From positions 62,001 through 126,000 of the forward strand of contig NW_026856818.1 of assembly GCF_026571515.1 (NCBI RefSeq): 64,000 nt of DNA. The letters run 5' to 3'. Below the pieces are notes generated by a model. The model did not search any database and had not been told where the DNA came from. It saw nothing but the letters and a program-made list of their open reading frames with translations. This document shows, piece after piece, positions 1 through 64,000 of the stretch (within the stretch, counting starts at the first letter, position 1; each line of letters opens with the position of its first letter). A program made the position numbers and the translations under genes. Origin of the DNA: Ruditapes philippinarum. Lineage: Eukaryota.

Positions 1-527
1 TCCAAGGAAGAGCGATACGAGACAGAACGTTTAACCGTTATGGGAATACTTTACCCGACAACATCACAGCACACAGGACTACCCAAAAGGTACCCATTTG
101 GGAACCGGAAAGAGTTACGGGGCTTTTCTAAAGGGTCCAGGATCTTGACAACATGGTTTTCATTTAAATATTTAAAAAAATATATATGAATACTGAGGAG
201 GCTTCGTCTTATAAGTTACGCGCTATTTCAAAGTGAATCAGATGTCAAAATATCCATACTAAAAAGAAGCCAATAAAAACAGTATAACATTCTTATTATC
301 GTCAAGAATGCTCAATTTTCTCGTTGATTTATGAGTTCTTTCGCTTTATGATCTTATCTTAATACAATTTTTTACTTGATAATAACTACAATTATTACGG
401 TAATACCATTACGGTAATATCACCATTCTTTGAAAACCTGAGTTATTGTAAAAAAAAAAAAGGTTTTGCAAAGTTTGGCTATTTTTATTCCATTTCAATA
501 TTTTTTTTTAATTATTTACGCTCTTAC

Positions 528-2518
528 CGAAATGATGTTATCTCCAAGCAGTATCTTGTTAGAATTTGCAGCTGGTGTACCAGGTACAACTTTATGTACA
601 AATAGCAGTTGCTTATCACCACCTCCTTTTATTGTTAAACCAAAAACTCCAGAAGCTTTCTCTAGGATAACCGTTCTTAAATACATAATAAATAAATAAT
701 TTATTCATAAAACAGATTTTGTTAATCGGCAAATCTCTGTCTCCATTGACAAGATAACGGCAATGACAAACATGTGACAAATAGTTTATTTCTGAATTTC
801 TGAAAGACAATTTGAACATTTTGTTCGAAAATAAATCATACTGATATTTCCATTCACAATTACGATACAAGCTTAACATAAATATGACTTAGATACTTTA
901 ACTCAGTGAAACAAATAACCAGTATCTAATTTTTAATCAGCTGTGAAGTAGCCAATGACGGTATAATAGATCGCTGACCTCCGCTTAAGACTATACCATT
1001 TGTGGGCAATTAAATCTAATAATATTTTTAATTCATGTTCTCAACAGTATTTAAGAAGACAAAAAGAGACAAAGACACATACCTTGGGTTCCTGATACCC
1101 TAAAATAGATAAAGAAGAACTCAAAGTCAGTTCAAAATTTAAAAGAAGAGATCACATTCAGGCCAAAGTTCTATGCCAATATTTCACCATTACTTTAATT
1201 ATTTTATGAGTATCATTATTGTAATATTACCTTGACATTTAGTGTACAGTTACGAGCTATATTTATCAATCTGATTAAAACCAGCTCCCAAAACGTACAC
1301 ACTGTAGAAAAAAGTATATCTGAACTTAAGTTAGATTGCATTTTGTCAAGCTGTCATCATGTATCCATTTATGAAATAAATTTGACTTTCTAAAACCGCC
1401 AATAGGGGACTTAAATAATAATATAATCAATATTTTGTAAAATGCATGCTCACATATTTGTCCAGTTCATCATCTGAAAAACATAACGTATCTTTTTATA
1501 AAATGAAACAAAATAAAATTTATGACAATATGAAGACATACTTAGAAAATGCTAAATAGACGATTGTCAAATATTTCCGAATAACGAGCGCTTAATGTGA
1601 AATGGCATTTGCGTGTCATTTAAAAAATAAATAGGAATCATTTAGTGCAATTTAATCATTTTTCTTACCTGGACCTCTAAGATATAAGTCACGTCCCTTG
1701 CATTTTTCAACTTCTTGTTCAATGTTTTCATTTTTCAGAAACCTATATTTTGTCCCAATAGTCCTTTTGCCAATTTCTATTAAATCTTCTTCTATTTCCT
1801 TTAATCGCTTTCTTAACCATAAGGCCATGACAAAGTTACCGGTTGGCTCATTTTTCTCCATGCCGGCCTTAGTTTTCATTGATGATAACTCATCTGTTAT
1901 ATTAGATACTTCTACCTTTAGCTTCCCTAATGCACTCAAGGTATCAGTTTTTATAAAACTGGCCTGTTTGCATGCATCAAATATGAGTTTGTCTATTTTT
2001 TCCAGTATCTCTTGCTTAAATCGCTCAGCATCACAAGTGAATTTTACATGTGCAGCTTTCATTTTCGCAATATTTCTATGTATTTCTTTCTCGTATTCTT
2101 TAATTTCGTTGCTGCAATTTTCTATTTCTTTAACAACCTCTTCTATATACTCATGTTCGTTTTGTCCCCTTGTCACATCTGATATATATAAAACTTCACA
2201 TGTTTTATGCTCGTGTATTATGCATTCTCCGCAACCAACTATTTCGTGAGCTTCACAGTAGAAGTTTATTTTCTCTTCAACATGCTTTGGACATTTGTCT
2301 ATCAATCCTACTGGCTTTATTTTTAAAGCAGATGGTGAACCACAATATGCATAGAGAAACACGTGGTTTCTGCAATGTTTGCCCTTCCGGTGATGTTGAA
2401 AACATTTACTGCACATATTCTCTTCACATTCTTTACAACATCCGTCAGCAGTAATGTCGTCTCCATCTTCTGCACACGGTTCACAAACAATATGTCCTTT
2501 TCGTCCAGATACTTCCAT
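528..2518 (-). CDS. RING-less TRIM-like protein: B-box1, B-box2, coiled coil, then PDZ domain (3' end not found). Exons 2518-1669, 1473-1454, 1099-1083, 675-528
   Basis: Exon 1 encodes CEPC..CKECEENMCSKCFQHH..H and CPKH..FYCEAHEIVGCGECIIHEHKTC (two B-boxes), then a charged helical region. GT/AG junctions are phase-compatible (1,0,2) and give ...RGP-DDELDKY-GIRNPR-TVILEKASGVFGLTIKGGGDKQLLFVHKVVPGTPAANSNKILLGDNIIS, followed by donor GTAAGA. This is the N-terminal part of a PDZ domain. Confidence 0.85.
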
Positions 2519-2810
2519 TTTAGTAGTTAAATTCTCTATGCTATAACGAAACTATAAATACTGTATTTAAAGCTTAAACACATACAACGCTTTACAAGTA
2601 AATAATTGAAATATCGATCGATAAATAGTGTACAGGTTAAGGCCTAGGTATTTATATAGACTTTATACAAACTATATTTATCATACTGTAAAGAGTTTCA
2701 CCTATATTACCCTGGATTAAAACTACGGCGCCTCAACAGTGACAAAACTTTTTTGCACAATCACAACAAGAAAATATATGGCAAACAAATATCCTTTAAA
2801 TTGGACTAAA

Positions 2811-3211
2811 TAAGGTATTAATACAGGTTCTAACACGACCCGCATTTTCCCTATTGAACATAGAAGAACCGAATGCTATAAAATCACTGTTTGACGTTCT
2901 ATATTTAGACATGTGACGTAATCATTATACACGTGACGTAACCACGCGCTGACAATAAGTACGGAAACAAATCAGGCGCAATTTTGCTTAATATCAGGTA
3001 CGGCAGCATTAATTTGTTGATGTCGTGTTAGAATCGAAATAATATATCCAAATCGGTGATTTTATCGCTGGATAACATCACTGTTTGTCGTTCGGATGCG
3101 CATTATTATATCACTCGGGCTACGTCCTCGTGATATAATTCCTCGCATCCGAACTCCAAACAGTGATGTTATTGAGCGATTAAATCACAGTTTGGGATAT
3201 ATTATTTCTTA
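2811..3211. mobile_element. Palindromic (fold-back) non-autonomous repeat with ~170-bp hairpin at 3036-3208
   Basis: gaaataatatatcc...ataacatcactgtttg..gttcggatgcg..tatatcac pairs with gtgatataa..cgcatccgaac..caaacagtgatgttat..ggatatattatttc. A second inverted pair is ttctaacacgac / gtcgtgttagaa. Confidence 0.65.
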
Positions 3212-3829
3212 TTTTAATACACCTTTCTTTCGTGCATTCACATCGACGTATTTAAAACTCGAGCCCAAAGGCCGACTTATTTAATAAGTCAGATTTGTTT
3301 TTTATAATATAACTATCGCGTCCGTCATGGAATTAAGCTTTTTACATTGTGCCCTGAGTCACGCATATTAAAAACAGTGTAACAGCGGCGTATGGTCACA
3401 AGACTATATCTATTCCTGCATGTTTTCTTCTACGTTAATTAATACCTGAGAACCCTCAAATATTTTCATTTTAATAGGTAAGAGTACAATTTCCCGAGAG
3501 AAAGCGAGGATAGGAAACTAAGAATATCAAATGGAAAAACCTTTTTTCTGAAGTCTATTACAAGTAATTTTTACTAGCTATTTATAGGGGGTTATACTTG
3601 TGCTGACATGTAGTACATATTTCTAATAAATCAGGAGGTGAATAAGTATATCCTTTCACTCAAAGCAATACATTTGAATCCTACCAAGAAAGATACATTT
3701 CTCTATGTGTTAAAGCTTTCCAGTCAGCCTTACTTTTTCTAGAACAGATCAGAAATTTCATTAGTTTATGCGAATTTATTTAAATTTGATTGTGCTGAAA
3801 ACTAGCTTATATAACAATCTTTATGTCAC

Positions 3830-3975
3830 AGGGTCATTTGTCATTATATATACCGTTCCTGGAACCAACCAGTACTATGCAGGATATGTATAGTTTTACG
3901 TTAACAACGGCATGCCAGTGACGGGAAATGAACACACGTGACCAACAATCATTAGAGCGTTCACCACTCGACCAC
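3830..3975 (-). mobile_element. CORE-SINE-like fragment
   Basis: ccgttcctggaaccaaccagtact is the reverse complement of the core of the SINE at 58832-59030. Confidence 0.55.
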
Positions 3976-4821
3976 ACAGTCACGCATTTTACTAATATCA
4001 CCATGGCATTGAACTTCTTCATCCGGTTAAATAATGAAGCATCATGTAAAAATCTACAAGAAAATTACCAACATCAATTGAAATTATTTAACAGCAACTG
4101 ACAGAATATTTTTTCTAATATAAGGAAATATCGCGAAAATATTTATTCATTTTTTATTATTATGTACATGTAAATAAAAAATATTTTAAGATTTTGTATA
4201 ATATGTGTCTTATCGATATCAACGATAAATATCAGATCAAATTCAATCATTTATATAATTACAACTTTTTTTTAATTGTGCAAAATCATTTCAATTTTAC
4301 CAAGGTTTGATATTCTGATGGTTACCATAGTCGACAAAATTTTTCACACGACTTGAAATACGGACGCATTAATTATCATGTTAAGGATATATTTTACTAT
4401 CAAATTTACATATAATAAATATTTTTGTTTACTTTAAGATTTATCTTGTCAGTTGTACGGTTTAAAAAAAACATCGCAGATCTTACCACATCATTTAGAA
4501 TTTTAGACTTTTCTTGAAATCAATAATTTGTTGTAATTTTATATAAAAATGCATAAACGTCTACCATGATTGTAGTTAATATCTAAAATTGGGATATTCG
4601 TAAAGCGTTAAACTGAAGTAATGGCGCTATTTGGTTTTCGTAGTACAGTATGTATGGAATGTATTATTTAAATATTTATATAGACCATATTTCAAAATCC
4701 ATATCGATCGGATTACTTTATAATACAGTTGTTTACGCAAAGCAAGTTGTATGGGATTTAACTTTACTTGTAAAAATTGTTTTCTAAAAGAATATTATAT
4801 TAATTTAGTACATGTATTGAA

Positions 4822-7474
4822 ATGGCTGTAGCGGAAGGTAATGTTTCTATTTATGAAAAATCTGAAAACGGTAAAGATATTATGTGTAAACCGTGCATTT
4901 TTGATGGAAATGTAACAGCAGCTAAAGGCCGTTGTAATGAATGTCAAGAGAACATGTGTACTGAGTGTTTTCAGCATCATCGGAGGGGAAAGATGTGTAG
5001 GAACCATACGTTTCTAGATACAGCTTGTATTGATGGTTCGTCGGCTGTGGACGAAGAATTAGGAGGTTTGCAAGATATATGTCCGAAGCATGATCAACAA
5101 CCTTTGACGTTTTATTGCGCAACGCATCGAGTGATTGGCTGTAGAGACTGCATAATCTTCGAGCATAAAACATGTGAAGTATCATATATATCGGATAAGA
5201 CGATGAGTTTAGATAATGTAGACAAAAATGAATACTTAGACGAAGCCATAAAAGAGATTGAAAAATGCAGCAACGAAATAAAAGAATACGAAAAGGATAT
5301 TAAAACAAACATGGACAGTACACACGCTACACATAAAACATTTACCAGAGACGCCGAGAGCTTTAGGAAAACGATAAAGGAAAAGATGGATTACCTGATT
5401 TTTGATGCTTGTGAAGAGGCAAACGATACAAAAACCGAGACTTTAAGATGTTTAGAGAAGCTAGAAGTAAATGCATCAAATATGAGAGAAAATCTATCTG
5501 CAATGAAAATGACAATGGAGATAGAGAAAAATGATCCAATAAGGTTATTTGTCACGGCAATACGTTCGCGAAAAAAATTGAAAGATATAAAGGAAACTTT
5601 TGCTAAATTTGAAAAAAGTAATAGAGCTAGAACATTTACGTTCATAAGACAGGAAACCATAGGAAATGTGATTGAAGGATGTAAGGGACTTGATTTAATT
5701 CAAAGAATTCCAGGTAAAAAAAATCTTATAATTCTGAACTATATCAAGTAAGATGTCATAAATCGGTTCGAATTTGTAGCACTAAATTTTTCATTGACTT
5801 GAATCATGTCTTTCACGACCTGTTTTTCGAGTTGTTTTATTAAAGATTCTTTCCTTCCATTCCAGTTGCCGAACATGACAAGCGAAACGTAAGTCCTTGA
5901 ACACCTCTATGTTTAAGATGTTTGATTTTCTTTCCCCAATTTTTCTTTCAAGCATGTAAGTTATCAAAATGGCGTTAGCATAGTCGTTATATTAGATAAA
6001 GTTGGAAAGAGCTTTATATACATCACTATAATTATAAAGTTAGAAAATTTAAGTTGTATTGTAATTTTTTCTACAGTTTGCTTAAAACAATTTAGTTATT
6101 TTATTTTTTTTTCACAGGTAAACAGAAAACCTAGGTATGTATTGTTGACCTATTCCTTATTATTAAAAAAATATATTTTGTCAACATTTTGTAAGACACA
6201 ATTTATTAAAGCAAATGCCAGTCAACCATATCAACAACTTAAGCTACAGTCTCACTGACATCCCGGCAGAGCCCAGGAAGATGTCAGGGGTACGACCAGG
6301 GACAACCGGGGTATATCTGTTACTCTCCCGGCAACGTCCGGGAAGATCGGGGAACATCCGGCATTCGACCCCGGATGGGATAAAATATTTAATAGTACCG
6401 GGGTGGTCAGGGATGATCCGGGAAGTATAGCTTTGCCGGTTTCATCCTAAGCTATGCCGGGAACAACCAGTGTCTTCCCATTTCTCTTCTATCCAGTTTT
6501 GCATAAGAATTTTTCAGAAAATCATCATGAATCACTATTCTGGAATAAAAGATATTATATTAAATAAAAATTATGTATCAATGTTATCATTTTCGCGCAT
6601 TTTCTATCCACCAGGGTTCTACCGGGGCTCTACCTGGATCGTCCTGGGCTCTGCCTGGATCGACCGGGGCTCTGCCTGGGTCAACTTGGGCTCTTCCGGC
6701 GTCATCCGGGAACGACAGGGGAAGCACCGGCATGAACCGTAGCTTCACCTGGGCTCTGCCTTGATGATCCGGAGCGCATCCTGGATGGTTAGTTGGGAAT
6801 TACCGTAGTGCTGCCGGGTTTAGTGTGACTGGAACAATATTTTCTACCCCGGATCGTCCCGGATCATCCCGGTAACTTACGGGGATGGTCCTGGGCTCTG
6901 CCGGGAGTAAGGGAGACCGCAGCTTTATCGCTGTTCAAACAAGATATTAATATGCATTCATACAAATTCATTTATATTGAGAACTATTCTGTTTCCATCG
7001 TACTTTAAGCTCAGGCGATTATATGATCAATTAGTAAAAAATGTAACAAACTAATTGTAACATAGTGTCATGCATGCATACGTTTCTTTATACAGGATAT
7101 TGAATGAGTATATGTTTAATACTGAATTTATAGAACGGGTTAAATAAAATCATAGTATGCGAGTCTCCGGCGAGCATTATTTTATTTTGTTCAACGAGTT
7201 CAATAAATTTAGTATTGAATATACACGAATATAATATTCTATTTATCACATATATAAAATAAGAATGGTAAACTGTTAAAAAGAGTCATTTTTTATTGAC
7301 GCGCCTATAGTGTAACGCTCACATTAGCGCTATAACGCGCGTTTATATTATGAGTTATAAAAGATTTTGACAGGTTATATGGTGTCAAAAATCTGTATAA
7401 CTTACATTATAACATAATACATGTATGCTATATATTTCAGAACTGTGATGACTGATACGTGTGTAAGGCTTTGA
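4822..7474 (+). CDS. RING-less TRIM-like B-box/coiled-coil paralogue. Exons 4822-5713, 5866-5888, 6118-6134 and probable last exon 7441-7474
   Basis: Same two B-box motifs as the minus-strand gene. The exon-1 donor is at the homologous position (CCAG|GTAA). Micro-exons encode VAEHDKRN and VNRKPR. The candidate last exon reads RTVMTDTCVRL* with AATAAA at ~7518; this exon is the least certain. Confidence 0.82.
6242..6924. mobile_element. GC-rich MITE, PIF/Harbinger-like, in an intron of the plus-strand B-box gene
   Basis: Imperfect ~37-bp TIRs (agctacagtctc..tcccggcagagcccagga / tcctgggctctgccggga..gagaccgcagct), TTA on both flanks (6239-6241, 6925-6927), and internal ccggg/gggctctgcc subrepeats. 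Confidence 0.8.
7095..7240. repeat. Imperfect ~145-bp hairpin (fold-back element remnant)
   Basis: aatactgaatttat..aaataaaat..atgcgagtctccggcgagcat..attttgtt..ataaatttagtatt. Confidence 0.5.
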
Positions 7475-8309
7475 TAAAAGACAAAGAAAAGATTTATCTG
7501 CTTTGACATAAATATTTAATAAAGAACTTTATTCATTGATATCATGCGTTAAAATTACCTACGTTAAATTTTATTTGAAGCCTCCCTCCTATAAAGTTGA
7601 CATCAAAGCATTCACTTGTACACGGGAGAGTAGCGCCCCTCTTAAACATCATGGTCGTTACACGGATTGCAGTTGATGGTCTAACTAAAACATTAAACAT
7701 GAAAATGATTGTGTCAATGTCTTCAAGAAACAATTTCAAAATTTCCATTTTCCTTCAAAGAAGGTGGTAACTGTAAAATTTTCTAGCACAATGTTTTGAA
7801 TTGCTTTAATCAATAAAGATATTTTCTACTTTCTATGTTTAAAATTCTGTCAAAAGCATTCAAAATGTTTCAATATCACACAGACAAATTTATACCATAT
7901 TTCCAGAATTTCAATAAATATCGTATCAAGCATCATTTGTTTTTCTTGCAATTGTACATGTTTCATCTTAATAAGTATCTTACTTAAGATAAGACATGTC
8001 TTTCCCCCAAAAAACATCCGTTTTTACTTGAATTTTAGTTTCAATGTTCTTAAGCACCAGTCTTTGACTGCATAAGTACTAGTAATTATATGAAATCATT
8101 TTTGACATTCAATAAAATTTATATACTTGATGTAGGAAATTGTCTGCTTACATAACTACATGTAATATAACTAGGCTTAACAATACTTTAAATTCCGGCG
8201 AAAATAGAAGAGTGCGAGCTGCTGAACAACCGGCCTTCGACCTTCAATGTGTGCAGGGATATCCGACAGCATGTTAAAATATTACTTACAGCGGAAACTA
8301 TAATACATG

Positions 8310-8356
8310 TAATAATAATAATAATTATAATAATAATAATAATAATAATAATAAAT
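8310..8356. repeat. (AAT)n microsatellite
   Basis: Direct reading. Confidence 0.9.
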
Positions 8357-8665
8357 GATTGCATGTATTTGTATGTGTATGTTTTGTATTAGATTTGTGT
8401 TTGAGCAAATCCATAAGTTCATCCACCCTAGAAAATACGAAATTGTCGGCTATAACATGTGAGGTGTGCGGAACAAATTTAAAACAAAATTGATAGCTTA
8501 GTAAAACGCCTAATGATTATTTGATACATTGACTTTTAACAAATAGATCATGAGCAATAGAAAAATGCTTCATCATAATTTAATTGCATAGATCAATGAA
8601 AAATAAATGATTTGTTTTCGATTAAAGATGTTAATAGTATTATTTTGGAATGTTGACAGCAATTA

Positions 8666-9928
8666 TAGAGTGGTACAGATGTGACATTTGTGCTTTTTTA
8701 TTTATCTCGTGCGAACGAGATATTATGTCGCGGCCATAAGTTACTAAGTGGTGCTCATGAGAAACTATGTCATGGTCACGAGTTACTAAGTCGTGGGAAC
8801 TAGATACTATGTCGTGGCCTCAAGTTACTAAGTCGTGCGCACGAGATAATTAAGTCGTGCGCACATGATAATTAACCAATCAGCTTACACTATATATATG
8901 AATTGTCTTACCTTACTATAAATGTGCCATAGGACAATGCTGTCCCGTCTTCACCCGTCTGTCACTGTGCAATATATAAAAGTTATTGATACGACAATGA
9001 TTTTACATTTAGCGTCATTGTGACCTTGATTTGTGACCCAATGCCCTTAAAATTATTAGTTGTCACAGGTTAAATTAATCATGGCTTATTTCTTCTCAAG
9101 TTATTCATCAGACAAGGATTTTACATGAAGTGTCATGGTTACTTTGACCTTTAACCTAAAAACATCAATGAAGACCATCTACTGGCCATGGACAATATCC
9201 CTACCAAATAAAATAATCAAGGGCTTATTCCTTCTCAAAGTATCATATGACCGTTAGTACGTACAAGCTGATCATCCATATCAGAGGATGGTCCCTACAA
9301 AGGGCCAGAACTTAGTCAAAGTTAAAGTCTGATCTATGTGCCTTCGATAGTGATCTCCTAATATGATCCTAAAGATATGTATCAAACTTAAAGTGGATGC
9401 CTTCAGTGGTTTCAAAGATTAATGTTGCATGTAAAACTTAAACCAGGATTTTTGNNNNNNNNNNNNNNNNNNNNNNNNNNNNNNNNNNNNNNNNNNNNNN
9501 NNNNNNNNNNNNNNNNNNNNNNNNNNNNNNNNNNNNNNNNNNNNNNNNNNNNNNNNNNNNNNNNNNNNNNNNNNNNNNNNNNNNNNNNNNNNNNNNNTAA
9601 TCATCTCGTGCGTAATTATCTAGTTGGCACGACATACTTACTTGTGCCAACAACTCAATTTTCTCGTGCGCACGTCTTAGAAAAACTCGTTGCCACGACA
9701 TAGTATTTCGTGCGCAGCACTTATCACGACATAGTAACTCATGGCATCGACATAGTATCTCGTGCGCACTACTAAATTGTCTCGTTCCGACGACTTAGTA
9801 ACTCGTGACCATTACATAGTATCTCGTGGGCACGACTACAATGGACTAAGTAACTCGTGGCCACGACATAGTATCTCGTGCGCACGAGATAAATAAAAAC
9901 ACACACATGTCACCTTTGTGCCACAGTA
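8666..9928. mobile_element. TA-ended MITE with long TIRs and subterminal tcgtgcgcacgagat repeats, interrupted by another repeat (~8920-9454) and an N-gap
   Basis: Left end tagagtggtacagatgtgacat..tttttatttatctcgtgcg is inverse to right end cgcacgagataaataaaaa..atgtcacctttgtgccacagta. The ~21-bp subrepeats run in opposite orientation on the two sides. Confidence 0.7.
9455..9596. other. Assembly gap (N run)
   Basis: Run of n. Confidence 0.99.
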
Positions 9929-10899
9929 GATAATGGACGTTTAGTTTGTTAGTTTTCGCATGTCTTGTCATACTACACAACATTTAGGCGTGTCTGTGTT
10001 CGACAATTTTACGTGTATGATGAAGAACACAAACTATTGAATGACCATTGACATTGGAATGGATTTTAAAAACTATTTTAATGAGATTTTCATGCAATTC
10101 ACATTTACCTTTGAAGCCCATGATCAAATTGTTGGTAGAATATGGAGAAAAATTCGAAAAACAATGCAAAACAGGGCTTTTTTCCCTATTAAAATTTTAT
10201 CATTAAAATGCATAACATGACTAGTGTCCATAACTTGCCCCTCACCACTGTGGGTTAGAATCCCTCCAGGGACATAGGATTATTTCATGAAACTAGTTTA
10301 CGTAACGTCTGTGGTTGTACTCAAGAGGTGTTCTGAACAATCGCTATGTGACCTTACTGTGTTGCTGTATATTTTAATGTCTAAAAACTAATCACGAGTT
10401 TGCATTTCCTAATTACAAGTTTTATTAACTTATTAGGATAATTAAAAATCATATTTGTTATTTTTGTTAATAAGCTAACTAGAAGGTACAAAGTTTAAAT
10501 TAGGTTTCTATTTTGTATTTAGTCTTTCGAGGCTGCTAATTAATTAATTCTCAATTTTTATTTTTTTTTTTTTATTTCTCATAATTAGGCTTTTAAAACT
10601 TCTTATTACGAGATACAAATTGTTCAAAGGTTTATTTTTCCTAATTATGAGTTAAATGTCCTATTTAGTTGTAACTGGTAGTAACAAATTGTAACAAGTT
10701 TTTTATCTCTCCTATTTAGGAGAATCAAAGTCCTAATTAGGCTTTTATAGCTGTAAATTAAAAGTGAAAAGGTCTTTTTAGACTTTTAGACTCTTAAAAC
10801 TCCTAAACAGAAGTAACAAAGTCATTATTCGGTTTTTAAAACTCATTTTTACGATTTCAACGGTTTTTTACGATAATTCAGAATTTTCCCAGGCGGTTC

Positions 10900-12076
10900 A
10901 ATACCAAAACACATTTGAAAACGTTGTCATTGTATTAGAGATTTTCGACCATGCGACCACATACATGCATCGGGAACATGTTGTAAGGAAAGTGACCGTG
11001 CGACCACATACACGCATCACAAGATTCCACTTCTCTTATGAGAAAGGGATAAAGCGTTATCCGCCCTTTCACTAAAGGGCAGACTTTAAAAATATGCCAT
11101 TTTCACATCGTTTATAGATGAGGTGCACGTGGCTAATTTTCACAGACGTCTCTTGAATTGGTTTTTATACAACAATAGTAGTACAAACCAAGCGGGATAT
11201 CAGTTTACGTCCTTTTTAAGTCCGCTTTGAAATCGAAAAAAAGATAACATCTAATTTCTTGAAAAAAGTTTTTTTCTCCTATTCATTCTATGTAAGTAAA
11301 AGAAATATTATATGTTTGCAAAACATGAACGTTTCACAAACGTTTTATATACATTAAATATTTGAGATATATTTCACACTTTGTTTTGCAAATATTAACA
11401 TCGGGGCATTTTTAAATTCGACCTGTTCTGCTTGTAATAGTAAAGGTAATGTAATGTGCTGCCAGGGAAAAAAAGATTCAACATACGAGTAATCAGCTAA
11501 CAATTTCTGTTAAGTGCAAGACTTACTAATGCTATTGAATTTGTAAATTGCACATTACCAGCTTCCATGTTTTTGTGTATTTTTTTTAAAACTATCTATC
11601 AGTCTGGTAATATATCAATATAGAAATTTCTAAAGTAAGTCAGCCATAACCTCAGAGCCGGTTCAGTCTGCACGAATGTTCAAGTCTGGTTTACATGTAT
11701 CTCTATACTGGTAAAAGCATTTTTAAAACCAAATGTATACAAATGTGTTTTATCACCAAAGAGCTCAGTTTATAAAACCGAGTATATGACTTCAATTTCA
11801 GCCAATTATTCTGTACATCTCAGCAAATCCTTTCCTGTTTGATAACTAGCCTGTCCCCAGATCACTTACATAACTTTAATATTGACATGATACCAGTTGT
11901 GTTATAACATACATTTAGTTATTGCGACATTTAACGGTCATATTGTGACATTTAACGATATGGAAAAACGGTGCGACATTTAACGTCATCATTGCGACAT
12001 TTAACTTCACAATATTTTAAGACTTTTAGCGGCAAGTGCGACATTTAACGTCGTTGCAACATATAATGAAGCCACA
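10900..12076 (+). mobile_element. Interspersed repeat, copy 1 (homologous to ~31738-33303)
   Basis: Shared blocks cgaccatgcgaccacatacatgcatcg..agtgaccgtgcgacca..., ggggcattttt and terminal gcgacatttaacg repeats ending ..gccaca. Confidence 0.7.
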
Positions 12077-13194
12077 TATCTGAATCTACTTTTATTTAAT
12101 ATGTTGCTTTTTAGCAAGTAGTATAGTTACATGTACAGTGATTACACTTTTTTAGTAAAGCAGTCTTATTAATCAGCTACTTTTATGACAGTCAAATAAT
12201 TTCGAATTCAGTGCTATTTTTCTTCATGTGATAAGCATTTGACATACGCTTAAACCATAATTAATCGATACAAAACTTGTGTTGCCCTTTCTACATAAGG
12301 GAAATTTATTCTCCGATTCATAATGTGTCTTTAATGAATGTATAAATATTTACAATCTAAGAAGCACTAAGTACTACTTAACGCAAGCGTATACTCGTTA
12401 CGTATAAATATTCTTCATTCGTGTAGTTCAGTGGAATCAGTACCCATAGGTTCCGGCGATGCCTTTTTTTGTTACTTTGTGCCGAATCAGAACATCTCGG
12501 CTATTATTCATAATACCCTCGGACTAAATATTAATACAGATTTAAAGTAGTTCTGCCATATGGTTTTAAATGTAAATATAAACAGAGGGTGTAATCTTTT
12601 AAAATGTATGAATGTTTATATTTGACATCCAAAGGAAAAAAAAGTCTATTTCGGTAAAATTATGATTGCAAATATGTCTGACAATCATACTTAATTTCAA
12701 AATGTCCACTAATTTAGTTTGTTAACAAATACGAATAAATTTCGGCCGGAAGACATTTTGTAATTTCGGTTTATTCAACCATAATAAAAAGTATATATAA
12801 TAATGTACTGTATACTTATATAAACAAATTAACTAAATAAAGATGGACTTTTATTTGTTATATAGGAATAAACTTTCTCAACAAGTCCTAGCATTAAATG
12901 ACTATTAGTTTCTTAGCATAGGTTAGACCGAAATACCGTATCGGTTCTGTTGTGTCCGAAGTTTGACGGAAGGGGCCGAGAAGTTGCGATTGATTTCTGG
13001 CAAACAGTAACATAGTAGGAGGTATTTCTGCATACTTCGACTAATTATAAGATTTTAAACTTTTGTGGAAAGTTTATTCATGTATAAATTATAATGTACA
13101 ATAAAAAGATTTAGATTAGTTTAGATTTTCGTAAAACATAACAGGAGTAAATATGATAGCTGATTTAGTACACTTTGCGCAGCGGCAACACAAC

Positions 13195-13507
13195 CTATAT
13201 CGTTATCGCCTTTTCGTATTCTCGTCTTGTTGCTAGCAAAATGCGCCAAACCGTGCCTTGTTGCACTTTTGTCTTGTCGTTCTGTCCCTAGCAAAGCACG
13301 CCAAACGGTGCGTTGTCGTGCGGCACGTTGTCGCGATGTCGCCCTGTCGTTTGTCTTATAATATCTATATACAAATAGCTAACTCTTCAATATGAGCCGA
13401 ACGACATGCGACAACACGCTGCACGACAGGACGACAAGACGAAAGTCCGATAACGTGCCGTTTGGTGACAACACGACGCACAAAACTGTTCCAAATAAGC
13501 CACCATA
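13195..13507. mobile_element. MITE remnant with cgaca/tgtcg subrepeats in inverted halves
   Basis: ttgtcg-rich left half and cgacaa-rich right half. The terminus aaataagccaccata recurs at ~51484-51498. Confidence 0.55.
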
Positions 13508-16500
13508 AGTAACAGACATGTGAAAGACAAACGCCATATCTCTATGTCATCGGTGCAATTATAAATAAGATTAAGATACTTAACGGCGTAAAATGAGAAC
13601 GAAGATCAACAAAACAAGGCATCGGACACAGAAGGTAGTCTCCAACATTACCCAGTCACACCGCAGGATAAGGCAAAAAAAAAATGTTTTGTTATGGTCG
13701 CCCTATCCTACCTAAAAATATGCCCGACCTTACCCTTTTTAGGTCTGTCAAAAAGTAATTATTATTAATTAATTAATATTGCATTTCGTCCAAGATGTCA
13801 TTTGAAGAGTTAGAAATGATGTTTTTGTGCCACTCGGGGACATTATTGGAAGTTTCAATGTCAACATCTAACAATGGCTCATGGACGATTGTCAAGGAGG
13901 ACAATTTGTATGACTTGTTTTAATACTTCAATTCTTGAAGCACCTATGGATATGTTAGTGTTCATCCGTGCTGTTCTACAGACATTAGCAACTTCGACGA
14001 GGGCGATAGCGACAGGAGAATGTTTCTAATTTCTGTAGAACAGCTACAGAAAAAATACTTACATACATATAGTGTCAAGCTTTATTTGGCCTCATTATTA
14101 TTCACTTTATTATGTCACTTTGCGGTTCTATGAAGTGCCATGAAAAATAGAAGACGACTATATGTGAACGGAATTCGATAAAGTATCGACTTTTGTTCTT
14201 CTGTCAAAATTAACGCACAGAATTTTTAAGAAATACAGAGCGTTTTCATTGGATGACAAATAAAGTTGAACACTAATTCAGAATAAGGTGTTATTAAAGA
14301 AAATGAATAGCAAATCAGACTAGTAGGAGTCTACCCAAACAAAATATTAAAATGAGACAATTTTTACTTTCCCCACCAACCACTACGGTACAAAACATTT
14401 TTTTTAATATCCGACCTACCCTGCTTATTCCTGGTAATTTTTAGGCCAAAAGAGAGAACGCAGTGGTGGGGATGGGAGAGGAGAGATAAAAGTAAACATA
14501 GGAAATGACGTTTAAACAAAACTATATCTAGCAGACGACAAAATACGTTTTATTTTTGCAAATATCAAGATTTATGATTATTAAAGCAGGATAAAGGATG
14601 CCAAGGTGCACTCGTTTTCAGTTTTAAGTATAACTCGAGTGCTTATGGAAGCAACAATTAATTATCACAAGTGTTCGTGTTAAGTCGGAAACAATAGTAA
14701 CAAAGAAAATGTTATCATTTTACAATATAAAATTCTTTTTAAAAGCGTACGCATTTCTGGTTTAAGTGACCCCAAATTACGCTTAAATAACGACAATGCG
14801 ATTACCAAAAGAATGGTGAATGAAATGTCAAGCTGGTATATAAAATTACACCACGTGCCCCTCTGCTTCTGTTATAATAAGAGTTCATTGTACATGTAAT
14901 GAGAATTTTGGTTTATTTACACAGACGAGCCTGTGGGAATATTCGTTAACTTCGTTATGATTATTAAACCTCGTACAGTAAATGCCACGTTAAGAGTTTC
15001 ATGTACACTAATTTTCGGATTCTGCAGAAGAATTGCAGAACACAGGCAGTCGATAGCAGACGACACAATATCTGCGTAACATTTTAGGAGAATAAGTGAT
15101 ATTATCGATGGATCTTTATTTTTTGGCACCAATTTGCAGTTGATGCTGTTTATTTTAGGAAACATAGTAAAATTACCGATCGGATTTATACTTTATTAAC
15201 ATCTATGATAAGGAATCAGTAACAAAATCCAGATTGTCGAAGGACTATTAATTTAAACCTGTCATTTTTCACAAATGCAGACGAGAAATTTAAGGAGATA
15301 ATGCACGCTATGTTTAATACTTATCTAATATTTGATCTCACAAACACATGGCGATTTAACATGTGAAATTCAACATGTAATAAAGAGATTTTCTTTTATT
15401 GGATTACAATGTTTAAAAGTGACTCATTTAAATGTTCAAAACAAAATGTTTAGGGTCCGCATAATGTTATGCATGCTAGCAGTTAAATGTTGATTTCGAC
15501 AGAGGAAAATTGAAATAAATGTTGAATAATATAAAGAATCTAGAAAGTTTACAAGAGGTCAGCATAGGAATGTTATTTCGTACGGGAGATAAAACTCGCA
15601 TGGGAGATAAGAAAAATGAACGCATATGGTGCCTAGATAAGAAATTAGAAATTATTTATAAATACTGGATTTATAAATAGAATGTCACGTATATACAGTC
15701 GTTGGATGCGAAATGGAAAACATATTTTAAAAGACATGCATACAAGATATTTTAAGACATTTCGTGACGTCAGAGTCATACAAGGAAAATGACGTATCCT
15801 GGAAGTCTTACGTTTATATTAGGTATGTATATAAAATTTCTATGGTTTAATAAATATGATAATATAATGTTCAATTAAGTCGACAATGGGCCTAAATGTA
15901 ACGTCAATTTTTTTTTTTTTTTTTTTGGGGGGGGGTACAGATTTAATTAGGTTGTTTTGCTTGTTTGTTGTTGTTTTTGTTGCTGTTCTTCTTTTTTTAT
16001 CTTTTGTTTTGGAGGGGGAGGTATTTATTTATTTATCAGTTTTCGTTTTGTTTAGAAAAATAATCAAAATACCCATAAGTACTAGACAAGTTTATTAGTT
16101 TCAAACCTAAATCTGCTGCAAGCGGAAGTGATTAGACTATGCCACCAGAATAGAACTAGGTCACTCGTAAACATGCCGCCTGACCAGGCTATATATTTTT
16201 GGCTGACAACCTTTAAATTTTCATTATCATAACTTGGCAAACCCAATAATTTTAGATGGAGGTGTGTGCTGCAGTTTCCTACAGACATAGAAAGAATGAA
16301 AACTCTATTTTAGAATTGCCATGACTTATAATAGGGTCAAAGAAATATTTTAAGCGGTTCAGCGTGTGCGTTTTCGAGTTATCTGCCCGGAATTTAAAAC
16401 ACTGAACAAACATTGCTAATTTCAAGAGCAGATAACTCACAGTGTCTAATTGTTTTGCTTGTGATACTGATGACTTCCTTACTACTGTTTCTGCAAAATG

Positions 16501-16737
16501 TCAAGAATAAGTAAAATTTGCAACCGTTTGTTTTTACCTTAATAAATGCAAATTTTCTTTAGAAAAATGTAAGTTTGTCGAATTCCTATACAAGTTATTA
16601 GCCTCCGTAAATATCTTGATAATATTTGCTGTAGCATACACGAAGAAACAAAGTGTATCAGCACCTCATATTTTAAAAAAAAAAATGTAATCTGAATATC
16701 CGAGTAACAAAACTAAATGGCCATTATGACCTTTTTC

Positions 16738-16771
<34 letters not shown>

Positions 16772-17079
16772 CTCGTGCAAATTTTAAATGAAGTTAAAAT
16801 TACAATTTGGCCAAAATCATTTAGCGACATCTTTTCAGGGAGTAAGTTCACTGTGTCTACGGAAAGAAAACCTGACATTTCTCTTATTCAAGAAATTTTG
16901 AAAATTGCTTGTTTCCCACAGCGAGGGAATCAATTACTTTAACGACATGTGAAGTAAATGAAACAAGCTTCCCAGAAAAGATAAAAAGGCTTACTTTTCA
17001 AAATTTGATAATGGAAAACCAAATGGCTCATTTTGCATCATCTCAAAAGGGTTTTGTTGTTGGAAAGAAGAGTTTTAGT

Positions 17080-17320
17080 TGATTTGTTGTTATTGTTGTT
17101 GTTGTCGTCGTCGTTGTTGTTGTTGTTTTCATCGTCGTTGTCGTTGTTGTTGTTTTCATCTTCGTCGTCGTTGTTGTTGTTTTTGTCTTTAAATGGTATT
17201 GCTGATGGTGTTGTTAATGATGATATGTTGTTGTTGTAGATGATGATGATGATGATGTTGTTGTTGTTTTTGTTGTTGTTGTTGTTGTTTTTGTTGTTGT
17301 TGTTGTTGTTGTTGTTGTTG
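17080..17320. repeat. (GTT)/(GTC)/(GAT) compound microsatellite
   Basis: Direct reading; it explains the poly-N/D ORF 17038-17499. Confidence 0.9.
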
Positions 17321-18034
17321 CACATATATAGACTTTTAATTAGGAAATAGATAACAATTCTGAGTGCATTGTTGTTGAATAATGCATGGTTTGAGTTCAA
17401 ATGCGTAGTAATATACTTAATTTCGAAAACAGCGTTAACGACTAAATTAAAGATATTGGTGTTCGCACTCATTATGTTAGTTAGACCATTTTCTTTCATT
17501 CTGGATAGTTTTCACAACAAAAAAGGTTTTTTATTGATCAGATTTTTCGAACAAAATGTGTCACTGTGCCGATTTGAAAGATTCGGGAGGTAATAAGATC
17601 TGCGAAAGCATTGTTGGCCTTCTTTGTGTATAAAGAAAAAAATCCAATAGTGTTAGAATATCTTATTTACTTTAATTTGTGTTATAATTGTTTCTTGTAT
17701 AATGAGTTTAAACAATAAAACATAGTTTATCATTATTGCAAATGAAAATATTGAAATGTTGCTGTTGTTGTCGCAGCTGCTGTTGTTGTTATTGTTGTTG
17801 TTGCTGCTGCTGCTGCTATATTGTTATTTTTGTTATTGTTGCAATTGTTGTTGCCGCACTTGTCACTATATAAATTTACAAAGGATGTTTTTCATTTAAA
17901 CTTTTGTTGATGTCCCGCTTAAATTTATTTAACTTAGATTAACAAACTAAATTAACAATATACGTTTTGTTTTTTTATTCTGCAGGTATACAAAAGAGTT
18001 ATCTGAAGATAACGTAGTGGTTGTGAGTGACGTC

Positions 18035-20229
18035 ATGAGGTTTTTACGGATCAAATTCGTGAAATACTTCACCTACGTGTCCTTGATAATGTGCCTGTCC
18101 CTTGTCTTCTCTTTCGTGTGGCTTGAAAAGTCATCACAAGATGTGTTCTACGATGGACCCATAATGTTTACGAATAAAAAGCAAACTTTACAACGATCTC
18201 AAACTGCACAGTATTTGACAGACCCTCAACTTAACCCGGTTCTTAGAACGTTTAGCTGTGATAAATTATTCCAGGGCGATAACACGGAGATAAATCGTGT
18301 CAGTGATTACCTTAGAAATGTTCGGTATTTTAAGCACCGCAAAGGCGATGAATTAAGAGTGTTGTCGCTAAACTGTGAAGAATACAAGAAATCCCGAGGA
18401 TTCTTTGCTGCTCCAGTTACAAAATTAGAACAGGATTTTCCAATTGCCTACAATATTTTGTTTCACAGAAATATAGAACAGTTTGAACGACTTTTACGTG
18501 CAATATATAGACCACAGAACCAGTATTGTATACATGTTGATATGAAAACGCCAGACGACGTTTTAGAAACCATGACACTGTTAACTGACTGTTTTGACAA
18601 TGTGTTCATAGCATCTAAACTTGAATATATCATATACGCAAGTTATACGCGATTAGTTGCTGATATTAATTGTATGAAAGACCATATAGAACGCAATTTT
18701 GAATGGAAATATCTAATCAATATGGCCGCCAGCGAGTTCCCTATTATGACGAATTTACAAACAGTTCAAATATTGAATGAATTTAATGGAGCTAATGATA
18801 TACACGAAGTGTTCATTACTATGGACAGTCAAAGATTTAAACAAAAACATTTTACTTACATCGATATAAAGAGTAAATCTGGATACATCATACATACGAA
18901 AAGGGCCAAAGAAAGGCCGCCGTACGGCTTAAAAATTACAAAAGGCAATGCGTATAATGTATTTAGCCGGGCATTTGTTGTGTTTGTCCTCGAGGACGAG
19001 AGAGCTCGGGCTTTGCTAGCATGGTCGACTGATACGTTAACTCCAGACGAACATTACTGGGCAACTTTGAATAATCTGTACAGTAACCCATTTCTTGAAA
19101 CACCCGGTGGTTTTAAAGGTGTGTATAACTCAAAATTATTGTATACAATCTGTTTTTCTTCATTCTTTCATTTTCGTCATCTTGTCTCCTCTTCTTTCTT
19201 TCTTTTATTTTTGTTGATACTGTCTTTCTATCCTACTTCCATTCTTACTTTCGATTTCATTTTCTTATTTTCATTCTTTCTTTCTATCTGTCTTCTTTCT
19301 TACTTCCTTCTTTACTTGCTTTCTTCTTTTTTTCTTGCTTTCTGTCTATGTATCTTTTTCTCCATATTTATTTCTTTCTATCTTCTTTCAGATTTCACTT
19401 TTCTTTACCTCTTTCTATCTTAGTTTTTTATTTGTTTATTAATTAATTAATCAATTTATTATTTTTATTTATTTATTTTTATTCATTCATTCATTCACTC
19501 ACTCACTAATTCATTTATACATTCATATTTGTACCTTATTTCTTTTTTTCGTTCTTCTTTCCTTTTTTCGTTCTACTTTCCTTTCTTCGTCCTTCTTTCC
19601 TTTCTTCGTTCTATCTCAAAATATCCACGAGAAGCCTATCGGCCAGTGGTTGTTGTTATGTATTTTCTTCTTTTTTTTTTCTTTGCAACGCGCAGTGTAC
19701 CAAATCAGCCACCATAAATAACAAATACAGAAATCACAGACCACTAAGCATACCATGATCTTTTTACTCGAATTTAACGTTTCATTTACTAGTCAGGATA
19801 GAAAAGAAATAATGAAATTTAATATTAATTATTTAGTATTATTTTATTTCACAAATTGCCTTTACCACAACCGTTTATAATATATACCATAATGACCATA
19901 TAACCTGTCAAAATCTATATAACCAATATTCTAATTCCGTTGCAGGTGATCCCGACAAGAAGCCGTTCTTCGGGCGTTATATTGGATGGAACACCACTAA
20001 ATTATTATCAAGATGCAAAGAAAAACATTACGTACATAACGTCTGCGTGTTCAGTGCCCTTGACCTTCCAGCATTAAAAGACAGATATGAACTCATCGCT
20101 AATAAGTTTGACATTGAATATGACCCCATTGCTTATATGTGTATGGAAGAATGGATTCATAATAAAACGCTAAATCAAGAAGGCATTAGTGCAACAAAAA
20201 GATACAAGAAACTTGCAATAACTAGCTAG
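18035..20229 (+). CDS. Beta-1,6-N-acetylglucosaminyltransferase, core-2/I-branching, GT14 (GCNT-like). Exons 18035-19118 and 19946-20229
   Basis: Type II membrane anchor; motifs FPIAYNIL, FERLLRAIYRPQNQYCIHVD, WKYLIN, PDEHYWATL. A phase-1 splice (AAAG|GTGTGT ... TGCAG|GT) restores the C-terminus YVHNVCVFSALDL..LIANKFD..C. Confidence 0.93.
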
Positions 20230-21292
20230 TCTTTATTTATTTAATGGTATTTTATTTTTATTTTGAAGGCGGGTAATATTGAAATAAAAAAAATTAAAAA
20301 CCTTAAAAGTTTTTTTGAATACCAAATTTATTATCTTCACTGTTTTCTTTGTCTTTTAAAATAATCAGAGGAATAATCATCATTATTGTTATCATCATCA
20401 ATCATTATTATTCATAATTATTCATCATTCATCATCATTATTGATGCGACTTAAGCGGTATGACTTGTGATAGTTGCTGCTGATGAACAAGATTAAATAG
20501 TACCAGCGAAGTCAGTATGCCCAGTAAAGCGAGATACTATGTAGAGAATATTGTGTTACAAATCTTCGTGCAAATATGCATATGTGCCGCTGACGAATTA
20601 ATTTAATTGGCAAAATAGGGTCTTTAGCCCTAGATCCGAACTGGCCAGAAATCCCACTAACCATCACCTAAATCCGTCTCAGAAATACAAGATCTTAATG
20701 ATCATTATCAGTGTTCGGTTTTCTTAATCTTAGAGAAAATGTTGCCATATTTTCTTTTGATTCTATTTTTCCCAGGGATCTTTTTATATGGCCGTACTAA
20801 AAATACTTAAGATCTTTTACACCATTGGATATAGTATTAAAAAGAAAGACAACTCTGACTTTACTAACGGAGGTACGTAGGTTTTTATTTCCCTTTTCAT
20901 GCGGAACAATAACAAAACATTGGTAAAGAAACAAGGTACATTATTCAAACTACTTGCAGCGCTTACAGGAATGTCAATATCTGGTAAATAAAAAAATGTT
21001 TGTGATATTTTCTCCAGAAAAAAAAGATCTGATTAATAAGTTTTGGATTATTTAAACCATGACATTATGTATGCGAACTTAGAAGATTCACAAAAATGTT
21101 CCTGTGAAACAAGGAACATATCTAATCTGTTACAAGTACTCCTCAATTAACAAACCATAAGATTTTTGTTTGCAAACTCACGTGTTATCGAATAGTTTAA
21201 ACTAGAAACAAAATTCTTTGATTAGAAAAATTCTGTCATTAGAAAGATATTTAAACCTACACAATATTAAACAAGAACATTTAACAAAAAAG

Positions 21293-21692
21293 TACGTTCT
21301 GTTGGGGCGAAAGTGTCTTCGCATCTGCGATCTGTGATATACCTAAAACGCCGAAGCGACGACTTAATTCGTTCGATGAACGACGAGACGATGCCTCGAA
21401 GCGAGAGATGATATGTTCAAGCGACGAGGAAGCACGTGGCTAGACAGAACGGTGCGCAATAGCGACGAGAAGTTACGCCAAAGCGACTAGATGATATGCC
21501 AAAGCGACGAGATTATACGTCAAAGCGACGAGACGATTCGCCGAAGAGACGAGATGATACCCGAAGCGACTGTATGCGATGGAAGTCGTTTCGTTTCAAC
21601 GCAGTCTCTTCGCTTCAGTGCATCGTTTCGTCGATGCGGCGTTTCAGGTTGACCATAGGTTGGAGAAACGAAGCTCAAACAAAACACCGTTA
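21293..21692. mobile_element. MITE-like element with aagcgacgag subrepeats
   Basis: About 10 degenerate (a)agcgacgagac units; the ends tacgttctgttggggcg / gctcaaacaaaacaccgtta are loosely inverted. Confidence 0.55.
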
Positions 21693-22280
21693 ACAAGTAA
21701 AGTATTTTACGAGTCCTTAATCGTTAAGTTTGCTGACTTGAAAAATGCATACCCCTCAGCACCGAGGCTTTAAATTCAAAAGATTTTGGTTCTATTTTGT
21801 GTGCTTTAGTTATTGAGATAGTGTACTAAAGGTCGATGTTCTTCTTGAGTGCCCGATCATGCATGAATGTACCACTGAGACCCTTCTCTAAATGTACTGC
21901 TGAAAGGCGCCATAAAGGCTTATGATATCCATTTATAAGAACAGAATAGCATAAGAGTAAATCAAAACACTGTAAATTCTAAAATACTTTCGTTACACTT
22001 AAGAATACAAGGAGGGTCCATCCAGATTGTTTACATGACTCGTTTTTGTTGACAAAGTGTTGAGGTTTGAGGATGCGTGCGCTTCGTATGCCCCCCTTGG
22101 AATAGAAATAACTTAAGCCGTTGTGTAATCGCAATGTTGTAGCTATAACTGGCGCGTGAATAAAATCCTTGATGGTCAGATAGCGGTATAATAAAAAAAT
22201 TGTCTAGTTTTGAATTGTTCAGATTAAATGAAGTACAAAAATGTACATGCAAAATGATTTCGAACGAGATTTTTTCTTTC

Positions 22281-22390
22281 CATCCATCCATCCATTCATT
22301 CATTCATTCATTCATTCATTCATTCATTCATTCATTCATTCATCCGTTCGTTCGTTCGTTCATTCATTTATTCGTTTATTTATTTATTAC
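22281..22390. repeat. (CATC)/(CATT)/(CGTT) tetranucleotide microsatellite
   Basis: Direct reading. Confidence 0.9.
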
Positions 22391-22495
22391 TTAAATCATC
22401 ATTTATCAGAGTATTTTGTTATATTACAAAATATATATATATTGCAAACACATTCTTTATTACGTTTAATGTATTTACTTTCACAATAATTAGAT

Positions 22496-22696
22496 CGCCT
22501 CCGTGGTCGAGGCGTTAGAGTCGATGACTTCTAATCCAGTTACCTCTGTGTCCCCGGGAGATGCTTTGGTAGTTTAACACGGAGGAAGGTAGTCTAGTAC
22601 TGGTGTAACTCTCCCGGAACGACGGTTAGGAAACTACCCACCTATATGACTGAAAGACTGTTGGGAAAAGGCGTAAAAATGAAACAAAAAAACAAA
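22496..22696 (+). mobile_element. tRNA-derived SINE (same family as 42613-42826; minus-strand fragment at ~32540-32660)
   Basis: A-box-like tggtcgaggcgttag, body cggaggaagg..ctagtactggtgtaactctc..ggttaggaaactac, and aaac-repeat tail. Confidence 0.7.
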
Positions 22697-24100
22697 TTCC
22701 CAATAATTAGGTTATGAAAAGTTCGAATTGTTCTATCAATATTCATACATTCATATTTTAACTTTGACACACGCCTGACTAGAACGGTAAGTAAGTGGGT
22801 GGAAAAGTGCCTCGTTTTGAAATATTTACCGCAGTTTACCAATTATTGTTCCTTAATTATAAATTGTGTCTCTTTTCATAGTGAACGTCTTTATTATATT
22901 TGCTTTTAAATTTTCTCGGGTAATTGGAGATTAGGTAGGTACTTTAGTTAATGTTCGGTTGACATTGTTATATTTAGTACATTAAATCGGCTATACGCGA
23001 ATGGTTTCATCTATTGAGTTCCAACAAAAAAACGCAAAGCCTTATGCAACCTGTAATGAGCAGCTAACCAAGCCAGCACATCCATGCAGTCTGTCCAAAT
23101 ATTTTCAAGCTGAAACCCCTGAAATTTCTAAAAAAATATGTTCTAAATTCAAAGCAGATGAAGTCCAGTTCACAATTTAGCGGTATACGTTTTGAAAACC
23201 ACATGATACGACGATCATTTTTCAGAATGCCTCACGACAAAATAAGGTCTAAATAAATGAACTGATTTTATAAACATTTTTTTACATTTAAATAAACTTA
23301 GTATGAAACATTTTTGAGCTTACCATAAGAACAGTTAACTTTTATGAGTATTAAATTAATTTTATAAATATTGTTTCAGATATGGTGTCACGCGATAGTA
23401 CTGTCCTAAACAATGGTGGTCAAGTTTAAAGAGATCGTAGATAAATATCTTAAAAGATATACAACAAATAGGTCACTGTTCATGAGCAGAAAAATAAAAT
23501 CCGTCACCGTCCATTTGCCTTCTTCATTTATGTACTTCTGTCTTTAAGTTGATATCACAATAAAAATATTGTTATAAAATAACAGGGGTTTATACCAAAA
23601 AAAATTATATTAACATTCATGTTTCAATAATTATGCTTTTCTTTAGGAACGGTTTGTTTTGAGTACTAATTACATTTCAAAAAGTTCAATTAAAGCCGAC
23701 TCGAGTCACGCATATTTCTATTGTAATTGGCCAGTAGCATGTAAACTATTCCGAAGCTTGTCAGCGGTAAAAAAAGAAATAAAGGCAATTAAAATGTCTT
23801 TAACATTTCGCATATTTTGTTGAAACGTAAATATTATTTTACGACTTATTTTATAAAAAATAATATTAATACAGATCAACGCTCATACCTGAGGAGCAAT
23901 ACGCGACATTTACAAACAAAATTTAAATCAAAATTATCTTAGTTATTTTTCTGTAATATTCATTTATCATATTAAAGTGAAGATATAATTAAGAGCAATA
24001 TATATCTCGTAGAGTGGATTATGTTTAATCTTAGACAAACAAGAAAGTCTTTTTGAATCGGCTGAAATAAGAAAGTGAATTTATACACAGATATTAAGGA

Positions 24101-27100
24101 ATGAAGATGAAAGAACCAATTTTGGAAGCAGTGGTGGAAGAATTAGAAAAGGAGAATACATTTACGTTCTCAGGTAAAGAATGAAATTTTTCGGCCGTAG
24201 TCGGTTTGTTTCCACGTTGACTTCCGGTAGAATGTTTACTGTAAATTATAGAATTTATAAGAGATTTTCTCAGTGATTAATAATCAGATATTTTTATGCG
24301 TTATAAAAAGATTTTAAAAAATTGTATGTTCCATAATACCGGTATCTCTAAAAAAAGCAAATATGACCAGATTGTAAATTAATTTTCATAATTTGTCATT
24401 AGTGACAAGATTTCAAATTAGATAAAACAAGGTAACTATTTTTATGAAAACGTATGTGTATGATTTATTAAAAGCTTATGTAATTCAACTTAATCATTTT
24501 TGTGAGTAAAGAAAGTACCAATAAACGCGTTTACCCCCTGTGTTAAAGGACATTAAGTCAGAATCTTCTATGTTAAAATTATAATTCAAAACAAAACTGG
24601 TGAACAAAATCAGTGAAATATTCTATATGTTATCTCCTTTCAGAAATTTCAGTGCCAGACGAAACGATCAGCGCAACGACTGAAGAAAATGAAAGTATTA
24701 AGCAAAACGGTAACTTGAATCCTGTGATGGAACGTGTTGAAAATGAAAACGGAATTGACTTCGAAACCATAAACGCTTATCCGGAAAGTGAACACCAAGA
24801 GAGCGGGAAAACTGATTCAAAAAACGAAAAAGTCTTTGAAAACACAATTATGCCTGAGAATCACAATACAGACAAAGAATGTGCTAATGGTTTACAAAAC
24901 TACCCGGTTACTGTAAAGTCCATCGTTGAAGATTCAAGTGGCTCCGGTCAGTCAACTTTGAAATTAGCAAACTCGTCGTCAGCGTTCGCTCACACAAGCG
25001 ATGACTCTACAAGAACCTCTGATCAAAATATCGAATCACAAAACAATGAACATTCTATCCAAGTGAGTGAAATAGAAAACGGTGTTTCTATACATAGAAA
25101 CTACCATGACGATGACGAAAGATCTAACACGGTTGTTGAACTGACGAAAGAAAACTTAAAACATCATACCAAAACAATGAAAAATGATTCTAATAAATAC
25201 CAGCTGCTGTCTCAAGAACACTTAACAGATAAAGTTAAAAGTTCTGTTACAGTTACTACAATTTTACCTACAAGTGATGCATCTACCTTACCCGACAAAG
25301 CAGAAAACAATGCTGGGGACACAACCATTACGTGTACTATTTCTGACGCAACAATTTTGCCTAAAAGTGATTCAACTATCTTACCCGACAAAGCTAAAAA
25401 CAATGCTGGGGACACAACCATAACAAGTTCTTTTTCAGATGGAACACTTTTACCTAAAAGTGATACAACCGTTTTACCTGACAATGCTGAGAATAATAGA
25501 GGTGCCATAACCGTTGCAGGTTCTATTTCAGACGTCACAGTTTTACACAAAGGTGATGCATCTGTGCCACCCAGTACTCCTAAAAACTTTACAGATGAGA
25601 ACAACCGAAAAGGTTTTGCTTCGGATACTTCAGCTTTACCTGAAAGTGATGCTTCGGTATTTCCCGATCATGCTGAAAACAGTAACGGCTATACAGACAT
25701 TAAAGGCTATACTTCAGATGCAACAGTTGTATCTAAAAGTGCATCGATCCAACCTGATAGTGCTGAAGATAATGTAGATGAGAAAATCTCAAAGGATTCA
25801 TTGAGCAGCACAATATCCAAGAAACAAACCATTGACGATAAGGAGACTGTTTACAAGTTTGTGAATGATGTAAATCATAACACAGATGAAGCCATTAAAG
25901 TTTCTCCAACGGAATCTTCGCAACTTCATCGTCAAGCTGAAAGTAAGGGATCCCGACATTCTAACAAAAAACATAAAAAGAAAAAGAAGCATAACGATCT
26001 TGAAAATGTTGAAACATTGATAAATCAGGATGAAAAAGCAAATGTCAAAAGAAAGCGCCGAAACAAAACGAAAAAGTCAGCATTATGTAATGAAACTTCA
26101 ACTAGTCAAGGTTCGAGCGGCAACAATGAATATTCTTTGATAAAGAATGGCTTTGACGAGGGTAATACTTCACAAAACAAGGATAATAACGAACGCTCGT
26201 CAATCAGTCGCGAGGACGGCAGTGTTAACGGACAGCTTGTAGATCAGTGGAAAGGAATTGGGGTTAAACAAGGAGTTGAACTTGGCCATAAACGATTGTT
26301 AAAACGAGAGAAACAACATAAGTTCCAAAGAAAATTACCCGTGTATGATGCCAATAATACTAGCACGAGAATGATATTACTAAATAACAAATACGGGAAG
26401 GTATGAATTTTTTTTTTAAGTTTTAAGGTCATATTAATCGCGATTAGAAAATACTCAGAAATTAAGTAAGAGTTTGATATGATTTTACCGCTAGATTAAA
26501 GTAAGTTGGTCTATAATAGCAGACCACTTATGCAATGAATGATAATAACGTTGATAGTATTAGCCGCGTCATGACAAAACCAACATAATAGGTTTGCGAC
26601 CAGCATGGATCCAGACCAGCCTGCGCATCCGCGCAGTCTGATCAGGATCCATGCTGTTCGCTTACAAACCCTATGACAAGTGGAGAAACTGATAGCAAAC
26701 AGCATGGATCCTGATCAGAATGTGCGGATGCGCAGGCTTGTCTGGATCCATGCTGGTCTCAAACCCATTATGTTGGTTTTGTCGTGACGCGGCTCATATC
26801 ATTCATCATAAATATGGTCATCACTTAGACATGTATCATGATTTTTTTTAAGAAAATTCAAATTATACATCTATTAAATTGTTTTCATCAATATTTGAAA
26901 TACTAATGAAAAATGTGCCCATTGTATATCTATTCGCTTTAAACCCGTCAAAAAGTATTTGGTTAATTTTCATAATGTATTCATGACACTATATTCCTTT
27001 CAATTTGTATTTTCCTAATTCAACTTATGTTTACTGATACAATATTTGTTTTCGATGCAACTATGTAATGTCATTTTTTATGACATAATCATAATGTTTA

Positions 27101-30100
27101 CGTGAAATATTTATATAGGCACTGTCGATCCGAAATTTTGAATAATTTCAATTTAAAAACGAGGTATTTTACAATGCTTCATTAAATTGTTAACAGATAT
27201 TATAAATTTGTGCTGATTTTTATAAACGGTTGTTTGCTACTAACTCTTGTTATATAAACTTACAACTGTTCATATTGGACCATATTACCTATTAAAAATC
27301 TTCTAATCTTTTACAACCTGTTCTTTTTTCTTTCAAGAATTCTAGATTGTGGACGGGTGAAGATTGCCACCTTAACAGGTATTTTTTGTTAACTCGATCT
27401 TAAAACACTCAAAAAAGTGTGGTTCTCTATACGATACGGCAATAACATTTTTTTAAATTAGTGAATATAAGATATGTGATCTGTTTTAAAACGTCTAGTT
27501 TATCTATAATTATATATAATTATAATTTGGCGGATTATACTCTTTGTATGTTTTGTGGCGTTTTCTGCGTTGATGGTACAATGCAATTACCTGACCTTGA
27601 ACAAAAAATGAAAAAAACTTTTGAATCTACTTGTCTTTAATTAGATTATGGCAGGTGTTTAAGCGCATGATTTCTTTTTTATATGTATATTTTATGGTTT
27701 CAATTTGTATATTACATAGTATCACTATGTTTATTTCAGGGGTAAACTTATAAATCCACTTAGGCACCAGAAAGGTAAGTTTACTTCATACGTATCATGT
27801 GTATGTTTCCCTGGCTGAAATCTATCCTATACGCTATTTTCGCTTAAAGGAACTCAATTGAAGTTTTTTGAGATGACTGGACTGAACAAAATCGAGATTT
27901 TTATACCATTTGGTGAAGGTCTAGACCAATAGATTGTGTATATGCCGTATATGGCCGTATACAAACATACGGCCTTAAAAAACGTGCTTAATCTCGGTGT
28001 TTTCTGGCTTAAGTTCAATGTATGGTATCATACAATGATCTACAAATGTTGTCAAATGTGCTAGATGGTCGCTTTAAATAATTATGTTTATATGTGTACA
28101 TTTGTTATTGTTTTATATAACTCTATATTATTGCACGTTTGTAACGTCTCTTCATTGTATAATACTGCACGTTTGTAACGTCGTTTTTCATTGGATAATC
28201 GTGGCGTTTATATAGTTTTATATACACTGCTGCTGTAGATTTATAAAGAAATCTCGCTTTATTCACCTAAAAATGATGCTTGTAGTATTACAAATTCGTT
28301 TTAAATATTTCTGACAGGTTATATGGCCGTATATAAACGGTTGTTTGCACTATAACCCTCGCCTAACGGCTCTGGTTATATTTACAAACAACCGCTTAAA
28401 TACAGGGTCATATAACCTGTCAAAAATCTTTATAACTAATAATATACATGGCTGTTGTCAATTTATAAAGAAATCTCACTTTTTTCTTTAATAAAATGAA
28501 GTTTGTAGTATTATAATATCGATGTAAATATTCCTGACAAGTTTTATATAATTGCCTTGCTGTTCGGGTTATATGGCAGTATATAAACGGTTATTTGCAA
28601 TAAAACCCTCGTCTAGTGGATTATATTTCCATCCAAACAGCGGTTTGTGTAAGACCATATACCCTGTAAAAATCTTTATTACTTAATTAAGATAAAGTGA
28701 TTTTTAATTAATTGAAATATTTTTAAATATACTGATCTGAAGTGTCAATGTTTCTTATTATACATTTATATCTACTATTTTATTTCATATATTGCCAGTA
28801 TACAAGTAAATATTGACATTATTTTCAAATATTTCATTCACAGAGCCTTCATTTTATTTGAGCGGGAATTTTCATTCCCGGTGTTCAACCTCCGAGGAAA
28901 CTATCCGTCCATGTTTCACTACAGGATTGACAAAGTTTGACTTTAGTAACAGACCTCAATCTGATAAAATTGGTAAGCCTTTGTTAATATGTTATTTTGT
29001 CTTAGTAAGTAATTACACAATTCTGTAGACTTCTATAGTTTCATTTTAAGAAGAAAGTATTGAAGTCCACTGCATTGTGCATAACTCTAAATGACGTCAT
29101 CATTTTAATGATAATTTGTTCTGAATTTATCGAGTGAAATTGTATTTCTATAAACACGATATATAAAAACAACCCAAAACGAATATAACAAGAGCTGTCG
29201 GTAGGACAGCAACGCTCGACTATTCTTAGTGCTTGATAGTAAAAAAATGCTTGATACAGTTACCTCCTCCTGTTTACAGGTTGGGGTAATGATGGTGAAC
29301 AAGTGTGCAAAGTTTCAAAACCATATGTCAATGGACTTTGAAAATATTTGAACTATTACAAAAACTTTAACGTAAATTCTAAGTCGAAAAAGGGGCTTAA
29401 TTCTGTCAAAATGCTTGATGGAGTTACCTCCTACTGTTTACAGATTGGGGTCATGATGTTGAACAAGTGTGCAAAGTTTCAAAGCCATATGTCAATGGAC
29501 TTTGAAAATATTTGAACTATTACAAAAACTTTAACGTAAATTCTAAGTCGAAAAAGGGGCATAATTCTGTCAAAATGCTTGATAGAGTTACCTCCTCCTG
29601 TCTACAGGTTGGGGTCATGATGGTGAACAAGTGTGCAAAGTTTCAAAGCCATATGTCAATGGACTTTGAAAATATTTGAACTATTACAAAAACTTTAACG
29701 TAAATTCTAAGTCGAAAAAGGGGCATAATTCTGTCAAAATGCTTGATAGAGTTACCTCCTCCTGTCTACAGGTTGGGGTCATGATGGTGAACAAGTGTGC
29801 AAAGTTTCAAAGCCATATGTCAATGGACTTTGAAAATATTTGAACTATTACAAAAACTTTAACGTAAATTCTAAGTCGAAAAAGGGGCATAATTCTGTCA
29901 AAATGCTTGATAGAGTTACCTCCTCCTGTCTACAGGTTGGGGTCATGATGGTGAACAAGTGTGCAAAGTTTCAAAGCCATATGTCAATGGACTTTGAAAA
30001 TATTTGAACTATTACAAAAACTTTAACGTAAATTCTAAGTCGAAAAAGGGGCATAATTCTGTCAAAATGCTTGATAGAGTTACCTCCTCCTGTCTACAGG

Positions 30101-33100
30101 TTGGGGTCATGATGGTGAACAAGTGTGCAAAGTTTCAAAGCCATATGTCAATGGACTTTGAAAATATTTGAACTATTACAAAAACTTTAACATAAGTGGT
30201 TACGCCGACGACGACGCGGACGCCGACGCCGACGCTCGGGTGACTGCAATAGCTCTACTTATTCTTATCGAATAGTCGAGCTAAAAATTAGCTGTTTATA
30301 TGTATCAGACTACACACAAGCACATCATCGCATAGCTTTACCTAAAGAAAAAAAGAATATATTTGAATCTATTTAGCAGCCACAATGACTGCATCCTTTG
30401 GCTGTCTGTTTTAGACAGGTTCGACTGTTTACACTGTTGTCAAGCGTTCACCGGAAATAGCTCCGCCCCTTGATTTAGTGGTAAAATAATCAACATCGTT
30501 CGAAAATGTCAACAAATACGCTACAATTAATCGCCAATTTAACAAAAATTATTCAATTTGCAGAAAAAGAAAATGCTTCTCTTACACCAGATGCATTCAG
30601 CTTCGAAAAATTTGCTTAATTTAGAAAAATCGATTATCACAGGGAAATAAGTTGAAACATTACCTCGAGTGAACTCGATGTACACCTTTTTAATTTTGTT
30701 TTCGAAGTTTTGAGGTGCTATTTCCGGTGAACGCTGTACAACAGTGGTTTATTGAATTATTGCATTGTGTTATTGAGTGAAGTTTTATCTTTTATTATAA
30801 TATTCATATTTAAGAGAATATAATTATTATGAATTATTATGTTATTATTAATTATCTACAATTTATTACATTACTTATTTTTTTGACATTTGTTTTATTT
30901 TTTCAGGTGACAGACTGTATGAAGGTAAAGTTTTTTGTTTAGAAAATATATTTTTTCAATGATACACATGTAGCATTTTTGTAACCTTTATCAGCGTACA
31001 TGTATGTCAAAGGTCATTATTTAAAATTTGATCAGAAGTTAAACTTAAATTATCATTGAAGTCCTACTATATACGTTTTATCTAAAATTATCGCGGATAT
31101 ATCACATTGTGGCACCGTTATATGTCGTACCATTGCCGCTAACTGTTGCTCTTGTTGTTGTGTGTTTTGTTGTTGTTGATATGCATGTGTTTTGTTGTTG
31201 TAGTGTTGATGTTGTGATGCGTGTGTTGTTATTGTGGTGGTATGTGGTTTTGTGGTGGTATGTGGTGGCGTTGTTGTAGTTGTTGTTTTGTGTGTTGTTG
31301 TTGTTGATGTTGTGGTGGTGTTGTTACTGTAGAGTGTGTTGTTGTTGTTGTTATGATGTGTGGTGTTGTTATGATGTGTGGAGTTGTTGTTGTGGTGATG
31401 TGCGTTGTTGTGTTGTTGTTGTTGTGGGTGTTGTTGTTGTTGAGTTTGGTGTTGTTGATGTGTGGTGTTGTTATTCTGATGTGTGTTGTTGTGGTGGTGA
31501 TGTGGTATTATTTTTGTTGTTGTTGTGGTGGTGTTGTTGTTGTGGTTTGTGGTGTTGTTGTTGGGATGGTGTGGGATGGTGTTTTTGTTATTGTGTGTGG
31601 TGGTGGTTATGTTGAGGTGTTGGTGGTGTGGTGTTGTGGAATTGGTGTATGTGGTGTTGTTGTTGTGTGGTAGTGGTGTGTGTGGTGGTGTTGTGTGTGT
31701 GGTGTTGTTGTTTAGTAAATAAAAATGAATAGATTTGTACCAGACTTAAAAATTTACTGAAAACGTTGTATTTATTGTTAAAGATTTCGACCATGCGACC
31801 ATATACATGCATCGAGGATATATTGTATGGAAGTGACCGTGCGACCATATACACGCATCACAGGATTCCCCTTCTCATACGAGAAAGGGGCAAACAGATA
31901 TCCGGCCTTTAATTAAAGCCAGAATTTAAAAATATGCCATTTCCTTATTGATAAGGGGGCTAATTTTCACGGTAATGTCTTAACTGGTTTATGTACAACA
32001 TCATTAATGCAAAATAAGCGGGAATTCAGTTTTCGTCCTTTTATGTTCGCTTTGAAATTTAAAAAAGAGAATATATAATTTCTTGGAAAATTTTATGTTT
32101 AGAGTTGATTCTACTTTTCATTTTGTGTGTACAAGAGAAAAATTGCATTTTTGCAGAACATGCAGGTTTCATAAATGCATAAAATAAGGGAGATAAATTT
32201 TCACACATTTGTAAATATTAACCTGGGGCATTTTTACCGAAGTACGTTTATTTTCTATATTCGACATGTCAAGAAAAGGTAATATGATGGGCTGCAAGAA
32301 AAAAATATATAAAATTTGTGCAGCCGACAATTGATCACACTTAACCTGCTGAATTTGTAAAATGCACTTTTCAAGCTGTAATTTTTTAGAACTGTCATAT
32401 CAAGAGTTAGTCAGCTATAAGTACAAAGCCGATGTATTACTTATACTGATAAATTCATTTCGGTTCACCCAGTGTAAAGTGCACAGTGTTTTAGTAGTTG
32501 TCATATTCAAACAATTGCTTTTGACTGGTTTGTTTGTTTGTTTGTTTGTTTGTGTGTTTGTTTGTTTCACTTTACGCCTTTTCAGTCAACAGTATTTCAG
32601 TCATATAGGCGAGTAGTTTCCTAACCATCGTTCCTGGAAAGCAACTACCTTCCTTCGTGCTAAACTAAGCTCATTTGAATTATAAACACATTCTTATAAA
32701 AAAAAGCAAATTCTGCCATACAATTTTCAATCTGCATCTATGTCTATGTAACTGTTGCAAACATCTTTAAAACTTTCATTTGTTATATTTTTTCAAGATG
32801 GAAAATAGGTGCATCGAAGAAATAATTTGAGCCGCGTCACGACAAAACCAACATAGTGGGTTTGCATCCTCGCAGTCTGATCAGGATACATGCTGTTCGC
32901 TATCAGTTTCTCTTCTTGTTATAGGGTTTGTAAGAAAACAGCATGGGTCCTAATCAGACTGCACGGATGCGCAGCCTGGTCTGGATCCATGCTGGTCGCA
33001 AACCCATTAAGTTGGTTTTGTCGTGACGCGGCTCATTTTAATTTTAAAATTAAACGAAATTTATCAATTCAGTGTCATTTTTAATATTAAGAATAACCCT

Positions 33101-33632
33101 AGGTCAGTGAGTGACAAATATCCAGCACATAACGTTTATATTGCCATTATACCATTATCATGAATTTAGATATTGCGACATTTAACGGTAGTGGAGTGAC
33201 ATTGGCATAGCGATCATAGCGATATTTAACAGAAACATATTTTGAGCGGCGGTTGCGACATTTAGCGGCAATGGTGCGACTATGAGCGTCGTTGCAACGT
33301 ACATGTGTATATAAACTCATACCAAGACTTTTTTATTCTGTTTCATTCGTTTTTTCTTTCTTGCAGCAAAAATATCAGTAAATCCAAACCGTCATCGATC
33401 TTGTCAGTGTACACTTCCACCTATACCAAGACCTCTCAATTTTTCTCCACTGACACACCAAGAGAGATCAAATAGGTACGTTTTCGCTTGGGAGCGTCTC
33501 TACGCCGAACCACAGATTCGTCCCGTTTCCTCTGTGAGGCCGTACTCATCTATTTCCGGAAAGAAAGTCGGTCTTCACGTTAAGGTACCGAATGCTTTTG
33601 CTGCACCATTTAAGAAAGAGACCGCATTGTGA
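24101..33632 (+). CDS. Uncharacterised ~772-aa low-complexity protein. Exons 24101-24173, 24644-26400, 27338-27378, 27740-27774, 28844-28972, 30907-30924, 33367-33632
   Basis: All six introns are GT-AG with matching phases (1,0,2,1,1,1), giving 2319 nt open to TGA. The large exon is S/T/N/D/E-rich with basic clusters (KKHKKKKKH, KRKRRNK). No family recognised. Confidence 0.75.
25264..25773 (+). repeat. Coding tandem repeat, 93 nt / 31 aa, about 5.5 copies
   Basis: ttacccgacaaagc..aacaatgctggggacacaacc at 25288 and 25381; consensus approximately LPKSD.T.LPD.AENN.GDTTI....SD.T. Confidence 0.85.
26561..26796. mobile_element. Palindromic MITE (TGAGCCGCG...CGCGGCTCA family)
   Basis: Nearly the whole element is self-complementary; copies at 32828, 45875 and 48617. 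Confidence 0.9.
28313..28682. repeat. Two tandem copies of a hairpin element (tgacaggttatatgg...catataacctgtca)
   Basis: Hairpin at 28313-28425 and a degenerate second copy at ~28533-28682. Fragments at ~7360-7400, ~19865-19925 and ~27190-27320. Confidence 0.65.
29187..30287. mobile_element. Helentron-associated (HINE/pearl-like) element carrying a 164-bp tandem array (about 5.8 units)
   Basis: Begins aacaagagctgtc..gacagc (short palindrome); inverted pair gctcgactattc / gaatagtcgagc; gacgcc microsatellite near the right end. ttctgtcaaaatgcttgat recurs at 29401, 29565, 29729, 29893 and 30057. Confidence 0.85.
31150..31712. repeat. TG/TGT/GGT-rich low-complexity tract
   Basis: Direct reading; it produces the spurious Cys/Val ORFs. 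Confidence 0.9.
32828..33035. mobile_element. Palindromic MITE copy (internal deletion in left arm)
   Basis: Homologous to 26561-26796. Confidence 0.88.
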
Positions 33633-34546
33633 AGAATCCGACCATTCATTCTAAAGGTACAATTATCAATCACCAGTGTCTACAGTCGAAAAACGAATTC
33701 TGATGTCTATGACAACAGTTGTACAGTGTGGTTTCGCTAGTATGGTGCAAAACCGAGGAAATAATTTTTCGGCAGATGCAGCAACCGATGAGATAATAAT
33801 GATGACTTTTGATGTATTTTTTCATCACATATATGCCTGAAAGACAGAATTTAACACAAAAAAACATTACTTAATTGCATACTGTACTAAAGGTCATAGT
33901 CAAACCTTGATTTTAGCTTTAACATTTCTAAGGACAGTTTAGGAAATAAGTATTTCAAGTGACTCACTTGACAAATGCATAGAAAAGTGTGTGTTCTTTA
34001 ATTTTATGACTTTATTCCTTGTATGCCCTTTCAACACATCTGTGTCTATACTCCGCCAGTGCACATGTACTTGTGTATTTGTCAAGACAAAGATAGGGAG
34101 ATTTGATAGAAAATATTTTTCCGTAACATTAAATAACAACTTTAACTATTTATTGCTTAATTGTATAATTTTAATAGTATTCTTCTTACAAACACCACAT
34201 ATTTAAAGAAATATATGTGTTAAGCGAGTCGTGTATATTATCAATGATAGAAGTCTACAGTGCCCCTACCCCCGCCCTCTCGCTCCGCCCGGCCTCCTTC
34301 AGAGCAACAACCTTCTGTTTAGTCTTAATTCATCCCAAAGTAAATACACAAATATTAACCTCTCTTTGAACAACAACGCTCACAAACTGTTTTTGTCTCC
34401 AAAAGGTACTTCTGCACAGATTTAACTGTACTTATCTGAAAACTTTTAAGTCCTCTGTTCATATTCCTATTATAACCAATGGAAAATATTAAAAGAAAGT
34501 CCATTATTTTATTCTTTGTTTTTTTCTTATTTAATGATTTATAATG

Positions 34547-34549
34547 TAT

Positions 34550-34596
<47 letters not shown>

Positions 34597-34632
34597 TTTT
34601 ATTTTATTTTATTTTATTTTATTTTATTTATT
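34547..34632. repeat. (ATTT)n/(ATTTT)n microsatellite
   Basis: Direct reading. Confidence 0.9.
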
Positions 34633-34950
34633 TCTTACATTTTTTTATTTATTTTTGTTTACTTTTATTATTTTTTTTCACTTGAGCTATGTTTCAAGCG
34701 TTGTTTATATTATATGTATAACTACATTTAAATATGTATTATTAACCCTCTTATATGTATCCGGCCTCTTGTTTATTGAGATATGAAACTAAGTGTATAA
34801 ACTAGGACAAATTCCTATTCGGGTTGTAACATCTTGCTTTGTTTTATCGTTAAACAAATAACAAAATGTAATCTCTCACCTCATAAACAGTGACCACTTA
34901 AGTGCGTCTGCACTCGAGAAAAAACATTTCTTATTTAAAAGGAGAGAAAT

Positions 34951-36114
34951 ATGGATATTAAAGCAGTTGCTTGTTATATTGTCACTGCCGTTACCTTTGA
35001 AATTGTTTCTGCGAGCTTGTACGACCCACATTTGTTTCCAGGTCATGATAAAGGACCTTTTTTCGAAGGGTGGTACATGCGGGTAACCGATCAGTTCTCA
35101 CGTGACAGTTTTGGATTGCTATTCGGAAGTGTTTTGCCATCTTCTTCGAGGAATGTTTCCGGTCCTTTGGTGGTCGCTTCTATCTTGCTTCGACGTTGTG
35201 ACGTAACGAGTGATACATGTAAGTTAATATCAATAGATGGAAAGTTTACAACAAATGATTTAGATATTACAGTAAATGGACAAGACGTTACGACTGATCC
35301 CGACAAAGGGTCGCCACCTAACTTTAAATGGCAGGTTAACAACGGAACGCATGGCGGATTTTTCGAACAAAATGGCGGGAAAACAACTTTTAATTTCAGA
35401 CTAGGAGATTTAACATTAAGAGGTGAGGCAAAAGATCCGTGTTACTGGAATGCAGCGGGAACTGGTCCGGAAGGATGGCTGATAAACTTTCCACTTCCGC
35501 TACATTGGTTCGTGTATAGTTTGAGATCAGAGCTTACTTCCTATGAGATTCAGAATATAACCAGTGGCACCGTGACTAAAGGAAACACAGGCGCCGTTCA
35601 TTTGGAGAAAAATTGGGGGAAATCATTTCCTTCAGAATGGATTTGGTCAGAGGGCATTTCATTTGACAAAGACAACGCAACATTTGCCTTGTCTGGTGGA
35701 TTAGTTGACTTCTCATTTATTTCCGTAAACGCTTATTTGATTGGTTACCGCAACCAGGCGCAAAACTTGTCCCTAGACTTCAGACCAGACAACAGTATAA
35801 TCAACGCACGAATTAACGGATGTTTGGGATATGTGAACATGTCTGTCAACAGTTTAATGTATAAAATGGAGATCAACTTGGCAGCGCCAGTCTCAACGCT
35901 CAGTTCATGTCTGTTAGGACCGGAAACACGTGGCTTCGTTCGCGCATGCGTTGAGAGTTATGATGCCGAAGCAACAATTACAGTGTCTAAGAGGAGTTTT
36001 CTCCCTTTTCAATACAACATAGTGGAACAGAAAACGTTTAAAAATATTGCTCTAGAATTTGGAGGCCATAATGTGTGCAACGATACATGCTCTACAACCG
36101 TATCTTCCAGGTGA
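34951..36114 (+). CDS. Tocopherol cyclase (VTE1)-like protein with signal peptide, single coding exon, 387 aa
   Basis: Family motifs PFFEGWYMRV, GPEGWL..PLPLHWFV and HLEKNWGKSFPSEWIW. Hydrophobic N-terminus ending VSA-S; AATAAA at ~36219 and ~36293. Confidence 0.85.
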   Translation: MDIKAVACYIVTAVTFEIVSASLYDPHLFPGHDKGPFFEGWYMRVTDQFSRDSFGLLFGSVLPSSSRNVSGPLVVASILLRRCDVTSDTCKLISIDGKFTTNDLDITVNGQDVTTDPDKGSPPNFKWQVNNGTHGGFFEQNGGKTTFNFRLGDLTLRGEAKDPCYWNAAGTGPEGWLINFPLPLHWFVYSLRSELTSYEIQNITSGTVTKGNTGAVHLEKNWGKSFPSEWIWSEGISFDKDNATFALSGGLVDFSFISVNAYLIGYRNQAQNLSLDFRPDNSIINARINGCLGYVNMSVNSLMYKMEINLAAPVSTLSSCLLGPETRGFVRACVESYDAEATITVSKRSFLPFQYNIVEQKTFKNIALEFGGHNVCNDTCSTTVSSR

Positions 36115-36404
36115 TAGTTTTACGACGGAAATTACAAATATATATTTTTTTTTTTTTGAAAACTTCCGGTTCCGGTGCGTAAAGTGGTGACGGATATTAC
36201 GGATATATGAGTGTATTTAATAAACAATTATTTTCAATAGATTTGTATGAGGAAGTAAGAATAGTCGTTTTCTAATAATGCCTTTTCAAACTAATAAACA
36301 AAAAGAGAGGTTATCATTATTGAAATCTGATACTATCTATCTATCTATCATCATCATCATCATTTTAAGTCAGGTCGGCATTAAAAAGCTTTGAAGAGAG
36401 TTCT

Positions 36405-36562
36405 CAGCTTTATTGGTAGAGGAAGACCCCAAGTACCCATTTGAGCATTATTTTACGCACGAGCGGGCACCCGAGTAGAACACCAACCTGCCGTGAGCTT
36501 GTTGGATAGCTTCCTCACACAAAAGAACCTAAAGTTCCTGACAGGGATTCAAATCCACACTA
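36405..36562 (-). mobile_element. SINE fragment (Meta/RUDI-like body, same family as 41562-41901)
   Basis: cagctttattggtagaggaagacccc..cacgagcgggcacccgagtagaacacc..ggatagcttcctcaca is the reverse complement of that SINE's body. Confidence 0.75.
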
Positions 36563-37546
36563 CAATATTGTAAAACAGGTCGTGGTTAATCATTTATTAA
36601 TTTACAAACAAGAAAGCAGACAATCATTGTTTCTCATTTTATGTAATATAACATACTACAAAAGAAATAAGTTTATCAATATACCATTTAACTGCAAGAA
36701 GAACAAGTTAAATGTGTCTCTTGAAGTAATAAATAAGGTGAAATACAGCCTCGTGTTGCAATTCTTAATGTATACTGTTGGAAGTTGCGACGGCTTTGAT
36801 TGAACCTGAGGAAAACCACTAAACTTCTGTGACCTTCCTGAATCATAAGCCCATTGTCATGAACGAATGAACGATTGTTTCTTGATTTGACTCCACAACA
36901 GTGAGGAGCGAATGATTTGATAACTAGGACCTTATCCATTAAGGCATTGGACATGCATTATAAACGGCATAGCATTTTCAAATTAATGTTTCATTTCTTG
37001 AAGCGTTTTACATTTGTGAAGCACACTAGCTAAGCATAGTCAGTAGTGCATTTAATTTCTTTTTAATGTTTGTTGTTGTTGTTGTTTAAGCGAGGCTCAT
37101 ATTTTTTCGAGATAAAAAAGACTGATAGTTATATGCTTAACTGATATGTGAGTTATATCAGTTTTTATGTTTGTTTGTTTTTTTGTTTTTTTTTTGTTAG
37201 TGTGTTTTTATAAAAAAATAATTGTACTGGTGCATTACGAGAACGGCAGTAATTCGTTGAAATACTGTTGAACTGAAGATATTTGCATCAACAAAAAAAA
37301 ACCTTCTACGTAAATTATAACATGTTTCGACGAGGCTGTTGAAAAAAACAGACATCTCGTTCAAACAGCATCAAACCTTGGTCCTAAGGGCAGTTTTACA
37401 GCACATTCTTTGGATGACAGTTTATTCAAAATACTTAAAGTAATAATGGTTGAAGAAGATATTGATCGTATTAAGATACTCTTGGATGAAATTCAAACGG
37501 TAACAACACATGTGTGGGATGTGGGAATAAATGAATCAGAAAGCAG

Positions 37547-37680
37547 CCGTCCTGTTTGCTCATTGGTAGAGAGTTGGACTGTGAATCAGGCGACCAGAGC
37601 TCGATTCCCAGACGGTGCAGGTCACTTTCGTTGTGATTGATCATGAGATCTTTTCTATGGTCATTCGCACTGTACCTCTG
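37547..37680 (+). mobile_element. Degenerate tRNA-headed SINE
   Basis: tttgctcattggtagag..gactgtgaatc..gctcgattccc head, then gattgatcatgagatcttttctatggtcatt body. Confidence 0.5.
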
Positions 37681-38624
37681 CTTTGGCATGTACAGAAGTT
37701 TTAGTTTTTTGTGAAAGTGAAGGCGCACTGGTAAACTGCTTAAAACCCTGCCCAGAAACAGTACGGTGGCTGAACTGTGCTCTGGTAAATTCAATGTGGC
37801 TCCCTGTCGTGATCCGGACTGCCTGTCGTGATCCGGACTGAAAAATATCAACACTTCCACCTGAATCGGAAAGCATTAATCATAAAAAAAAACTGGAAAA
37901 TCTAGTGTATATACATATATTCATATTAAACGGTGAATACTGACGTTCAAACCGAGTAACATTCATTTTAATGTAACTATGAAATTTGCTTATTCACATA
38001 TATCTAAATTTTAACGTTCAAGACGGTTTAAAAATCAAATTTTGTACGTGATCGATATGACAAAGTCATAGTAGGTATACCTCGGGCAATATGAAACATT
38101 CATAAAGATAAACACTCACATAGGCAAGGAAACGCGTAAAATAATAAATTTTTAATTAACCATACAAAATTCATTAAAACTAATAAATACAAACTGACTC
38201 ATTTAAAACCACATTATTTTGAATGAAATTATGGCCGATTCTTATGACTATTTATTTTGTGTGATTTCCATGAGATAAGAGTTTTGGGTCAGACAAAATC
38301 GTATTTAAAGGAACTCCCGAGTTCGGTCGAGTTAGTCTTTCCAACAAAGGTTTGTTTAGAAGGATTCGTCTGCAGCCAGTATATCAAGGTAAATAAATAT
38401 TCTTTAACCTTCTTCATAGTTCTATCTTAAATTCTTAAGTAAGTGCAGTATTTGTTATGGCTTTGGAATCATTTTAAAATTGTTTTCTATTTTGACAAAT
38501 CATTTTTGTATGTTTTTTTTTTTTTGTGGGGGGGGGTTGTTGTTTTTTTGTTTTTGTTTTTGTTTTTTTTTTTGGTTTATACAAATTTATTTTAGTTTGA
38601 TTGTGTTGGAAGCTATTAGCTTAT

Positions 38625-38750
38625 TTAATCACTCTCGAATCCGTTCCTGGAACCAACCAGTACAAAGCAGTGAAAGTAAAGTTTCTTGCTCAAGGAAACA
38701 ACGGCTTGCCCCTGACAGGGTTTGAACCCACTCGGTCAGCAATCCTTAGA
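38625..38750 (-). mobile_element. CORE-SINE-like fragment
   Basis: tcgaatccgttcctggaaccaaccagtac..aaagtttcttgctcaaggaaacaac..gggtttgaaccc is the reverse complement of the 58832 family. Confidence 0.7.
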
Positions 38751-39513
38751 TTTTTTTTTGTTGTTTAGGGCTTTATTTTCTGTTGTTGTTGTTGTTGTTT
38801 TTTTGTTGTTGTTGTTGTTTTTTTTTTTTGTTTTTTTGGGGGGGGGGGAGTTGGGGGTGTCAATGTTATGTTCCTGTAACTGTACGTTTCCCAGTATAAT
38901 CAATTATAATATGATAGATAATTAATAAAACCTGTTTTAGACTACAGTCTTGACTAGATTATAGTAGTATGTCTGTTTCGCTTATGTCATATGACCACCA
39001 GACTAAATGTCCGGGATCAACTGACACGTATAAATATTCCCCTTGCCCGCGGATCGAACCAACGACCTCAAAAGTCCGAGGATATAAAGACATTATTTAC
39101 GATCAAACTCAGATCTCGGGTATTCGATAGGTCAGAAACCGTCACAAAGTGATCACTGACCAATGAAAATCCTAAGATCCGAGACACGATTTCGACTGAA
39201 TAACTAGCACAATTTGAGTCAATTTGCTTAAAATTTTAAAAATCCAATATTTAATGAATATAAATAGAATTAAAAAATATTTAATGTTGTTTTGTCAGAA
39301 ACTTATCATCTCTGGAATAAAGATTTGTCCGCTAATCCAGTCTTTGTGGTTATAAAACTTTTTTTTTTTCTTGAGTAGTGTCTTCACCTTGCATTAGGGT
39401 GATTAATATAATAAAAAAATATTTTTTCAGGATGACTGTATAAAATATTATATGTCCTATAGCAATTTTTAAATCGTTTATTTCAGGTTTAAGGTCAAGA
39501 GTATATTTGAAAG

Positions 39514-40433
39514 ATGGCTGCGAAAGAAAAGAAGTCATTTATCATATACCTACTACTGATTTCTTCTGTACTGTCACAGACATATGGTCAGAATGGATTT
39601 ACTAATGGGGTAGCCGGACACAGTGGTAATTCCTTTTTACAATCATATTTAACATTACTGATGAAAGTCTGTGTGTTTTTATATTGAACATTCATATATA
39701 TAATCTTTATCAATTAATTTTTATAATTGATAAATGATTTGCTTCATTTGGCTTTGATTTTATTCTTGGAAACAGCTCTATGTAAAATTGCAGATTAGTT
39801 GGTTTTTAATGACAAACTCTGTTTTATTTTTCAGCATCTTCATTTAAACAAACACACTCGAACTTTTATTATCCAGCAACAGGAGCAAATATTTACCCAC
39901 ACCCGGCAGCCAAAGGCTATTTACCAGTTTCCGCCTTAAATTCGTACAGTTCTTATCCAGTTAATGGTCAGTACTGGACAGGTCAGCCATACCATTACGC
40001 CAACTACCAGCAATATCCTCAGTATCAAAATCAAGGGTTTTGGAATTATCCGGGATATAACCAATATTACCCACAGCAATATGGATCCGCCCATCAAATG
40101 GCAGGGTATAATAGCTATTATGGACAGTATCCTTACTTCGATGCCCAGTACTGGACAGGAAACCAGTATTATCCAGCCCACGCGGCGCAAATGTATATGC
40201 ATCCTCCGGTTTACATGCATCCGGTTCCGGTTTACCACAAACCGATGTACTACAGAGGTCACCAAATGATGTATAACGGTCACTACCCGTACCAAGCTGT
40301 ACAATATCCGTATTACGGCAACCAGTACGACAGGGGATTTTTTGGAGGAACCGGTGGGGATTTGGCAAAGGGACTTCTTGGTGCTTTATTAGTCGGCGCA
40401 GTCGCTGGAACAGTAGCTCGCAGAGGAAAATAA
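39514..40433 (+). CDS. Secreted Tyr/Gln/Pro/Gly-rich low-complexity protein, 236 aa. Exons 39514-39625 and 39835-40433
   Basis: Exon 1 MAAKEKKSFIIYLLLISSVLSQTYG-QNG.. is a signal peptide. A phase-1 splice (CAGTG|GTAATT ... TTTCAG|CA) joins a frame open from 39835 to TAA 40433. AATAAA at 40551; possible 5' UTR exon donor at ~38388. Confidence 0.85.
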
Positions 40434-41236
40434 TTGCTTTTTTTATAACTTACATCTATTGATTGATGATTCTTTTTTTTATCAGTTTAAACATACAATG
40501 TATGTGAAATGCATTTGTGAAAGATGTTTTCAAACTGTTTGTATTTTTGTAATAAAAAATATTTATTTTTCAATATTTTTTTGTTTGTCAAGACTTTGAC
40601 CTGAAAATTTTCACGGAGTATCTACATAGTTTGCTATATATCACATAAGTAATTACACTTTATAACTAGCGTGTTGAAAACAAGACAAGTTAATTCAATT
40701 TGAAAACATGACAGATTTTGGGTGTTTTATTTCTTTTTAACATAGAATAAGCGTGCATGAGTGCGGGACGGACGGAATTCATTGATTTAAAGTTCATTAT
40801 ACTAAATTTGACGCAATACATTGAATCTCATAATTATGGTAATCCGTTCTGTTGCAGTTTCCGGCATTCATTACGTAGAGCAATAAAAAAAGGAAGAAAA
40901 AAAGAATATGATATAAATGGCTTATTTCAAACTTCCATTTCCTAACACCAACTTATCAAATTGAACTTGTGTGTTTCTTGTGTCTGTTTTATGTATTAGT
41001 CAAATGTAACCCGCTCCATTCCATGCAAGGACATTGCAAGACCTATGTGGGAAATATAACACGTCCCCACTCCAAGGGCAGTGCGAGGGATACCAAGAAA
41101 ATGCAACCCATCCCCATGACCATGATTTACGCTATCGCATCTTCTCGGCTTTTTCCGTCAAACTTTGGATAAGAATGATAGCCGAGATGTTCCGATTGGC
41201 TTATATATATCTGAACTGTGAAGGTACGTTATGCCT

Positions 41237-41546
41237 AGCCAGCCCGCATAGCTCAATCGGTTAGAGCGCGAGACTTGTTATCTCGACATTGTGGGTTCGA
41301 TTCCCGGGCTGGCCAACTAAAATTACTAATCAGTCTTTCGGATGAGACTTTAAATCGAGGTCCCGTGTATGGGTGCTTAAACACTTGGCATGCTAAAGAA
41401 CCAGGAGAAGCTTCTGAAAGTGGGGCACCTTTCTGTATCTGTAATTGCACTATCCTCCAAAAATCTAAATGACTAATACTCTTCTGGAGGACTCGCCCAT
41501 ATGGGCAACTGGTGGCGAGTATAAATAAACGCAAATACACACACAC
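41237..41546 (+). mobile_element. tRNA-derived SINE with V-domain-like core
   Basis: A box tagctcaatcgg, B box ggttcgattccc, TGT anticodon-like loop; ctttcggatgagactttaaatcgaggtcccgt resembles the V-SINE domain; (CA)n tail; TSD acgttatgcct. Confidence 0.85.
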
Positions 41547-41561
41547 ACGTTATGCCTCCTT

Positions 41562-41901
41562 GGGTCCTCTGTGGCCGAGTGGTTTAGGTCGCTGACTTGA
41601 GATCACTGGTCCCTCACCGCTGTAGGTTCGATCCTCACTTGGGTCGAAATCGTTCATGTGAGGAAGCCATCCAGCTGGCTTACCGAAAGTCGGTGGTTCT
41701 ACCCGGGTGCCCGCTCGTGCCTGAAATAATGCCCGGAGGGGCACATGGGGTCTTCCTCCACCAATAAAAGCTGGAAAAAAATCGACGAAAAAATCTCGGC
41801 GGGACGCTCTAGGATGGCCCGACTTGAGTGTACGGTCGCCCATATGGGCTTTCCGGCGGCGACCTTAAATAAACGCATTAAAAAAAAACAAAAACAAAAA
41901 A
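41562..41901 (+). mobile_element. tRNA(Ser-like)-derived SINE with Meta/RUDI-like core
   Basis: A box tggccgagtgg, B box ggttcgatcct, long variable arm; body gtgaggaagccatccagc..gtcggtggttctaccc..cttcctccacca; A-rich tail; TSD acgttatgcctc. Confidence 0.85.
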
Positions 41902-42612
41902 ACGTTATGCCTCAGAAATAAATAAATATTTAATTCTTGAGAAAGGTCAAACATTAGTTTTATAACGCTAATACTACTTTGAGAGCACGTTACATGTTAA
42001 CTGAATAAAATAGCGCTTAATGTAAAATAATATGTCATAAAAGCAGTTAAAATGTAAATAAAACGGTATTTTGACTTTCATACAAAATACTAAATTACTA
42101 TAAAATTTAATGTTCTAATTGCCAAAAAGCAAAAGAAGAAGAAGACAGTTTAGGTAATTTGCAATTGAGTAACTTGTTGGAAACTATAAAAATAAGATTA
42201 AAGCATTTCTGGGGCATAATGGGCCTTTTATTGGAGAGGTCATCAGACCTCTCCATAGTGTTCAGACTGATTGCTGGCGGCATCCATTTTTGCGTATCTG
42301 ATTTGCAGTGAATGAATATCATTTTAAGCGTAAAAGCATTAGGAGCAGTCTACAAAAATTGTTTTGCGCATGCCCCGTTTCAAAACACGGCTTAACTTAA
42401 ACGAAAAATTAACATCGAAATGAACAAATCGGTACATAGAAAAATCGGAAAATATCATTTACGTTACTTAACACTAAGTGCATGGATGTTTCATTCCGTA
42501 ACTGTATAAATCGATTACCGTATTGTTTTCTGAATAACGTTTTACTATTTCATGTTCTGATAAATAGTAACAGTGAACATTATAGCTACAATATCACCAT
42601 GCACTATATATA

Positions 42613-42826
42613 CCGCCTCAATGGTCGAGGGGTTAGAGTCGATGACTTTTAATCTAGTAAACTTTCTGGCGTGGGTTCGATCCCCTGGAGATGCTTTTTT
42701 TGTTAGTTTAGCGCGGAGGAAGGTTGTCTAGTACTGGTGTAACTCTCCAGGAACGATGGTTAGGAAACTACCCGCCTATATGACTAAAATACTGTTTGGA
42801 AAAGGCGTACAATGAAACAAACAAAC
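42613..42826 (+). mobile_element. tRNA-derived SINE (family of 22496)
   Basis: Colinear with 22496-22696; B box ggttcgatccc intact. Confidence 0.8.
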
Positions 42827-44080
42827 ATATTATATGACCGAGTGAACCGTGTATTGAACCGGTATATCTAAATAACGCAAAGGGAGATTTTTTGGCGCAA
42901 ATGGCACAAATTTTATCTCAAGTTTGATTTTCTTTTAATATTGTGGTTGGAGGCATGCAGCTTTATATACTGTTTATTCCAATAAACAGTATATAACAGT
43001 ATATAACAGTATTTACTGTTTATTCCAATCAAATATCAACATTTTTTATGTAAACTTGTTTGATTAACATACTTTATACTCGTTTTGGAAAATGTAGAGG
43101 AAATGCTTCCTTATATTTAACAAAACAGTGACCGAAAATTTGCTTATTGAACTTTACAAGAAACTTTTATTTTGAAAATACTTTTAATATAGATATATTT
43201 TTTCTAGTTTAAAATACAAATGTAAATGATATATATCATTTAATTTACATAAAGTAATTTTACAATTTTTTTTTTGTAGAAAAAGTATCCCTAATGCGCC
43301 AAGAAAAAAGTCCATTTCTCCGGCATATAATCTTTTAAAACATTAAAAAAGATGAAATGTAAAACAAACTTTCATTGCAATATATATAATAAATTCTATT
43401 TTGTTTAATAATTGTAATTTATAAGCATTCATTGTGTTTGTTATGCAAAAATATCCCAAAATATTTTCGAATGAAACAAATTTTCCACAGCAGCAAAAAG
43501 ACCTCTCGCATGCTTCTTTTTAAAGAAGCAAACTTGTAAAAGATCAGCAATAATCATGTCGTCAGCGACAGGGGAGATAATCGTTATAGAAATTGTATCA
43601 ACCCAATACTGCATTAGTTGTCTTTCTTTCGCTAACTTTCATATACGTTTTGTATGTCTGAACGTAACCAATGGATATACATGTATATAAAATAATTATT
43701 ATATATCTATTGAAATGCATCGGGTAGAGGCCACAAACAAGCACACGGTTGTGTAAACATTTTGTTATTCATGTGAATTTTCAAGTATGGGAAAGGCTAA
43801 AATGAAATATAGATCTACTTTTAATGTATCGCTTGAATTAATGAAATGGCGTAGTATGTAAGTACGGAATCCTGCTCGTCTAGCTAGTTATTATTTGACG
43901 TATATGCGACCACTTGCGGACCACATGCGACACAAGACAATACACATCTCTGGAGTCCCATCTGTGTAACAAGTAGAGGGTGTGGTTCTTATAACATCAT
44001 TTTTTTAAATGTTGTTGTTTGTTTGTCTAAATCCTGTATGGTTAACAAGCACACACTTTCAAAATGTGAATTATTACGTT

Positions 44081-44233
44081 NNNNNNNNNNNNNNNNNNNN
44101 NNNNNNNNNNNNNNNNNNNNNNNNNNNNNNNNNNNNNNNNNNNNNNNNNNNNNNNNNNNNNNNNNNNNNNNNNNNNNNNNNNNNNNNNNNNNNNNNNNNN
44201 NNNNNNNNNNNNNNNNNNNNNNNNNNNNNNNNN
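44081..44233. other. Assembly gap (N run)
   Basis: Run of n. Confidence 0.99.
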
Positions 44234-45874
44234 TGTTGTTGTTTTTGTTATGTTCTTGTTGTTGTTTGTCGTGTTTTTTGTTTGTTTTTTTTGGAGGGGG
44301 TGGTCGTTGTGTGTTAAGGTTGTTGTTGTTTTAAATCTCTGTGTGCAATGACAATTTTCTATTTCACAATTATAGCTGAATGGGCATTTTCCTAAAATTT
44401 AGCGGTAAGCCTTTCATTACTCCAACATAATGTACTTCTGTACTTCTGTCCTGATATTGTTTTTGACCTTCTGCGTTTAAAAAAGTTAAAATACGCCTTT
44501 TCTAAAGTTTTAACATTAAGGAGGTTCTAAAAATGTATAAGGTTTAACGGGAATGTTATTTAGACATATCCATTTTTAAATGTCAATATTTAATCATATA
44601 CGCATATATACTGCATTATATAGATAATGACTTAACAGACCATCGTAGTTTTTTTAGGGAAAGAAAGATATAATTTGTAAAAGTGTCATTCTTTGTTATT
44701 TACATAATAACATCATCTGAGTATTTTATAGCTCTTTGTTTTGTTTTGTTTATTTTATTCCTTACATCACATCTACATATCACATCAGATCACGATATCA
44801 CGAAGTTCGCCACATCAGGACACCGTGATATCACGATACATTCATAAATTACATCCATGTTCTTACTTAAACTTATCCAGAACATGACTAGGGCATACAA
44901 TATACAATCATGAATGTCCCATACAGGTGTAAATATTATATTTACTATAATATGTAAATTTTAATTCTTCATTTCAATGGTGTAATTATAACGATTTTAC
45001 TTGTAATTATGATATTAACATATACAAAGTCACTTATAACTCTGTAGAGAGTGACAATGTGTCGTATTTTTAATTATGCATTTTATGTATGATATGTTGT
45101 ATATACTGTATAACATTAATGAGACTAAAATAAAGAATAAAATAAATCTCACGATATCACGATATATCAGACATCACGATATCACATTATGACATCACGA
45201 TGCATCACATCATGATATCACGATATATCTCAATAAACTACATCACGGTATATGTCAATGTCATTTATGATATATATGTTTATTTGTTGGTTTGTTTGGT
45301 AACTGATTCAGAAATTACTGTACAGAGAAACAAATGCTTCCTTATATACCACAAAAGATCTATATAGCACTATAAAGTTATTCATTCGTTTCTTAAAATG
45401 CCCATATTTGCCACGTGAAGGGCAAATTGATATTTTCGGGGTTCAGACATACAACAGAAGTGTTGTCCGGTTTTAGAGCCCGACCTTGGTATTTTTACAT
45501 GTCCGATGAGTAAAACCAATAACAAAGGCAAAATGTGGGGGTAATTTTCTTTCATTTTCTAACTATAGTCGAATTGATTTACCCTAAAGGACAGTTTCAC
45601 ACTTTCGTGACAAAGCTTATTTCCTTAACCGAATAAAAGCCGTTTAAACGGGTACAAAAACTCAATTATAATACGATTGTACTGAAATTTTGACACCACC
45701 TATGTGTAATAATAAATTTTCGAGCTATTTTACAACCTCGCGTTTATAAATCCGAAGTTGACAAACCCAGCTTTCATGCAAACTGAAATTAATTCGGTTT
45801 AATGATCAACAGTATTGTTGACAGAGAACAAGCACTGGAAAAAATCATTATTTGAAAGGGAAAAGAAATTTAAA

Positions 45875-46088
45875 TGAGCTGTGTCATGACAAAATTAATA
45901 TAGTGGGTTTGCATCCGCGCAGTCTGATCAGGATCCATGCTGTTCGCTTACAAACCCTATTACAAGTAGAGAAACTGATAACGAATAGCATGGATCCTGA
46001 TCAGACTACGCGGATGCGCAGGCTGGTCTTGATCATGATCCATGCTGGTCGCAAACCCACTATGTTGGATTTGTCGTGACACGGCTCA
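45875..46088. mobile_element. Palindromic MITE copy
   Basis: Homologous to 26561-26796. Confidence 0.88.
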
Positions 46089-47350
46089 AATAAAGTCGAT
46101 GGACATTAATGCAAAAGCAAAACGAAAAAGCTTTAAATATTCTAAGTTTTGATACCTGTCATTATACAAAATTACAATTATAATACTTACTTATTACACA
46201 GAAATCGTGCTTAAATATTTCCGAAAAAGTTATAAAATATGTGCATAGAGTTGAATCAAAATAAAGATTATTTTGTGGGTTTACTTTTCCGAACACGTTG
46301 ATTTGAACTTTCAGGCGTTTTTGGCTCCACATCAAAGTGTCTGTGGCCTGAATCACAATATTTCTAACCCGTTACAAACGGAAAAAGGAACTATTTTAGT
46401 ATAATGTGACACATTTTCGACCTGTTATATAGACTGTTATTGCCATGTGCTAGCTAAAATAACTTTATTTTTCTCTCTTCACTCACAAAACAATCTTTTA
46501 ATACTTTTTTTAAATAGTATCTAATTTACACAAAGAAAAAAACAACAAAAAATCAAAACAACAACAACAAACTGGCATCACTCTAAATGCAATCTGCAGT
46601 ATTAAACGTTTAGATAAAACAAGATTTGAAGTTTATTTTTGAACTTCTTAAATTTGTGTTTGCGGAAAAGATGTATGGATTATACAGGAACATAAATAAA
46701 TACTTTAGGGAAAGTTCAATGACTAAGGTAAACACATGATCATGTGCGTTTGAGGTAAGGCTAAACAAATGCCCTATTAACACAAATACATTTACAATCA
46801 ACAAAAAACTCCATATATTAAGAGTCATATGATTCAAAATTTCAAAACTCGATAAGTGCAAAAAGTAGCATACAAAACAGCAGTCTTAAAAAAGAGAAGG
46901 TCAAAATATAGCGCACACTGTGCAGAAATAGTTGCGCTCCATAGAGCGTGACGGTAGGTATTAAGGCATTCTGCCGACAGTTTCAAATCTATTCAACCAC
47001 CTATAAATAATTTGGTCAGGAAAATGGCTTACAAAAGGTTAGTGGGAAAATAGTTTTTCAATGTAATAAGTGTTATGTACGTAAATAACTTATGTAACTT
47101 ATTTGTTCGTACATTTGATTAAACTGGTTTTAATGCTATTTTTTTAAGTAAGGCTGATCTTAGAACTGTTTGTATTTGTTCAAACTGTTTTAATTCTATG
47201 TCATTTAGAAATTATTGATGACGTTATTTTAAATTATTTTCTCCACGGTTTGCTATACTGCTAAACTTACTTTAATCTTAGAACTTCCTAGCACTTTACA
47301 TCTTATTTTATGTAACAATGATATCATTTCTTAAATAATTCAATTCTTAA

Positions 47351-47750
47351 AGGCACATTATGCCTAAAAAATTTTTTTTTAATCTTCTTAAGAAAGGGAA
47401 AACAAGAAATTTATAGTGTTTAGAAAGTATGATTTTTTTTATTCTTAAGAAAGGGCAATCATGAGTTTTATAATGTTTAGAAAATGTTAGATGCTTTTAG
47501 AAAATGTTAGATGCTTGTTACCTGAAGAAAGTAGTGATCAATGTGAAATTATTTGTCATAAATGTATCAAAATGTAAACAAAGTACAAATAAAAATTTAG
47601 TATTTTGGCTTCCATTCAAAATAATAATTTTACTAACGTCCAAAAAGTAACCGACGAACAATATGGTCCAGGTAACTGTACTATAATGAGACAAAATTAA
47701 ATAGCTTTTGAGAAATAAAGATAAACGCATTTCTGAGGCATAATGGGCCT
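47351..47750 (+). mobile_element. TTAA-flanked Kolobok-like MITE
   Basis: TTAA|aggcacattatgcct ... aggcataatgggcct|TTAA. Confidence 0.8.
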
Positions 47751-47886
47751 TTAATTAACAATAACATCGATTTTTTATCGATTACTTGCAAAAACATTAG
47801 GCACACTTCAGTGTGTTATATAAGAAGAATATATATTTTTCGAACTCCATTTTTCATAATATAACAAATCATATACGCGACATTAA

Positions 47887-48463
47887 AGGCCAATTATGCA
47901 TCAGAAATGCTTTTTCTTTATTTCTCAAAAGCTATTTAATTTTGTCGTACATTTATAGTATACAAACATTTTATCATTAGACAGTCACTTGAACCATATT
48001 GTTCGTCGGTTGCTTTATGACCGTTAGTGAAACTAGTATTTTGAATGGAAGCCAAAATACTACAATTTTATTTGTTTACATTTTGATACATTTATGACAA
48101 ATAATGTTACTTTGATCACTACGTGCTTCAGGTAACAAGCATCTAACATTTTCAAAACAGTATCTTTTTCAAAAACTTTTAATTTCTTGCATCTTGTTGC
48201 AGTTTCCAAAAACTTACTCATTTCATTCTATTGCACTGTTCGGCGGCCATTGGTATATTAATACATGCAGTAGTATTTGGTATGGAATTAAAAATACTTC
48301 TTTGTTTATACTCTGCTACATTTACGACGAATAACTGTGCGTTCAGTGCTACTTTCTTCAACTGTTAAACACGTTCTTAATCGATTGTTAAAACATAATT
48401 AAACACAAGTTTGACATTTCTAAAGTAAAATAAAAAAAATTATTTCTTAGGCATAATATGCCT
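47887..48463 (-). mobile_element. TTAA-flanked Kolobok-like MITE, inverted copy
   Basis: TTAA|aggccaattatgcatc ... aggcataatatgcct|TTAA; the body is the reverse complement of 47351-47750. Confidence 0.8.
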
Positions 48464-48616
48464 TTAATTGATTAAAAATGTGAAAACTTACTGTCTTTTA
48501 ATGATTTGTACTTAATTTTATTTTATATTAAAAACTCTACAACTCAAAAACCGTAACTTAAAAAAATTAATATCAAGAAACTACGCTGACGTCCAAAAAC
48601 CTCAAAACAAAACATT

Positions 48617-48853
48617 TGAGCCGCGTCATGACAAAACCAACACAATGGGTTTGCGAACAGCATGGATCCAGACCAGCCTGCGCCTCCGCGCAGTCTGATC
48701 AGGATCCATGTTGTTCGCTTACAAACCCTATTACAAGTAGAGAAACTGATAGTGAACAGCATGGATCCTGATCAGACTGCGCGGAGGCGCAGGCTGGTCT
48801 GGATCCATGCTGGTAGCAAACCCATTATGTTGGTTTTGTAATGACGGGGTTCA
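48617..48853. mobile_element. Palindromic MITE copy
   Basis: Homologous to 26561-26796. Confidence 0.88.
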
Positions 48854-49745
48854 TTTTTAATTTGTTTCAAAACAGAGCATTTAAATCTGTTGCATAGATC
48901 AGCTGAGGCGGTGTAAACGAAAGGATATTCAACAGAGAAATAAAGAAATGTACTAAAGTTCAATTGTTTAATCATATTTTGTGTAAATCTTAATCAGATT
49001 TGAGTAGAACCGTTTATCAATCTTTGGGTAATTTTCTTAAAGATGTACTATGCTCAAAATTGATATTAGAAAATATTGACAATGGATACACAGTCTCGTT
49101 ATAAATATAAAATAAACATGTTTTGAATTCAAACAAAGTAGATAAGTTATGTTTTAAACTTTACACACTTAGGTGATCATAATAAGAATATAGTGAATTA
49201 AAAATTACCCAAAAAACTGGCATTTTGTTTAAAAAAGACCAACTTTACTTGACCTGAAATAGGGAACGCAGATTCCCATTCATAGTTTATTCATTCTTTT
49301 ATCCGAATTAAATATATTCAATCAGAATATCATAGATTTCAATAAATTTCTAAGGATGAGCATTGTTCATCTTTAAATATTTAAATAGTTATTCTGAAAA
49401 AAGCGCGAATTAGCGAATGATCTGAAATTCATTGGTCCATACCTACATCAAATGTTATATAAATCTAAAACGAAATACAGTCCCTTCGTGTCAAGAAACC
49501 TCAGTGATATCCCTTTAACAAATGACACACCCGACATGGACTTAATTTGAATTAATTAAACAATTCAAGATGAGCGAAGTGTCCTTAAAAATCAATAAAA
49601 TGAATTTAATCATCCCTACCCTGAATTATCGGTCTTTGTTAGTTATCAAATTATTTCGGATAACCTCCTTGTTCTCTTAGTCAAAAATTTTATGAAAATG
49701 ATCGAAAAGTTGCGATTAATTAGATAATCACATCTTAACATATGA

Positions 49746-50087
49746 AATTGGTGTGATTGTGAAACATCCAGACATATCTGCAATAATAACGAACGGTAAC
49801 TCTGCGTAGAGATAATTAGATTAGTGTGATTATGAAACATGTAGATAAGGAACGGTAACTCTGCGTAGAACTAAGACCATTGGTGTGATTGTGAAACATC
49901 CAGATAGACCGCAGTGATAACGAACGGTAACTCTGTGTAGAGAAAAAAAGACCATTAGTGTGATTGTGAAACACCCAGATAAAGAACGGTTACTCTGCCT
50001 AGAGTTGAGATCATAGTCAGATATGCAGTGATAAGGAACGGTAACTCTGTCTAGCGAGATAAAACCATAATTGGTATGATTGTAAGA
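49746..50087. repeat. Minisatellite of ~60-75-bp units (gtgtgattgtgaaaca...gaacggtaactctg), about 5 copies
   Basis: gaacggt(a/t)actctg occurs five times. Confidence 0.8.
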
Positions 50088-50137
50088 TTGGCAGAATTTC
50101 ATTTACTTTCTTTTTTTCACAGTTATAAACATCCTGC

Positions 50138-52414
50138 ATGTTTCGAGTAAGTCAGATGAATACATCCGAAAGTTCCTTTGATACTGTAACCAGCGCTTTT
50201 TGTTGCCCTATTTTTACAGATAATTTGTAAATTTCTATTTTTAGCTTCCAGTTACTGCTGGTCCTCGGCTTGCTCCATATGGGATCATGTTACAAAACTT
50301 TTCAGTCAAACATTCCAAACGGCGAGAACGTACCAAGTCCGTGCAATCCAAATCACCTATGGCAGGGAGTCGGGCATTTTGCCAAACTCGGCGGTGGTGA
50401 AAGAAACTCGTTTGGCTTGGACTTTAAAGCAAATGGATATGTAAGTTCACATACATAGGACTTTAAGTAATAGAAAGAGCACCGAAACACGAGGCTATCT
50501 GATTTGTACGAGGGGGTGTAGCCCCCGAGTATAAATCAGATTGCCGAGTGTTTTGGTGTTCTTTCTCTTTTGTATCATAGTCAAACATGACAGCACGTTC
50601 CCTGTTGTCATAATATGAAACCCCAGAAAAAAATTAACCAATGAACGAGCATTTGAATATGATATTTCTGCCCCTTTCCCTTTCTCTACCGTCACAATAA
50701 GTAAACCCCAGCAAAAATGAACCATAAACGGGCATTATTTGGAGTGCGGGTAACTGATACCTGCACTCCAGTTACCGCACTGTGCATGTATATGTATACG
50801 ATTTAACTCCGACACTTTTTCAACAGAAAGGTCCCCAAACTATGATACAACATATTTATTAAAGCACGTGTTGTAACTTATCATATTCACATTCAAATAT
50901 GTTCCGTAGAATTTATTTTCATTTTCGTTGTCGCTTGTATGGGTATGAATCCTGAGGTTCAACCCTTTTGCCCTTTGTTTAAATTGTTGTTATGTAAAAA
51001 TAATATTTTTATATTGTATTCAAAGAGCAATGAAATATAATTAAACTAAATTCCTTAGGTCACCTTAACCAATGCCTTCGAATATGTTTCTGTTGCTAGT
51101 GGTTTCTTTCAATATTTAAGGTCATACATGTATTGATAAAAACAACGGAAAAATGCAATGGGAATTACATAAAACTGTTTGACCTTTTAAACCTTTATTT
51201 AATAAATTTATTTTTAATTTAACCTATAACCGCAAGAGCATTTTGCGAAAAATGGCTGTTTTCATTGAAAAGCCTCCCGTCACAAGTTTAAATTGCCATA
51301 AAACTATCAAGAAATGTTTCAATACTGATCAAATTTAGCGAACATGTTAACTGGACCATTGCCTTTGTAACGGCATGCTCAGTCTTAAATTTCCTTTTAC
51401 AATGGCAACGAGGGGACATCTCAAAATTGCCAGAAATCATATTTTTTTGGCGGGGTCTCGGGGCGAAAACACGAAAATGGCACAAATAAGCCACCATACA
51501 TTACCTGGTCATATTTAACCTCTAACAAATCCAAAACGTTCTTTGGCACCCCCCTGATTTTTCTTTTTGTTAAGGGGTGGCGCCGAAAAAAAGTGATCAC
51601 TTTTCAACAACATTTCTCAAACAAAAACTAAATGAGGCATTTTTTTCACAATTTGAGGCTTCAAAAAGAGGGGGTGAAAAAAAGCGTTAAAAGGCGTGTA
51701 TATGAGATAATGGGTAACATAGATTTTATCAGTATAATGATAATATATATTTTATTATATTTATCTTAATTTTATTTTCATTAATTAGTTTATTTTTTTA
51801 TTATTACATGTATATATGTTTTTTAACAATTTCATGCATTTTACATTTTTAACCCTTTTTAAATTGTTGTTTTTTCCATAGCTTTTTTTCTTCAAGAGTT
51901 TTAATGTTTTGACCCCACTCTTCAATTCCGGAGAACATTTTAAAATAAAGCTATAAAAGTTACCTTCATAAATATGGTAATACATGTATAATAGAAAGTG
52001 CTTGCTGTTCTAGAATTCAGCAGTTATATAAGTCAGGTCATATGGTGTTGACATTGTGTTTAATTTCACAATTTAAATATTTAAACAGTTACACAAAAAG
52101 CTTTCCGTAAATAGCTGTACGCCTGTATTGAACAAAAATTTGAAAATAATGATAATAATTGATCCCGGTGACCCGGTGAATATTGACGTTTAATCTCAAA
52201 ATGTTCCGAATATACCAGCCTTTTGTAAACAAAGATCGCTTTCTACTTTAAAAGAAAGAAAATCGTCCTCTTGACCAGTAATTCTGTTGTTTGCTTTTTA
52301 GGAGTTTTTTTTTTGTTTCTTTGTTTTTTGTTGTTTGGGCTTTTTTTGGCTTTTGGTTTTTGGCTTGGGGGGTATTTGGGGGGTGTCTTTTCTTGTTGTT
52401 GTTGTTGTTGTTGT

Positions 52415-52464
<50 letters not shown>

Positions 52465-55400
52465 CTGTTTTCTTTTCCTACTTAAAGATTTACTTGGTAG
52501 TTTACGTGGACTGCTGAAAGGGTCGTTTGTAATGTGTAAATTACTTTCTTTGCTCACTGTGCGTCAGGTTAAAGGAACTCCACTGAGGTTTATAAGCCTA
52601 AAATCATAAAATTTTAATTTTCCACATAGATAAACATGAGCACTTGTCAGCAGAAGCAGAATATTAATTGAAAATAACCAAGAAATATAGAAGAAATACA
52701 TTAAACATCATATGTTTGTGCTATTCTCAGTCCGATTTGAGTGAAAAGCGTTTAAATGCTTTTCAATTTTGGTCATTTTTCACTATTATAATAATTATTT
52801 TAGAAAAAAAAACGGAGCAAGCTAATGATCTGAAATTTTGCACATAAGTTATTAGTATAGATCGACATCAAATGGAGTAATAATCTCAAAAAATTATTTC
52901 CAGTCCCGTCATGTCAAAAAACCTCAGTGCAGTCCCTTTAAGGGTTTAATAAATCAAACATATTTTAACATAACAGTCATGGACAGCGTCCCTCTGCAGG
53001 ATGGACTCTGATGGGGATGGAAAAACTAACGGAGAAGAACTTGGGGATCCAAATTGCAACTGGAAACAAGGGGAGACCCCTGAAACAAGCTTAGGATTGT
53101 CCCATCCTGGTGTGTAAAATTTTCATATGGCTATAAATGAGTATCTGTTGTTGTTATTCTTATTGTTGTTGATAATGTTGTTTGTGTCAAAAATTACATT
53201 ATTAATTATTGCTTCATATTTTAAAGGCTCAATCTATCGAACTGCAATTTACATTCTTTTTAAATTTTGGGATAAGTTTTATGAACTCCCGATGGAACCT
53301 TTAGAGAGAAGAAATATAAGAGAATTACAATGACAAAAACTGATTTAGATCAACAAATTTGATGTCACTTTTATAATTCTAGAAAGGTTACATTACCAAG
53401 TGTAAAAGGTTTACACACAAGTTTTACTCATACAAGTAACTTGTCAATTATGTCAAAAAATACGTAGGAATTTATACTTCATAATAAATCATGTCTTTGA
53501 TTTAAAATTAAAAAAAACAACCAACAAAAAAAAAACAAAAACATGCAACACCTTTGTTTATCGATGTTATCAGCGTCATTGTTAACTAATGAAAATCCAC
53601 GTTGTATACTTACGGTATTATAAATGATAATAACTAGTGACAATATATAAATATATATCTTATATTCCAGGTTTCTGTGAGCCAGCCGATTCGGCTGAAT
53701 GCAGGGATAAAAACCAGAATTTGGACTGTTCAACTACGGAGTTCTCATGCGATGCGCTGTCCGACCCAGGTCAGTAATTTTCCTTTTTTACCAAATAATT
53801 TACTTATATAATGTGTATTGTAAGCTAACAAGATAAAATTGGAGATGTAACGGTTCTGTTTTATCATACCAATGTATTTTGTTAAGCCCTTTCCACCATA
53901 GTTTTTGGCCAAATTAAAATGTATGGGTGTTCAAAACTTCAAATTTTTACGCCCGAGCAAACGGAGCAACCCGAGCCGGAACAAAACCGTGGTGGCTCTT
54001 TTATAAGGTTAGTTTGACTCTCTTTGATTGGCATATTTGCAACCATAGATAGCCGCGGTTTCGAATTATTCACACGGAGGGAGCATGCATCTTGCTTTCC
54101 CTTTATAGCTGAGTGGCTCCAGATGATCCAAAATATTTCATGCAGATCAAACCTAAGATTTTGAGAAAAGTTTCAAGTAATAATTTTGCAGTATTTCTCA
54201 ATTTATCACTTTATTTCTACAGCGTGACTAATGCAGGACGGGATATTTTGCATATTTCTGGCCACTTTGGTAATTTATGTGTATTGTAAAAGTCTTTAGC
54301 AATGTGTAAATTACTTACTTTGTTCACTGCACACTTCTTTAATTTTAAATACATTTTCAAAATTTTCATGAAAACTGGCATGAATCAGGAGGCATGCTGC
54401 TTTAATGTTTGATTGAAAATCTTTTTAAACTGGTGGTTAGTTAAGCATATACATGTTTTATATAATACATGTATGTACTTTATCGTTATCCAAGCTGCAT
54501 AGAGATCGTTATCTTGAACGACTATTTGGATGTTGTCTATCTGAACAATAATTCATTGTTACAATCTGACTAAAGCTCAGATCTACTTATCTCTTTTCAG
54601 TAGATCTGATCGAAACCGTTTCTGTTTCACCTTCTTTATAATTCGGATTTCCCGAGAAAGCTATTTTAAGTCATGCAATCAAACCATGTTTTACATAGGC
54701 ATTAGAAGAAACTAGTATTTAAATACCGTTATCAGTGGAAGTTAAACAAATTGCTGATTCTTTTTTTCTTTTTTGAGAAGAAAAATGTTTGAAGTATTTT
54801 TAACAAATCAACTTTAAATAATAGAGTATATTTTTAATTGGCCAGATTGTTTTGCCAGTTTACCTGTCAGCTTTATGGGCAACGCCATATTTGTACTCAA
54901 AATCATTATCTGCTCAGTTCTGCTTTTCCCAAGGTTAAATTTAGAAACCACATTATGAAAGCTCGCTGATGATTGGCTGTGTTGAAGATCACCAGAAACT
55001 AGTTCGTATTTGGTTACGGTTAGATCTAATTGCGGAGCATTATTTTGAGCGGATTTTAATTAGATTGCTTATTGTTATATATTTACAGACATTGAAAGTT
55101 ACACAGTCCGACTTGACGACACGGCTGTCCCAGCAGAAGAGACAACCTACATTTGCCAGATAATGGACATCCCTAGCGATAAAGATTACCATCTTGTCGC
55201 GTCACAGCCTTACATTCAAAACATCGACGTTATGCACCACATCTTATTGTACGGCTGTACCGACAGTGGTAGGTTAAATAGATTATATAATCATGTTTGC
55301 ATATAGATAGCAATACAACGGAGCCCCTAAGGTGACATTTTCCACACTTTTTTGAAAATGTCACCTTAGTGGCTTCGTACAATACCGAAAAGCGGCTAAA

Positions 55401-58400
55401 ATATTTGTTCAGTGTAACAGCTCATATAGCAGGATAATGCGGCAGCAATGTAGGCTCACCACTTTTCAACGATTATTTGGGCAATGCATCAAAGGGACTC
55501 CACTGACATGACGGGACTGGAAATAATATTTCTGGATTAATGTTCCATTTGATAAAGGTCTAAGCCAATAACTGGTGTGCAAAATTTCAGAACAATTGCT
55601 AACTCTGCTTTTCCAGAAAATACTTTAATTCTGGAAAATGACCAAAAATTGAACAACGTTGCAACGCTTTTCACTACTTAAATCGTGCTAAGTCTATTAA
55701 ATACGATTTTCAAAATGAATTTCTTAATTATTTTGTGTATGTGTTTCTGTTAAGTGCCCCTGAAGGTGATATAGGTAAGAAATTCAAATTTTATTTTTTA
55801 GGCTTTTGACCCTCAGTGGAGTTCCTTTAAGACATACCAACGACTAAGAAAAATATTATCGGAGTTTACATCACCTTCGTTAATTATAACATGACATTAA
55901 TTTCAGCACCAATTACCCCTGAAATGCGTAGCCCTAATAAATGCTTCATGAACCGATTGTCTGGCTGCGAAGAGATACTGGCTATCTGGGCTGTAGGGAG
56001 TAATGGCTTGTGTTACCATGAAGATGCCGGGGTCAAGTTGGGAAAGACAGGATTTAAAACAGTTCTGCTCGAGGTTTGTCGACTCCGAAATAAAATTTAA
56101 TGTAGAAAAAAAAATAATTATAGAGTTTCTTTTCAAATTGATAATTAATCTTTTGGTAAAATTTTAAAAAGGGGTTTGAAGCGAAAAGGGGGACGAATCT
56201 TTATGATTTTATTCAACATACTCGTTAAAAAATTCAGTACCCTTTGATTGAAAACTTTTAATTTTTGTCTTTTTTGTGGGGTTTAATTTTCCCAAACTAC
56301 ATCTAAGGTTTGAATTTTTTGTTCCGAATATAACTTTCATATACTATTATTGCAAATTTTATTCAACTCGTCAATTCACTAAGTTCAGTTTCTCTTATGT
56401 ATCTTTTAATACAACAGATGCACTGGAACAACCCTATGTTGGTCGACAATTACAGGGATTCATCGGGTATTACCCTTCACATGACGCCTAATCTTCGCAA
56501 ATACGAGGCCGGCATGATGATGATTGGTCAAACGTCATTAGTAATTCCACCCGGACGTGAACTATACACCGCCAACTCCACGTGCAGCTCTGAATGCACG
56601 AGAAAGAAAATGAACGGAAATATTTTTATTGCGGGGGCTTTCAACCATATGCATTATCTAGGTATATGTTTTTCCTTAAAACCCAAAACATTCTTTCCAT
56701 TGCACCGGAAAGTCATTTTTTCTGATCTTCCCCCAAAATAAATAAAATGATGCTTGCCTAGTAAATTGCTCGAATGAGTTCAAACATTGGTTAGCTCGGA
56801 TGAAAAACTACATGTAGGTCACAGGAGCTAAAAAATAGAAAATTCTTGTTAACTCTCTAGTGGATACTGTTGTTATCCAAATATCCTGAAAATTGGTCTG
56901 CACGTATGTTTTGATGATTTCTTGGTCAAGTCCGAATATTGGTTACATGTACATGGGATCAAAAACTAGGTCACACTGCCCAAATATGGAAAAACCTTGT
57001 TAACACACTAGTGGTCACATTTTTGACTCAATTGTCATCAATCTGTCTCAGGATGATTGCCTAGTAAATTGATCGAATGAGTTCAAACATGGGTCATCTC
57101 TGATGAAAAACTAGGTCACAGGAGCTAAAAATAGAAAAATCTTGTTAACGCTGTAGTGGATACTGTAAGTTGTTATCCAAATATTCTGAAAATTGGTCTG
57201 AAAGTTTGTTTTGATGATTCGAATATGTGTCACCTGGGGTCAAAAACTAGGTCACACTGCCCAAATATGGAAAAACCTTGTTAACACACTAGTGGTCACA
57301 ATTTTGACTGAATTGTCATCAAACTTGGTCAGGATGTTTGCCTAAGTAATTTCTCTGATGAGTTCGATTGGTCAGGTGAGCGATCCAGGGCCATCTTGGC
57401 TCTCTTGTTAATAATCTTAACTAGGTAAATCTTCGGTATCCAACCCGGTTACTTAAGACAGTAAAGAGCACGTGTTACTCCCAATTTTTATATTATTTTA
57501 TATTCTTTACCAGGTAAATCAGCGTTATCCAGCCTGGTTACAAGGGACAACAAAATACACGTTCTAGCTGATGATCCAAACTACAGTTATGATAGTCCAG
57601 AGTTCTACATGTAAGTTCAACCAATATGTTTCTATATTTAAAGGCTAGATTCGAAGTATTTCCAAATTTTATAAGAGGTTGATCGAAAGTACAAAATAAT
57701 ATAACTATTAATCTATATCTAAAAAGTGAGATGATTTTTCTCATTTTTACGCAGGAAGTCAAAGACCGAGGCCCGGGCTTTGGCTTGTCCGGCTTTAGAC
57801 AACAAGTATATATTTAAAAGGAAATCAAATAAAGAAAACAATTAAAATATATATTGACTTCTATACCAATCAGTGAAATTTCAAGTGCCATATCTGATAG
57901 GGCGCTGTCATTTTCAATGTAACTCTATAATAATAGGCTGAGTATTCCGATAACTGAACGATCGCAATTTAATCTTTGAGGTGTTACGAGTGAAAACGGA
58001 GGAGGGTAATGAAATAACGCATGAAACCTTCAAAACAGAACATGTAAAATAAAAATGAACGATTATTTTAATCGAATTCCCAATTCATAGGTTTGCCTTA
58101 TTTTATTTTAATCGACTTTTGTCTAATTTCATATTACTAATGACGTGATTTCTTTTTCTTTCTTTTTTTCAAAATAAAGATTTGACGAGCCAGTCGAAAT
58201 GGAACCTGGTATGGAACTTAAGTTACGGTGTGATTTCAAGTCAACTTCTCGCACAAAGACGACGTTTATGGGGGAGGCTACCAACGACGAAATGTGCTTT
58301 GCATTCCTAATGTACTACCCGAAAGAAAACTGGATGGGACAAGGTGCGTACATCGGCAGTTAAAGGCACATTATGCCTCATAAACAAATTCAATTTCAAT

Positions 58401-60083
58401 TCTTAAAAACCGTAAAAATGATTTCTATAATGTTTCAATTATGGCTTTAGAGAATGTTAGGTGCTTGTTACCTGATGACAAAAGCGATAAATGTGAAATA
58501 TTTGGCACTAAAGTAGCAAAATGTAAGCAAAGTACTTTTTTGACTTCCATACAAGATACCATAGTTCACTGTAACTGTACTTATAGTCAAGAAAGCAACC
58601 GATGAAAAAAATTCAGGGAATTGGCCAATGAGTAACTTTAAGGATAAAAAATAAAAGCATTTCTGGGACATAATGGACCTGTAAGATAATTACATAACGT
58701 TCCTTTCGGTGTAGCTGTGGCCATTTGACGTGAGTATGCTATGAAACAAGAATGGATGGGTCATGTAACGACAACTAGTATTTGTAAAACTTCTATTTTG
58801 TTTAATGTAACAAAACCGTTTGAGAACTTGTGGCGGCATGCCCGAGTGGTTAACGTGCCTGACCAGTCTAATGATCGCTAGCCGCATGGGTTCAAATCCA
58901 GTCAGGGACAAGTCGTTGTTTCCTGGGGCGAGAAACATTAAACTCATTTCTCAGTACTGGTTGGTTCCAGGAACGGATTCGACAGTGTGTCTATAACCTT
59001 TAAACTTCCTATACAATCGAACTAAAGTAAATTCTGTAGAAAACAAAAATGTTCGCAAAAACGTTCAGTCAAATGTTTGGTTCATTCCAAGGACCCTATA
59101 CAGCACAATAATAAGGTTGATATTATTTCTATACAAAATGAAATGTATATGAAACTTATATTTATTATAATAGAATGCGTTTCGCACGGCACAATCGACT
59201 CCTGCGAATGGGAAGATGGTTATGCGGACGGCTGTGACCTGAATAAGTTTGGAAACCCAGCGTAAGTAAATTTAAAAAAAAAATGACTAAAATCTTAAAT
59301 ATATATATTCTTATAGCTTATGAGTGAATAACATCTTCCTTTAAGTTATGATTCCCCAAAATGCACTACCTCCGCTTTGAGAATATGCTGGGACTACTGC
59401 CAACTGCATTGAAACGGCGGGGTGCGGGTTCAAACCCCAGAAGGGGCAAAAAAAAATTATTTCTTTTTTTAAAGTACTTTCAGCTGACTTTGACTCGAAA
59501 ATAATAGTTTAAATAAAAGAGTTATCTAATATATGTCATGTGATCGTGTTTATGCTATTTTTGCACGTGCTCGCTTTATATGTCGCTGTAGATGACGTAA
59601 GCTTCCTCACGCATGTAAATGTGCATAGCTAGCATATAATTATTATGCGTGTCAGTTATATGGTGCCTTTCATTTTCTATATCATGTATGTCTTTATCTT
59701 AATCATTATATAAATTCATGCACAGAGATCCGGAAAATATAGAGCGGTATTCGCTCTTGGAACAGAATTGCAAGGTCGGACTTTGTTTGGAAGAATGCAA
59801 GCCAATATTGCGGGAAATTTTTCAGCATCCGTGCTATGCCCCTGGTCTTTACAAAATGTTCCGAGGTATGTCTCTTGACAGTACCGAAGACCAGTCAATG
59901 AAAGTTACCTTACTTGAGCACTATAACAAACTGGATTCATGCGCTGCTGAACTGGAAAGAGAAAAGTGTAACGGAAACGGAAATGACGGATGGAATAGAC
60001 CGGAAATAGATGGTGCTCACGGAATTCATTTGTCTTCAACCGTAACATTGTTAGTTACATCTTTACTGGTTTATTTCTGGTAG
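50138..60083 (+). CDS. Temptin-domain plus DBH/MOXD1-like copper type II ascorbate-dependent monooxygenase with GPI-like C-terminus, ~575 aa. Exons 50138-50146, 50252-50440, 52977-53109, 53671-53769, 55089-55268, 55907-56073, 56418-56661, 57514-57610, 58180-58343, 59174-59261, 59726-60083
   Basis: All introns are GT-AG and phase-consistent (1728 nt). Signal peptide MFRLLLVLGLLHMGSC; temptin motifs IPNG..C..WQGVGH..GGGERNSFGLDF and WT..LC..DSDGDGKTNGEELGDPNCNW..SHPG; Cu ligands MHHILLYGC, EMHWNNP, HMHYLG, DEMC..YYP; hydrophobic terminus. Confidence 0.92.
52394..52465. repeat. (GTT)n(GAT)n microsatellite
   Basis: Direct reading. Confidence 0.9.
52573..52937 (+). mobile_element. TTAA-flanked Kolobok-like MITE, second family
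   Basis: TTAA|aggaactccactgagg ... cctcagtgcagtccct|TTAA. Relatives at 55493-55826, ~49250-49515 and ~27848 onward. Confidence 0.8.
55318..55379. mobile_element. 62-bp minimal MITE consisting only of TIRs
   Basis: acggagcccctaaggtgacattttc / gaaaatgtcaccttagtggcttcgta. Confidence 0.65.
55493..55826 (-). mobile_element. Kolobok-like MITE, inverted relative of 52573-52937
   Basis: agggactccactgacatgacgggactggaaata ... cctcagtggagttcct|TTAA. Confidence 0.75.
56745..57408 (-). mobile_element. Helentron-like element with a tandem array (~280-300-bp dimeric unit, about 2 copies)
   Basis: Terminus caggtgagcgatccagggccatcttggctctcttgtt (reverse complement begins aacaagag plus a palindrome); repeated aaaaactaggtcac..cttgttaac.c.ctagtgg. 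Confidence 0.75.
58364..58680 (+). mobile_element. Kolobok-like MITE copy (47351 family)
   Basis: TTAA|aggcacattatgcct ... gcatttctgggacataatggacct. Confidence 0.75.
58832..59030 (+). mobile_element. tRNA-derived CORE-like SINE
   Basis: tgcccgagtggttaa A box, ggttcaaatcc B box, core agaaacattaa..agtactggttggttccaggaacggattcga. Confidence 0.75.
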
Positions 60084-60699
60084 TATATGTGGTCTGATAA
60101 CTAAATGTAATACTATATTTTGCATTTATAAGAGTATTACTACATGTGATAAAACTGCTCTTCGTTAACAAAGCGTATTTAACTTACCAGTGCTAAGATT
60201 ATACCTAAGTAGAAAAAAAATAATATAATTTTATTATATCTAGATTCATACTGAATTATTTTTTAGAATATCAGAAAGTCGTCTGTGAATTCATGTATTT
60301 AGATGATATTTTCATGTACAAAATCTTCAAGTCACAAACTTGTCAATCGTGTTGTTGTTTTTCTTTACTTTTAGTTTGTCATTCCTATATGAAATCCAAC
60401 TGAATATCGCAATAAATATATCTTTATTTTTGGAAATGTGTCCTCTTTCTTTTTGCGTTTTCGCAGACTTCATGCCCAAAATAAGGAAATGTAATAGAAC
60501 TTACTCAAAATTAAAAAAAAAGTTAAATCCAAAAGTGTAGTGTACTTAAAAGCTAAAATCAAATAGAACGAGGAAAGTCTATAATTTTCATGCTGACCTG
60601 AAGTCAAGAAGTTCAAACATTTACTGATCCAACTGCAAGAGCAAACTTGTTAATCCCCTAATTCAGGTATGTCTTCTTCAGTCTCCAGATTAGTTTTTC

Positions 60700-61900
60700 A
60701 TAGTCCTGTAAACATATGCTCACCCCACATGACCATTCAGCCATGCCAAATTAATTCATATCTGAAAATGGTGTAAATTAACTTAAAAATGTTTTATAAA
60801 AGTTTCTGGTCCCGATCAAATATCCACAATGCTATTTAAAGAAGTTTCTCTAATACTTACCCACATCTTCTTCTAGATCTTCTTTACAACAGGAAGCTTT
60901 TGTACCAAATTATTTGAAGCGTGCCTTAATTGCCCAGTGTACAAGAAGGGTCAGAAGTTGAAACTCAAGAAATAAAGCCCTTCTCCCTGATATGCGTAGC
61001 ATCCGAACTGATTTATTACATTTTAGTGTCAAATATTATATACTTTTATAATCGACACAACATTCTAAGCCTATGTTAACATGGCTTCGTGTTAAAACCT
61101 AGTTGTGTGAGTGTCAAATTGTAAGCTTTTCCCTAAAAATACATGACAGTCTTGAAAAGGCCAACCAACTGATATTGTATTCCTAGAAACTTTGAATTCG
61201 CGACAAAAATATTTCGCGTTTTTCGTAAGATTTGCGTTTTCGCGGAGATAAACTTTCGCGCAAACAATGTGACAGTGAATTTTACGAATATTAAGTTTCT
61301 GGGGGTAAAGAGCATATACGTAACTATATAATCACAGTTACGTTTCTGTATTTGTTCTTCCTACATCGACAAAACAGAATAAGGCATGCGATATTGACCA
61401 AATCTTTAAATTTTACCTATAAACAATCAATATGCAAGATTTAAGATACCTTTCTGACGTACTAGTATTACATAGCCATGGGTTACAACAAGCCATTTGA
61501 TGGGATGGATCATCAACACGTTATGAGTAAACTACATAGACTAGACATTAGCAATGACATCACAAACTTTGTCCACTTCTTCCTTAGGTCCCACTCTAAA
61601 CAAACTGAAAGGTGGAATTCAGTCATATTTTCCAGTCCTTTCGGGGGTCTCACAAGGTTCAGAGTCAGGACTGCTTTTTTCTGTCCTTTTCACATGCCTC
61701 CACCCTCAAAGTGTTAAAAAGGTGATGTTGAGACTATTTTCAGAGTGTTGTCCACAATCAAATCCATACAAGATACCAAAAGTCTTCAAGATAACCTTGA
61801 AACATTGCACTGAAAATGATTGGTCCATGGAATTTTACCCAAATAAATGAGACGTCATCAGAATTTTATGAAAAAGAAATCAAATAAACGCTAAATCTCT
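60700..61900 (+). pseudogene. Decayed non-LTR retrotransposon reverse transcriptase (CR1/L2/Jockey-type)
   Basis: Frameshifted motifs GPDQI, VYKKG, HGFR-like, KPFDGMDH..KL and VLSGVSQGS (a VPQGS analogue). An unrelated ttcgcg-rich insert lies at ~61190-61310. Confidence 0.7.
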
Positions 61901-63163
61901 ATATTCTCCATAATATTCACTAAAAAACAAGAAGATAAACACATAGAGGTTTACTAATCATGTGCTAAAGCAAATAACCCCTTTCTATTTATTTTAAGAG
62001 AAATTATTTAATGTTAAATAAAACTGAATAGATCTATTCATATATATGTGCAAGAACACATTCCGAGCATTATTCAATCGCTTGGCATCCTTGGTAAACA
62101 TATTTGATTTATAATGTACGTAGAGCATGCCAAAAAGATCCACGGACCGGCGTCGAAACATGATCAGAAAATATAACCGTCACACATGTACAAAATATAA
62201 AACATTTTTGTTTTTACTTATACAATCAACACAGTCATTACAATAATGCATACAAAAACTCTTATATATGTACATTTCTCGAGAGCACAGTACCATATAA
62301 AACTCGTTTTTCCTCTAGAAATTAATATTACCGACCGTGGATCAAACTCTCTTTAAATAATCGTACAGGATAGCATCAGTTTAAAAATCTGTACTTCACT
62401 CTTTCTTATTTATTTTAGTCTATTTTTTATGTAATTTTGCACACACATGTGCAGAGCTCTACATGTATACCAAGCTCCTTTCTTTTATTTATTAACAGTT
62501 CCCTGATAACGCGCCTGCTACATGTAGTTATAATGGTTAAATGTGGTTTAGAAAATTATCATTAAAAAAACGAACAAAAAGCAACAAAAAATCAACAGCA
62601 ACAAAATCAACAAAATATGTACAGTCTTGGAGCAGTAGTTACATCAGGAATGTTATATACATATAGCTACATGTTAAATACGCTGTCAATTATGATGGAC
62701 CCGCCCCCTTAGCATAATTCCTATGGCGTCTGACAATACTACATTGTACCTGTACAGTCATAGTATTGTTAGTTCTTATGTTGCATTTGCACACTGAATA
62801 TTAACAGCTATCTAAAACGATCATTCTTGTCTGTATTTATTTATTTATGTGGTTTTATTACAAGAACGTATACTACATCACTGAGACTAGTAGATCTATA
62901 TGTAGATGTTTTTATTCTTAATTCACTTTTTAGCCTATATAAACATTTGGTCGAGTGTTTTTAATATTTATTGAGTGTTTTTAATATTTATTGCCTATTT
63001 CAACAATTAAATCGATAATTTATGCGACGTCTTCCAAGCTGACAATTAAGATTACCCAAGATTTAGTGTCATGTGACCTGCTATAGGACAACAACAAACG
63101 CGACTGAACATATAAAATTTTATTCATATTTCTGGAATTCAAGGGAATTGTCATTTGATTTTA

Positions 63164-63256
63164 ATGATGTCTACAAGAAGGGCATTACATTTTGTATTTA
63201 AAGTCGGCAACAGAACAGAGACTGCAAAATTCTTTAGAGAAATCCTAGGCATGAAA
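63164..63256 (+). CDS. GLOD4: Glyoxalase domain-containing protein 4, first coding exon (gene continues beyond the window)
   Basis: [31 protein letters not shown]|GTAAGT matches the GLOD4 N-terminus [21 protein letters not shown]. Confidence 0.9.
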
Positions 63257-64000
63257 GTAAGTAGCTTTCTTGAACGTATTCGGATAATTACGTTTTTCGG
63301 ACAGTTTTTCTTAAACAAGTTAAAATTGCTAAAACAGTGTATGAATATAAGATGAGGACAAATTAAAAACACTGAATGTATTTTAGAATATGTCTCTGGT
63401 ATTATATGTATATCTTTTGACTGTTTGATATTAATTTTTAGAAGATGAATTTAGACTAATGAGTATTATTTTGAAGTGTCCTATATTATGACACATGTAC
63501 TGAATATTATTAGTTGTATATACAATTTCGTACTGATTTCTTTAATTGTTTATATACACTTATGTGTCATGTTTCGTTTATTTTACTATAATATGAATAA
63601 ATTAACATGAGGAATACAACAACAGTATTAGAGTATAGGACTTTTTTCCAGGATTTTGCAAACATGACCCATGCCCATACCCATGGAATTGGAATTTTTA
63701 CCGATGCCATGTTAAAAATTGGGAAAAAATGCATGACAGAAATTTTGCAGTGATTAAATGAAATTGAATGCAAACAACCACTGTCTAGGATGGCATATTC
63801 AAACATGTCTAGGATGGCATATTCAAACATTTAATCAAGCACAGTACATGTATAACAGTGAAGAAGCCTTTTTTTTAAAGATTTTAGAATAAAATCAATA
63901 TTTTTGTTCATTATTTTTATTTTGTAACTTTTGTTTGGGATTTTTTCCTGTGAATTGGGAAAATAATATACTATTTTCAATTTGGAAATTGACAGAATAT

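Follow-up and report, generated by a model that had tools for sequence, protein, structure and literature searches.

The presence of tocopherol cyclase is usually taken to mark a photosynthetic organism, and animals are assumed to make no chromanols. An intronless open reading frame in the genome of the clam Ruditapes philippinarum, which carries the motifs of this family behind a secretory leader, therefore raises the question of whether such a gene belongs to the animal, how it came to be there and what its product does. We examined this gene within a 64,000-nucleotide stretch of contig NW_026856818.1 (the window), whose numbering is used throughout.

An intact, transcribed and host-integrated gene

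The open reading frame opens with an ATG, has an in-frame stop five codons upstream, and is accompanied by the following features, given with their coordinates, strand and source.

34527..34683, no strand: (TTAT/TTTA)n microsatellite upstream of the gene (Tandem Repeats Finder)
34796..34801, + strand: TATAAA, candidate TATA box, ~25–30 nt ahead of the first transcript-contig base (sequence)
34826..34950, + strand: 5′ UTR, matching the genome without a break (X1 contig starting at 34826, X3 contig at 34844)
34951..36114, + strand: single-exon coding sequence of 387 amino acids, PF14249 tocopherol-cyclase family, exported subfamily (ORF list, Pfam, transcript contigs, AF2 model)
34951..35013, + strand: predicted signal peptide, residues 1–21, MDIKAVACYIVTAVTFEIVSA (hydropathy and leader in orthologues)
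35059..35076, + strand: FFEGWY motif, residues 37–42 (sequence)
35599..35646, + strand: H217-x-EKNWG-xx-FP-xx-W-x-W, residues 217–232, the most conserved family motif (sequence)
36115..36244, + strand: 3′ UTR (AATAAA at 36219–36224; the X3 contig ends at 36244)
~36400..36560, no strand: SINE-like short interspersed repeat of ~160 bp, downstream of the gene (genome copy search)

An earlier note made from the DNA letters had described an intact reading frame with both family motifs, seven N-x-S/T sequons and eight mature cysteines, and the ORF list and our own reading of the sequence confirmed each of these. A genome search found one copy of the gene in the 1.41-Gb assembly (67.3 bits), in a contig ≥126 kb long and near B-box and GT14 animal genes; the Branch/GT14 neighbour (18017–19423) is also one long ORF, and the GC content of the gene equals that of its surroundings. 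In the DNA-type run X15 the depth was ~90–100 over the gene and both flanks alike, with no coverage break of the kind that the note had linked to contamination. The microsatellite and SINE that it had seen on either side were likewise borne out, the former by Tandem Repeats Finder and the latter by at least 2573 first-look candidate copies in the genome, with 40 scored copies of 81–83% identity on other contigs and a depth of ~21,000 in the DNA-run contigs. These contigs break within the upstream (TTAT/TTTA)n microsatellite (34527..34683). The gene is genuine, intact and integrated in the host genome.

Contigs from three small RNA-like runs (34826–36585, 34919–36090 and 34844–36244) were colinear with the gene and contained no joint, which bears out the lack of a coding intron, and no 5′ UTR intron was seen in contigs X1 and X3. 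The RNA-like contigs were confined to 34826–36585 and the flank depth in these runs was 0. The RNA nature of runs X1–X3 is an automatic guess backed by this coverage pattern only and, judged in that way, the gene is transcribed as an unspliced RNA. The TATAAA element may act as a promoter element, with the exact transcript start not fixed by the contig ends. At the 3′ end the poly(A) site would lie at the end of the UTR as drawn above; a second AATAAA is present at 36293–36298 and the X1 contig continues to 36585.

Family membership and export features

The clam protein matched Pfam PF14249 over profile positions 2–335 of 335 (E 4.3e-19, 69.2 bits, cut-off 26.6), and this full-length match together with both motifs establishes its place in the tocopherol-cyclase family as earlier proposed; a search of NCBIfam with the protein gave no match. 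FFEGWY.R (residues 37–44) and (Y/H)xEKNWG..FP..W.W, of which EKNWGKSFPSEWIW forms residues 219–232 in the clam, are kept in animals, protists, exported bacteria and cyanobacteria. E39, G40, W41, Y42 and R44 are shared by every subfamily, cyanobacterial cyclases included, and every family-wide invariant residue, charged ones among them, is kept in the clam protein. VTE1/SXD1 of plants and slr1737 of Synechocystis share this Pfam family with it by full-length match and also have PH...FFEGWY.R, EKNWG..FP..W.W, E335(D) and E369; a fold common to VTE1 and the clam protein is presumed, as a PDB sequence search found no VTE1 structure. YxEKNWG has been proposed as catalytic in VTE1 (PMC4963081).

However, VTE1 and slr1737 have a transit peptide or no leader where the clam protein has a signal peptide, they do not have its subfamily-specific Cys pair and sequons, and they carry Tyr rather than His before EKNWG among further fixed differences. 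The cyanobacterial cyclases are only 20–23% identical to the clam protein and form a separate clade (support 100), parted from the exported subfamily by a stem of 1.4–2.1 substitutions per site; they have no leader and begin directly at ..PHSGYHW..FFEGWY. His stands at position 217 in 97% of the animal, 100% of the protist and 95% of the exported bacterial sequences but Tyr in 100% of the cyanobacterial cyclases sampled, and H217/Y, R267/H, P173/T and F187/Q are all fixed yet different between the exported subfamily and the true cyclases. As judged from these comparisons, the clam protein is not VTE1 but belongs to a distinct exported branch of the PF14249 family.

A hydrophobic N-terminal stretch (residues 3–16) is followed by VSA and S on either side of the predicted cleavage point, directly after which the mature N-terminus reads SLYDPHLFP. 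Essentially all animal and protist orthologues have a hydrophobic leader of variable sequence ahead of a conserved (S/N)(L/Q)(Y/F)DPH, and on hydropathy and this conservation we judge that a signal peptide is present, in support of the secretory leader originally described, with cleavage probably after residue 21. The C-terminus (...CSTTVSSR) has no hydrophobic tail and no KDEL. Nine cysteines are encoded, C8 in the hydrophobic N-terminus and those of the mature protein at 83, 90, 164, 291, 320, 333, 376 and 380. All animals and exported bacteria (100%) have the C291–C376 pair, and its two positions are Cys in 92% and 84% of protists, while these positions are mostly without Cys in cyanobacteria (12% and 25%); co-occurrence was 0.95 for 291–376 and 0.88 for 320–380. 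The seven sequons lie at N68, N131, N202, N242, N272, N296 and N377. Sequon density is 1.31 per 100 residues in animals versus 0.27 in cyanobacteria (0.27–0.46 in bacteria overall), a comparison in which AT-rich coding sequence may raise Asn counts, and single sequon positions are poorly conserved (best 20/41). From these sequence features the clam protein is predicted to be secreted, disulfide-bonded and N-glycosylated.

Distribution and inheritance

The clam protein itself is already in NCBI and UniRef, and animal orthologues of 35–71% identity were found in bivalves (Mercenaria, Mactra, Mya, Dreissena, Sinanodonta and oysters), in gastropods (Haliotis, Patella, Littorina, Aplysia, Lymnaea and Elysia) and, outside molluscs, in Lineus, Tubulanus, Owenia, Oculina and Lytechinus. 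They span five phyla (Mollusca, Annelida, Nemertea, Cnidaria and Echinodermata), with several of the genes on chromosome-scale contigs. Among the named matches of the protein searches, the second of which used a profile and extended little beyond the first, there was no vertebrate, arthropod or nematode. This supports patchy retention among animals, one of the two histories that the earlier note had offered. Database genes named as tocopherol cyclase or cyclase-like in animals are orthologues, namely Haliotis rubra 'tocopherol cyclase, chloroplastic-like', Mercenaria LOC128545959 and Acropora digitifera K09834. Identity to the clam protein is 71% for Mercenaria and 41–45% for Haliotis and the coral Oculina, and the annotated orthologues have the same leader, motifs and Cys pattern, with no essential difference. 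A coral-clade genomic contig from a metagenome (L082) contains an intact, colinear ORF with no intron; since this copy is intronless too, intronlessness is an old trait.

Beyond animals, members were found in the protists Balamuthia, Planoprotostelium, Physarum, Soliformovum, Dermamoeba, Telonema, Lapot and Emiliania, and the exported subfamily as a whole covers animals, Amoebozoa, Telonema, Rhizaria, haptophytes and some Bdellovibrionota and Myxococcota. Its members have in common an export signal in the form of a signal peptide or a lipobox, a mature N-terminus that reads (D)PH..P..GP(F/W)FEGWY, and the specific Cys pair. The closest bacterial relatives are 28–32% identical over the full length and have signal peptides, many with a lipobox, ahead of an LLDPH..P..GPWFEGWY N-terminus. 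Because protists and bacteria share both the leader and the mature N-terminus, export appears to be ancestral to the subfamily, and the proposal that a plastid-type enzyme had been retargeted to the secretory pathway does not hold. Among bacteria, matches at E≤1e-15 were present in 21 of the 131 genomes from the phylum to which Silvanigrellaceae belong, versus 1 of 151 sampled genomes of the Myxococcota phylum. With the gene this sparse, an association with predatory bacteria was set aside. The only recurrent neighbours were genes for CheW and a dCache-MCP, in Silvanigrellaceae/Oligoflexia genomes that are close relatives of one another, and the bacterial gene neighbourhoods gave no metabolic context and no functional clue.

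In the phylogeny the animal sequences form one clade (UFBoot 93/SH-aLRT 77), within which Lophotrochozoa (100/94), Cnidaria plus Echinodermata (97/96), gastropods (98/91) and heterodont bivalves are recovered, in agreement with species relationships. The earlier note had also offered horizontal acquisition by this lineage, and had named broad vertical orthology among metazoans as the observation that speaks against it. Such orthology, with animals monophyletic, is what was found, and as the animal tree follows animal phylogeny a recent transfer is refuted on the note's own terms. On this tree, the gene is vertically inherited within animals since at least the cnidarian–bilaterian ancestor, with losses in several phyla.

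How the gene entered the animal line is a separate matter, and a transfer at or before that ancestor may have occurred. It would have brought the gene into the animal stem with a marine protist or bacterium as donor, in place of descent from the last eukaryotic common ancestor, and would change the origin of the gene but not its identity. The sister of the animals is a haptophyte-containing protist clade (100/98) and not Amoebozoa, and an exclusive clade of animals and Amoebozoa was rejected (ΔlnL 277, p-AU 5e-29); the coding sequence is intronless in clam and coral alike, and the spread over eukaryotes and bacteria is very patchy. Each of these would fit such an acquisition. However, a single clade of all eukaryotic copies was not rejected (p-AU 0.25), and deep paralogy with differential loss predicts an identical pattern. 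The haptophyte-containing clade consists of six rows with Emiliania as its named member, no sponge, ctenophore, choanoflagellate or fungus is among the named sequences of the tree, and the AU tests used LG+G4 with fast searches, which are less robust to long branches than mixture models. We therefore regard an ancient acquisition as a minority reading, though one to be taken seriously, next to descent from an early eukaryote.

A recent transfer from a bacterium or alga into the clam or molluscs, or a contaminant contig, has in its favour only that the coding sequence and UTRs lack introns, that plastids and cyanobacteria supply the best-known members of the family, and that bacterial homologues exist, and is to be dismissed given the five-phylum clade matching animal relationships, the mere 28–32% identity of the nearest bacteria, the even DNA depth over gene and flanks, the setting among animal genes, host microsatellites and a SINE of >2500 candidate copies, the matching GC content and the age of the intronless state.

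Predicted fold and likely function

The AF2 model of the clam protein (pLDDT 95.3, pTM 0.91) is predicted to be an all-β AttH-like double barrel. Its top structural matches were Fsa2, CghA and Phm7 (Z 23.5–24.5), followed by AttH (Z 22.5), kievitone hydratase (20.8) and 25-phosphosteroid lyase (17.7), with the next match at Z 6; a PDB sequence search with the clam protein and a 105-sequence profile gave no match. By comparison with this model, the structural neighbours of known function are all enzymes acting on hydrophobic substrates. The fungal decalin-forming Diels-Alderases (Fsa2, Phm7, CghA and MycB) are the best fold match, with ~300 residues aligned, but at 7–10% identity and with EKNWG not shared the likeness is one of fold only. 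They are intracellular enzymes of polyketide-NRPS clusters that carry out pericyclic reactions, and the fold class also has members that work as pericyclases or lyases and not as acid-catalysed cyclases. Kievitone hydratase (7A0T) and AttH (2ICH) have the same double β-barrel, with 277–282 residues aligned to the clam model, although kievitone hydratase, CrtC-type carotenoid 1,2-hydratases and AttH are just 8–13% identical to the clam protein, which does not have their Pfam matches. Fungi secrete kievitone hydratase, a glycoprotein that hydrates a prenyl C=C, and this makes it the closest parallel to an exported enzyme in which acid catalysis activates an alkene.

We put a probability of roughly 0.6 on the joint reading that the gene encodes a single-copy secreted or luminal glycoprotein of the exported PF14249 branch, vertically inherited in animals, which acts as an acid-catalysed prenyl-lipid enzyme; its likeliest function would be that of an extracytoplasmic cyclase or hydratase on a prenyl or isoprenoid lipid, both the catalysis and the substrate class being deduced from conserved sequence. 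After cleavage of the signal peptide the ~366 mature residues would form a soluble secreted or luminal protein carrying N-glycans and folded into an AttH-like double β-barrel, held by disulfides C291–C376 (subfamily-wide), C320–C380 (animal-wide) and C83–C90 (local). The conserved acidic and basic residues E39, R44, H217, E219, K220, E335 and E369, placed in the two most conserved motifs of the family, would protonate a C=C in a prenyl or isoprenoid lipid once this is bound, and an internal hydroxyl (cyclisation) or water (hydration) would then add to it. This reaction would take place outside the cytoplasm, for instance in the digestive lumen, in lysosomes or in the haemolymph, and the substrate would probably come from food or the environment and not from a vitamin-E pathway. 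Literature searches for functional studies of animal or exported PF14249 proteins gave genome-annotation mentions only.

The protein could instead be a non-catalytic extracellular lipid binder or carrier, which would take up and move hydrophobic molecules in its barrel cavity in the manner of lipocalins. The double barrel has a lipocalin-like fold, we know of no activity for AttH, a protein-language search lists clusters of Svf1 (survival factor 1) among the look-alikes, and predicted secretion, glycosylation and disulfides are found in many carrier proteins. Binding alone, however, poorly explains why the seven charged residues listed above are conserved in animals, protists and bacteria, with most kept in true cyclases too, and the nearest solved structures of known function are all enzymes; we consider a carrier unlikely.

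Somewhat less likely again is a strict tocopherol/chromanol cyclase, which would close the ring of dietary DMPBQ, plastoquinol or tocotrienol-quinols in a vitamin-E-like antioxidant salvage. Every family-wide residue is kept, including the EKNWG core proposed as catalytic in VTE1 (PMC4963081), the animals with the gene for the most part feed on algae or house algal symbionts, and chromanols and chromenols have been reported from marine invertebrates (PMC9078042). However, the clam protein lies outside the VTE1 clade at 20–23% identity to the cyanobacterial cyclases, the four fixed differences described above point to another substrate or chemistry, and non-photosynthetic amoebae and Bdellovibrionota hold the same subfamily. 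Furthermore, VTE1 acts at plastoglobule lipid surfaces and not in an oxidising secretory lumen.

An acid-catalysed prenyl-lipid enzyme thus remains our preferred reading, for a gene that is already annotated in many genomes and whose animal homologues are listed in coral genome papers with none characterised. The coral gene has been listed as 'plant-derived' (PMC3750612) and reported as a domain count (PMC6214176), and the literature found on animal homologues made no mention of the exported subfamily, its protist and bacterial members or its vertical history in animals. With the gene so widely annotated the practical value of the present analysis is moderate. The animal genes do not derive from plastid or cyanobacterial VTE1, which corrects both the 'plant-derived' label and a tempting story of horizontal transfer. 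As a speculation to which we give little weight, marine invertebrates, amoebae, haptophytes and some Bdellovibrionota may share an extracytoplasmic prenyl-lipid cyclase or hydratase that would take isoprenoid quinols or other prenyl lipids from ingested cells as substrates, and some animals could use it to close the chromanol ring of dietary precursors and thereby carry out the final step towards vitamin-E-like antioxidants. The well-conserved exported sister branch has persisted for more than half a billion years, in phagotrophic protists as well as in corals, sea urchins, worms and molluscs, and it offers a concrete candidate enzyme, one that can be expressed and assayed, for extracellular or digestive isoprenoid-lipid chemistry in animals.

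The clam gene and its genomic setting

A secreted, intronless tocopherol-cyclase-like gene had been described in an earlier note from the sequence alone, and the features below were located at this locus (residue numbers refer to the 387-aa protein).

Features of the tocopherol-cyclase-like locus
34951..36114, + strand: tocopherol-cyclase-like ORF with ATG start, 387 codons (ORF listing)
residues 37-42: FFEGWY motif (clam protein sequence)
residues 219-232: EKNWGKSFPSEWIW motif (clam protein sequence)
34527-34683: (TTAT)n microsatellite, upstream of the gene
34796-34801: TATAAA, candidate promoter, 25-30 nt 5' of the first contig base
36219-36224: AATAAA, candidate poly(A) signal, ~20 nt before the end of one RNA-like contig

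The 387-aa ORF, both motifs, seven sequons (N68, N131, N202, N242, N272, N296 and N377) and eight mature cysteines were all present as described, with an in-frame stop codon 5 codons 5' of the ATG and a further cysteine, C8, within the hydrophobic N-terminal stretch, which ends in VSA followed by S. The protein matched PF14249 (Tocopherol_cycl) over nearly the whole profile (positions 2-335 of 335) with an E value of 4.3e-19 and a score of 69 bits, the cut-off being 26.6 bits, which supports its tocopherol-cyclase family identity. There was no NCBIfam match to the protein, and a PDB sequence search gave no match to either the protein or a 105-sequence profile.

The clam gene is the single PF14249 match in the 1.41-Gb assembly, lies on a contig 126 kb or more in length and has a GC content similar to its surroundings. 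Host repeats flank it as claimed, with the (TTAT)n microsatellite on the 5' side and, ~290 bp 3' of the stop codon, an interspersed repeat of 160 bp for which the rest of the genome contains at least 2573 candidate copies. Among the other ORFs in the window, some belong to genes for B-box zinc-finger proteins and one to a Core-2/I-branching glycosyltransferase gene. The latter, at 18017-19423 (+), is a single 468-aa ORF (GT14, PF02485; E 1.5e-42) and apparently single-exon, so the cyclase-like gene is not alone in the window in lacking introns. A 597-aa ORF at 24613-26406 (+), assigned a GTG start in a mechanical ORF list, had no Pfam match at E<=1e-3.

The stretch carrying the clam gene was present in 20 public runs from 13 studies, and we compared reads over 31200-37100 in three small runs (RNA by software guess) and one large DNA-type run. 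Each RNA-like run gave one genome-colinear contig (34826-36585, 34919-36090 and 34844-36244) with 0 joints, and depth was 0 across 33367-34745, which indicates that the locus is transcribed with both CDS and UTRs unspliced, in agreement with the claim of an intronless gene. Depth in the DNA-type run was ~90-100 across the gene and both flanks with no break in coverage, and the gene is therefore not a contaminant. As the contigs cannot fix transcript ends, we infer the TATAAA to be a promoter element and the AATAAA to be the poly(A) signal. Position 35466 in the CDS was C in all four runs and T in the assembly; among the rows listed, this and 35355 were the only variable CDS sites, compared with ~20 in the 200 nt past the stop codon, a contrast consistent with purifying selection on the CDS. 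A repeat at 32579-33169 reached a summed contig depth of ~4.7 million in the DNA-type run and 50,000-250,000 in the RNA-like runs, in contigs with many internal joints and strand switches; a SINE or satellite-like element that is both abundant and transcribed is the probable identity.

Relatives, export signals and origin

A word-indexed search with the clam protein, which is already entered in NCBI and UniRef, returned 94 proteins, nearly all with PF14249. These included bivalve (Mercenaria (71%), Mactra, Mya, Dreissena, Sinanodonta, Saccostrea and Ostrea), gastropod (Haliotis, Patella, Batillaria, Babylonia, Littorina, Nucella, Aplysia, Lymnaea, Plakobranchus and Elysia) and nemertean (Tubulanus, and Lineus with 2 copies) proteins, together with those of the annelid Owenia, the coral Oculina and the sea urchin Lytechinus, and many of these lie on contigs of chromosome scale. 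Relatives from vertebrates, arthropods or nematodes were not found among the named matches of this search, which is not proof of absence, and the distribution across named groups supports the suggestion of patchy retention in animals. An exhaustive HMMER search gave 641 representatives at E<=1e-3. Eukaryotic relatives outside animals that could be named were Amoebozoa (Balamuthia, Planoprotostelium, Physarum, Soliformovum and Dermamoeba), Telonema, the rhizarian Lapot, the haptophyte Emiliania, one MMETSP protist and a long-branch chlorophyte. The best bacterial matches were full length at 28-32% identity and came from Silvanigrellaceae, Oligoflexia, Bacteriovoracaceae, other Bdellovibrionota, Myxococcota and a few others; among bacteria the gene is sparse, with matches in 21 of the 131 genomes of one phylum and in 1 of the 151 of a second. 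The cyclases of cyanobacteria such as Synechocystis and Phormidesmis showed 20-23% identity (E ~1e-9).

All animal and protist orthologues begin with a hydrophobic leader of variable sequence, followed by a conserved mature N-terminus, (S/N)(L/Q)(Y/F)DPH.(F/Y)P..GPFFEGWY. Likewise, the closest bacterial relatives have a signal peptide, in many with a lipobox, and then LLDPHRLP..GPWFEGWY, whereas cyanobacterial cyclases have no leader and begin ..PHSGYHW..FFEGWY. These shared leaders and mature N-termini argue that export is ancestral to the subfamily, and the proposed retargeting to the secretory pathway in animals is refuted on this sequence evidence. C291 and C376 (co-occurrence 0.95) were found in 100% of animals and exported bacteria, 92% and 84% of protists, and 12% and 25% of cyanobacteria. 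The pair C320 and C380 extends across animals (co-occurrence 0.88), whereas C83 and C90 are confined to some bivalves and C164 occurs only in the Ruditapes philippinarum protein. Sequons per 100 aa numbered 1.31 in animals, 0.96 in protists, 0.46 in exported bacteria and 0.27 in cyanobacteria, with individual positions poorly conserved.

We built a quick tree of 115 rows and a careful IQ-TREE analysis of 80 rows (LG+C20+F+G4 PMSF), both rooted on cyanobacterial cyclases, and the exported subfamily formed a clade (99-100) on a long stem.

Clade support in the careful tree (UFBoot/SH-aLRT)
Animals: 93/77
Lophotrochozoa: 100/94
Cnidaria + Echinodermata: 97/96
Gastropods: 98/91
Clam (window) sequence + Mercenaria: 100/99
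Animals + Emiliania-containing clade: 100/98

The clam and Mercenaria sequences were placed within a heterodont bivalve group, and this broad vertical metazoan orthology refutes the idea of horizontal acquisition in the clam lineage. The sister of animals was a six-row clade including Emiliania, with Amoebozoa, Telonema and other protist groups further out, and bacterial relatives fell, without firm placement, among the eukaryotic groups, as a grade in the quick tree and a clade in the careful tree. In LG+G4 AU tests a single clade of all eukaryotic rows was not rejected (delta lnL 13, p-AU 0.25) and an exclusive animals+Amoebozoa clade was rejected (delta lnL 277, p-AU 5e-29); possible origins are therefore deep paralogy followed by loss and an ancient lateral transfer in which a lineage of marine protists took part. 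Together, these proteins are a coherent exported subfamily, distinct from VTE1 and newly recognised here, across animals, diverse protists and a few bacterial lineages.

Several loci (L-numbers) merit separate mention. On L082, a coral-clade metagenome contig, there is an intact, colinear ORF of 433 aa whose product shares 83% identity with a coral-clade protein, so intronlessness is no clam peculiarity. Two others, L084:1501-2550 and L085:150-1199, were colinear by tblastn over residues 18-378 with a longest open frame of 185 aa, and may represent a pseudogene, sequencing error or a diverged coral paralogue. Metagenome contigs L138, L140, L149 and L159 hold relatives split by an intron (two HSPs ~0.6-0.8 kb apart; 43-45% identity near the EKNWG motif); their source is probably a eukaryote whose VTE1-type gene is of the classical kind with introns. 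The cyclase of L057, a MAG labelled Mesorhizobium carmichaelinearum, grouped with cyanobacterial tocopherol cyclases in the quick tree, and reflects either contamination during binning or transfer of the gene to an alphaproteobacterium.

Fold, conserved residues and possible function

Literature on the exported branch consisted of genome-annotation mentions, with no experimental work found: a coral K09834 match is listed under 'plant-derived proteins' (PMC3750612) and the family appears in a Pfam domain table (PMC6214176). The clam gene is an orthologue of invertebrate genes already annotated but uncharacterised. Bacterial gene neighbourhoods gave no functional clue. In L002 a dCache-MCP chemoreceptor gene precedes the homologue, which starts at that gene's stop codon and may form an operon with it; the chemoreceptor gene lies upstream in ~10 related Silvanigrellaceae/Oligoflexia loci (including L002, L003, L006, L008, L011 and L012), with a CheW gene further upstream.

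AlphaFold2, using a 105-sequence alignment, gave a confident all-beta model (pLDDT 95.3, pTM 0.91), with a helix set apart at residues 3-15 as would fit a signal peptide. Foldseek and VIA-align identified one fold class (~260-305 residues aligned), comprising the decalin-forming Diels-Alderases Fsa2, CghA and Phm7 (Z 23.5-24.5), AttH (2ICH; Z 22.5), kievitone hydratase (7A0T; Z 20.8) and 25-phosphosteroid lyase (9G4C; Z 17.7), with the next unrelated solved structure at Z 6. All members of known function are enzymes that hold a hydrophobic isoprenoid, polyketide or steroid substrate inside the barrel.

Comparison of animals, protists, exported bacteria and cyanobacterial cyclases showed conservation in all four groups and the clam of P26, H27, E39, G40, W41, Y42, R44, F125, W166, W186, E219, K220, N221, W222, G223, F226, P227, W230, W232, G250, P324, G328, E335 (Asp in cyanobacteria), E369 and G371. 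Fixed differences from true cyclases included H217 (Tyr in YxEKNWG), R267 (His), P173 (Thr) and F187 (Gln). In a study by Gabruk et al., YxEKNWG was put forward as the VTE1 catalytic region and unexplained bacterial homologues were noted (PMC4963081).

The main functional rival to an enzyme is a non-catalytic carrier. An enzymatic role is plausible from sequence, model and analogy, because the family-wide charged residues have all been kept over a very long time, and because of the fold class, the export signals and the reactions of VTE1 and kievitone hydratase, which are the closest analogies in function. In VTE1 a phenol-OH adds to a prenyl C=C, and in kievitone hydratase water adds to a prenyl C=C. 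Our best reading is that the clam protein is a putative extracytoplasmic enzyme acting on a prenyl/isoprenoid double bond, which it would protonate, with an internal hydroxyl or water then adding to the protonated bond; food-derived prenylquinols would be one candidate substrate among several.

Follow-up and report, generated by a model that had tools for sequence, protein, structure and literature searches.

A TATA-box rule covering about half of the insertions was found for two SINEs, A and B, and for an RNase H LINE lineage of the Ruditapes philippinarum genome. The motif TATAWAWR lies near position -22 from the left edge of the target-site duplication, on the 5' side only, at ~40-60% of the A, B and 5'-truncated LINE sites, as shown statistically. 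Site specificity is real, but it resides 22 bp upstream, in the TATA box, rather than in the duplicated sequence. The explanation that we favour as a whole, with slightly better than even confidence, is that a TATA ruler acting through host TBP led one nick to be cut twice at the locus described below, for B and then for A.

The locus lies in a window of 64 kb (the whole stretch of DNA analysed; window positions are used throughout and the features given are on the + strand). The sequence ACGTTATGCCT occurs exactly at 41226, 41547 and 41902, with no further exact match in the window; when two mismatches were allowed, 19 matches were found against a chance mean of 13.8, so only the three exact copies count. 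They frame two SINEs in the order TSD-SINE-TSD-SINE-TSD, confirming the triplicated target described in the first-pass annotation, and this target-site triplication (TSD-element-TSD-element-TSD) was found here and at a second locus, L076 (L numbers denote our loci). The first duplication copy (41226..41236, an exact match) precedes SINE A (41238..41546), which has a tRNA-like head, a Deu-like body, a hairpin tail and an (AC)n end. The second copy (41547..41558), of 11 bp for A and 12 bp for B, precedes SINE B (41562..41901), which has a tRNA-like head, a V-domain body of the BivaV-SINE1 type, a hairpin tail and an A-rich end. The third copy (41902..41913) is again exact and is followed by the remainder of the host MITE. 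The duplication of SINE B is ACGTTATGCCTC, of 12 bp, correcting the initial annotation. The proposed targeting anchor is a TATA box, TATATATA, at 41202..41210, with a second register at 41204; the duplication has its left edge 24 bp downstream of the start of the first register and 22 bp downstream of that of the second. This box did not figure in the first account of the locus.

The target is located in the left terminus of an old TTAA-type MITE (41222..42226, ~330 bp without the SINEs), as originally described, which is 65-69% alike to copies at 47351 and 58364. A TTAA duplication and purine-starting terminal repeats, which we take to be traits of Kolobok-type MITEs, are present at 47351 and genome-wide and are degenerate in the 41222..42226 copy. 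The putatively LINE-derived 3' hairpins of SINE A (41491..41520) and SINE B (41834..41864) were delimited by their fold and by their likeness to a LINE 3' end and to a sister LINE subfamily, respectively. The SINEs differ in heads and bodies but have this tail in common, as first noted: both contain TCGCCCATATGGGC (at 41493 and 41836) and GGCGA..TAAATAAACGCA (at 41511 and 41855, 83% alike). The outer stem is the same in the two tail folds, with a C-G pair in A and a G-C pair in B at its base; the fold z values (-1.75 and -1.54) are modest on their own. Elsewhere in the window, an intronless open frame of 391 aa (34939-36114, + strand) matches tocopherol cyclase (PF14249, E 4.5e-19), and its presence in an animal genome is possibly due to horizontal transfer. 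A gene for a copper type II monooxygenase, dopamine beta-hydroxylase-like, has exons at 55064-59262, also on the + strand.

By sequence likeness, SINE A is classed as Deu-like and SINE B as V-type, which replaces the labels first given to them (V-like for the first SINE and Meta-like for the second). In a comparison made by eye rather than by scored alignment, the body of A is like BivaMD-SINE1 in its 3' half and has no Meta stretch; this 3' half is described as Deu in the available text of PMC4824008. Positions 41657-41730 of B match the BivaV-SINE1 rows in the supplement of the same paper (again by eye, not by scored alignment). A Meta domain was looked for by eye, and neither SINE body resembles the post-head stretch of the BivaMeta/BivaMD rows. 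The head of A was detected as a tRNA by ARAGORN and Rfam; A- and B-box-like letters are visible in the head of B, yet only the head of A is listed by these programs. The published BivaV-SINE1 (RuDe) tail (PMC11481361, supplement file 4) matches not B but SINE M of the same genome, which has the head and body type of B and a different tail. SINE B is best regarded as a tail-swapped relative of BivaV-SINE1 and not as that family proper.

Genome-wide, 217 exact matches to the head of A and 329 to the body-tail of B were found. When each SINE was compared with the majority of 29 close copies, A differed at 6/298 letters (2.0%) and B at 7/316 (2.2%). The A/B hairpin tail is absent from the readable supplements of PMC11481361 and PMC4824008, and both SINEs may already be present in the FASTA library of the former.

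A LINE sharing the SINE tail, which the first-pass annotation had proposed to look for, was found by a search for RNase H combined with longer flanks. Its 3' UTR is long (~2 kb) and has as its terminus this hairpin followed by (AC)n; the tail was beyond the reach of the first 50 RNase H loci and was reached with the longer flanks. The LINE 3' end is 81% alike to the tail of A over 59 nt (E 1.6e-8 when 20 loci were searched), and that of a sister subfamily is 77% alike to the tail of B over 53 nt (E 6e-5). This likeness makes a LINE-SINE partnership of A and B with the lineage likely and, together with the common target motif, supports the earlier suggestion that both SINEs use the machinery of one LINE lineage. 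Tails of the exact pattern numbered 322 for the LINE and 1,002 for the A/B SINEs genome-wide.

The partner LINE shows the traits of the I group, namely an APE endonuclease, a reverse transcriptase and an RNase H in ORF2 (~1,275 aa; PF14529, PF00078 and PF00075 by Pfam) and three CCHC knuckles in ORF1 (584-593 aa). ORF1 has a long C-terminal half with short motifs that are conserved within the lineage and missing from the control LINE, and homologue and atlas searches with ORF1 returned only unnamed retroelement ORF1-like clusters and three relatives. The three subfamilies of the lineage are 70-73% alike in ORF2; compared with three further RNase H LINE families in the genome, their ORF2 is only 27-34% identical.

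Eleven insertions consist of only 34-41 bp plus the tail (L243, L255, L256, L262, L267, L270, L305, L309, L312, L314 and L319). All of them are truncated at the hairpin base of the LINE and keep full duplications, which suggests that reverse transcription often stops at the stem. At L301, together with L203 and L222, three LINE copies lie head to tail, two of them truncated and one with both frames open. A LINE with a TBP-like gene of its own was considered and rejected: TBP-like frames are multi-copy, but they lie in a different element and match no LINE locus. These frames are intronless and divergent, of ~181 aa with two PF00352 repeats, and were found at L385-L389 and on ~14 more contigs. 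In the five loci read they are 92-100% alike and directly follow an integrase-plus-chromodomain-like frame. The mobile element carrying the TBP-like gene looks like one of the Maverick/Polinton type.

A first pass covered 159 SINE copies that retain their 3' end; for 104 of them an exact duplication of at least 8 bp was called, and these fell into 83 independent site clusters. Counted from the left edge of the duplication, TATAWA starts were most frequent at -22, with no such peak at the mirror position. The discovery set comprised 103 independent sites (52 A, 26 B and 25 LINE). Copies without a 3' end or without an exact duplication of at least 8 bp (55/159) were left out before counting, as were surplus sites in a shared host repeat (one per repeat was retained), two LINE sites with short flanks, and the duplicate loci L398 and L459. 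Duplications of the A/B/LINE family range from 8 to 17 bp, with a mode of 11.

Matches of at least 7/8 to TATAWAWR starting between -27 and -17 were present at 62 of the 103 discovery sites versus 55 of 515 background windows, and perfect 8/8 matches at 29 versus 4, respectively. The start was at exactly -22, the mode, in 31 sites, and no good box was found in ~40% of the set. When hexamers in -27..-12 were counted without a consensus, TATAAA (27), TATATA (25) and TATAAG (11) exceeded AATAAA (4) and TTTAAA (2); the scarcity of the last two indicates that the signal is not mere A+T richness. At the mirror position downstream, the box was found in 2/52 A and 0/26 B sites. Among LINE copies, 12/27 have the TATA box, including 7 of 16 fragments longer than 100 bp, which excludes an effect of the SINE promoter.

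The strongest single test of the distance comes from a second TTAA-ended MITE, of ~400 bp, which carries, close to one of its ends, an octamer-like word and then a TATA box. This MITE is a hot spot with 15 of 127 A/B copies (its loci include L007, L029, L042, L046, L048, L073, L078, L086, L099, L105 and L152), and no occurrence of its motif was seen in 461 kb of control loci. Ten of the 11 SINEs with a called duplication are located exactly 22 bp from the first T of the TATA box. The sequences cut are different, and a fixed downstream landmark lies 18, 20 or 31 bp away, so the constant 22 bp indicates a ruler measured from the TATA box. Both A (L029) and B (L046 and L099) were found at the identical base in different copies of the MITE.

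Control families showed little of this signal. The TATA box was found in 1/17 SINE M copies by duplication and 1/25 by head, in 0/15 SINE W copies (head-anchored) and in 0/8 copies of the control RNase H LINE, all small numbers. SINE M is older (pairwise identity 0.89 versus 0.96-0.99) and is a weaker control for that reason, since motif decay could account for part of the contrast.

The TATA signal was replicated, more weakly than in the discovery set, in 60 new A and B loci taken in contig order and held out from discovery. Strict matches (at least 7/8) were present at 10/27 of these sites, with only 1/11 in one B batch, and the head-anchored count (14/39 versus 26/117 in their own background) was not significant (P=0.096). 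The discovery matrix, applied at -24..-20 to 25 held-out sites versus their flanks, gave P=5.9e-6; the same matrix gave P=0.44 for SINE M and P=0.25 for the control LINE. Both the -27..-17 window and the matrix had been chosen on the discovery set. The direction of the matrix was only moderate (forward 68 versus reverse 47 of 128, the reverse window being wider).

These data can be accommodated in a mechanism of five steps. SINE A, SINE B and one RNase H LINE lineage would be mobilized through the 3' hairpin that they are shown to share, and would often be inserted ~22 bp downstream of a TATA box, as the statistics show. The first nick would be made at the left edge of the duplication and the second cut ~11 bp further on, with the upstream DNA regenerated, as in established target-primed reverse transcription. 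A later element would re-cut the left duplication and push the earlier one downstream, as shown at L076 and as we infer for the present locus. Taken jointly, these four steps are highly probable. In the fifth, the LINE machinery would be positioned through contact of an element protein with TBP or with a complex that contains it; to this identity of the box reader we assign about even chances.

The motif shows the degeneracy pattern of TBP, being equal to the TBP consensus including its degenerate positions. Targeted boxes have flanks richer in G+C than background boxes (0.42 versus 0.29), and a weak initiator-like excess was observed for YCANT (11/62 versus 8.4%; P=0.018, uncorrected, for one of four patterns); the initiator pattern YYANWYY was not enriched (P=0.69). 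By analogy, the extra C-terminal half of ORF1 and the precedents of TRE5-A and Ty3 may be counted in favour of host TBP. A structure prediction of this ORF1 half with a bivalve TBP core (score 0.01, mark 0.34), made without alignments and with an uncertain partner fold, speaks neither for nor against such a contact. Measured from the first T of the TATA box, the two cuts fall at ~22 and ~33 bp and bracket the position of the Pol II initiation bubble. The duplication length proves nothing about the bubble, because the control LINE also makes duplications of 8-13 bp. The bubble's upstream edge is set by TATA, as stated in the available text of PMC5055313.

The alternative that survives best is that ORF2 or ORF1 of the LINE reads the TATA-like sequence directly, with no host factor, the likeness to a TBP site reflecting DNA with a minor groove that is easily read or bent. 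The very exact spacing would suit such a reader, as would the moderate directionality, and the targets need not be real promoters: many targeted sites lie within MITEs, and the hot spot described above is a MITE end. R2, which recognizes an upstream motif through domains of its own, also counts for direct reading. In the ingi clade, subclade-specific upstream motifs shared by the passengers are ascribed to the element endonuclease (available text of PMC3820030 and PMC5814959). Against direct reading stand the agreement with the TBP consensus at its degenerate positions as well, and the weak promoter-like context. Moreover, Pfam finds in ORF2 only the domains that are also present in the non-targeting control LINE, and it is in ORF1 that the extra C-terminal half is located, with motifs that the control lacks. 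We consider direct reading possible but less likely than not.

Flexible or nucleosome-free TA-rich DNA that positions a distant cut without being read by a sequence-specific factor would be compatible with the sites that have no good box, with the moderate direction and with the general A/T-richness of -22..-16. Such an effect of DNA shape or chromatin is improbable given the single-base precision at the hot-spot MITE, the lack of enrichment of other A/T-only hexamers and the lack of signal in the control families of the same genome.

Returning to the reading through host TBP, a more specific version can be put forward tentatively, at somewhat less than even confidence. At TATA boxes, an animal LINE lineage would use the C-terminal half of ORF1 to dock onto TBP of the host, or onto the preinitiation complex, and would cut across the future transcription bubble; its copies and passenger SINEs would land at the start site with a ready-made TATA box.

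The stack itself follows from the geometry of the reaction. During target-primed reverse transcription, the first (bottom-strand) nick falls at the duplication's left edge and the second cut at its right edge, which means that all DNA upstream of the first nick is rebuilt. Neither the TATA box nor the spacer is disrupted by an insertion, and the same nick was therefore likely cut twice, in agreement with the initial proposal and with the second triplicated stack (TSD-A-TSD-B-TSD), at L076, where TATAAAAA starts at exactly -22. At L076, the duplication of A includes the 5' letters TAG of B, where the native flank reads CTC, indicating that B was in place before A.

At the 41226..41913 stack, the geometry suggests that B was likely inserted first and A second. 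The box in the tail of A lies at -27 there, and the duplication of B has no (AC) letters. The sequence TATAAATA in the tail of A was considered as an anchor for B and rejected, since it lies 27 bp from the middle duplication and the right duplication of B lacks (AC). Divergence did not separate the ages of A and B (2.0% versus 2.2%). As to the empty or single-insert alleles proposed as a check in the first-pass annotation, one allele without the stack was found: one contig, from one of four runs, joins 41219 to the right flank, with both SINEs and ~17 bp including the duplication absent. This allele does not resolve the order of insertion.

SINE stacks are not rare, with a SINE head found within 90 bp after 6 of the 188 tails examined. 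Further stacks at L034, L054, L019 and L020 include B-B twice in one host repeat and A before another SINE-like sequence. An A-linker-B heterodimer at L006:1500-2160 was inserted as one unit, as it lies inside a single outer duplication; its linker repeats the duplication of A copies in a host repeat (L080, L144, L156, L161, L167 and L168).

The heterodimer lends some plausibility to the formation of the stack in one event, from an A-B dimer RNA or a template jump, as does the lack of a T4 terminator between A and B at the present locus; a dimer, however, would not have a new target sequence as internal linker, and at L076 A copied the 5' letters of B, which requires B to be already present. 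Unequal recombination at duplications has been suggested for SINE arrays (available text of PMC11481361), but unequal crossing-over between A and B alleles would require two independent insertions at the same base, again needing the TATA ruler. We regard an origin by one event or by recombination as very improbable.

Recognition of the duplicated sequence or of the terminal repeat of this MITE, the weakest of the alternatives, can be practically dismissed: the target does sit in the left end of the MITE, and a different MITE does hold an insertion hot spot, but that hot spot tracks its TATA box and not its end. Duplications of the 29 other best copies of A and the 29 other best copies of B are unrelated, and no base preference was found inside the duplication in the discovery set. 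A genome-wide search for TTATGCCY followed by an A- or B-type head returned three junctions, against 3,388 intact ends of this MITE; one is the present locus and the other two are SINE M copies whose flanks are not MITE ends. The enrichment in the MITE terminal repeat anticipated by the first-pass annotation was therefore not seen, and the MITE is a bystander target, not the specificity determinant. Of that interpretation, the common LINE tail and the likely double use of one nick stand, and the targeting of the duplicated word or terminal repeat does not.

For most animal APE-type LINEs, site choice is ascribed either to a short motif right at the nick or to a fixed repeat gene. L1 and Alu re-use a motif at the nick itself (TT/AAAA), whereas the A/B nick has no motif and is anchored at a point 22 bp upstream. 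For Alu, target site triplication was reportedly described by Lee in 2015, and the present case is similar in its two tandem SINEs framed by three target copies. Bivalve tRNA SINEs with Nimb (I superfamily) partners are similar in having a LINE-derived tail common to different SINE superfamilies, and the shared tails measure 35-61 bp with 72-95% likeness in the available text of Martelossi 2024 (PMC11481361) and Nishihara 2016 (PMC4824008). TSD-(SINE-TSD)n arrays, some of mixed families, are also described in bivalves and ascribed to recombination in the accessible part of PMC11481361. The main texts of the mollusc SINE papers PMC11481361, PMC4824008 and PMC4758252 contain no match for 'TATA' or a target rule.

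Position-specific integration is shared with TRE5-A of Dictyostelium, an APE-type non-LTR element whose ORF1 binds TBP, Brf1 and Bdp1, and with yeast Ty3; both integrate at a fixed distance from a TBP-containing complex (PMC5911963, available text). Those systems need tRNA or 5S genes (TFIIIC/TFIIIB), whereas the anchor of A, B and the LINE appears to be a bare TATA box, and the flanks inspected around the insertions are mostly MITEs and unique DNA. TRE5-A, as described there, lands upstream in reverse orientation; A, B and the LINE land downstream in the same orientation, and in an animal.

The trypanosome systems ingi/RIME, L1Tc/NARTc and TSIDER, as presented in the accessible text of PMC3820030 and PMC5814959, are similar in combining an RNase H LINE with short passengers, in a motif upstream of the first nick common to both, and in tandem copies whose duplications are shared. 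The LINE studied here and its passengers likewise have in common a conserved motif that precedes the first nick. The motifs of those systems touch or approach the nick and are not TATA boxes, whereas here the 8-bp box ends ~14 bp before the nick; their duplication is fixed at 12 bp, unlike the variable lengths observed here. Among the listings returned by open-access full-text literature searches, no TATA-anchored targeting by an animal LINE or SINE was found. SINE stacking, tails shared across superfamilies and triplication are already known; targeting by a TATA ruler in an animal LINE appears to be new.

If true, a LINE lineage measuring 22 bp from a TATA box would represent a new targeting rule; it would account for SINE stacks and hot spots with no need of recombination, and insertions at the TATA promoters of genes would be predicted far above chance. 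It also offers a handle on how a LINE chooses its first and second cuts, with natural controls in the same genome, namely the non-targeting sister LINE and the tail-swapped SINE. Each SINE would also be placed ~33-36 bp downstream of a TATA box, a position that could promote transcription of the SINE itself. If docking on TBP is also true, the lineage would be a promoter-seeking non-LTR retrotransposon with single-base precision.
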